UHGV virus genome: UHGV-1877853 | Origin: a virus | Reading direction: 5' to 3' (one strand) | DNA length: 12,158 nucleotides | Shown: positions 1 to 12,158 of the stretch, one piece after another | Position numbering within the stretch: the first letter of the stretch is position 1 | How the letters are laid out: every line of letters starts with the position of its first letter | Program-made: the position numbers and the translations under genes | The notes under the pieces: model-generated | Told to the model about the DNA's origin: nothing | The model's database searches: none | Seen by the model: only the letters and a program-made list of their open reading frames with translations

Positions 1-176
1 CTGGCGGCATTCAGGAGAAGGTTTTCCCACAGGGTGCGAAGATAAACATCTTTCGACCATGACTGTTTCAGAATGCTCCGGTACAACGGAATGTAACCAG
101 TTTTCTGGTTCTCCATCCTGTTGCTCCTGCGCTCGTGTGCGGCGCTGAAATCGTAGATTTTTGCTGTATTGCTCAT
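1..176 (-). CDS. Replication initiator O-like protein, N-terminal fragment (continues beyond window start)
   Basis: Minus-strand ATG at 176 immediately downstream of the cII-like stop; translation MSNTAKIYDFSAAHERR... resembles the lambda O N-terminus (MTNTAKI...) and sits in the O position after cII. Partial; not in the ORF track because it runs off the window. Confidence 0.5.
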   Translation of the reverse strand, partial: MSNTAKIYDFSAAHERRSNRMENQKTGYIPLYRSILKQSWSKDVYLRTLWENLLLNAA

Positions 177-178
177 AA

Positions 179-556
179 CTACCTGCCTTGACGAAAGACC
201 TTAAGAACATCGTTAAACTGACTTACGGATATGTCTTCTTTGAGCAGCTTTTCCAGAAATGCGTTTGGAATGAACGTATATCCATCCTCTTTTGGTAGAG
301 ACGGGAGCAACGCCCTCGCCTCAGCCTTCAGAAGCTCAGTTCTGGCAACTTTCACAAAAGAGATTTGAGTTCTTTCATCAATGGAACGAGCAAGCAGCAT
401 TGAGACCTTTGGAATCCAGTCCCTCTTCCACCTGCTGATCTGCGACTTATCAACTCCCACAGCTTCCGCTGTCTTCTCAGTTCCAAGCATTGCGATTTTG
501 TTAAGCAACGCACTCTCGATTCGTAGAGCCTCGTTGCGTTTGTTTGCACGAACCAT
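179..556 (-). CDS. cII: CII-like transcriptional activator with a non-lambda C-terminal region
   Basis: From MVRANKRNEALRIESALLNKIAMLGTEKTAEAVGVDKSQISRWKRDWIPK the first ~50 residues match lambda CII as recalled; after ...SMLLA the sequence diverges and runs 70 more codons to a TAG at 179..181. Start chosen at the ATG at 556 (MVRANK), not the upstream in-frame ATG at 616. Confidence 0.65.
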   Translation of the reverse strand: MVRANKRNEALRIESALLNKIAMLGTEKTAEAVGVDKSQISRWKRDWIPKVSMLLARSIDERTQISFVKVARTELLKAEARALLPSLPKEDGYTFIPNAFLEKLLKEDISVSQFNDVLKVFRQGR

Positions 557-635
557 ATGTAAGTATTTCCTTAGATAACAATTGATTGAATGTATGCAAA
601 TAAATGCATACACCATAGGTGTGGTTTAATTTGAT

Positions 636-667
636 GCCCTTTTTCAGGGCTGGGATGTGTAAGAGCG
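636..667 (-). promoter_or_regulatory. nutR: nutR (boxB hairpin 636..650, boxA 659..667) between cro and cII, with the tR1 region downstream on the minus strand
   Basis: Minus-strand reading gives CGCTCTTAC (boxA) followed by GCCCTGAAAAAGGGC (boxB dyad), matching lambda nutR as recalled. Confidence 0.75.
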
Positions 668-674
668 GGGTTAT

Positions 675-884
<210 letters not shown>

Positions 885-901
885 TTAGTACATGCAACTA
901 T

Positions 902-965
902 TATCACCGCTAGAGGTAAAATAGTCAACACGCACGGTGTTAGATATTTATCCCTTGCGGTGATA
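902..965. promoter_or_regulatory. Right operator OR1 (902..918), OR2 (926..942), OR3 (949..965) with divergent pR (toward cro) and pRM (toward cI)
   Basis: Three 17-bp lambda-type operator sites of TATCACCGC-type half-site symmetry between the divergent cro and cI starts; cI begins at ATG 976 with no obvious Shine-Dalgarno sequence (leaderless pRM arrangement). Confidence 0.85.
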
Positions 966-972
966 GATTTAA

Positions 973-1689
<717 letters not shown>

Positions 1690-1807
1690 CCACAATACAA
1701 CCTTGTTGTCGCAAAAAGATCGCATATGCGATTGTTTATTAGAAATAGAAATCGCCATATAGGCGAATAGTCGATCTCAGTGCATAACATAAGGAAATCA
1801 ATAACAT

Positions 1808-2713
1808 ATGCCAAATTTACCGATGGGCGGATCGCAGGGTGAATTACCCTTAGTACCTACAGTAGAAGTTGTTGCTGATGGCATTCCTATGGGGGTGCTT
1901 AATGATGGAACCCCTTATCTAACTCTTTACGGTTTAGCCAAATTATGTGGCATAGATGAAGCACCTCTTCGAATGTTTACATCTAACTGGGAGACTGAAA
2001 AAAATAAGCCAAGAGGACAAAAAGTAGCTGCATACTTAGCTGAGAAAGGATTTAACAACGTTGACCGACTGTATACCCGCGTCATAAATAGCTCAAACGT
2101 TGAAACACATGCTTATCCTGACTATGTTTGTATGGCTATCCTCCGTTACTACGCTCTAGATGCCACCAATTTTGATAGGTCAGTCGCAATAGGTAATTTT
2201 GTTCGCTTGGCTGAGTACACGCTTAAGCGAATGATTTATGAAAAGTCAAATTACAACCCAAATGCTTCAATAGATATCTCATTCGAGAACTATAGAGCAA
2301 GGATTAAGCTAAACGATCAGATACCGACAACTCATTTTGCAGTATTCAGAGAGATAGCTGACATTGCCATGAACCTGATCGGAGGAGGATTCCCAATGGA
2401 TGACACCACATCTTTGGATGGAAGTGTTGGAATTCACTGGGGAAAGTATTGGACAGCTAATGGCCTATCTGAGAAATTCGGGGAAAGGGTGCAGTACCCA
2501 CATCTATTCCCCGAAAATTACAGGCAGTCAGCTGCAAATAAGCATATAAAAGCTTGGATTTATCCTATTGAGGCACTTGGCGTGTTCAGAAAATGGCTAC
2601 ACGATAATTACGCAATGGAAAAACTGCCAAATTACCTTGGGAACAAAAAGATTAGTAATGCCTCCGAGCTATTAGAGTTGATAAAAAAACCAGCACTCCC
2701 AAATAAGCATTGA
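1808..2713 (+). CDS. Hypothetical 301-aa protein occupying the rexA/rexB slot; possible KilA-N/Bro-N-like N-terminal domain; candidate prophage-encoded exclusion/abortive-infection protein (BstA-like hypothesis)
   Basis: Long ORF on the cI strand with an AAGGAA ribosome-binding site 7-8 nt upstream, followed by an intrinsic terminator. The region is visibly AT-rich compared with flanking lambda-like DNA. The translation does not resemble RexA or RexB as recalled. Confidence 0.8.
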   Translation: MPNLPMGGSQGELPLVPTVEVVADGIPMGVLNDGTPYLTLYGLAKLCGIDEAPLRMFTSNWETEKNKPRGQKVAAYLAEKGFNNVDRLYTRVINSSNVETHAYPDYVCMAILRYYALDATNFDRSVAIGNFVRLAEYTLKRMIYEKSNYNPNASIDISFENYRARIKLNDQIPTTHFAVFREIADIAMNLIGGGFPMDDTTSLDGSVGIHWGKYWTANGLSEKFGERVQYPHLFPENYRQSAANKHIKAWIYPIEALGVFRKWLHDNYAMEKLPNYLGNKKISNASELLELIKKPALPNKH

Positions 2714-2725
2714 TCTCCACCACAA

Positions 2726-2750
2726 CCCGGCATCTGCGCCGGGTTTTCTT
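2726..2750 (+). terminator. Rho-independent terminator ending the cI-cargo transcription unit (tImm-like position)
   Basis: CCCGGC (2726..2731) / GCCGGG (2738..2743) stem with a 6-nt loop, followed by TTTTCTTT. Confidence 0.6.
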
Positions 2751-2892
2751 TGCCTAACGCCCCCAAAAAACACATAACCAATTGTATTTATTTTAAAATT
2801 AATAGATACAACTCGCTAAACATCGCAATTCATATCTCTCGATCACCTTCCCAATCCACACAACCCTGCAAAAAATAAATCTATATAAAAAA

Positions 2893-2964
2893 CATACAGA
2901 TAACCATCTGCGGTGATAAATTATCTCTGGCGGTGTTGACATGAATACCACTGGCGGTGATACT
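2893..2964 (+). promoter_or_regulatory. Left operator OL3 (2893..2909), OL2 (2922..2938), OL1 (2946..2962) and promoter pL (-35 TTGACA 2936..2941, -10 GATACT 2959..2964)
   Basis: Lambda-type operator sites readable in the DNA; 17-bp spacer between the -35 and -10 hexamers; oriented toward N. Confidence 0.85.
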
Positions 2965-3003
2965 AAGCACATCAGCAGGACGCACTGACCACCATGAAGG
3001 TGA

Positions 3004-3034
3004 TGCTCTTAAAAATTAAGCCCTGAAGAAGGGC
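3004..3034 (+). promoter_or_regulatory. nutL: nutL (boxA-like TGCTCTTAA 3004..3012; boxB GCCCTGAAGAAGGGC 3020..3034)
   Basis: boxB dyad matches lambda nutL as recalled; boxA differs at its first base from the remembered CGCTCTTAA. Confidence 0.75.
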
Positions 3035-3191
3035 AGCATTCAAAGCAGAAAGCTTTGGTGTGTGTGATACGAAACGAAGCATTGGCCGGAAGTGCGAATC
3101 CGGATTAGCTGCCAATGTGCCATTGCGGGGTGTTTTCGTTCAGGAATACGACTCCCACACACAACCAAAGCTAACTGACAGGAGAATCCTG

Positions 3192-3518
3192 ATGGATGCA
3201 CAAACACGCCGCCGCGAACGTCGCGCAGAGAAACAGGCTCAATGGAAAACAGCAAACCCCCTGTTGGTTGGGGTAAGCGCAAAACCAGTTAACCGCCCTA
3301 TTCTCTCGCTGAATCGCAAACCGAAATCACGAGTAGAAAGCGTACTGAATCCGATAGACCTTACAGTGCTGGCTGAATACCACGAACAGATTGAAAGCAA
3401 CCTGCAGCGTATTGAGCGCAAGAATCAGCGCACATGGTACAGCAAGCCACGCAGTGAAATGGGTGTGACTTGTGTTGGTCGCCAGAAAATGAAATTAGGC
3501 AGCAAACCACTTATTTGA
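3192..3518 (+). CDS. N: Antitermination protein N (lambda-like, C-terminal region diverged)
   Basis: Translation from MDAQTRRRERRAEKQAQWK... matches the lambda N arginine-rich N-terminus; GGAG ribosome-binding site upstream of ATG 3192. The track ORF 3060..3518 is an in-frame upstream extension through nutL. Confidence 0.9.
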   Translation: MDAQTRRRERRAEKQAQWKTANPLLVGVSAKPVNRPILSLNRKPKSRVESVLNPIDLTVLAEYHEQIESNLQRIERKNQRTWYSKPRSEMGVTCVGRQKMKLGSKPLI

Positions 3519-3529
3519 GAGGAATTAAT

Positions 3530-4153
3530 ATGTCATCAATCCGCTTAACTACGAGAATGAAAGAGGAAATCGCTCGTAACGCTTTAATTAAGTCTGGGGT
3601 TTTCACTGAACTTGAAGAAGTAACAAAGTTAAAGAACCAGCTTGCACTTGACGCCAGAGTTATTGCGTTTGGCGGGAAAAAGAAAACTGAGGAAGTTGAT
3701 CAGTTATCATCCAAGTTGGTAGCTATAAGTGAAGAACTTGAAAAGATGGGATGTTCATTTTACTCATACGATGTTCGTTCTACTTCAATTTATCTGACTG
3801 CATCTGGCAGAAGGATTGGATGGCATTCATATGGGAAAGACGGCAACGGCGAAGATATATTGCTCCCTACTCCGAACAAAGATAAATGCATGTTTAGCGC
3901 AGAACACGAAATAACAAAAAGGTTTGATGAAATCTGCGCATTGCAACAAAAACTTGAAGCCAAGAAAAAGGATATCGAATCAAATGTATGGGCTGCTTTG
4001 AACTCAGTCACAACAGTTAAGCGACTTATTGAGGTTTGGCCTGAAAGCAAAGAATTGCTACCAAAAGAAGCAGATAAAGCAAGTACAGCACTTCCTGCTT
4101 TACGGGTAGAAGATTTGAATAAGATGATTGGACTTCCTTCCGAGGCCGCATAG
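3530..4153 (+). CDS. Hypothetical 207-aa protein immediately downstream of N (ral/sieB slot)
   Basis: ATG 3530 with a GAGAGG ribosome-binding site that overlaps the N stop; AT-rich; followed by a hairpin and T-tract. No family recognised. Confidence 0.75.
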   Translation: MSSIRLTTRMKEEIARNALIKSGVFTELEEVTKLKNQLALDARVIAFGGKKKTEEVDQLSSKLVAISEELEKMGCSFYSYDVRSTSIYLTASGRRIGWHSYGKDGNGEDILLPTPNKDKCMFSAEHEITKRFDEICALQQKLEAKKKDIESNVWAALNSVTTVKRLIEVWPESKELLPKEADKASTALPALRVEDLNKMIGLPSEAA

Positions 4154-4168
4154 TCGGCCTTTATTTTT
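4143..4168 (+). terminator. Rho-independent terminator
   Basis: AGGCCG (4143..4148) / CGGCCT (4155..4160) stem, then TTATTTTT; the stop codon of the upstream gene lies in the loop. Confidence 0.55.
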
Positions 4169-4216
4169 GGCATAAACAACAGAATAAACACTGCACTGAA
4201 TTATTTGAGGTGAGAT

Positions 4217-4687
4217 ATGACAAAATCACGGAGCGTACCTTTTCCTGAATCAGAAACTGAACATAATGGAATGCCTGTTTTCTGGAGATTCCAAGCGACA
4301 GTTGAAGAAGATGGAATCAAAATATTCGCACTTCAATATATAGCTTTTCATCAGACAGAGCATTATGCATGGTTGGTTCCTGCGCATTGGATTGTTGATT
4401 TTAAACCAGCACCAAATCAGTGGTTACAGGAATGGAAACAAAGGAGAAATAGATATGCAATTAAGAAAGTAGCAAAAAATGCAGAAAGATCTTTTGCATT
4501 CCCAACGAAGAAACTTGCTATTGAAAGTTTATTGCGTCGGAAGAAATACCATTTAATGAGAATAAAACAAGATTTGGCTGTTGTATCAACTCTTGTTGAT
4601 GGGATGAAAAATATTGATACATCAATACCAGATATTGAATATAACTTTGGACACAACCAAGAAACAGAAAATTGGGTATTTTATTAG
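4217..4687 (+). CDS. Hypothetical 156-aa protein
   Basis: ATG 4217 preceded by a GAGGTGAG ribosome-binding site; AT-rich; followed by a hairpin at 4702..4729 and a terminator at 4791..4816. No family recognised. Confidence 0.7.
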   Translation: MTKSRSVPFPESETEHNGMPVFWRFQATVEEDGIKIFALQYIAFHQTEHYAWLVPAHWIVDFKPAPNQWLQEWKQRRNRYAIKKVAKNAERSFAFPTKKLAIESLLRRKKYHLMRIKQDLAVVSTLVDGMKNIDTSIPDIEYNFGHNQETENWVFY

Positions 4688-4790
4688 TACGAATAAGCAC
4701 TGTGTATTCATTCCAACGAGTGAATACACGGAGCAATGTCGCTCGTAACTAAACAGGAGCCGACTTGTTCTGATTATTGGAAATCTTCTT

Positions 4791-4816
4791 TGCCCTCCAG
4801 TGTGAGGGCGATTTTT
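4791..4816 (+). terminator. Rho-independent terminator
   Basis: GCCCTC (4791..4796) / GAGGGC (4803..4808) stem followed by a TTTTTT run. Confidence 0.5.
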
Positions 4817-4837
4817 TATCTATGAGGATATGAATAG

Positions 4838-5206
4838 ATGTCAAACATCAAAAAATACATCATTGATTACGACTGGAAAGCATCAATAGAAATTGAAATC
4901 GACCATGACGTAATGACAGAGGAAAAACTTCACCAGATTAATAATTTCTGGTCAGACTCTGAATACCGACTCAATAAACACGGCTCTGTATTAAATGCTG
5001 TATTAATCATGCTGGCGCAACATGCTCTGCTTATAGCAATTTCAAGCGACTTAAATGCATATGGTGTTGTGTGTGAGTTCGACTGGAATGATGGAAATGG
5101 TCAGGAAGGATGGCCTCCAATGGATGGTAGCGAAGGAATAAGAATTACCGATATCGATACATCAGGAATATTTGATTCAGATGATATGACTATCAAAGCC
5201 GCCTGA
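4838..5206 (+). CDS. Hypothetical small strongly acidic protein (122 aa)
   Basis: ATG 4838 with a GAGGA ribosome-binding site; by eye about 22 Asp/Glu against about 8 Lys/Arg; tightly followed by the next gene. Confidence 0.7.
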   Translation: MSNIKKYIIDYDWKASIEIEIDHDVMTEEKLHQINNFWSDSEYRLNKHGSVLNAVLIMLAQHALLIAISSDLNAYGVVCEFDWNDGNGQEGWPPMDGSEGIRITDIDTSGIFDSDDMTIKAA

Positions 5207-5240
5207 GAGCGTTTTTAAAGAATACAACGAAGGAGGATAT

Positions 5241-6209
5241 ATGAGTGAAGTAACAGATTTAGTTGTTATTGAAAAATCAAATGCAATGACTGTATTTCAG
5301 TCTGCCGACCAGATTGAAGAAATCCTTCAAAAGGTTGAACGTGAAGTTATGTCCTTTGTTCCTGATATCACAACGGCAAAGGGCAGGAAGGAGATCGCTT
5401 CTCTGGCGTATAAAGTTGCGCAGACGAAAACATATCTCGATGGTCTTGGCAAAGACCTTGTTGCTGAACTGAAGGAAATTCCAAAGCTAATTGATGCCAA
5501 CCGCAAGACAGTGCGTGATCGCCTTGATGAGCTGAAAGCCAAGGCACGCCAGCCTCTTACTGATTATGAGGAAGAACAGGCGCGGATTAAAGCCGAAGAA
5601 GAAGCTAAGGCAGCAGCTGAAGCTCTCGCAAAGCAAATTGAGTCTGACCATGAAATAGCTATTTTGATGGATCGCGAATTTGACCGCCAAAGAGAAGAGG
5701 CAAGACTCAAAGCGGAGCAGGAAAAGCGAGAGCATGAAGAACGCTTAAAAAGAGAAGCTGAAGAGAAAGCCAGAGCAGAAGCCGAAGCAAAGGCAAAAGC
5801 CGAAATTGAAGCAGCAGCAAGGCGAGAAGCAGAAGCTAAGGCCGCTGCGGAACGAGCAGAGCGTGAACGCATTGAAGCCGAGCAACGAGCACAGCGCGAA
5901 GCAAAAGAGGCAGCAGAACGAGCTGAAAGAGAAAAGCAGGCAGCAATTGAAGCAGAACGCAGAAAAGCACAGGAGGAGGCTGAACAAATCCGTCGCGATG
6001 CTGAAGCAAAAGAGCAAGCCAGAATAGCAGAAGAAAAAAGAATCAAGGACGAAGAAGAGCGTAGAGCAAAGGATAAAGCTCACCGGAAAGAAGTTAATAA
6101 CAAAATACTTGCTGACCTTATCAAGGTTGGCGCATCAGAAGATGTTGCTAAAAATATCATAACAGCCATCGTAAAAGGCGAAGTATTCGCAACAAAAATA
6201 ACCTACTAA
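5241..6209 (+). CDS. Hypothetical 322-aa protein with a globular N-terminal domain, a long E/R/K/A-rich predicted single alpha-helix or coiled coil, and a short C-terminal domain
   Basis: ATG 5241 with a GGAGGA ribosome-binding site; about 170 residues of EAKA/EREA-type repeats between residues ~110 and ~280. Confidence 0.75.
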   Translation: MSEVTDLVVIEKSNAMTVFQSADQIEEILQKVEREVMSFVPDITTAKGRKEIASLAYKVAQTKTYLDGLGKDLVAELKEIPKLIDANRKTVRDRLDELKAKARQPLTDYEEEQARIKAEEEAKAAAEALAKQIESDHEIAILMDREFDRQREEARLKAEQEKREHEERLKREAEEKARAEAEAKAKAEIEAAARREAEAKAAAERAERERIEAEQRAQREAKEAAERAEREKQAAIEAERRKAQEEAEQIRRDAEAKEQARIAEEKRIKDEEERRAKDKAHRKEVNNKILADLIKVGASEDVAKNIITAIVKGEVFATKITY

Positions 6210-6233
6210 TAAAACCAACATAAGGAACCACCC

Positions 6234-6365
6234 ATGATTTACGCAATCGCGGGAGGCGCTCGCATGGGTGCCTTCCAACTAAATGAATCTTTACTTGAAC
6301 GAATCACCCGTAAATTACGTGACGGATGGAAAAGAGTTGAGGTCTTATTATGCGCAATGAAATAG
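6234..6365 (+). CDS. cIII: CIII-like protein (FtsH inhibitor family)
   Basis: 43-aa ORF (under the 60-aa track cutoff) with an AAGGAA ribosome-binding site; central motif ESLLERITRKLRDGWKR matches lambda CIII as recalled. Confidence 0.75.
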   Translation: MIYAIAGGARMGAFQLNESLLERITRKLRDGWKRVEVLLCAMK

Positions 6366-6502
6366 CCATCAATCACCAGATGCTTCGTGCTGCACAGAAC
6401 AAAGCAGTAATAGCCAGATTTATTGGTGATTCCAAAATGTGGCTTGAAGCAAATAAAGCGATGAAATCAGCTATCAACCTTCCGTGGTATCGCAGGAAAT
6501 GA
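6350..6502 (+). CDS. kil: Kil-like small protein
   Basis: 50-aa ORF overlapping the cIII 3' end; the motif IARFIGDSKMW resembles the lambda Kil motif (IATFIGDEKMF) as recalled; position after cIII fits. Confidence 0.5.
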   Translation: MRNEIAINHQMLRAAQNKAVIARFIGDSKMWLEANKAMKSAINLPWYRRK

Positions 6503-6669
6503 GTTTCACAGATAACTGGTCAGACGAAGAATTCATTCGTCAGATGAAAGAATTAATCGGTAACGAAGGAGATATTCATGTCACTTGCAACCACAGTGAA
6601 GGAGAGCAAGTTACAGAGACGCATGTACACGCAGCAGGCGTTAATGTATCGCCAGAAGGGAGATCGTGA
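6499..6669 (+). CDS. Hypothetical small protein, translationally coupled to the kil-like gene (ATGA overlap)
   Basis: ATG 6499 overlaps the kil-like TGA stop; 56 aa; sits in the arf position of P22-type operons but the sequence was not recognised. Confidence 0.4.
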   Translation: MSFTDNWSDEEFIRQMKELIGNEGDIHVTCNHSEGEQVTETHVHAAGVNVSPEGRS

Positions 6670-6758
6670 AGGTGTGCGCGTATTTTTAAATGCGGCAAAG
6701 ACTGAAGTATTAAATCAGCGTTATTTCCTTGGGCCATGTCCATTCTGAGAACAAACAT

Positions 6759-7364
6759 ATGAGTAAAGAATTTTACGCAAGACTGGCAGCTATTCAGGAG
6801 AATCTGAACGCGCCAAAGAATCAGTACAACTCATTCGGTAAATATAAATACAGAAGCTGCGAAGACATTCTTGAAGGCGTTAAGCCGTTACTGAATGGCC
6901 TGTTTTTATCAATCAGCGATGAAGTTGTGTTGATTGGTGATCGGTATTACGTAAAAGCCACGGCAACTATTACCGATGGCGAAAACAGTCATACGGCAAC
7001 CGCTCTTGCACGAGAGGAAGAAAGCAAGAAAGGAATGGATTCTGCACAAGTTACTGGAGCTACAAGCTCTTATGCGCGCAAGTATTGCCTCAATGGTTTG
7101 TTCGGCATTGATGATGCGAAAGATGCAGATACCGACGAACATAAACATCAGCAGAACGCAGCAGCAAAGCAATCAAAACCATCACCTACACCTGAACAGG
7201 TTCTAAAAGCATTCACTGACGCAGCAATGCAAAAAAACACCGTGGAAGAGCTTAAACAGGCGTTCGCCAAAGCGTGGAAGATGCTCGAAGGAACACCGGA
7301 GCAGCACAAAGCGCAGGACGTTTACAACATCAGACGTGACGAATTAGAAGGAGCGTCTGCTTAA
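6759..7364 (+). CDS. erf: Erf single-strand annealing recombinase (P22 Erf family)
   Basis: Translation from MSKEFYARLAAIQENLNAPKNQYNSFGKYKYRSCEDILEG... matches P22 Erf as recalled; start at ATG 6759 rather than the upstream in-frame ATG 6729. Confidence 0.85.
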   Translation: MSKEFYARLAAIQENLNAPKNQYNSFGKYKYRSCEDILEGVKPLLNGLFLSISDEVVLIGDRYYVKATATITDGENSHTATALAREEESKKGMDSAQVTGATSSYARKYCLNGLFGIDDAKDADTDEHKHQQNAAAKQSKPSPTPEQVLKAFTDAAMQKNTVEELKQAFAKAWKMLEGTPEQHKAQDVYNIRRDELEGASA

Positions 7365-7747
7365 TGGCACATTCGATTACTGTAAGACTAAACAAGCCCG
7401 CAAGAGAGTTTCAGGCCGGGGAAAATATCGGATTCAACATCCGTGCTGGCGTTCAGTATTACGATCGCCAGACAAAAAAGAAAGAATGGACAAACTACAG
7501 CGCCGTTGTATTTGCCAAGCCGGGAGCGCAAGCGGATTACTACCGTAGTGTTCTTGTTGAAGGTGGCATTGTGGAAATTACCGGAGAAAACATCAGGGTT
7601 GATGTTTATCAGGGGCAAAATGGTCAATCAATCACTCTTGAATTACTGAATGCAAAGATTGGATTTGCAGCTTCAGGAAATGGCCCGCAGCAGCAAAGTA
7701 GTAACCAGCAGAACACTCCTGTATACGACGATTCCATCCCATTCTGA
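7364..7747 (+). CDS. SSB-like OB-fold protein with a host-SSB-like acidic C-terminal tail (..YDDSIPF)
   Basis: ATG overlaps the erf stop (TAATG); C-terminus ends DDSIPF, resembling the E. coli SSB tail DDDIPF; Gln/Gly-rich linker before the tail. Confidence 0.65.
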   Translation: MAHSITVRLNKPAREFQAGENIGFNIRAGVQYYDRQTKKKEWTNYSAVVFAKPGAQADYYRSVLVEGGIVEITGENIRVDVYQGQNGQSITLELLNAKIGFAASGNGPQQQSSNQQNTPVYDDSIPF

Positions 7748-7770
7748 TTTAGAAAAATAAGGATTTAATT

Positions 7771-8064
7771 ATGCCAGCGCCTCTGTATGGTGCGGATGAC
7801 CCACGCCGCTGTTCCGGCAATTCCGTATCGGAGGTGCTGGATAAATTCAGGAAAAACTACGACCGGATAATGTCGCTACCGCAGGAAACGAAAGAGGAAA
7901 AGGAATTTCGCCATTGTATATGGCTTGCAGAGAAAGAAGAACTAGAGCGAATTTACCAGACATCAATCCGACCATTCCGCAAAGCCACATATACCCACTT
8001 CCCTGAAATTGACCCGCGCCTGCGTAATTACCGCTCACGCTATGGCGCTATCAGTAATGACTGA
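7771..8064 (+). CDS. Possible Abc2-like anti-RecBCD protein (97 aa)
   Basis: Position downstream of erf and 97-aa size fit P22 Abc2; the sequence match is from uncertain memory. AAGGA ribosome-binding site. Confidence 0.45.
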
Positions 8065-8074
8065 GGAATTTACC

Positions 8075-8239
8075 ATGAGAGGACTTGCATACAATCCCGG
8101 TATTCTTCCGGCAGAAATGATTATTCGCCAACGCGTAAAGCCAATGCCATCGAGAGAGGAATTGCTTAAAAGAAATAGTTTCGGTTCTGTTAATGACAAC
8201 AAATATCTGAATGCGATGTTGCGGAGTGGGAAAAAATGA
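8075..8239 (+). CDS. Hypothetical small protein (54 aa); start could alternatively be ATG 8057
   Basis: GAGG ribosome-binding site 7 nt upstream of ATG 8075; stop overlaps the next start. Confidence 0.4.
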
Positions 8240-8709
8240 AACAAATGTCACTAATTGAGATGGATGGTTTTCTGAAAGGTAAATGCATCCCAAGTGATTT
8301 AAAGGTTAACGAAACAAACGCTGAATATCTGGTGCGTAAGTTCGGTGAGCTTGAATCAAAACTGGAAACGGCGTTGCGGGAGTGTCGTTCTGCTGGAATC
8401 ACGATTGATAACCTTGAGGCCAAGTGCGCGGCGCTGGCAGCGAAGAGTGCGGGGCTGAAAAAGTTCTGTGAAGACGCAGCGTTTGATGCTGATTATGAGT
8501 CAGAACTTCTTGGAGAACGCGGTGGATTTGTTGATGGGCTTAGCTTGGTAAAAACCCCAGCCACCGACGCTTTCCTGGCTGAAGTACGGGCGCATGGCGT
8601 GGAGATGGCTATGGAGCATATGCAGTCGAGCGGTTCGTTAACATTTGGAGATTGCTACATATCACTTAACGAGTTCGCCGCAGAGCTTCGCAAAGGAGGC
8701 AACCAGTGA
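8236..8709 (+). CDS. Hypothetical protein (157 aa)
   Basis: ORF in the tightly packed early-left array; ATGA overlap with the upstream gene. Confidence 0.6.
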
Positions 8710-9374
8710 GCAAGATTGACTATCAGGCACTGCGTGAGTTAGCAAAACAGGCAACACAGGGCGAATGGGTCGCATTTATTTCGCCGGGTACTGGTACGTA
8801 TGCGGTGCATACACCTGGTGATAAACGATGTGAAGACGTTATCAAATGGACCGGCTTTGATGGACAGAACAACGCAGAGAACAACGCTCGTTATATCGCA
8901 GCTTTCAACCCTGAAGTAGTGCTGGCACTACTGGATGAACGGGAAAGAAACCAGCAATACATCAAACGCCGTGACCAGGAGAACGAGGATATTGCGCTAA
9001 CGGTAGGGAAGCTGTTAATCGAAAACGGTCAGCTTGTTGCCGATACGCTACGCCACTTAGCTGATAACGAAATCGACTCTGATTATTTTGCTATCACCTC
9101 AACTAATGAGAACGGTACTGAAATTGATCATGAGATGTCTATTACCGATTACGCACTGCAAGCTGCCGGAACTGTAGACGAATTGGTTGCGGCGCTGGAA
9201 TCCGCAGAGAAGCGCATAGCAGAACTGGAAGCGCGGGAAATACTGCTCCCGGAACGTAGCAGCATGCTTCATCGAACAGATTTTCACGATGATTACCAAA
9301 CGGTAATGGCATACAAAGTTTCTGAAGTCATCGCTGCAATCCGCGCCGCTGGTATTCGCATCAAAGGAGAGTGA
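8706..9374 (+). CDS. Ead/Ea22-like family protein (222 aa)
   Basis: GTG start at 8706 with a strong AGGAGG ribosome-binding site 7 nt upstream; N-terminal ALRELAKQATQGEW motif is typical of Ead/Ea22-like prophage proteins. Confidence 0.6.
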   Translation: MSKIDYQALRELAKQATQGEWVAFISPGTGTYAVHTPGDKRCEDVIKWTGFDGQNNAENNARYIAAFNPEVVLALLDERERNQQYIKRRDQENEDIALTVGKLLIENGQLVADTLRHLADNEIDSDYFAITSTNENGTEIDHEMSITDYALQAAGTVDELVAALESAEKRIAELEAREILLPERSSMLHRTDFHDDYQTVMAYKVSEVIAAIRAAGIRIKGE

Positions 9375-9375
9375 T

Positions 9376-9951
9376 ATGACCACTATAACCGATAAGAAAC
9401 AGTATCCCAGCGATCAATATCTTAATGAGCTGGTCACCAACATGGAGTTTGCTGCAAGGGCACCAGTTGAAGTCGTGAGAGCGATGGCAGCAGAGCTACA
9501 GAAGCGGCGCGAAGCTGATAGTGCAGAACCTGTAAGCCAAACTTACAACTTGCCAGAATTAATCGAAGGCATGGAAGTTTCCATTGATGTAAGCACTTGT
9601 GATGCTGATTTAGGTAATCGCTATTTCGGCACCGTCACCGAGGCGTTAGAACTTGATACAGCCAAGAATGGTTACATCCTCTTGGTTCAGGACGCAGAGC
9701 CAAACTTCGATGTAAATGGCAACTCTCCGGTAACTCCGGATGGTTGGATAAGCTGTAGTGAGCGAATGCCAGATGATGGTCAGCACGTAATTATTTTATG
9801 TGATGGCGCATTCGTTCTTTATGCGCAATATCGAGACGGAGAGTTTTTCGATATTGTCCGCAATGGTGATGAATTTTTCGAAACACAGAGTCGCAATGTA
9901 ACCGACTGGATGCCTCTACCAGAACCGCCGAAGGAGGTTAACCGTGGCTAA
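9376..9951 (+). CDS. DUF551-like prophage protein (191 aa)
   Basis: C-terminal W.SCSERMPDDG...TDWMPLPEPP motif is characteristic of DUF551 proteins; GGAGAG ribosome-binding site. Confidence 0.6.
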   Translation: MTTITDKKQYPSDQYLNELVTNMEFAARAPVEVVRAMAAELQKRREADSAEPVSQTYNLPELIEGMEVSIDVSTCDADLGNRYFGTVTEALELDTAKNGYILLVQDAEPNFDVNGNSPVTPDGWISCSERMPDDGQHVIILCDGAFVLYAQYRDGEFFDIVRNGDEFFETQSRNVTDWMPLPEPPKEVNRG

Positions 9952-10228
9952 CCTGCAACTTGCCGTCAAAGGTGAATACTTCGATGCCATGATTCGCGGA
10001 GAGAAAACGGAAGAGTATCGCCTGTGTAATGACTACTGGAATAAGCGAATTATGTTCCGGGAGTATGACCGCCTGATTATCACAAAGGGATATCCGAAGC
10101 GTGACGATTCCAGCCGCAGAATTGACGTTCCGTATGGCGGTTATGAAATAAAGACAATCACACATCCCCACTTCGGCGATAAACCGGTAAAGGTGTTCGC
10201 GATAAAGGTGAATATCGACACTGAATAA
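9944..10228 (+). CDS. ASCH/PUA-like small protein (94 aa)
   Basis: GTG start with an AAGGAGG ribosome-binding site; N-terminal L.VKGEYFDAMIRGEKTEEYR pattern resembles ASCH-domain proteins; followed by two hairpin terminators. Confidence 0.5.
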   Translation: MANLQLAVKGEYFDAMIRGEKTEEYRLCNDYWNKRIMFREYDRLIITKGYPKRDDSSRRIDVPYGGYEIKTITHPHFGDKPVKVFAIKVNIDTE

Positions 10229-10263
10229 CAATCCTCGCACTCGCGGGGATTTCTTTTATCTGA

Positions 10264-10287
10264 ACTCGCTACGGCGAGTTTTGTTTT
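10264..10287 (+). terminator. Rho-independent terminator (second of two tandem hairpins after 10228)
   Basis: ACTCGC / GCGAGT stem with a TACG loop followed by TTTTGTTTT; preceded by a CCTCGC/GCGGGG hairpin with TTTCTTTT at ~10233..10257. Confidence 0.5.
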
Positions 10288-10300
10288 ATGGAGATGATAA

Positions 10301-10468
10301 ATGCACTTCCGAGTCACAGGTGAATGGAATGGAGAACCATTCAACAGAGTTATCGAAGCAGAGAACATCAACGACTGCTATGACCACTGGATGCTATGGG
10401 CGCAGATAGCACATGCAGACGTAACCAATATTCGAATTGAAGAACTGAAAGAACACCCAGCCGCCTGA
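10301..10468 (+). CDS. Hypothetical small protein (55 aa)
   Basis: ATG 10301 with a GGAG ribosome-binding site; bracketed by terminators; under the track size cutoff. Confidence 0.4.
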   Translation: MHFRVTGEWNGEPFNRVIEAENINDCYDHWMLWAQIAHADVTNIRIEELKEHPAA

Positions 10469-10480
10469 TGGCGGTTTTTT
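10459..10480 (+). terminator. Rho-independent terminator
   Basis: AGCCGCC / GGCGGTT stem with a TGAT loop followed by TTTTTT. Confidence 0.5.
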
Positions 10481-10491
10481 GGGGGTAGTAG

Positions 10492-10707
10492 ATGGCTGCA
10501 ATTCACATTGTATCAATAACATGCAATGCAATTCAGATAGTTGCTTGCATTATCTTTGTTTTCTCAATCCTTCGCTCCCGACGATATTCTCCAGCAATTA
10601 ACCGACATCCTGCTCAGGTTGAAGCCGTCAGGATGGCTATAGAGTTACGAAAGGAGATGAATAAGGCATTAATGGAGATGGAGAAACCATTCACTGACAA
10701 ACATTAA
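10492..10707 (+). CDS. Hypothetical small protein with a hydrophobic N-terminus (71 aa), possible membrane peptide
   Basis: ORF followed by a related terminator-like hairpin (~10767..10790); weak ribosome-binding site. Confidence 0.35.
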   Translation: MAAIHIVSITCNAIQIVACIIFVFSILRSRRYSPAINRHPAQVEAVRMAIELRKEMNKALMEMEKPFTDKH

Positions 10708-10807
10708 GAGTGGAAATAAAGAAATCACACCGCCTCACACTCGATGAGGCCTGTACATATCTGATAGAGCCGCTATATGGCGGTTTCTTTTTGCCTGGAG
10801 AATTAAG

Positions 10808-10999
10808 ATGACCGATACCAGCCTGATTCCTGAGAAAGAAGTGATGAACAAGCTCGGTGTTTCATCACGTCAGACAATCTTGAACTATACCAAACGGCAC
10901 GGATTTCCGAAGCCAGTCAGAACCCACCCAAAATCATACCTTCGTGAAGCTGTTGAAGGGTGGATTCTTAACGGTGGCGTTAACCAGAAATGCTCCTGA
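10808..10999 (+). CDS. xis: Excisionase-like small DNA-binding protein (AlpA/Xis family)
   Basis: 63 aa; GGAG ribosome-binding site; family-level resemblance to AlpA-type excisionases; directly adjacent to and converging on the integrase. Confidence 0.6.
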   Translation: MTDTSLIPEKEVMNKLGVSSRQTILNYTKRHGFPKPVRTHPKSYLREAVEGWILNGGVNQKCS

Positions 11000-12158
11000 T
11001 GTGCCAGAACAATTTATCAGCGTGAAGCTCATAAGCTTTGCGCTGAGCCTCTATCCAGTCGTGTTTATTGTACACGGACATTATCCCGCCAAGTTCATGA
11101 CCGAGCATTCGCTCAGTAACATGAGGCTCGACATTCATCTCGGACAGACGTGTAACAAGCGTTCTTCTGAAATCATGTGTTCGCCAGTAACCTAGATCCA
11201 TCCCTCCCCTTATTCTATTTACGAATCGGTTGGCTGCAGCGATGCTGATCGGTTTGTTTATGTCTTCTCCAGGGAAAAGAACATCATTGTACGTTGTCAT
11301 GGTCTTTTCGAGAAAAGGCTTAATTTGTTCGAAGATTGGACGACGGATAACATTACCCATCTTGCTATGCTCTTTCGGTACGGTCCATACGTTGTCCAGC
11401 AGGTCAAATTCTGTCTTTGTTGCCAGCCTAAGCTCTGAGAGCCTCGCCCCCCACAGCATAAGCATCTGATGAAGTAGCTTATTTGACGTAGACGCACGGC
11501 TTCTTTCAATAGCAAGCCAAATCTTAGCCAGTTCGTGATACGACAGTACCCGATCCCCTACCTCAGCGCGGGAGCCGAAGTCCCTTGGTTGGATGCTCAT
11601 AATTGCGCAACTATCTATCAACTGACGCCGCATGCACCAACTTATTGCTGATCTTAGTTGACTTAGCACCTGCCTTGCTCGGCGTGGATTATCTCTTTCT
11701 TCTTCGGTAAGCAGGTCAACCCATTGCTTAACCGTGATAGAAGATGCCGGACGATTAGGAAAGGCGTCATGCATGCGCTTCATAACCGTTGATCGGTAAA
11801 GTGCCTGGGTCTTTTCTCTGAGAGTTGTAGAGACGTAGTTGTCGAACCAGTAGTCGAGACACTGGGCGACCGTCATGGAGTTCTCCACCTTCTCTTCAAA
11901 ATAGGTGCGTGGATCCGTTCCTGAGAAATAGAGCTTTCGCAAGTCAGCAGTGATCTGTCTGGCATCCTTCAAAGACAGGGATGGGTATCGACCAAGCCCA
12001 AGTCGATTAGGCTTGCCATGCCAGCGATAGCGGTACTGGAACTGGATGACCCCCTTCGGTGAAATTCGTATGCTGAGGCCATCGGCATCAGCCACTTCTT
12101 GTGGGCCCGAATATGGTTTACCATAAATAGTACGCAGTTTTGTGTCGCTTATAGCCAT
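10980..12158 (-). CDS. int: Tyrosine-type site-specific integrase (P4-like architecture with N-terminal arm-binding domain)
   Basis: 392 aa; C-terminal catalytic signature (HDFRRT ... LGH ... SVYNKHDW with the presumed catalytic Tyr); the N-terminal pattern GL.IRISPKG...FQYRYR is typical of P4-family integrase arm-binding domains. The start codon lies at the window edge (12156..12158). Confidence 0.9.
   Translation of the reverse strand: MAISDTKLRTIYGKPYSGPQEVADADGLSIRISPKGVIQFQYRYRWHGKPNRLGLGRYPSLSLKDARQITADLRKLYFSGTDPRTYFEEKVENSMTVAQCLDYWFDNYVSTTLREKTQALYRSTVMKRMHDAFPNRPASSITVKQWVDLLTEEERDNPRRARQVLSQLRSAISWCMRRQLIDSCAIMSIQPRDFGSRAEVGDRVLSYHELAKIWLAIERSRASTSNKLLHQMLMLWGARLSELRLATKTEFDLLDNVWTVPKEHSKMGNVIRRPIFEQIKPFLEKTMTTYNDVLFPGEDINKPISIAAANRFVNRIRGGMDLGYWRTHDFRRTLVTRLSEMNVEPHVTERMLGHELGGIMSVYNKHDWIEAQRKAYELHADKLFWHIRSISG

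Follow-up and report, generated by a model that had tools for sequence, protein, structure and literature searches.

A private 211-bp deletion as the most likely origin of an in-frame cII::orf90 fusion in a lambda-immunity prophage of Escherichia coli

The chimeric cII gene described here is best explained by a private 211-bp deletion in the resident lambda-immunity prophage of a metagenome-sampled E. coli, which would have created a cII-null allele in the form of an in-frame fusion to the downstream gene orf90; the probability of this reading is put at roughly two in three. The sequence analysed, referred to below as the window, is a stretch of 12,158 nt corresponding to positions 1-12158 of ENA ERZ651994 NODE_343_length_15199_cov_4.50647, a metagenome contig that has a k-mer coverage of 4.5 and is on record for two samples. 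The fusion gene is situated 179-556 nt from the end of this contig. Most likely it represents an ordinary private deletion allele of a well-known gene, an origin as an artefact being less likely.

The protein encoded by the fusion is 125 aa in length (Table 1). A longer version of 145 aa, starting from an upstream ATG at 616, appears in a mechanical listing of open reading frames; the start of lambda cII with its AAGGA Shine-Dalgarno sequence corresponds to 556, not to the ATG at 616. Of residues 1-56, 55 agree with the lambda CII chains of PDB entries 1xwr, 1zpq and 8igr, F51V being the sole difference, and this segment matches profile positions 1-56 of the 91 in Pfam Phage_CII (PF05269) with an E value of 6.2e-27. 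This agrees with the preliminary description of this DNA, made from the sequence alone, which had recognised about 56 codons of the lambda CII N-terminus with an F-to-V change, and which was also right in giving 125 aa against 97 in lambda with an unrelated continuation of about 70 codons, as the last 69 residues (RSIDERTQISF...VFRQGR) are non-CII. These match positions 21-90 of the 90 in the PHROG 2519 profile (E = 1e-41), and in an alignment of 16 CII and 12 orf90 proteins the tail aligns solely with orf90. Such an open 69-codon tail had been thought unlikely to occur by chance, and it is indeed not a chance open reading frame, because it is the genuine frame of the conserved neighbour orf90.

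Table 1. Features of the 12,158-nt window around the cII::orf90 fusion
Feature	Position	Strand	Basis
5' end of replication initiator gene (O-like/DnaD-like), runs off the window	1..176	-	translation; ZH063 annotation
125-codon fusion ORF (cII codons 1-56 + orf90 codons 22-90 + stop TAG 181..179)	179..556	-	translation
orf90-derived part (codons 22-90 + stop)	179..388	-	100% identity to ZH063 L001 2024-2233; PHROG 2519
Deletion junction, 211 bp missing relative to intact relatives	389..390	.	alignment to ZH063; breakpoint scan and flanking sequence
cII-derived part (codons 1-56, encoding the helix-turn-helix domain plus the first residues of the next helix)	390..556	-	window 406 as the sole difference from ZH063 cII; PDB lambda CII 1-56; Pfam
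Private coding-strand change T>G (TTC>GTC, F51V), at a distance of 16 nt from the junction	406..406	-	base comparison with ZH063
TTGC-N6-TTGC CII recognition repeat of pRE, TTGCGTTTGTTTGC	534..547	+	sole match in the window
cro	675..875	-	ORF; Pfam Cro on the contig
cI repressor	976..1689	+	ORF; HTH_3 and Peptidase_S24; identical to the ZH063 copy
BstA_C-domain gene	1808..2713	+	precomputed Pfam (PF26567)
N, Nmad5 gene, cIII, kil, erf, anti-RecBCD gene and others (in the window, listed after the BstA_C gene)			
Integrase	10980..12158	-	

The window covers a lambdoid prophage's early-left and immunity region, and all of its open reading frames match annotated genes of the prophage in E. coli ZH063 (NZ_CP014522.1), which has the intact locus at 2245251-2246161. 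The contig runs on through int into sbcB, IS200 tnpA and plaP in exactly the ZH063 arrangement, there being 1 mismatch in 3000 nt. As the chromosomal flank is continuous past int, the prophage is an integrated one, and the source is the lambda-immunity prophage that ZH063 and similar E. coli strains carry beside sbcB. An engineered cII-fusion expression vector was considered as a source and rejected, the contig being a complete integrated prophage arm with chromosomal flank. The order of genes in the intact pR operon is cro, cII (97 aa), orf90 (90 aa), replication initiator and helicase, and the ZH063 annotation at this locus correspondingly lists a 97-aa cII, a 90-aa hypothetical protein and then a replication protein, the gene for which matches PHROG 345 'replication initiation O-like' with an E value of 6e-100. 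A possible start of the replication gene in the window, the ATG at 176..174 (MSNTAKI...), lies 2 nt past the stop codon of the fusion, while the RefSeq start is 60 nt further in.

Other parts of the immunity region were also inspected. The CII recognition repeat TTGCGTTTGTTTGC, which we take to be the lambda pRE site, is intact; it lies within cII, at the 5' end of the gene, and on the same strand as cI. A second TTGC-N6-TTGC site was not found anywhere in the 12-kb window, including its integrase end, and because none lies near that end, the int promoter of this prophage may not be CII-dependent in the manner of lambda pI. The prophage cI begins MSAKKK, where that of lambda presumably begins MSTKKK, and otherwise appears to us to be wild-type lambda cI. 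Directly 3' of cI, in the place where lambda has rexAB, is a 301-aa gene on the plus strand; its BstA_C domain is also present in some RefSeq annotations, and a separate Pfam scan at E ≤ 0.1 gave no matches for it. Probably this gene provides abortive-infection defence of the BstA kind and is expressed from the prophage. In the pL operon, the gene for the antiterminator N is closely followed by that for a putative nucleotide-modification protein of the Nmad5 family (PF18757), at 3530-4153 on the plus strand, within the open reading frame 3470..4153.

Base-by-base comparison of the 12,158 nt with the ZH063 prophage revealed three SNPs and a single contiguous gap of 211 bp, which pairwise alignment places at 389/390; the remainder is identical. 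The claim that the protein is a chimera with its junction inside cII is thus borne out, and the breakpoint is mapped; the notion of a substituted C-terminus is not, since the tail is not foreign, having come from the same prophage's downstream gene by an internal deletion. Nor does the tail correspond to any known cII allele, or does any simple frameshift restore the lambda reading frame, the two findings named beforehand as telling against a chimera. The missing segment spans cII codons 57-97, the terminator tO, a 22-nt spacer, and the start and codons 1-21 of orf90, such that its loss would join cII(1-56) to orf90(22-90) in frame. That 211 is not a multiple of three does not prevent this, because cII and orf90 occupy different frames. 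Base 389 could have come from either parent gene. The lambda-type oop terminator hairpin tO, located by a terminator scan on the opposite strand (L001 1914..1887), falls within the deleted segment and is missing from the window. A simple promoter scan of the intact relative detected no sigma-70-like pO, the oop promoter, and a scan of the same sequence with Rfam, which has no oop model, returned nothing at E ≤ 1.

The exact microhomology at the junction amounts to 1 nt. An imperfect direct repeat lies beside the deletion end points, with TGCTGCTTGCT in cII and TGCGCTTCCT in orf90, and a same-orientation 211-bp deletion by an imperfect repeat is typical of those arising in vivo. The three SNPs are at 406 (F51V), 2464 (synonymous) and 8443 (K/E). 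The alleles at the latter two positions are common to an independent metagenome scaffold, ERZ28648406, and hence F51V and the deletion are the sole private changes of the 15.2-kb contig. By our own arithmetic, the probability that one of three SNPs in 12 kb should fall so near the junction is below 1%, which implies that the two changes are linked, whether through a single complex mutation or through a single faulty read; F51V probably arose in the same mutational event as the deletion.

The gene that contributes the tail, orf90, encodes a 90-aa protein (WP_001576829.1 in ZH063) that is a full-length member of PHROG 2519, a family of unknown function. Its 90%-identity cluster contains 500 members, and the E. 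coli, Shigella and Salmonella contigs on which these occur number over 1000. Among homologues at 68-88% identity, the length stays at 86-90 aa and the FRQGR end is conserved, and orf90 is therefore a genuine gene. The fusion is not itself a full-length PHROG 2519 protein, for which a length of about 86-90 aa and an own start would be expected, as it covers only positions 21-90 of the 90 and the start and codons 1-21 are deleted. The last approximately 35 residues of orf90 (DGYTFIPNAFLEKLLKEDISVSQFNDVLKVFRQ, window 179-285 on the minus strand) weakly resemble the N-terminus of replication protein O, at the sub-threshold levels of E = 0.01 for PF04492 and E = 0.006 for PHROG 678; naming a function for orf90 from this likeness was rejected, these values being insufficient. 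The adjacent replication gene can start MSNTAKI..., resembling lambda O, which begins MTNTAKI. The sequences hint that orf90 might be the remnant of an old O-gene fragment, left after an exchange of the replication module.

The level of occurrence of the allele in other genomes was also studied. The window is 99.9% identical to the prophage in 16 complete E. coli genomes (e.g. ZH063, SaT040 and an O25:H4 strain), and in 16/16 the match is split into two pieces. More broadly, both halves of the fusion are covered in 202 complete E. coli genomes, always as two pieces, and the junction is present in 0 of 5,426 such genomes. Searches of phage records likewise found no junction, and a 33-mer across it was not found in JGI metagenome contigs, IMG/VR or GTDB species genomes. 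The fusion protein forms a one-member cluster, from one contig, among approximately 15 billion proteins, its exact sequence being recorded solely on ENA ERZ651994 NODE_343. Position 51 is F in 87, L in 6, M in 3 and C in 1 among 134 representative homologues, with V unique to the fusion; the DNA allele encoding V51 occurs in none of the 825 complete E. coli genomes that have this segment of cII, nor in IMG/VR.

CII is a tetramer, a dimer of dimers that reads a direct repeat (PMC9986795; PMC3053222), and it must form this specific dimer-of-dimers arrangement to do so (PMC9986795). Truncated proteins delimit the portion of CII needed for activity: CII1-92 and CII1-87 complement, whereas CII1-77, 1-67, 1-57 and 1-47 do not, and with them the toxicity and plasmid-loss phenotypes of CII are gone (PMC5869508). 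Work cited in the same paper places the limit between CII1-81, which is functional, and CII1-80, which is not, and the FtsH tag is assigned to the C-terminal 16 residues (PMC5869508). An AF2 model of wild-type CII, of moderate confidence (pLDDT 63.5), has helices at 2-24, 26-33, 37-61 and 65-79, with 81-97 disordered. The family to which CII belongs activates pRE, pI and paQ as a tetramer. The fusion possesses the N-terminal helix-turn-helix DNA-binding domain of this family and its place behind cro in the pR operon, where the pRE repeat TTGC-N6-TTGC overlaps the 5' end of the gene. It lacks the C-terminal tetramer-core helix (profile positions ~57-91), codons 57-97 being deleted, and the residues of the ~16-residue C-terminal FtsH (HflB) tag are also absent. 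Judging from secondary citations and the AF2 model, the deleted residues 57-97 would hold the last helix that builds the tetramer core as well as the FtsH tag; we infer from their loss that the fusion is unable to tetramerise or to activate pRE.

By analogy with truncations that carried no added tail, the fusion is most likely a cII-null allele, which would also be without orf90 and tO/oop. The lack of a tetramer would mean no activation of pRE, and hence a cII allele of the clear-plaque type. As cI is intact, the prophage could be maintained without CII; maintenance, being cI-dependent, should be unaffected, and it is the establishment of lysogeny after induction and reinfection that would be crippled. 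The in-frame nature of the fusion would mean that ribosomes still stop 2 nt upstream of the possible start of the replication gene, and it is a matter of speculation that any translational coupling to that gene is kept in this way. One feature counts against a null allele: the AF2 model of the fusion (pLDDT 73) contains confident orf90-derived helices at 61-86, 98-106 and 111-123 (pLDDT 77-92), and this helical part could in principle supply some oligomerisation.

Other fusions of the same two genes can be found. One of these, P0021 (L005 3001-3381, Logan SRR34862735_56), joins cII and orf90 in frame for a second time, independently and in a prophage with another immunity. Here the deletion begins within the oop terminator, past cII codon 85, and reaches approximately orf90 codon 56, with 24 nt of filler DNA. 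P0021 lies near the end of its contig. Unlike the window allele, P0021 might, by analogy with the truncated proteins, encode a stabilised and active CII, because it keeps CII 1-85, past the 1-81 limit, and has lost the FtsH tag. In addition, six singleton open reading frames of 194-196 aa (P0017, P0018, P0019, P0022, P0023 and P0027) join a full-length cII-type gene to orf90 through a 1-nt shift in the AAAAAA run of tO (L001 ~1885-1895). Such a shift suffices for read-through because the open frame of orf90 reaches back a long way into cII, and these cases probably reflect homopolymer sequencing errors or sporadic mutations. That independent cII::orf90 fusions are on record implies that small lesions in this interval are not unusual.

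The alternative with the greatest weight, although still unlikely, is that both the deletion and F51V come from a chimeric or polymerase-jump read, generated in library PCR or amplification and carried into a low-coverage assembly near a contig end. Consistent with such an origin are the k-mer coverage of 4.5 and the position of the gene within 556 nt of the contig end, the one-member protein cluster with a junction and a V51 that are found nowhere else, and the 16 nt that separate the two private differences of a 15.2-kb contig, as from one bad read. On the other hand, library chimeras seldom link points 211 bp apart in the same orientation, an assembler would normally keep the better-supported path if the true path were covered several-fold, and a junction with 1 nt of homology cannot be made by a de Bruijn assembler. 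Furthermore, the remaining contig is essentially error-free relative to independent genomes and is on record for two samples, and P0021 provides an independent natural deletion in the same interval. The deletion in a resident prophage is accordingly preferred. The preliminary description can be said to have recognised the chimera and the loss of the tetramerisation part and of the FtsH degradation tag, which follows from the deletion of codons 57-97, and to have mistaken the source of the tail and its effect; it was incomplete in that the allele is a singleton on a 4.5x contig with an appreciable chance of being artefactual.

Two further explanations were weighed, and both are improbable. The fusion could be a functional neo-allele in which the CII helix-turn-helix, held by the helical orf90 part, acts as a stable activator or as a DNA-binding competitor that shifts the balance between lysis and lysogeny. 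The preserved frame, the intact helix-turn-helix and pRE site, the confident prediction of a long helix, together with a small helical unit, in the orf90 part, and the absence of the FtsH tag are all in its favour. Against this, CII cut at residue 80 or shorter is inactive, there is no indication that orf90 22-90 reproduces the dimer-of-dimers geometry of CII, an in-frame outcome is expected by chance in one of three cases, and the allele, a singleton, shows no sign of having spread or been selected. With the fusion model as query, Foldseek retrieved lambda CII (1zs4) alone from the PDB, and the orf90 part had no match. The altered lysis-lysogeny control originally proposed is thus less likely than a loss of CII function, given that CII1-77, 1-67, 1-57 and 1-47 are inactive (PMC5869508). 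Marginally less credible again is the specific form in which the orf90 helices replace the oligomerisation helix and the missing FtsH tag makes the protein long-lived; if true, the lysis-lysogeny decision would be uncoupled from the protease status of the host. A recurrence of in-frame fusions, if this one and P0021 amount to that, might reflect selection as opposed to accident. Least probable of all is modular exchange, whereby the tail would be a natural alternative cII C-terminus from another lambdoid phage. Lambdoid cII genes do have at least two C-terminal types, one of 97 aa as in lambda and one of 92 aa that ends in GEFFEA, but the DNA of the tail and that of the gene following cII in this prophage are 100% identical, so that the alignment to ZH063 refutes this origin; moreover, the tail matches PHROG 2519 and no CII family, and it is on no other CII homologue save the sporadic frameshift and deletion fusions.

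Hence an apparent chimeric regulator in a metagenome contig is explained, by alignment to its nearest intact relative, as a private deletion and not as a novel combination of domains. Provided that the deletion is real, this is one more resident prophage without a gene needed only to establish lysogeny, and clear plaques would be expected after induction, together with poor lysogenisation. No new question about CII is opened.

In comparison with lambda CII (PF05269; PDB 1xwr, 1zpq, 1zs4 and 8igr), the fusion gene has the same place after cro, nutR and tR1, and the same Shine-Dalgarno sequence and pRE site; it differs in being without residues 57-97, in having F51V and in bearing a 69-residue tail from another gene. 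In comparison with the PHROG 2519 gene, which many P22-like, Stx2a and other lambdoid prophages have between cII and the replication gene, the fusion ends in the same 69 residues and stop codon as the ZH063 copy and still directly precedes the replication gene; the start, the ribosome-binding site and codons 1-21 of the PHROG 2519 gene are gone, such that what is left of it would be translated only as a tail of CII. The 195-aa fusions P0017-P0019 and the deletion fusion P0021 also join the same two genes through a small lesion in the 3' end of cII or tO, although the junctions differ, and P0017-P0019, unlike the window allele, keep both genes at full length. The closest counterpart of the CII part is the engineered CII1-57 (Viruses 2018, PMC5869508), the end point of which is almost the same. 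The phenotype expected for the fusion is that of CII1-77, 1-67, 1-57 and 1-47 and of the classical cII clear-plaque mutants, with no activation of pE/pRE and no toxicity or plasmid loss; in contrast to the engineered truncations, it carries a foreign helical tail and, as a deletion allele, would have arisen spontaneously in a prophage.

What the first reader, a model, noticed from the sequence alone, without database searches (positions are those of the whole stretch)
1728..1780. Two related dyad-symmetric sites between cI and the cargo gene
ATCGCATATGCGAT (1730..1743, a perfect 14-bp palindrome) and TCGCCATATAGGCGA (1764..1778, 5-bp arms) share the architecture TCGC(C)-ATAT(A)-G(G)CGA and lie about 34 bp apart, 30-80 bp upstream of the 1808 start codon. 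Two spaced operator-like dyads suggest a dimeric regulator controls the cargo gene separately from pRM read-through, or they form a transcript-processing structure. I cannot recall whether lambda has the same sequence in its cI-rexA spacer.
Basis: seen in the sequence. Interest (0 to 1): 0.45.

Follow-up and report, generated by a model that had tools for sequence, protein, structure and literature searches.

The report
Weak hairpin pair upstream of bstA
Two short, related inverted repeats lie in the untranslated gap between a lambda-type repressor gene and the phage-defence gene bstA; they are real but weak and found in one lineage only, so they are most likely minor RNA stem-loops, and the predicted self-immunity element lies immediately beside them rather than in them.

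Summary
Both dyads exist, but 11-12 nt left of the stated coordinates: ATCGCATATGCGAT at 1719-1732 and TCGCCATATAGGCGA at 1752-1766, which is -89 to -42 from the ATG at 1808. The cargo gene is bstA, a prophage abortive-infection gene (PADLOC E 2.9e-106). The dyads sit in the variable, distal part of the cI-bstA leader. They are identical in every copy of this lineage. They are absent from lambda, BTP1, the tested BstA-Ec locus and the closest relatives. The prophage holds no other copy, and no promoter overlaps them. As hairpins they are weak (-7 kcal/mol against -15 for the nearby terminator). The shared TCGC/GCGA half-sites are 4 bp apart in one dyad and 7 bp in the other, which fits one dimeric regulator poorly. 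The statistics are modest: P about 0.01-0.03 for the spacer, 0.24 for the whole window. Best reading (about 0.33): minor stem-loops in the pRM cI-bstA transcript. No function is nearly as likely. The notable feature lies next door. GATCTCAG (1773) and GATCGCAG (1830) are direct repeats 57 bp apart across the start codon. They are positional homologues of the essential terminal repeats of BTP1's aba element. 46 of 63 non-redundant bstA loci show such a repeat at 56-57 bp.

The parts
976..1689 (+). lambda-type cI repressor gene (237 aa)
   Evidence: ORF list. Pfam HTH_3 plus Peptidase_S24. Annotated as cI / LexA-family in CL707 and E. coli ZH063.
1690..1807 (+). 118-nt cI-bstA intercistronic leader. 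The distal part (1690-1767) is specific to this lineage. The proximal part (about 1768-1807) is conserved among bstA leaders.
   Evidence: Alignments. An nhmmer profile of other bstA leaders matches only 1764-1810. blastn finds 1690-1900 in only 33 of 5426 E. coli genomes, all >=98% identical.
1719..1732 (.). Dyad 1: perfect 14-bp palindrome ATCGCATATGCGAT. As RNA it forms a 5-6 bp stem with an AUAU loop.
   Evidence: RNA hairpin -6.9 kcal/mol on the + strand and -5.4 on the - strand. Flagged as a weak terminator-like site on both strands.
1733..1751 (+). AU-rich linker between the dyads (TGTTTATTAGAAATAGAAA), containing the AGA-AAU-AGA-AAU purine-rich triplets
   Evidence: Read from the sequence. 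A related TAGAAA..GAAATCG tract occurs in the BTP1 spacer. Its role is inferred only.
1752..1766 (.). Dyad 2: TCGCC-ATATA-GGCGA, with 5-bp arms and a 5-nt centre
   Evidence: RNA hairpin -7.6 kcal/mol (+) and -8.2 (-). Aligns as a 17-nt insertion relative to the CL707-type spacer.
1773..1780 (+). Left box GATCTCAG, the upstream copy of the direct repeat. It is the positional homologue of the left CCCGCC repeat of BTP1 aba.
   Evidence: It is GATCGCGG in the A2 variant.
1791..1797 (+). AAGGAAA, a Shine-Dalgarno-like block conserved in nearly all bstA leaders
   Evidence: Alignments. Also present inside BTP1 aba.
1808..2713 (+). bstA (301 aa), a prophage abortive-infection defence gene
   Evidence: PADLOC BstA E 2.9e-106. 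43% identical to BstA of BTP1. Homologues carry Pfam PF26567 BstA_C.
1830..1837 (+). Right box GATCGCAG inside codons 8-10 (Gly-Ser-Gln), 57 bp downstream of the left box. Exact positional homologue of the right CCCGCC repeat of BTP1 aba.
   Evidence: The protein alignment puts window Q10 opposite BTP1 Q12, together with the sequences.
1772..1835 (.). Predicted aba-like (anti-BstA) self-immunity element of this bstA variant. Assigned by positional homology only.
   Evidence: BTP1 aba runs from -29 to +34, 63 bp, with essential terminal direct repeats 56 bp apart (PMC8585504). The window repeats are 57 bp apart. 46 of 63 non-redundant loci have such a repeat at 56-57 bp.
1835..1849 (+). Dyad inside the CDS, AGGGT-GAATT-ACCCT, directly after the right box
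   Evidence: RNA hairpin -6.1 kcal/mol, z -1.7. CL707-type genes have a different dyad, CTGCAT-CAA-ATGCAG, at the same place.
1662..2130 (+). Recombination module: cI 3' tail, leader with both dyads, aba-like element and the N-terminal third of bstA
   Evidence: 100% identical to the A2 variant (apart from a 4-nt patch) up to about 2130, then about 75% identical. The reverse pattern is seen against CL707. The module occurs behind at least three different repressor genes.
2724..2745 (+). tIMM-like intrinsic terminator ending the cI-bstA operon
   Evidence: Terminator scan. Hairpin -15.0 kcal/mol. Annotated as Timm in CL707.

Best explanation
The two dyads are small stem-loops in the untranslated cI-bstA intercistronic leader of the operon transcribed from pRM (and pRE). 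Any action is at the RNA level. The arrangement is stem-loop 1 (1718-1733, followed by UGUUUAUU), a 19-nt AU-rich single-stranded linker, then stem-loop 2 (1752-1766). Such a cassette could set the cI:bstA expression ratio in three ways: weak attenuation at stem-loop 1; cleavage in the AU-rich linker; or protection of the resulting cI 3' end and bstA 5' end by the flanking hairpins. What is shown: the sequences, the hairpin geometry and energies, their position in a leader that is co-transcribed in homologues, and their absence from the conserved part of the leader. What is inferred: that they are transcribed here, that they fold in vivo, and that they affect RNA fate at all. They are not the aba self-immunity element and not an operator of a separate promoter.
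For: Both dyads have hairpin geometry with GC arms and AU-only loops. The energies are -6.9 and -7.6 kcal/mol on the + strand, with z -2.7 and -3.6 against shuffles. Dyad 1 has an A-run before it and a U-rich run after it, and the scan flags it as a weak + strand terminator. The spacer lacks a + strand promoter-like site. In BTP1, cI-bstA is a single operon with reads across the spacer (PMC7067206), so the dyads should be in mRNA. Unequal half-site spacing (4 versus 7 bp) does not matter for hairpins but counts against a shared dimeric binder. Other cargo leaders at this locus also carry small hairpins. Lambda's cI-rexA spacer has GGGGAA..UCCCC, -9.4 kcal/mol. The widespread 'type C' bstA leader has a hairpin with 17 distinct stems, 81 of 85 cells paired, 11 G.U against 2 A.C, and 0 of 2000 arm shuffles reaching that level. 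This shows selection for structure on the sense strand in this intercistronic region in other lineages.
Against: The dyads show no variation in any copy, so there is no covariation test. They are absent from the nearest relatives and from experimentally studied bstA loci, so they are dispensable for bstA and aba function. The hairpins are weak, about half the tIMM energy. The whole leader folds no better than shuffles (z -1.0 for 1680-1860). In that fold the two dyads cross-pair instead of forming separate hairpins. bstA leaders in general show no thermodynamic signal (mean z -0.2). The perfect palindromy of dyad 1 and the sequence similarity of the two dyads are not needed for hairpins. Whole-window statistics are compatible with chance.
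Confidence: 0.33

Rival explanations
1. No specific function. The dyads are chance or neutral features of a lineage-specific, recombination-derived stretch of spacer that hitch-hikes with the bstA N-terminal/aba module.
For: A related dyad pair that includes an arm>=7 palindrome arises in 24% of random 12-kb sequences. The window has 78 dyads with arms >=5 and 8 with arms >=7. The dyads are not conserved outside one near-clonal module. The region between repressor and N is a known mosaic hotspot (PMC8585504 discussion). The locus shows sharp recombination breakpoints. Many bstA leaders lack any distal leader.
Against: Within the 118-nt spacer, the combination of a perfect 14-bp palindrome with a second related dyad is unusual (P 0.008-0.03). 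The spacer holds 3 dyads where about 0.76 are expected. Both dyads have A-rich 5' flanks.
Confidence: 0.3
2. DNA-level extra boxes of an extended self-immunity (aba) element. Both dyads are built from the core of this variant's cognate box (ATCGC). GATCGCA at 1718, GATCTCA at 1773 and GATCGCA at 1830 form three direct boxes in phase (55 and 57 bp). [quoted passage not shown] This would strengthen suppression of BstA on replicating prophage DNA.
For: The exact 7-mer GATCGCA occurs at 1718 and 1830, 112 bp apart, which is twice 56. Offset 112 shows a small family-wide excess, 6 loci against 1.9 in swapped controls, including L122 and L123. In type B and type C leaders the left box is often paired with an inverted copy of its own core. 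The dyads travel with the N-terminal domain/aba module through recombination. The aba of E. coli variants has never been mapped finely (PMC8585504).
Against: In BTP1, 63 bp starting at the left repeat are necessary and sufficient. There is no family-wide excess of extra exact box cores upstream: 1 direct and 4 inverted copies against 4.6 and 3.0 expected. Relatives with the same right box (GGATCGCAGGGT: L037, L038, L041, L021) have no ATCGC dyads. The probability of a 7-mer of the right box recurring somewhere in the spacer is about 0.08 (my estimate). Dyad 2 carries only a degenerate core.
Confidence: 0.15
3. Minus-strand tandem terminators or insulators. They would stop antisense transcripts that arise in or beyond bstA from reading into cI and on into cro. 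Alternatively they would end a short antisense RNA that starts at a promoter-like site overlapping the bstA start.
For: On the - strand both hairpins are followed directly by T-runs (TCGCCTATATGGCGA-TTTCTATTTC and ATCGCATATGCGAT-CTTTTTGCGA), and both are flagged by the terminator scan. A - strand promoter-like site, TTGGCA-17-TATGTT, lies at 1814-1786. The - strand hairpin energies are -8.2 and -5.4 kcal/mol.
Against: The stems are short and weak for terminators. The number of promoter-like sites equals the chance expectation, 6 against 4.7. The -10 of the antisense site is damaged in the A2 variant (AACATA to AACCTA). No antisense unit is known at this position in lambda or BTP1. There is no counterpart in other leader types.
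Confidence: 0.07
4. One reading: two operators for a dimeric regulator that controls a bstA-specific promoter independently of pRM.
For: There are two related dyads about three helical turns apart (33.5 bp) upstream of the gene. BstA has a putative DNA-binding KilA-N-like domain (PMC8585504).
Against: No + strand promoter-like site lies in 1690-1807. BTP1 cI-bstA has a single TSS. The TCGC/GCGA half-sites are 4 bp apart in one dyad and 7 bp in the other. The 39-kb prophage holds no other copy. The dyads are absent from all other bstA loci.
Confidence: 0.05

Closest known systems
BstA-aba abortive-infection/self-immunity system of Salmonella prophage BTP1 (Owen et al. 2021, PMC8585504)
   Same: The cargo gene is a BstA homologue (PADLOC E 2.9e-106; 43% identical to BstA-BTP1). 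It lies directly downstream of the prophage repressor. A pair of direct repeats straddles the start codon with the same spacing, 57 against 56 bp. The right repeat occupies the exact homologous codons.
   Different: The repeat sequence is GATC(T/G)CAG rather than CCCGCC. The dyads themselves lie upstream of the positional aba and have no counterpart in BTP1. The tested E. coli homologue (NCTC10963) has the CL707-type leader, not this one. Function here is untested.
Intercistronic mRNA stem-loops that tune segmental stability or cause partial termination within operons
   Same: Short GC-armed hairpins with AU loops flank an AU-rich single-stranded segment between two co-transcribed genes.
   Different: No RNA ends, processing or covariation have been shown for these dyads. 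The stems are weak (about -7 kcal/mol), and the resemblance rests on general knowledge rather than a test.
Lambda cI-rexA-rexB immunity operon
   Same: The genomic slot and operon logic are the same: pRM - cI - defence cargo - tIMM - pL/nutL/N. The spacer is of similar length, 112 against 118 nt. The motif CTCAGnnCATAACATA is shared just before the cargo gene's ribosome-binding region. Lambda also has a small hairpin upstream of that motif.
   Different: The rest of the spacer is unrelated. Lambda has neither dyad, and its cargo (rexAB) is unrelated to bstA.
Lambdoid operators (OR/OL) and other dimeric-repressor operator pairs
   Same: There are two dyad-symmetric sites a few helical turns apart.
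   Different: There is no overlapping promoter. Half-site spacing is unequal. There are no further copies, no conservation and no identified binding protein.

Membership tests
BstA-aba system (locus as a whole) | BstA-family protein | tested here: met
   PADLOC BstA E 2.9e-106 over residues 8-283. 43% identity to BstA-BTP1 over 299 aa.
BstA-aba system (locus as a whole) | Gene lies directly downstream of the prophage repressor and is co-oriented with it | tested here: met
   cI 976-1689 (+), bstA 1808-2713 (+), then a tIMM-like terminator.
BstA-aba system (locus as a whole) | Short DNA element across the bstA start codon, bounded by direct repeats about 56 bp apart | tested here: met
   GATCTCAG at 1773 and GATCGCAG at 1830, 57 bp apart. 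The same rule holds in 46 of 63 non-redundant loci, against about 11 in swapped controls.
BstA-aba system (locus as a whole) | The element suppresses the cognate BstA when carried on replicating DNA | not testable with these tools
   Needs phage or plasmid assays as in PMC8585504.
aba element (the two dyads specifically) | Lie within the region positionally homologous to the 63-bp aba of BTP1 (-29 to +34) | tested here: not met
   The dyads are at -89 to -76 and -56 to -42. The left box starts at -35.
Operator pair of a dimeric regulator | Equivalent half-site spacing in both sites | tested here: not met
   TCGC/GCGA are separated by 4 bp in dyad 1 and by 7 bp in dyad 2.
Operator pair of a dimeric regulator | Overlap with or adjacency to a promoter for the regulated gene | tested here: not met
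   No + strand sigma-70-like site in 1690-1807. The homologous BTP1 operon has a single TSS at cI.
Operator pair of a dimeric regulator | Conservation across homologous loci, or further copies in the phage | tested here: not met
   Absent from all other leader types. No other copy in the prophage.
Operator pair of a dimeric regulator | A specific binding protein | not testable with these tools
   No candidate identified. Needs gel-shift or footprinting experiments.
Intrinsic (Rho-independent) terminator | Stable GC-rich stem followed directly by a U-tract | tested here: inconclusive
   The consensus scan flags dyad 1 on both strands and dyad 2 on the - strand. The hairpins are only -5.4 to -8.2 kcal/mol, against -15.0 for the tIMM-like terminator.
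N-utilisation site (boxA/boxB) | boxB hairpin with 5-bp stem and purine-rich pentaloop, preceded by boxA | tested here: not met
   Dyad 2 has the 5+5+5 geometry, but its loop is AUAUA and no boxA (CGCTCTTA) precedes it. The true nutL boxB, GCCCTGAAGAAGGGC, is at 3020-3034.
Any Rfam family | Covariance-model match | tested here: not met
   Only chance-level hits (best 16 bits against a gathering score of 82) in 1500-2000.
'Type C' structured bstA leader (seen here) | Sequence homology to the CGGCATTTGCCG palindrome, the ACACAGCGCG motif and the covarying P2 hairpin | tested here: not met
   The nhmmer profile matches the window only at 1764-1810 (E 0.16), which starts near the 3' end of dyad 2.

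The most novel reading that the evidence does not exclude
The dyads are additional cognate recognition boxes of an extended, three-box aba element. GATCGCA at 1718, GATCTCA at 1773 and GATCGCA at 1830 would be phased at 55 and 57 bp, with inverted copies of the same ATCGC core forming the dyads. BstA, or whatever reads aba, would be titrated by an array rather than a single repeat pair. This would give the first sequence-level handle on how aba DNA is recognised and why specificity is cognate.
Probability: 0.13. Interest if true: 0.6.

Novelty: new member of a known kind. Interest (0 to 1): 0.27.

Why it matters
Taken alone, the dyads matter little. At most they fine-tune expression of a defence gene in one prophage lineage. 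They matter practically because they abut the predicted self-immunity element of an uncharacterised E. coli bstA variant, common in ST131-type and O111 genomes. Anyone mapping that element needs to know where the conserved aba-like unit (about 1772-1835) ends and the lineage-specific leader begins, and whether the ATCGC-containing dyads contribute. The comparative work done to place the dyads also gives a testable general rule for aba. The rule is a direct repeat pair 56-57 bp apart across the start codon, whose sequence tracks the N-terminal coding sequence. Within the literature I could search, that rule is described only for BTP1.

Tried and rejected
- **Lambda comparison:** the cI-rexA spacer is unrelated except for CTCAGnnCATAACATA.
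- **Rfam:** nothing for the spacer.
- **Other contexts for the dyads:** exact-pattern scans of viral contigs found only the same bstA context, plus unrelated chance hits in coding-like sequence and one HIP1-like repeat array. blastn of 1690-1780 against phages found nothing.
- **Informative variation:** 33 E. coli genomes, viral and metagenome contigs, and three variant proteins in three repressor contexts all carry identical dyads.
- **Recurrent dyads in distal bstA leaders:** other types have isolated 5-bp palindromes at about the chance rate.
- **Family-wide extra box copies upstream of the left box:** none found.
- **Homology of the dyads to the structured type C leader:** none. RNAalifold on the MAFFT alignment of type C leaders predicted no structure because the hairpins were misaligned, so pairs were counted with a script instead.
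- **Global folding:** folding of the leader and of 63 leaders gave no general thermodynamic signal.
- **Pairing of the dyad 1 region with the start-codon region** (74% complementary over 23 nt): not pursued. It rests on the shared CATATG and has no comparative support.
- **boxB/nut, host transcription-factor sites recalled from memory, and Dam/SeqA clustering:** considered and set aside. BTP1 aba has no GATC.

Full report
**1. The observation**

Both sequences exist, but not at the stated coordinates.
- ATCGCATATGCGAT is at 1719-1732.
- TCGCCATATAGGCGA is at 1752-1766.

Their centres are 33.5 bp apart. They lie at -89 to -76 and -56 to -42 from the ATG at 1808.

Dyad 1 is a perfect 14-bp palindrome. 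Dyad 2 has 5-bp arms around a 5-nt centre.

**2. Chance**

The figures below come from random sequences of matched composition.

| Test | Result |
|---|---|
| A 118-nt spacer holds a palindrome with arms >=7 | 4-6% of cases |
| A 118-nt spacer holds two separate dyads sharing a 4-mer arm core | 0.8-3% of cases |
| A 12-kb window holds such a related pair including an arm>=7 dyad | 71 of 300 sequences |

The real window has 8 palindromes with arms >=7 and 78 with arms >=5. The pair is therefore unusual for its spacer but not compelling once the size of the search is counted.

**3. Context**

The layout is that of the lambda immunity region read leftward:
- cro (675-875, - strand) and lambda-type OR;
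- cI (976-1689);
- a 118-nt spacer;
- a 301-aa gene (1808-2713);
- a tIMM-like terminator (2724-2745);
- lambda-type OL/pL, nutL and N.

The cargo gene replaces rexAB and is bstA. PADLOC gives E 2.9e-106, and the protein is 43% identical to BstA of Salmonella prophage BTP1. In E. coli ZH063 the prophage combines P22-like virion genes with this immunity region.

[quoted passage not shown] Its own prophage escapes it through aba, a DNA element (PMC8585504):
- In BTP1, aba is 63 bp long and spans -29 to +34 around the bstA start codon.
- It is bounded by direct CCCGCC repeats that are essential for its function.

For the E. coli homologue, the element was only located to 'the locus with its upstream sequence'. 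That E. coli locus (NCTC10963) has the CL707-type leader, as the primer sequence GTCCGCAGCAAGAGACTTTATACG shows. It is not the leader seen in this window.

**4. Where the dyads sit relative to aba**

The protein alignment puts window Gln10 opposite BTP1 Gln12. By that alignment, the right CCCGCC repeat of BTP1 corresponds exactly to GATCGC at 1830-1835. A near-copy, GATCTC(AG), lies 57 bp upstream at 1773. The BTP1 repeats are 56 bp apart.

I tested this as a family rule on 63 non-redundant bstA loci from viral, genome and metagenome contigs.
- A direct 7-mer repeat (<=1 mismatch) links the first 45 nt of the gene to the upstream region at offset 57 in 34 loci and at offset 56 in 12 loci. Swapped upstream/gene pairs give 8.8 and 2.5.
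- At least 9 of 12 matching positions occur in 30% of loci at offsets 55-58, against 3.9% at other offsets.
- The box sequence differs completely between variants: CCCGCC, GATCGCAG, GATCCCTAC, GGGCACCAC, GGTCACCAGC, GAACAGCT, GCAGCACCCC.

The predicted aba-like element of this window is therefore about 1772-1835. Both dyads lie upstream of it, and dyad 2 ends 6 nt before the left box.

**5. Conservation of the dyads**

The stretch 1690-1900 occurs in 33 of 5426 complete E. coli genomes, all >=98% identical, with no weaker relatives. Every copy examined has identical dyads. These copies include the A2 variant, which sits behind two other repressor genes.

The dyads are absent from:
- lambda;
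- BTP1;
- the CL707/NCTC10963 type;
- the closest relative of the N-terminal sequence, L037;
- about 60 other leader variants.

A profile of the commonest other leader type matches the window only from 1764 to 1810. So the conserved proximal leader begins near the 3' end of dyad 2. Exact-pattern scans of viral contigs found the dyads in no other meaningful context. The 39-kb prophage has no further copy.

The dyads belong to a recombination module, 1662 to about 2130. It comprises the cI tail, the leader, the aba-like element and the N-terminal third of bstA. It is found joined to two different C-terminal parts and at least three repressor genes.

**6. What they could do**

*Operator of a separate promoter.* The evidence is against this reading.
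- There is no + strand promoter-like site in the spacer.
- BTP1 cI-bstA is one operon with a single TSS (PMC7067206).
- Half-site spacing is unequal.
- The dyads are not conserved, and the phage holds no other copy.

*RNA stem-loops.* Both dyads fold as 5-6 bp hairpins with AU loops.

| Element | + strand (kcal/mol) | - strand (kcal/mol) |
|---|---|---|
| Dyad 1 | -6.9 | -5.4 |
| Dyad 2 | -7.6 | -8.2 |
| tIMM-like terminator | -15.0 | not folded |

Dyad 1 has an A-run before it and a U-rich run after it. The two dyads bracket a 19-nt AU-rich linker. This is the anatomy of an intercistronic attenuation or processing cassette, but a weak one. The 181-nt leader as a whole folds no better than shuffles, and there the two dyads cross-pair.

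Some indirect support comes from other leaders at this locus.
- Lambda's rexA leader has a small hairpin before the shared CTCAGnnCATAACATA motif.
- The widespread 'type C' bstA leader has a hairpin with strong covariation specific to the + strand: 17 distinct stems, 81 of 85 cells paired, 11 G.U against 2 A.C, and 0 of 2000 shuffles reaching that level.

Against this, bstA leaders in general carry no thermodynamic signal.

*Extra aba boxes.* The dyads are built from the core of this variant's box (ATCGC).
- In favour: GATCGCA recurs exactly at 1718 and 1830, with GATCTCA between, in phase at 55 and 57 bp. Offset 112 shows a small family-wide excess, 6 loci against 1.9.
- Against: there is no family-wide excess of extra box cores. 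Relatives with the same right box lack such dyads. In BTP1, 63 bp suffice.

*Minus-strand terminators.* Both hairpins are followed by T-runs on the - strand. No antisense unit is evident, and the only promoter-like site is damaged in the A2 variant.

*No function.* This remains nearly as likely as any of the above.

**7. Verdict**

The dyads are real but were placed 11-12 nt too far right. They are lineage-specific and weak, and they lie in the variable distal part of the cI-bstA leader.

| Reading | Probability |
|---|---|
| Minor RNA-level stem-loops in the pRM operon transcript | about 0.33 |
| No function | about 0.30 |
| Extra cognate aba boxes | about 0.15 |
| Minus-strand terminators | about 0.07 |
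| Operator with its own promoter | about 0.05 |

The finding itself is of low interest. The neighbouring aba-like repeat pair and the family-wide 56-57 bp rule are the more useful outcome.

Noticed in passing
window 1773-1780 and 1830-1837; loci L001-L170: Family-wide rule. In 46 of 63 non-redundant bstA loci, a short box upstream of the ATG is a direct near-copy of a box in codons about 6-12, at a spacing of exactly 56-57 bp. The box sequence differs completely between variants. This extends the essential terminal direct repeats of BTP1 aba to the whole family. I found it described only for BTP1 in the searchable literature.
   Followed up: yes
L022, L023, L030, L033, L038, L069, L071-L073, L076, L107, L109, L112, L117, L122, L123, L133, L144, L149, L154 (about -125 to -1 from the bstA ATG): A different, widespread 'type C' bstA leader is conserved and structured. 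It holds a CGGCAT(T/A)TGCCG palindrome after the repressor stop, an ACACAGCGCG motif, and a two-tier hairpin with loop C-N-AGA that shows strong covariation specific to the + strand (81 of 85 cells paired; 11 G.U against 2 A.C; 0 of 2000 shuffles). A CAGGG motif follows, then a second covarying hairpin that carries the left aba-like box. It is not in Rfam.
   Followed up: partly
L109 395-431: Weak Rfam hit to the gut-2 RNA motif (RF02990): 24.3 bits against a gathering score of 39.8, E 0.1. It covers the box-bearing hairpin GACC-GAUCGG-GGUC-AAAA of a type C leader. Seven other type C loci scanned in the same call (L094, L095, L102, L107, L110, L111, L114) gave no hit.
   Followed up: partly
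window 1777, 1779, 1781, 1788: The A2 variant (for example CP159877, and P0114 on more than 800 contigs) is 100% identical over about 470 nt except for four clustered substitutions in and just after the left box (GATCTCAGTGCATAACA to GATCGCGGCGCATAACC). The window matches lambda's rexA leader at three of the four positions. A2 matches the L037-type leader. This suggests a gene-conversion patch in the predicted aba.
   Followed up: partly
window about 2090-2140: Sharp mosaic breakpoint inside bstA near codon 100-110. The window equals A2 upstream of it and equals CL707 downstream of it. So the leader/aba/N-terminal domain and the C-terminal domain reassort as separate modules.
   Followed up: yes
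L002 3001-3029; L036 1442-1473: A remnant of the lambda-type cI 3' end (..QWPEETFG*) is kept, untranslated, between a different repressor gene and bstA in CP159877-type prophages and in BTP1. This indicates that bstA modules move by recombination within the repressor's 3' end.
   Followed up: partly
window 1835-1849: A dyad, AGGGT-GAATT-ACCCT, lies in the coding sequence directly after the right box. CL707-type genes have a different dyad, CTGCAT-CAA-ATGCAG, at the same position.
   Followed up: no
window 1718-1721, 1773-1776, 1830-1833: All three GATC(G/T)CA boxes contain a Dam site (GATC). Most enterobacterial variants keep GATC in both boxes. This is intriguing because aba acts only on replicating or high-copy DNA, but BTP1 aba has no GATC.
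   Followed up: no
L001 1455-1481 (CL707 type): The left box ..GATCCCTAC is paired with an inverted copy of its core, GTAGG, 17 nt upstream (-5.0 kcal/mol, z -3.5). This resembles the box-bearing hairpin of type C leaders.
   Followed up: no
L011 (IMGVR_UViG_2713896897_000006), codon 9 of bstA: One viral contig has a nonsense mutation, TCG to TAG, inside the right box (GGATAGCAG). bstA is inactivated there while the leader and both dyads are intact.
   Followed up: no
window 4585-4812: A denser cluster of related dyads built on TTGAT/ATCAA (ATCAACTCTTGTTGAT, TATTGATACATCAATA, TCAATACCAGATATTGA, ATATTGAATAT) lies at the 3' end of ORF 4217-4687. A 9-bp-stem hairpin, GTGTATTCA..TGAATACAC, follows at about 4702-4729, then a terminator-like CCCTC..GAGGG-TTTTTT at about 4794-4817.
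   Followed up: no
window 1740-1751; L036 1474-1491: A purine-rich tract, TAGAAATAGAAAT (AGA-AAU-AGA-AAU), lies between the dyads. It resembles TAGAAAGACGAAAT in the BTP1 spacer and GGAAATAAAAAAGAAG in the CL707 type, at a similar distance from the left box.
   Followed up: no

Follow-up and report, generated by a model that had tools for sequence, protein, structure and literature searches.

A gene of the Nmad5 family occupies the slot after N in a lambdoid prophage and may act early as an adaptor in phage DNA replication or recombination

The window analysed here is the whole 12,158-nucleotide stretch taken from UHGV virus genome UHGV-1877853, and it covers the immunity region of a lambdoid prophage together with its PL arm, in reversed orientation with respect to the lambda map. 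Judged from its sequence, the open reading frame at 3530–4153, which follows the antiterminator gene N, is almost certainly a genuine, full-length, single-domain member of Pfam family PF18757 (Nmad5). It is an already known and widespread gene in its usual place, and does not look like a new anti-defence gene. The explanation that best covers the data as a whole, and to which we would give even credence, is that an Nmad5 cassette is expressed from PL together with N and supplies an early adaptor for replication or recombination. The mechanism taken alone, that of a non-enzymatic adaptor of phage DNA replication or recombination, is put forward tentatively, as a proposal rather more apt to fail than to hold.

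The gene after N and its setting in the window

The initial annotation had placed an unrecognised 207-aa gene directly after N. A gene of that length, from an ATG at 3530 to a TAG at 4151–4153, is indeed present, real and under selection. The features of the window that are needed for what follows are listed below.

976–1689: cI, lambda-type
Minus strand: cII and cro
rexAB slot: BstA gene, 301 aa
2936–2964, plus strand: PL promoter (TTGACA-17-GATACT), from a promoter scan with a 10/12 match
3020–3034, plus strand: nutL boxB hairpin, GCCCTGAAGAAGGGC, from sequence inspection; the same as the annotated nutL boxB of HK542
3192–3518, plus strand: N antiterminator of the lambda type, 108 aa (Pfam N36, E 7e-26; PHROG 271)
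3438–3510, plus strand: left mosaic junction zone within the 3' end of N, from homology starts in 80 loci
3519–3523, plus strand: Shine-Dalgarno sequence GAGGA, 6 nt upstream of the ATG, from sequence inspection
3530–4153, plus strand: Nmad5-family gene, 207 aa, stop codon included, from ORF calling and Pfam PF18757
4001–4138, plus strand: conserved C-terminal module, residues 158–203, consisting of LNSVTTVKRLIEVWPESKELLP, a variable linker and LPALRVEDLNKMIGLP, from column conservation
4142–4168, plus strand: intrinsic-terminator-like hairpin and T-run, from a terminator scan, folding and the variants in 78 copies
4193–4198, plus strand: right cassette boundary GCACTG, from homology ends, at the junction with the orf156 insertion
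After the Nmad5 gene, in order: orf156, Ea10/DUF2528, a 322-aa coiled-coil ORF, cIII, kil and Erf
After Erf: an HK97 gp40-like gene, Abc2, an Ea22-like gene, DUF551 and ASCH genes, xis and int

The PL promoter of the window is homologous to that of lambda and to the annotated pL of HK542, and the N gene shares 91% DNA identity with lambda N. The genes for Erf, the HK97 gp40-like protein and Abc2 lie in the same operon as the Nmad5 gene. An identical region is found in E. coli ZH063 (PGAP annotation), where it adjoins sbcB. Rfam and tRNA scans of the window returned no matches, and the nutL boxB surfaced in the terminator scan as a minus-strand hairpin.

The gap between N and the ORF, previously given as 12 bp, measures 11 nt from the N stop codon (TGA, 3516–3518), and 65 of 76 related loci have the same spacing. 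ATG 3530 is taken to be the true start because homologues share the N-terminus MSSIRLT. Across near-identical prophage copies the ORF is intact in 78 of 80, with 63 alleles, and the gene is under purifying selection, with a pN/pS of 0.34. These two observations, together with the 2297 representatives that match the family profile, rule out a chance ORF. The AT-rich composition that had been pointed out is real but modest: the GC content of the Nmad5 gene is 40.2%, compared with 44.4% for the window and 49.5% for N, and GC3 is 0.35 in the Nmad5 gene and 0.47 in N.

Family membership and distribution

The description of the gene as unrecognised does not stand, as it is catalogued under Pfam PF18757 and PHROG 1965 and within a named RefSeq family. 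The Pfam match ('Nucleotide modification associated domain 5'; 241.8 bits, where the gathering score is 27, and E 9.4e-72) aligns protein residues 4–203 with profile positions 1–206 of 206. RefSeq WP_001576832.1 is 100% identical to the window protein, and relatives are named 'Nmad5 family putative nucleotide modification protein' in NCBI and UniRef; PHROG gives the function of PHROG 1965 as unknown. Moreover, every member of two homologue sets, of 71 and 254 proteins, belongs to PF18757 and carries the NCBI Nmad5 name, which is said to originate with Iyer et al. in 2013. No match for the window protein was returned by NCBIfam or PADLOC, and a literature search by phage names and accession numbers turned up no paper that deals with the gene. 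The 'NMAD' domain that DefensePredictor places in defence systems was considered and proved to be Nmad2, not Nmad5.

Copies that are 95–100% identical are present in phages HK542, HK244, mEp235, Kapi1 and SH2026Stx1 and in dozens of Stx1a/Stx2a phages; at the DNA level the identity is 96–100%, and 98% for HK542 and mEp235. Nothing material differs between the window gene and those of HK542, HK244, mEp235, Kapi1 and the Stx phages, in whose records the product is a 'hypothetical protein'. Thus HK542 gp33 (HK542_033 / HK542c102) is the same gene, with 207 aa, the 11-nt spacing after N and the terminator hairpin. The window departs from the HK542-type phages in an extra orf156 insertion just downstream and in BstA, which replaces the HK542 immunity-region genes. 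Among complete E. coli genomes the gene is present in 211 of 5426 (approximately 4%), and several of these copies are 100% identical.

Beyond these close relatives, a family profile search gave 2297 cluster representatives at E ≤ 0.001, and the best 150 of the 2297 are almost all stand-alone proteins of 190–220 aa. A profile search of genome contigs with one family alignment yielded only four loci. The Nmad5 family exceeds 2000 clusters at 50% identity, and we know of none that has been characterised biochemically.

Cassette boundaries and the slot shared with lambda

The proposal that an accessory slot follows N is borne out by comparison with lambda. Window positions 3494–4149 replace lambda sieB, orf28 and ral, because lambda homology stops at 3493 and resumes at 4150; the homology up to 3493 spans PL, nutL and N, and the resumed sequence is that which adjoins ral downstream in lambda. 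The right-hand junction between cassette and lambda sequence falls inside the loop of the terminator hairpin. Lambda SieB/Esc and Ral therefore have the same PL-operon position after N, and the same downstream backbone and T-run, as the Nmad5 gene, whereas they show no sequence or fold similarity to the Nmad5 protein.

The boundaries of the cassette were delimited from 80 related IMG/VR prophage loci. Homology starts at 3438 in 29 of these, at 3465–3466 in 15 and at 3495–3510 in 19, and in 63 of the 80 the left boundary falls in the final 80 nt of N. On the right, 59 loci lose homology at 4198 and 11 at 4183, and the boundary at 4193–4198 is the site annotated as 'boundary sequence 4' in the record of the HK542 immunity region (GenBank EF120458). 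Upstream of the cassette at least four different N alleles occur, with a common C-terminal block (...GVTCVGRQKMKLGSKPLI). Consistent homology boundaries next to several N alleles agree with the earlier view that this is a cassette-like, horizontally exchanged unit.

In 10 of the 80 loci a genuine ral gene follows N and directly precedes the Nmad5 gene; Ral and the Nmad5 gene are therefore distinct. Where the flanking sequence was sufficient (59 related loci), Abc2 or Gam co-occurs with the Nmad5 gene in 48 and Ral in 9, which means that the Nmad5 gene is no substitute for these; SieB co-occurs in none of the 59. The idea of a Gam analogue, which came from the recombination-module context of the gene, is weakened by the co-occurrence with Abc2 or Gam in 48 of the 59 loci.

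The terminator hairpin and expression from PL

The initial annotation gave the gene a strong hairpin terminator of its own. The hairpin and T-run are present. The sequence GAGGCCG-CATAGT-CGGCCTT (4142–4161) forms a stem between 4142–4148 and 4155–4161 of seven pairs, five of them G-C and one G-U, and the 6-nt loop (4149–4154) holds the TAG stop codon. It is followed by TATTTTT (TTTATTTTT), with a T-run at 4160–4168. A G+C-rich stem-loop with a T-run behind it, as in rho-independent terminators, is thus found at 4142–4168, and this is the sole intrinsic-terminator-like site on the plus strand from PL (2936–2964) to 4790. The hairpin cannot be called strong, having seven pairs of which one is G-U; the 56-nt terminator fold has a free energy of −13 kcal/mol and a z-score of −0.88, and is not distinguishable from shuffled sequences. 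Most of 78 copies retain the hairpin, with minor variants; no compensatory changes were observed among these, the variants being mostly single mismatches. Nor does the terminator belong wholly to the gene, which contributes the 5' arm as its last Nmad5 codons, GAG GCC GCA; the 3' arm and T-run lie in window sequence 4150–4198, which is lambda backbone sequence found after ral in lambda.

In the lambda paradigm N alone precedes tL1. In the window, the promoter scan detected no promoter-like site from PL to the end of the Nmad5 gene. Because the first intrinsic-terminator-like site comes only at the end of the gene, the gene would be co-transcribed with N from PL, and antitermination would not be needed for the PL transcript to reach it, contrary to the N-dependent expression originally proposed. 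When intrinsic terminators only are considered, the Nmad5 gene should be immediate-early together with N and CI-repressed in the lysogen. Indeed, with no promoter-like site after PL that could serve the gene, repression by CI should keep it silent in the lysogen, and expression from PL only, under CI repression, argues against a lysogen-protecting role.

Predicted structure and the conserved C-terminal module

The window protein is hydrophilic, with a pI of 6.8, a net charge of 0 (32 acidic and 32 basic residues) and no acidic segment. The hydropathy maximum over 19 residues is 0.6 and there is no membrane segment. Two AlphaFold2 models, from alignments of 26 and 51 sequences, agree with one another and have pLDDT values of 84.7 and 87.7, respectively. 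The modelled fold is a bundle of four long helices (residues 8–22, 24–47, 50–72 and 127–158), with a small β-hairpin domain (approximately residues 86–125) predicted between helices three and four and three short helices predicted at 163–182. The tail, residues 184–207, has a pLDDT of 46–56 in both models.

Conservation is concentrated towards the C-terminus. Column conservation means are 0.69 and 0.77 in the C-terminal module, compared with 0.36–0.46 in the body of the protein, and the family consensus for this region reads TTxK[KR]LLxxWPExxELLP, a variable linker and LPAxxVxDLNxxIGLP. The window protein matches the invariant or near-invariant columns at T162, L166, W170, P171, E172, L176, P178, L188, L196, N197, G201 and P203. 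Most of the residues that are invariant throughout the family are G, P, L or W, with R43, E172 and N197 in addition, and such a set does not have the appearance of a catalytic constellation. The tail, moreover, is conserved yet unpacked, as docking peptides usually are, and the candidate C-terminal docking peptide of the window protein is LPALRVEDLNKMIGLPSEAA. Together, these properties suggest a protein that would be soluble and non-enzymatic in character.

The remote-homology and fold check called for at the outset has been run and returned only Nmad5-family relatives (Pfam, BFVD); in BFVD only other Nmad5 proteins were retrieved, and no relative with a solved structure was found. No resemblance in sequence or fold was seen to SieB, Ral, Ocr-type DNA mimics or Gam. 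The window protein lacks SieB or Esc homology, membrane spans and a promoter of its own; it shows neither homology to the 66-aa Ral nor a family match to Ral/Lar; and it does not display the characteristics of a Gam-type RecBCD inhibitor. A DNA mimic of the Ocr/ArdA type is not indicated either, because the pI is 6.8 and there is no acidic segment.

Gene neighbourhoods of the family

Gene neighbourhoods were counted over 397 loci, which grouping at 70% Nmad5 identity condensed to 49 clusters, using our own ORF calls and six genes to either side; the counts are descriptive and carry no formal background model. Replication or recombination genes (helicase, primase, PolA, SSB, exonuclease or recombinase) lie within six genes of Nmad5 in 26 of the 49 non-redundant loci, and the other 23 have no such gene nearby. 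A PD-(D/E)XK exonuclease (DUF3799 or DUF2800), Sak4 or Erf is present in 17/49, and an exonuclease or recombinase is found within two genes in 9/49. A cI-type repressor is encoded one to six genes upstream on the same strand in 12/49, which is the early-left-operon position seen in the window. Representative arrangements are as follows.

Providencia prophage: cI, Nmad5, Pro-rich ORF, DUF2800 PD-(D/E)XK nuclease, Enc34-type SSB, PolA
Commonest non-E. coli cluster: DUF2800, SSB, Nmad5, PolA
Two siphovirus contigs: primase, ResIII helicase, x, Nmad5, DUF3799 exonuclease, x, AAA_24/Sak4
Pseudomonas phage Amjad_SA: DUF3799, Nmad5, AAA_24
N4-like Salmonella phage As2: PolA, ThyX, Nmad5, HNH insert, PD-(D/E)XK nuclease, primase
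Vibrio phage Athena1: Nmad5 just ahead of replication protein O
Edwardsiella phage eiAU: Nmad5 after the helicase-primase gene

The order of the genes is shuffled between lineages while the company stays constant, which suggests a functional linkage.

We know of no lambda-type phage that hypermodifies its DNA, and neither the 12-kb window nor the PL arm annotated for the identical prophage encodes a base-modification enzyme. The base-modification neighbours on which the family name is based, though not the HMM, are thus lacking here. A hypermodification cluster surrounds Nmad5 in just one of the 49 non-redundant loci, that of Yuavirus SN1. In SN1 and M6, Nmad5 is encoded between aGPT-Pplase1 and pyrimidine hydroxymethylase in a thymidine-hypermodification cluster (PMC9476957), and this placement is the source of the Nmad5 name. 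The SN1 / M6 protein belongs to the same Pfam family (E 3e-33) and is likewise small and stand-alone, whereas its identity to the window protein, approximately 32%, is confined to the last 87 residues. The Yuavirus operon moreover contains genes for a kinase, aGPT-Pplase, a hydroxymethylase and rSAM and PLP enzymes, and the window has no counterpart of any of these.

Family members and the Tmn defence system

In Dhillonvirus SM_S22 a K296E change in Nmad5 brings about escape from the Tmn defence system, while a phage deleted for the Nmad5 gene is viable and still sensitive to Tmn (PMC11846954). The same study found the Dhillonvirus Nmad5 gene toxic to clone and attributed the real anti-Tmn activity to a protein encoded by a different gene (PMC11846954). 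Since the deletion is viable, the Dhillonvirus Nmad5 is no core replication factor. Residue K296 of SM_S22 aligns with R165 of the window protein (4022–4024), inside the TTxK[KR]L motif.

The Nmad5 proteins of Dhillonvirus SM_S22 and SMA8 (CDS6 and CDS7) contain the same Pfam domain (E 1e-55) and share with the window protein the C-terminal TTxKKLIxxWPE...LNxxxGxP module. They differ from it in other respects: the identity of 31% extends over the C-terminal 100 residues only, and the Dhillonvirus protein is 334 aa long with an 80-aa N-terminal extension. Its gene is located on the opposite strand among the head genes of a lytic siphovirus, whereas the window copy is part of an early operon.

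Tmn is activated directly by T2 RIIB, which is called an early replisome-associated protein in that work (PMC13001434, a 2026 preprint). Homology between T4/T2 RIIB and Nmad5 was considered and rejected (hhalign probability 1.3%), and the parallel is therefore functional only: both are early phage proteins that are tied to Tmn sensitivity by single-residue escape changes. RIIB has an N-terminal HTH-like region and triggers Tmn directly; loss of Nmad5 in Dhillonvirus left Tmn sensing intact (PMC11846954).

Discussion

In the adaptor model, the Nmad5 message would arise from PL and be shared with N, such that the protein would be made at once upon infection or induction, and CI would shut the gene off in the lysogen. 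The C-terminal module would bind a partner located where phage DNA is being replicated or recombined, and Nmad5 would serve as a non-catalytic adaptor, helpful but dispensable, that performs no chemical modification of bases. The position of the Dhillonvirus Tmn-escape site within the conserved motif supports this model. Several observations speak against it. Erf, the recombination gene closest to Nmad5 in the lambdoid copies, follows only after five genes, at a distance of 2.6 kb; genes for exclusion and anti-restriction are known occupants of the slot; 23 of the 49 loci have no replication or recombination gene nearby; the Dhillonvirus homologue is encoded among head genes and is dispensable; the sole genetics on the family concerns a defence system; and some homologues adjoin anti-defence or modification genes (Tad6 and Dam in locus L101, and the SN1 cluster).

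Much the same observations could be read in terms of counter-defence, which we regard as unlikely, though it is the chief alternative. The protein would then be an immediate-early inhibitor or decoy that binds a host immune nuclease or sensor through its C-terminal peptide, with restriction, RecBCD-linked or Tmn-like systems as candidate targets. Such a role would fit a gene that comes directly after N and should be expressed ahead of any terminator, and a mosaic cassette of lower GC3 in the sieB/ral slot. The non-enzymatic binder architecture would also suit an inhibitor, but the protein has no PADLOC match, is unlike Ocr, Ral, Gam, Tad or other known inhibitors and, at pI 6.8, is no DNA mimic. 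The Dhillonvirus genetics bears on both sides: the gene is dispensable there and a point mutation alters the outcome with Tmn, whereas deletion left Tmn sensitivity unchanged (PMC11846954). Similarly, a P22-like phage encodes Tad6 and Dam in the vicinity of one distant homologue, whereas the family at large is very broad, of uniform length (in the best 150 of 2297 representatives) and embedded in the replication modules of lytic phages. Finally, the co-occurrence of Abc2 or Gam (48/59 loci) and of Ral (9/59, or 10/80 overall) argues against a counter-defence function.

A superinfection-exclusion or abortive-infection gene that functionally replaces SieB and protects the lysogen appears very improbable. 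SieB is a membrane protein and is expressed in lambda lysogens. The Nmad5 gene does take the position of sieB and co-occurs with it in 0/59 related loci, and the same prophage carries the lysogen-protecting BstA in the rex slot. The Nmad5 protein, however, has no membrane segment, unlike SieB, and no match to Pfam SieB or in PADLOC; the gene has no promoter-like site of its own after PL and should thus be kept off by CI in the lysogen; and strictly lytic phages (N4-like, Dhillonvirus and Yuavirus) commonly carry members of the family.

A part in a base-modification pathway, for instance as a scaffold or specificity factor for thymidine hypermodification, is scarcely credible for the window protein: the SN1 and M6 homologue does lie inside a hypermodification cluster (PMC9476957), ThyX adjoins Nmad5 in an N4-like Salmonella phage and DNA methylases or a dUTPase occur near some Nmad5 loci, but the window and PL arm encode no kinase, aGPT-Pplase, hydroxymethylase, glycosyltransferase or methylase, such a cluster is found at only 1/49 non-redundant loci, and the protein has neither a catalytic-type set of conserved residues nor an enzyme-like fold.

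The database name of Nmad5 is probably misleading, because the lambdoid copies lack base-modification machinery and the protein is not enzyme-like. To return to the adaptor model, it can be extended to a more doubtful conjecture, in which Nmad5 would represent a large, misnamed class of early adaptors that bind the replication or recombination machinery of host or phage through the conserved C-terminal peptide and that, as with RIIB of T-even phages, Tmn-type membrane NTPase defences recognise as a molecular pattern. If this were true, the lambdoid copy would be both a helper of replication or recombination and an immune liability, which would explain its status as a swappable cassette. A lambdoid Nmad5 could also help to clarify what Tmn detects in siphoviruses. 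The gene has been sequenced in hundreds of lambdoid phages and prophages, among them Stx-converting phages and those of ST131-type E. coli, and the function of the lambdoid copy, once known, would annotate thousands of phage genes. Both HK542 and mEp235, whose copies of the gene are 97–98% identical to that of the window, plate on E. coli K-12, which offers an easy experimental entry to the Nmad5 family.

Position and boundary of the Nmad5 cassette

A genuine ral gene separates N from the Nmad5 gene in 10 of the 80 related IMG/VR prophages (loci L017, L018, L037, L046, L048, L054, L061, L074, L076 and L079), and in these the end of ral lies approximately 25 nt 5' of the Nmad5 gene. The cassette, the swappable segment that carries Nmad5, is therefore located immediately 5' of the shared hairpin and its T-run, and not strictly after N. 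The right boundary of the cassette is occupied by a further segment.

4199-4696: orf156-containing insertion, 498 bp
4217-4687, + strand: orf156, 156 aa, PHROG 1636 (unknown function)

The insertion is absent from lambda and from HK542, a phage with the same Nmad5 gene, and is clean relative to both. The 6 bp direct repeat GCACTG lies on either side of it (4193-4198 and 4691-4696), and orf156, which has a very low GC3 (0.24), was found in 7 of the 59 related loci with enough flank. The segment resembles a moron-type element inserted at the edge of the cassette.

4790-4811, + strand: second terminator-like hairpin, 8 bp stem followed by TTTTTT
4838-5206, + strand: Ea10/DUF2528 gene, 98.5% identity to lambda ea10

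This hairpin is directly 5' of the Ea10/DUF2528 gene, and every small accessory gene here therefore has its own hairpin.

Nmad5 reading frames and homologues

3790-4191, - strand: 133 aa ORF within the Nmad5 gene
L101 (P22-like viral contig), 1094-1654: distant Nmad5 homologue
LC616058 (example Stx2a-converting phage), 11132-11653: partial Nmad5 match

The 133 aa frame, annotated in GenBank EF120458 as hypothetical protein HK542c101, is uninterrupted in 72 of 78 copies; it nevertheless runs opposite to a gene that is strongly supported as a family member, and is probably spurious. In the L101 early operon the homologue is accompanied by a Dam methylase and a Tad6-family (anti-Thoeris) gene, the latter being the only anti-defence neighbour of Nmad5 among the sampled contexts. 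In many Stx2a-converting phages the match is confined to residues 34-207 of the Nmad5 protein and falls at two distinct sites in each record, which suggests that the copy in this lineage is split or 5'-truncated.

Other accessory genes

5241-6209, + strand: 322 aa ORF between Ea10 and cIII (PGAP: hypothetical)
1808-2713, + strand: BstA abortive-infection defence gene, 301 aa (PGAP: hypothetical)

The 322 aa product, for which a Pfam search returned no match, is strongly enriched in Ala, Glu, Lys and Arg and is predicted to form a long coiled coil with AEAKAKAE repeats. The 301 aa product is identified as BstA from its matches to PHROG 6287 (E = 5e-135) and PADLOC BstA (E = 3e-106). Its gene lies between cI and PL, the rexAB slot of lambda, and is carried by only 2 of the 59 related prophages with Nmad5.

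Follow-up and report, generated by a model that had tools for sequence, protein, structure and literature searches.

The DNA analysed here, referred to as the window, comprises 12,158 nucleotides of the virus genome UHGV-1877853 and spans, in the reading direction of pL, the part of a lambdoid prophage that contains the immunity and early-left genes. The host prophage is an E. coli prophage of the ST131 type, and the window is 100% identical to prophages in E. coli ZH063, SaT040 and O25:H4 CU568-3. The gene order is lambda-type cI, a BstA-like gene, pL, nutL, lambda-type N, an Nmad5-family gene, the open reading frame ORF156 and ea10, followed by a TolA-like gene, cIII, kil, the recombination genes and int, which adjoins sbcB (for an overview see Table 1). 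No tRNA genes were found in the window. The exact arrangement N-Nmad5-ORF156 occurred in 48 of 5426 complete E. coli genomes, and ORF156 itself was carried by 598 of these genomes and by 82 phage records.

Table 1. Features of the ORF156-PreS region and its surroundings; positions refer to the window unless a locus (L number) is given.
Feature	Position	Strand	Description
Lambda-type cI	976-1689		
BstA-like gene	1808-2713	+	301 aa; downstream of cI, in the slot of lambda rexA/rexB
pL	about 2936-2964		
Conserved 3' end of lambda-type N in relatives	L002 3958-4013; L003 and L005 equivalents		window counterpart 3465-3518
Nmad5-family gene	3530-4153	+	PF18757, E=9e-72; directly 3' of N
Intrinsic terminator after the Nmad5 gene	4142-4168	+	7-bp stem 4142-4161, then TTTATTTTT
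Left flank	4155-4199	+	homologous to the lambda spacer just 3' of ral
GCACTG, left copy of a 6-bp direct repeat	4194-4199	+	bounds the inserted cassette
ORF156 cassette	4200-4696	+	497 bp; N 3'-end remnant with Shine-Dalgarno sequence (TTATTTGAGGTGAGAT), CDS, 9 nt (TACGAATAA)
Shine-Dalgarno sequence of ORF156	4207-4213	+	GAGGTGA; 3 nt (4214-4216) before the ATG
ORF156 CDS	4217-4687	+	156 aa; ATG start, stop TAG 4685-4687; WP_001576833.1 'hypothetical protein'
Conserved non-coding block	4697-4817	+	121 bp; hairpin, PreS and tL2a; 100% identical to lambda
Hairpin, allele A	4702-4729	+	12-bp stem 4702-4713/4718-4729, loop CAAC 4714-4717, no T-tract after it
PreS (LPR1) sRNA	4731-4817	+	87 nt; ends as given by the primers that the authors used for cloning, in-vitro transcription and deletion
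PreS seed	4766-4782	+	taken out by the authors in their seed deletion of lpr1; base-pairs with dnaN
Rho-independent terminator, lambda tL2a	4790-4817	+	PreS 3' end; 8-bp stem 4790-4811, T6 4812-4817
ea10 homologue	4838-5206	+	DUF2528; next pL-operon gene
Salmonella-phage PreS-like loci	L136 1168-1300; L137 1175-1310		

The original prediction had described ORF156 as a stand-alone cargo gene with a good ribosome-binding site, and the reading frame and its Shine-Dalgarno sequence were both confirmed. Comparison with related loci showed that the gene belongs to an insertable cassette. At four loci (L008, L057, L088 and L114) the left flank of the window is joined straight to the hairpin without ORF156; at L008, the end of the Nmad5 gene, its terminator and the spacer (window 4120-4199) run directly into the hairpin. 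Relative to L008 the insertion amounts to 503 extra bp, i.e., the cassette plus a second copy of GCACTG. The 63-nt spacer upstream of ORF156 is lambda backbone. In 933W, HK97 and 683R2 the same cassette lies directly downstream of N, and its Shine-Dalgarno sequence overlaps the N stop codon (CTTATTTGAGGTGAGATATG), which argues that ORF156 is an ordinary N-dependent gene of the pL operon. A remnant of this N junction (TTATTTGAGG) is located upstream of ORF156 in the window and precedes the Nmad5 gene as well. A scan for sigma-70-like sites on the plus strand between 2964 and 6505 detected no promoter-like site, and thus none upstream of ORF156. A minus-strand promoter-like site at 4706..4678 (9 of 12 matches) was disregarded, as such sites were rarer than in shuffled sequences. 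The cassette would accordingly have been dropped, without a promoter or terminator of its own, into the spacer upstream of PreS. Transcription of ORF156 would start at pL and reach the gene only after N-mediated antitermination through the terminator at 4142-4168; it would therefore be a delayed-early gene.

The gene and the terminator behind it had been proposed to form a self-contained moron, possibly expressed from the prophage, with the hairpin as an accessory. ORF156 is indeed a discrete insertion compared to L008-type loci, and it is bracketed by two intrinsic terminators. However, both of these terminators are backbone elements, and the hairpin and the downstream terminator constitute a separate block which was found at 95-100% identity in lambda and in hundreds of phages lacking ORF156. 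The absence of a promoter-like site upstream and the overlap of the Shine-Dalgarno sequence with the N stop codon in 933W, HK97 and 683R2 also speak against an autonomous unit. Since ORF156 has no promoter of its own and the terminator is tL2a, the unit is not a moron in the defined sense, and we consider the moron explanation very unlikely. Morons of lambdoid phages were reportedly described by Juhala et al. in 2000. Compared to such morons, as they are cited in PMC4104026, ORF156 shares the position of an extra gene between neighbours that are adjacent in relatives, but differs in having neither its own promoter nor its own terminator. With regard to the upstream terminator, the homologous sequence after lambda ral is much weaker and barely pairs.

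A minor observation concerns the N gene. The last approximately 55 nt of lambda-type N (encoding ...GVTCVGRQKMKLGSKPLI and the stop) are kept in front of ORF156 in 933W and HK97, too. The annotated N proteins of these two phages are of another type, and N of 933W ends earlier and in another frame. This arrangement suggests that a mosaic joint lies within the 3' end of N.

No family had been recognised for the ORF156 product in the original prediction. This was upheld by searches against Pfam, NCBIfam and PADLOC, which returned no family, but not by the PHROG profiles: ORF156 gave a full-length match to phrog_1636 (E=8.1e-110, residues 1-156 of 156 positions). This family includes gp45 of HK97 and L0079 of 933W and is annotated as being of unknown function. 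All 74 aligned relatives of ORF156 matched phrog_1636 as well, and Pfam searches with the same 74 sequences yielded scattered chance matches only. ORF156 is a member of the gp45/L0079/phrog_1636 family and a real gene that is conserved in phages, including the related prophages in which conservation had been at issue. We found 33 close homologues in Enterobacterales (Escherichia, Pectobacterium, Brenneria, Cronobacter, Rosenbergiella and Symbiopectobacterium), which are of equal length down to 56% identity, and a profile search added 87 more distant relatives of about 140 aa. Between close copies dN/dS was 0.04-0.13, and in distant pairs, in which synonymous sites were saturated, dN was 0.25. 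Based on these values, ORF156 is a gene under purifying selection.

The closest counterparts are HK97 gp45, 933W L0079 and the H-19B orf, which have the same length, 97-98% nucleotide identity and the same right-hand junction (TAG TACGAATAA GCACTG). The left side differs: in those phages the gene directly follows N, and its counterpart in the window is separated from N by the Nmad5 gene, the terminator of the latter and a lambda-type spacer. The window protein further differs from HK97 gp45 and 933W L0079 by an arginine at position 5 (W5R; codon 5 at 4229-4231), where the close family has a near-invariant tryptophan. Additional differences to 933W are D17N, N61D and T136I. The ORF156 copy of the ST131 prophage could thus be a weakened allele.

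Of the two compositional features named in the original prediction, the Trp/His-rich N-terminus was confirmed (five Trp and four His within the first 73 aa), but the basic region is central and not C-terminal: residues 74-118 contain 16 K+R versus 2 D+E, and the last 38 aa are acidic. The homology and structure searches that had been suggested led to phrog_1636 and to a confident fold prediction. An AlphaFold2 model based on the alignment of 74 sequences (pLDDT 94.8, pTM 0.81) predicted a long sheet of three strands (19-55), short helices, one more strand and a basic helix of 33 residues (98-130), onto which structure a conserved C-terminal tail would pack back. No solved structural relative of this fold was found; sequence-profile searches of the PDB with two alignments gave a best hit of E=0.64, and a search of BFVD returned uncharacterised phage proteins only. 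Within the wide family only G33, T47, K87 and A101 are near-invariant, and these residues do not look catalytic. A literature search by accession, gene name and PHROG identifier found nothing on the protein. The family thus represents a widespread early phage protein with a confidently predicted fold and no solved relative, and the gene, although sequenced long ago in HK97 and 933W, is functionally unstudied.

At all loci examined, the ORF156 family occurred in an early operon. In addition to the position directly downstream of N in 933W, HK97 and 683R2, the gene follows one for a Cro-like HTH protein in L130, with another Nmad5 gene nearby; it precedes xis-int in Pectobacterium and lies beside a ParB-like gene in Bas81. 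The corresponding slot of lambda is occupied by sieB and ral. Because of these early contexts and the sieB/ral slot, we would guess, with low confidence, at a small binding protein: ORF156 might act early in lytic growth by binding a host or nucleic-acid target, in host takeover or counter-defence, a role that we put forward only tentatively. As it occupies a slot of anti-restriction and exclusion genes in lambdoid phages, ORF156 is a reasonable candidate for counter-defence screens.

The sequence downstream of ORF156 is of a different nature. An alignment of the window with lambda revealed that positions 4697-4821 equal the lambda ral-ea10 spacer base for base, and the stretch 4688-4820 as a whole is more stably folded than expected (z=-4.9). 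The sRNA LPR1/PreS is located between ral and ea10, and its 3' end is tL2a, a terminator of the pL operon with a GC-rich stem and poly-U (bioRxiv 10.1101/2024.10.31.621285); the location is restated in a review (PMC12197685). The terminator noted in the original prediction is therefore tL2a, at positions only slightly wider than the 4791..4816 given at the time, and the PreS gene lying between hairpin and terminator had been overlooked. PreS of lambda is Hfq-dependent and restricted to the lytic cycle, being absent in lysogens and appearing within 10 min after induction; it occurs as species of about 88 nt and, after processing, about 68 nt (sizes approximate), and its seed pairs with host dnaN, which is up-regulated so that phage replication is boosted (bioRxiv 10.1101/2024.10.31.621285). 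The 5' end of PreS (GAGCAATGTCGC, window 4731) was read from the authors' primers (Table S5) and not from mapped RNA ends. The same primers place the 3' end at the T-tract (4817/4818) and define a full deletion (4731-4817) as well as the seed deletion.

In the window, the lpr1 sequence is complete from its 5' GAGCAAUG to the U-tract, seed included. PreS has the Hfq-type 3' end with GC-rich stem and poly-U and is followed by ea10 within the early left operon. Accordingly, sequence, seed, terminator, operon position and downstream gene are the same as in lambda, the difference being the upstream gene, which is ral in lambda and ORF156 here. From this agreement we infer that PreS would be active in the window prophage.

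The block was present in 327 phage records and in 2237 of 5426 complete E. coli genomes (about 41%), with up to 6 copies each; 20 copies were located on plasmids. It is invariant in lambda, 933W, HK97 and 683R2 despite differing neighbours. Across phages the gene upstream of the block is ral, ORF156 or Nmad5 and the gene downstream is ea10, cIII or that for a TolA-like protein, and in about 125 IMG/VR loci with the PreS seed the upstream gene was ral, ORF156, Nmad5 or another one. Among the matches listed, RefSeq annotation showed no feature under the block. A search of the window with Rfam 15, in which PreS is absent, gave nothing at the gathering threshold and chance-level matches only at E>1. 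An RNA-encoding block in some 41% of the complete E. coli genomes, including ST131 and Stx prophages, thus lacks an Rfam entry and, among the matches listed, a RefSeq annotation. An earlier label exists in the GenBank record of Sf6 (AF547987), in which two successive features, 'bsq4 boundary sequence' and 'terminator tL2A', cover the block. The 113-bp bsq4 begins 34 nt 5' of PreS, at the equivalent of window position 4697, and extends into tL2A. The mosaic junction of Sf6 contains the same conserved block, which the record treats as a DNA boundary and which is now known to encode an sRNA.

Since the RNA part belongs to PreS/tL2a/bsq4 and the ORF to gp45/L0079/phrog_1636, the region is mostly already known: the former is the lambda PreS/tL2a block, the latter the HK97 gp45/933W L0079 gene. 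Taken as a whole, the locus is very probably best explained by two unrelated modules of the lambdoid pL operon, the block and ORF156.

Candidates for further elements or counterparts were rejected. The motif CGCTCGTAA, which differs at one position from the nutL and nutR boxA, lies in the conserved 5' portion of PreS (4740-4748) and a second time inside the Nmad5 gene (3571-3579). A reading of the PreS copy as boxA/nut was discarded, as five one-mismatch boxA matches were counted versus 3.0 expected and 38 of 200 shuffles reached five, which is chance level; the hairpin loop varies freely. The anti-sRNAs of EHEC (Tree et al., 2014) are located at PR' and were dismissed as counterparts. The Pas sRNA of another preprint is unrelated to the PreS block.

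The remaining part of the block is the hairpin, whose 3' end lies 1 nt before the 5' end of PreS. It had been noted as a 9-bp-stem hairpin without T-tract; hairpin and missing T-tract are real, but the stem is longer, comprising 12 bp. For the hairpin plus flanking bases (4697-4734) the folding energy is -20.2 kcal/mol (z=-6.7), and none of 200 shuffled sequences was as stable. Because conservation of the block alone could be due to hitch-hiking, we searched for variants of the hairpin. In seven IMG/VR loci with lambda-type PreS, the preceding 34 nt were unrelated in sequence, yet formed an 11-bp hairpin in the same register. A comparison of these two alleles (A and B) showed both partners to be exchanged in 8 of 17 pairs, and all are still paired. 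In an alignment of 25 distinct hairpin sequences, 92% of the cells were paired, compared to 20-53% when the partners were slid by 1-3 columns.

Two more alleles were obtained from 103 further loci with the 5' segment that Salmonella-type PreS shares with lambda PreS. In total, 228 loci carried alleles A (12 bp), B (11 bp), C (9 bp) or D (11 bp) or one 16-bp variant, the four alleles probably representing only about three independent events. All four have a constant GCAC on the left and, on the right, one variable nucleotide followed by GAGC. At each of levels 1-8 of the stem, two to four types of pair (Watson-Crick or wobble) occur; levels 9-11 (A-U, U.G, U-A) are unchanging, and the loop sequence is free to vary; a few single sequences have one stem mismatch each. 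The retained U.G pairs fit an RNA of the pL sense and not DNA. In one allele-D variant (AATAAGCACCTAATGAACATTTTAATAGTGATCATTGT, a single IMG/VR locus), a doubly changed pair is A.A and hence non-compensatory, the sole such case in 42 distinct sequences. The flanking GCAC and GAGC could hypothetically pair and extend the stem (-20.2 kcal/mol), but this is not the minimum-energy fold in context; in that of 4697-4817, the first nucleotides of PreS pair within PreS and not with the upstream stem.

The covariation fits the original suggestion of an RNA processing or stability element. The suggested conservation as a unit was found as well, in that the hairpin is kept across phages, but the unit is the larger block which also holds PreS and tL2a. 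As the four alleles differ in sequence, keep the structure and adjoin the 5' end of PreS, we favour, with moderate confidence, a role of the hairpin in the pL transcript, either as a structural boundary or as a processing element. Cleavage by an endoribonuclease at the 3' base of the hairpin might create the PreS 5' end; the hairpin might also insulate PreS folding from the variable upstream gene, and cap and protect the 3' end of the upstream mRNA. The junction at 4730/4731 does not look like a preferred site of RNase E. For cutting by RNase III the 12-bp stem would be short, unless GCAC and GAGC pair. RNase P, which matures the C4 RNA of phage P1 and the CI RNA of P4, may be another candidate. 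The sRNAs CpxQ and SdhX are cut out of longer mRNAs. PreS resembles them as an Hfq-binding sRNA which has its terminator in common with a longer transcript and a shorter processed form, but it is situated inside an antiterminated operon instead of at its end, and a covarying stem abuts its 5' end. In the text of the PreS preprint (10.1101/2024.10.31.621285), the terms hairpin, precursor and biogenesis do not occur, and the origin of the 5' end is not stated. The compensatory evolution of the hairpin at exactly this end makes excision of PreS from the pL transcript directly testable.

Three other explanations of the hairpin were considered. The hairpin might be a 3' stabiliser of the upstream mRNA that blocks exonucleases, or a leftover of an upstream module, with no role in PreS formation and adjacent to PreS merely at a point of module recombination. 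Stable stem-loops without U-tract are classical 3' protectors, and the hairpin alleles tend to travel with particular upstream flanks (TAAGCAC...). On the other hand, allele A follows five or more unrelated upstream sequences and was found with lambda-type as well as Salmonella-type PreS; the gap to GAGC is always exactly 1 nt and the left flank GCAC is constant across the four alleles, and bsq4 of Sf6 comprises hairpin and PreS together. We therefore regard this explanation as unlikely.

It has to be weighed, too, whether the block is a recombination boundary at the DNA level, conserved for the exchange of flanking modules, with the palindrome as a feature of the DNA. Such a role is improbable as the main explanation, since the block gives rise to a demonstrated functional sRNA (bioRxiv 10.1101/2024.10.31.621285), the loop sequence varies freely, and the stem keeps U.G pairs, which at the DNA level would read T.G in this strand and A.C in its complement. 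The bsq4 label in the Sf6 record, the highly mosaic flanking genes on both sides and the GCACTG repeats at the cassette junction would nevertheless agree with it, and the DNA-boundary and RNA roles are mutually compatible.

Finally, the hairpin DNA might hold a dedicated promoter from which PreS is produced as a primary transcript starting at about 4731, the position that is treated as +1 in the authors' cloning. The lack of any sigma-70-like plus-strand site between 2964 and 6505 speaks against this, and in the 3' arms of alleles A-D the hexamers most similar to a -10 box agree, by eye, at 1-3 of 6 positions. Furthermore, the absence of PreS in lysogens and its rise within 10 min of induction are as expected of pL, and the covariation points to RNA structure. 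A promoter in the hairpin is thus extremely improbable. Returning to the processing or boundary element, a more far-reaching version, which we consider rather doubtful, would make the stem both obligatory and portable, as an element for biogenesis and insulation throughout a wider PreS family, including the Salmonella-phage version with another seed. A structure-specific endoribonuclease would then cut at the base of the stem and free the sRNA from N-antiterminated pL read-through transcripts, irrespective of the upstream gene. As a separate part of this doubtful version, the gp45/L0079 protein would be an early protein of new fold that disables host defence or seizes a host function.

The PreS-like RNA of Salmonella phages (vB_SosS_Oslo, SEN22 and about 60 records) has the same first 24 nt (GAGCAAUAUCGCUCGUAAC...), and its middle part with the seed and its terminator differ from lambda PreS. 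It may represent a second member of a PreS family with other targets.

Two further genes of the region were noted. The BstA-like abortive-infection gene matched phrog_6287 (E=4.9e-135) and BstA of PADLOC (E=2.9e-106). Point mutations in nmad5 enable Dhillonvirus phages to escape the Tmn defence (PMC11846954). In the unrelated phage OM837731 (L130), an Nmad5 gene (L130 4948-5580) is located about 1 kb from a distant ORF156 relative.

What the first reader, a model, noticed from the sequence alone, without database searches (positions are those of the whole stretch)
4838..6209. Two-gene unit: small highly acidic protein plus a long E/R/K-rich helix protein
The 122-aa protein is strongly net-negative, a composition shared by DNA-mimic anti-restriction or anti-defence proteins, though that is not proof. 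Its start codon is 35 bp after the upstream terminator and it is followed 34 bp later by a 322-aa protein whose middle ~170 residues are EAKA/EREA-type repeats, predicted to form a single alpha-helix or coiled-coil spacer between two small domains. Both sit in the pL early operon between the N-proximal cargo and cIII. The pairing and early expression make a host-takeover or anti-defence role plausible.
Basis: partly seen in the sequence, partly recalled or inferred. Interest (0 to 1): 0.5.

Follow-up and report, generated by a model that had tools for sequence, protein, structure and literature searches.

The report
Lambda ea10 plus recombination-linked long-helix gene
The two genes are real but are not a pair: one is the long-known, still unexplained phage lambda gene ea10, and the other is a widespread uncharacterised phage protein, often mislabelled "TolA", that usually sits next to phage DNA-recombination genes.

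Summary
Both ORFs exist as described, in the pL operon of a lambdoid E. coli prophage between N and cIII.

**ORF 4838-5206** is 100% identical to phage lambda Ea10 (Pfam DUF2528). It has net charge -14, and acidity is conserved across the family. The literature describes it as abundant, non-essential and of unknown role. Its predicted fold is compact alpha/beta. It is not an OB-fold SSB and resembles no known DNA mimic.

**ORF 5241-6209** belongs to the Shigella phage Sf6 gp33 / Pseudomonas phage D3 Orf53 family (phrog_1376, no Pfam model). It has three parts:
- a conserved 118-aa helical N-domain;
- an E/R/K/A-rich helix of 98-246 aa that looks like a single alpha-helix;
- a conserved 44-aa C-domain.

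The family has over 5,600 clusters at 50% identity. [quoted passage not shown]

**The pairing is accidental.**
- Only 4 of 80 related loci for either gene carry the other gene.
- The tandem occurs in 36 of 5,426 complete E. coli genomes.
- A lambda-type/Sf6-type mosaic joint lies in the 34-nt spacer between them.

The anti-defence/DNA-mimic idea remains untested. Both genes are already known sequences with unknown function, so interest is modest.

The parts
4697..4818 (+). Conserved ral-ea10 intergenic block: copy of the lambda LPR1 small-RNA region ending in terminator tL2a (stem 4790-4811 plus T-run)
   Evidence: About 4698-4835 is identical to the lambda ral-ea10 intergenic region, and the core up to the terminator stem is also identical to Sf6 boundary sequence bsq4. 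Terminator scan. LPR1/tL2a is described in bioRxiv 10.1101/2024.10.31.621285. Sf6 annotation of bsq4/tL2A.
4838..5206 (+). ea10: 122-aa acidic protein, 100% identical to phage lambda Ea10 (DUF2528)
   Evidence: tblastn 100% identity to lambda, 434 and DE3. Pfam PF10800 at 160.6 bits. phrog_646. pI 4.28, net charge -14. AF2 pLDDT 94.
5207..5240 (+). 34-nt spacer containing the mosaic joint between lambda-type sequence (ea10 side) and Sf6-type sequence (322-aa gene side)
   Evidence: Alignments with lambda and Sf6.
5241..5594 (+). 322-aa gene, N-domain (residues 1-118): short helices, conserved loop V-P-D-x-T/S-T-x-K-G-R, then the start of a very long helix
   Evidence: 39 positions are at least 80% conserved in 101 family representatives. 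AF2 of residues 1-160: helices 12-20, 22-38 and 46-159, pLDDT 83. A profile of this domain finds 5,651 representative clusters.
5595..6074 (+). 322-aa gene, E/R/K/A-rich helical linker (residues about 119-278). Degenerate purine-rich DNA repeats; length varies among relatives
   Evidence: Composition and i/i+4 charge pairs. Only 1-2 of 8 heptad a/d positions are hydrophobic. DNA repeats. Relatives of 245-333 aa differ by in-frame indels here. Linker is 98-246 aa across the family.
6075..6209 (+). 322-aa gene, conserved C-domain (residues 279-322, ending I-x-Y) plus stop codon
   Evidence: Conserved H281, N286, G297, A303, I310, G313, I320 and Y322 in 101 representatives. A 50-aa consensus of this domain finds 162 phage records, all of those listed being phages of Proteobacteria.
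6234..6365 (+). cIII (FtsH inhibitor), the usual immediate downstream neighbour of both genes in enterobacterial phages
   Evidence: phrog_550. RefSeq annotation in identical E. coli prophages. cIII lies directly downstream in 71 of 80 loci with the 322-aa gene and is the next recognised gene in most ea10 loci.
6350..8064 (+). kil, arf-like ORF (6484-6669), erf (6759-7364), ssb (7364-7747), abc2 (7771-8064): the recombination module that the 322-aa gene precedes
   Evidence: Pfam Lambda_Kil, ERF and Anti-RecBCD_p2. PHROGs.

Best explanation
These are two independent, separately inherited cassettes of the lambdoid early-left (pL) operon. They happen to sit side by side in this E. coli ST131-type prophage.

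**(1) ea10 (4838-5206), shown.** This is phage lambda ea10, a DUF2528 protein. It is a small, compact, consistently acidic early protein that is abundant, and dispensable in the laboratory.

**ea10, inferred (about 30%).** It acts stoichiometrically by binding and blocking a basic, nucleic-acid-handling host protein through its acidic surface and its invariant E-G-W-P-P-M-D-G-S-x-G loop. It is unlikely to be a classical DNA-shaped anti-restriction mimic (about 10%).

**(2) The 322-aa gene (5241-6209), shown.** It is a member of the large Sf6 gp33 / D3 Orf53 family. Members have a conserved helical N-domain, a length-variable charged helix that looks like a single alpha-helix, and a small conserved C-domain. 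In most cases examined the gene sits next to a phage single-strand-annealing recombination module (Erf, RecT or Rad52 with exonuclease and SSB).

**The 322-aa gene, inferred.** It is an accessory of that module (about 55%). It would work as a rigid spacer holding two binding activities a set distance apart, for example linking the recombination proteins or DNA ends to another partner (about 25% for this specific mechanism).
For: **Identity**
- The 122-aa protein is 100% identical to lambda Ea10 and matches Pfam DUF2528.
- The 322-aa protein matches phrog_1376 and corresponds to Sf6 gene 33, annotated 'similar to phage D3 Orf53'.

**Independence of the two genes**
- Lambda has ea10 directly upstream of cIII, with no 322-aa gene.
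- Sf6 has gene 33 directly upstream of cIII, with no ea10.
- Co-occurrence is 4/80 in each direction.
- The tandem occurs in 36 of 5,426 E. coli genomes, against 1,466 with ea10 and 495 with the 322-aa gene.
- A mosaic joint lies in the spacer.

**Ea10**
- AF2 gives pLDDT 94 for a compact alpha/beta fold.
- Net charge is -8 to -20 (median -14) in 44 homologues down to 38% identity. Residues E90, G91, P93, G97 and G100 are invariant.
- It is non-essential by CRISPRi (PMC10695390).
- It is an abundant pL product once mistaken for Kil (PMC3961180).
- Distant homologues sit in the early accessory regions of Mu-like phages.

**The 322-aa family**
- Tripartite conservation.
- AF2 predicts a single long helix over residues 46-159.
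- The linker has 50-68% charged residues, many i/i+4 opposite-charge pairs and almost no heptad hydrophobic positions.
- The family has 5,651 representative clusters, and none of 101 members scanned matches a Pfam family that accounts for the protein.

**Synteny of the 322-aa family**
- It is adjacent to Erf/exonuclease in Pseudomonas phages D3 and PAJU2 and Sinorhizobium phage phiLM21.
- It is adjacent to Gam/Bet/Exo in Klebsiella phage Mulock.
- It lies near exonuclease VIII/Bet in Serratia phage Eta, and near Erf in a Vibrio phage and Edwardsiella phage GF-2.
- In 54 loci from different bacterial species, the four downstream ORFs include ERF 18, RecT 8, Rad52 3, AAA_24 2, SSB 16, YqaJ 12 and DUF3799 7.
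- Erf sits at position +1 in 14 loci, and 38 of 54 loci have a recombination gene within -4 to +5.
- No other recurrent partner family appears.
Against: **General**
- No experiment addresses either protein's function, so all functional statements are inference.

**The 322-aa gene**
- Early-left operons of temperate phages often carry recombination genes, so some adjacency is expected from operon order alone.
- With my seed HMMs, 16 of 54 species-level loci showed no recombination gene within -4 to +5.
- It co-occurs with known RecBCD modulators (Abc2 here, Gam in Mulock). It is therefore not simply their substitute.
- The single-helix call rests on composition and on an AF2 model of residues 1-160 only. 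The full-length protein was not modelled, and a helical hairpin or an oligomeric coiled coil is not excluded.

**Ea10**
- Lambda Ea10 has a hydrophobic helix (Kyte-Doolittle 2.05 at residues 51-69) that could mean membrane association. The family median of 1.44 argues against a transmembrane segment.
Confidence: 0.75

Rival explanations
1. The two genes form a dedicated early anti-defence or host-takeover pair, in which the acidic protein is a DNA mimic that blocks restriction or another DNA-targeting defence.
For: - Conserved strong acidity.
- Abundant early expression (PMC3961180).
- In lambda, ea10 lies near the anti-restriction gene ral.
- The cIII-flanked recombination region is proposed to be a hotspot of anti-defence genes (bioRxiv 10.64898/2026.07.10.737580).
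Against: - The pairing is not conserved, and a mosaic joint lies between the genes.
- Neither gene appears in the two accessory-gene screening papers I checked.
- From my own knowledge, not tested here: lambda's restriction alleviation maps to ral, and lambda is efficiently restricted by type I and type II systems despite carrying ea10.
Confidence: 0.1
2. Ea10 mimics the C-terminal tail of bacterial SSB. It would titrate host proteins that dock on that tail (exonuclease I, RecQ, RecJ, PriA and others), protecting phage recombination or replication intermediates.
For: - Bacterial-type SSB tails in related phage loci read E-P-P-M-D-F-D-D-D-I-P-F.
- Ea10 has nearly invariant E-G-W-P-P-M-D and a conserved F-D-x-D-D-M sixteen residues later.
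- Both motifs are rare in 12,484 six-frame segments from the fetched loci: 45 and 8 occurrences, and both together only in Ea10.
- This resemblance may explain the old 'ssb' label for ea10 seen in database records.
Against: - The resemblance is split, short and noticed after the fact.
- The motifs lie in confidently folded regions (pLDDT 87-96), not in a free tail, and the protein does not end in I-P-F.
- Their spatial proximity could not be checked because no model coordinates were available.
Confidence: 0.1
3. The database annotations are right: the 122-aa protein is a single-stranded-DNA-binding protein and the 322-aa protein is a TolA-like cell-envelope protein.
For: GenBank and RefSeq records label relatives 'ssDNA binding protein' and 'cell envelope biogenesis protein TolA'.
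Against: **Ea10**
- No Pfam SSB hit.
- The model has 3 strands and 4 helices, which is not an OB barrel.

**The 322-aa protein**
- No TolA domain in it or in 100 relatives.
- No hydrophobic anchor: maximum Kyte-Doolittle score 1.03.
- The resemblance to TolA is confined to low-complexity E/K/A helix composition.
Confidence: 0.03
4. The 322-aa protein serves the lysis-lysogeny decision with cIII (for example by modulating FtsH/HflKC or cIII expression) rather than recombination.
For: cIII is the immediate downstream gene in 71 of 80 enterobacterial loci and in Edwardsiella phage GF-2.
Against: In Pseudomonas, Sinorhizobium, Achromobacter, Luteibacter, Acinetobacter and other hosts, no cIII was detected or annotated and the gene directly abuts Erf or other recombination genes. 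The association that survives across distance is with recombination genes.
Confidence: 0.08

Closest known systems
Phage lambda Ea10 (UniProt name 'protein ea10 / ssb'; Pfam DUF2528, PF10800)
   Same: 100% amino-acid identity over all 122 residues. The upstream LPR1/tL2a block is the same, and the gene has the same place in the pL operon.
   Different: In lambda, ea10 is followed directly by cIII. Here the 322-aa gene lies between them.
Shigella phage Sf6 gene 33 protein / Pseudomonas phage D3 Orf53 (phrog_1376)
   Same: The 322-aa protein is about 98-99% identical to its closest phage relatives in the regions BLAST does not mask (the DNA is 98% identical to Sf6). It has the same length as Sf6 gp33 and the same downstream neighbours cIII and kil. 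D3 and PAJU2 relatives share the N-domain (about 52-55% identity over residues 1-109) and the C-domain.
   Different: In Sf6 the gene directly follows terminator tL2a. Here ea10 is inserted between them. In D3-type phages the gene abuts Erf with no cIII annotated.
ER/K single alpha-helix (SAH) spacers, e.g. in myosin VI/X and other proteins (comparison from my own knowledge)
   Same: A long stretch with more than 50% E/K/R, dense i/i+4 opposite-charge pairs and no hydrophobic seam, linking two conserved end domains. Length varies among relatives.
   Different: It is rich in alanine as well. No biophysical data exist, and the N-terminal part (residues 55-96) has a heptad-like pattern that could form a coiled coil.
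Phage recombination-module accessories: lambda Gam, P22 Abc2 and Arf, HK75 Gp33
   Same: Encoded in the same cIII-flanked early-left recombination locus. This region is considered a hotspot for RecBCD modulators and anti-defence genes.
   Different: No sequence or fold similarity to any of them was found. The 322-aa gene co-occurs with Abc2, Arf and Gam rather than replacing them.
E. coli TolA (source of the common database label)
   Same: A long Ala/Glu/Lys-rich helical segment.
   Different: No membrane anchor and no TolA C-terminal domain. The genomic context is a phage early operon.

Membership tests
Lambda Ea10 / DUF2528 (PF10800) | Match to the Pfam model above its gathering score | tested here: met
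   160.6 bits against a cut-off of 22, covering profile positions 1-104 of 104.
Lambda Ea10 / DUF2528 (PF10800) | Sequence identity to lambda Ea10 and the same operon position (after tL2a, before cIII) | tested here: met
   100% identity over 122 aa. The upstream block is identical to lambda. It lies in the pL operon.
DNA-mimic anti-restriction proteins (Ocr, ArdA type) | Strong net negative charge | tested here: met
   Net charge -14, pI 4.28. Family range is -8 to -20.
DNA-mimic anti-restriction proteins (Ocr, ArdA type) | Structure that imitates the shape and charge pattern of DNA, or fold similarity to a known mimic | tested here: inconclusive
DNA-mimic anti-restriction proteins (Ocr, ArdA type) | Inhibition of a restriction or defence system | not testable with these tools
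   Needs plating and binding assays.
Bacterial/phage SSB (OB fold, PF00436) | SSB Pfam match and OB-fold barrel | tested here: not met
Bacterial/phage SSB (OB fold, PF00436) | Acidic C-terminal tip ending D-D-D-I-P-F | tested here: not met
   Ea10 ends ...FDSDDMTIKAA. Only a split resemblance exists (PPMD ... FDxDDM).
Sf6 gp33 / D3 Orf53 family (phrog_1376) | Profile match over the full length | tested here: met
   phrog_1376 at E 6.7e-110 over residues 1-322. DNA is 98% identical to the Sf6 gene 33 region.
Sf6 gp33 / D3 Orf53 family (phrog_1376) | Tripartite architecture: conserved N-domain, variable charged helix, conserved C-domain ending I-x-Y | tested here: met
   Measured on 101 representatives. 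N-domain median 118 aa, linker 98-246 aa, C-domain median 44 aa.
Sf6 gp33 / D3 Orf53 family (phrog_1376) | Position next to cIII and/or a single-strand-annealing recombination module | tested here: met
   cIII, kil, arf, erf, ssb and abc2 follow the gene in the window. The same holds in relatives.
ER/K single alpha-helix domain | High E/K/R content with i/i+4 opposite-charge pairs and no hydrophobic heptad seam | tested here: met
   Residues 150-275: 50-68% charged, 7-17 pairs per 28 residues, and 1-2 of 8 a/d positions hydrophobic.
ER/K single alpha-helix domain | Stable monomeric helix in solution | not testable with these tools
   Needs circular dichroism, SAXS or SEC-MALS. Only residues 1-160 were modelled.
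TolA | N-terminal membrane anchor and TolA C-terminal domain | tested here: not met
   Maximum Kyte-Doolittle (19-residue window) is 1.03, and that peak is near the C-terminus. No TolA Pfam domain in the protein or in 100 relatives.
Phage recombination accessory proteins (functional class) | Effect on recombination, or physical interaction with the annealing protein, SSB, exonuclease or host RecBCD | not testable with these tools
   Only gene-neighbourhood evidence is available.

The most novel reading that the evidence does not exclude
The Sf6 gp33 / D3 Orf53 family is an unrecognised, widespread component of single-strand-annealing recombination modules in phages of Proteobacteria. It would be a length-tunable single-helix tether whose N- and C-terminal domains hold two partners a set distance apart, such as the annealing protein or SSB, DNA ends, or a host nuclease or replisome component. 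Its length polymorphism would tune that function.
Probability: 0.3. Interest if true: 0.6.

Novelty: already known. Interest (0 to 1): 0.3.

Why it matters
- **ea10:** It is one of the last abundant early proteins of phage lambda without a known function, and it is carried by about a quarter of complete E. coli genomes.
- **The 322-aa family:** It is very large, has no Pfam model and is routinely mislabelled TolA. Its persistent position next to Erf, RecT and Rad52-type recombination modules across distant hosts suggests a missing accessory function in phage recombination. That has possible relevance to recombineering tools and to the conflict between phage recombination loci and host immunity.
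- **For this scan:** The main value is corrective. The 'pair' is a chance mosaic, and two misleading database names can be set aside.

Tried and rejected
**Searches that gave nothing**
- Pfam, NCBIfam and PADLOC searches of the 322-aa protein and its separate domains, even at E up to 10 for Pfam.
- A profile search of the PDB sequences for both families.
- Foldseek against BFVD with Ea10 found one unnamed homologue. The AFDB library was unavailable.
- Rfam found nothing in the window at gathering thresholds, so LPR1 rests on identity to lambda plus the preprint.
- Literature searches for the 322-aa family found no functional study. The lambda-host interactome paper could not be read. The Ea10 partner in the lambda interaction map was not recoverable.

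**Ideas considered and dropped**
- **HK75 Gp33 as the 322-aa protein.** HK75 Gp33 is reported to trigger OLD, an abortive-infection defence protein of prophage P2. I suspected it might be the 322-aa protein, but it is the small arf-like ORF instead.
- **Gram-positive relatives.** I recalled a possible relation to phage families DUF1351 and Gp157, which sit beside recombinases. No Gram-positive phage appeared among the listed hits and no Pfam hit was found. The lead was not pursued by profile-profile comparison.
Full report
**Setting**

The window is the immunity and early-left region of a lambdoid prophage, read on the + strand.
- cII and cro lie on the minus strand, followed by a lambda-type cI (976-1689).
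- Next come a BstA abortive-infection gene (1808-2713) and N (about 3195-3518).
- An Nmad5-domain gene (3530-4153) and a 156-aa ORF (4217-4687) follow.
- Then come a terminator and the two ORFs of the finding.
- Downstream are cIII (6234-6365), kil, an arf-like ORF, erf, ssb and abc2.
- Several acidic mosaic ORFs follow, then an AlpA-like gene and an integrase on the opposite strand.

The segment 4690-6370 is 100% identical to prophages in E. coli strains including an O25:H4 isolate.

**Observation check**

Both ORFs are present at the stated coordinates, each with a good ribosome-binding site, separated by 34 nt.
- The 122-aa protein has pI 4.28 and net charge -14.
- The terminator stem is at 4790-4811, followed by a T-run.
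- In the 322-aa protein, residues about 105-280 are E/R/K/A-rich. From about residue 150 to 275, 28-residue windows are 50-68% charged and at most 7% hydrophobic.
- The underlying DNA has only degenerate purine-rich repeats.

**What the 122-aa protein is**

It is phage lambda Ea10.
- It is 100% identical over its full length to lambda, 434 and DE3, and 97-99% identical in many Stx phages.
- It matches Pfam DUF2528 at 160.6 bits.
- The block upstream (about 4698-4835) is identical to the lambda ral-ea10 intergenic region. A 2024 preprint shows that region encodes the Hfq-dependent small RNA LPR1, whose 3' end is terminator tL2a.

The literature found says three things about ea10:
- It is non-essential by CRISPRi (PMC10695390).
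- Its product is an abundant pL protein once mistaken for Kil (PMC3961180).
- Its role is 'not fully understood'.

An alignment-based AlphaFold2 model is confident (pLDDT 94). It shows a beta-hairpin, four helices, a long ordered loop carrying the invariant E-G-W-P-P-M-D-G-S-x-G motif, and a final strand.

Acidity is conserved. The net charge is -8 to -20 (median -14) in 44 homologues down to 38% identity.

- No OB-fold SSB and no known DNA mimic in the top 60.

BFVD and PDB sequence searches add nothing. The database label 'ssDNA-binding protein' is therefore not supported.

A possible origin of that label, and a lead, is a split resemblance to the SSB C-terminal tail.
- Phage SSBs in related loci end E-P-P-M-D-F-D-D-D-I-P-F.
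- Ea10 has near-invariant W-P-P-M-D and, sixteen residues later, conserved F-D-x-D-D-M.
- This was noticed after the fact and could not be tested structurally.

Distant homologues lie in the early accessory regions of Mu-like Burkholderia and Stenotrophomonas phages, next to GemA/Mor and an RdgC-like gene. The family is a general early accessory gene, not a lambda peculiarity.

**What the 322-aa protein is**

It matches phrog_1376 over its full length and corresponds to Sf6 gene 33, annotated 'similar to phage D3 Orf53'.

No Pfam, NCBIfam or PADLOC model matches it. Many records call it TolA. It has no hydrophobic anchor and no TolA domain, so that name reflects low-complexity composition only.

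A profile of residues 1-118 finds 5,651 representative clusters at 50% identity in the 1.84-billion-protein library, 5,097 of them below E = 1e-10. None of 101 members scanned matches a Pfam family that accounts for the protein.

Across 101 representatives the architecture is constant:
- An N-domain of about 118 aa with 39 positions at least 80% conserved. These include D42, T45, G48, R49, K63, G70, K71, R88, R92, R103, P105 and E110.
- A linker of 98-246 aa.
- A C-domain of about 44 aa that ends the protein with I-x-Y.

Close relatives of 245, 275, 300 and 333 aa differ from the 322-aa form by in-frame indels in the repeat region.

AlphaFold2 of residues 1-160 (pLDDT 83) gives two short helices, the conserved loop, then one uninterrupted helix from residue 46 to 159. 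The central region has only 1-2 of 8 heptad a/d positions hydrophobic, with many i/i+4 opposite-charge pairs. This fits a single alpha-helix better than a coiled coil. Residues 55-96 do have a heptad-like pattern.

**Are the two genes a unit?**

No.
- Lambda has ea10 directly before cIII with no 322-aa gene.
- Sf6 has gene 33 directly before cIII with no ea10.
- HK75 has neither.
- Of 80 IMG/VR loci with the 322-aa gene, 71 have cIII immediately downstream. The upstream neighbour varies (ral, Nmad5, the 156-aa ORF and others), and only 4 have ea10.
- Of 80 ea10 loci, only 4 have the 322-aa gene. Most go straight to cIII and carry lambda gam, bet and exo.

| Feature in 5,426 complete E. coli genomes | Genomes |
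|---|---|
| ea10 (at least 80% of the query covered) | 1,466 |
| 322-aa gene N-domain (at least 80% covered) | 495 |
| Tandem arrangement (at least 80% covered) | 36 |

The window tracks lambda through ea10 and about 20 nt beyond. It then switches to Sf6-type sequence at the ribosome-binding site of the 322-aa gene. The juxtaposition is a mosaic accident in which two alternative occupants of the slot before cIII ended up in series.

**What the 322-aa gene travels with**

In distant phages it is next to the recombination module, whatever the type of annealing protein.

| Phage | Neighbouring recombination genes |
|---|---|
| Pseudomonas D3 | Erf then exonuclease |
| Pseudomonas PAJU2 | Erf then exonuclease |
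| Sinorhizobium phiLM21 | Erf, YqaJ exonuclease, NinB |
| Klebsiella Mulock | Gam, Bet, Exo |
| Serratia Eta | exonuclease VIII and Bet |
| Vibrio phage 1.132.O | Erf just upstream |
| Edwardsiella GF-2 | cIII then Erf, SSB |

In 54 loci from different bacterial species (Gamma-, Beta- and Alphaproteobacteria and a few others), I scanned the ORFs of at least 110 aa in the four downstream positions.
- Pfam matches were ERF 18, RecT 8, Rad52 3, AAA_24 2, SSB 16, YqaJ 12 and DUF3799 7.
- Per-locus HMM searches place Erf at +1 in 14 loci. They find an annealing protein in 30 of 54 loci and some recombination gene in 38 of 54.
- Clustering of all neighbours shows no other recurrent partner.

Ea10's distant homologues do not keep such a neighbourhood. 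This argues that the link for the 322-aa gene is more than operon order.

**Mechanism: shown and inferred**

*Shown:* the identities, architecture, conservation, independence of the two genes, and synteny.

*Inferred for the 322-aa protein:*
- It is an accessory of the single-strand-annealing module (about 55%).
- Its two conserved ends are held apart by a stiff charged helix, so it would act as a spacer or tether between two binding partners (about 25%).

*Inferred for Ea10:*
- It is a stoichiometric binder and inhibitor of a basic host protein, acting through its acidic surface and invariant loop (about 30%).
- Classical DNA-mimic anti-restriction is about 10%.
- SSB-tail mimicry is about 10%.

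A 2026 preprint argues that these cIII-flanked recombination loci are hotspots for RecBCD modulators and anti-immunity genes. This keeps an immunity-related role open for either gene.

**Verdict**

The anti-defence/DNA-mimic interpretation is unsupported, though not excluded for ea10. The 322-aa gene points to recombination. Both sequences are already known, one of them since the lambda genome, so novelty is low. The residual interest is the large, unnamed, recombination-linked family and the still-unknown role of Ea10.

Noticed in passing
window 4697-4818: The block before ea10 is identical to the lambda ral-ea10 intergenic region. That region encodes the Hfq-dependent small RNA LPR1, ending in terminator tL2a; LPR1 is reported to raise DnaN translation. 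The core of the same block is the Sf6 'boundary sequence' bsq4, so it is both a functional RNA and a recurrent mosaic joint. Rfam has no model for it.
   Followed up: partly
window 6484-6669 (ATG at 6499): The small acidic arf-like ORF is 100% identical over 55 residues to phage HK75 Gp33. A 2026 preprint reports that Gp33 is sufficient to trigger the P2 OLD abortive-infection system and proposes it is a new RecBCD modulator.
   Followed up: yes
window 1808-2713: A BstA-family abortive-infection gene (PADLOC BstA at E 2.9e-106, phrog_6287) occupies the rexAB position between cI and N.
   Followed up: partly
window 3530-4687: Directly after N lie an Nmad5 gene ('nucleotide modification associated domain 5', Pfam E 9.4e-72) and a 156-aa ORF of unknown function (phrog_1636). 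Both recur as alternative upstream neighbours of the 322-aa gene in other prophages.
   Followed up: no
window 8236-9951: Three consecutive acidic ORFs (157, 222 and 191 aa; net charge -8, -17 and -20) each match many different PHROGs piecewise. They look like modular, shuffled Ea-type accessory proteins of unknown function.
   Followed up: partly
window 5595-6074, and proteins P0207, P0219, P0302: The charged-helix region of the 322-aa gene is length-polymorphic among near-identical E. coli relatives (245, 275, 300, 322 and 333 aa). The variants differ by in-frame indels between degenerate GAAGC-type repeats.
   Followed up: partly
L227 3501-3842; L228 3471-3857: Distant Ea10 (DUF2528) homologues occur in Mu-like Burkholderia and Stenotrophomonas phages. 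They lie in the early accessory region next to GemA/Mor and an RdgC-like gene.
   Followed up: partly
window 4988-5044 (Ea10 residues 51-69): Lambda Ea10 has a 19-residue stretch with a Kyte-Doolittle score of 2.05, above the usual transmembrane threshold. The family median is 1.44, and the model buries it as the central helix.
   Followed up: partly
window 10808-12158: The integrase is on the minus strand, converging on and overlapping by 20 nt the end of an AlpA-like excisionase/regulator ORF on the plus strand. Lambda instead has int and xis co-directional.
   Followed up: no
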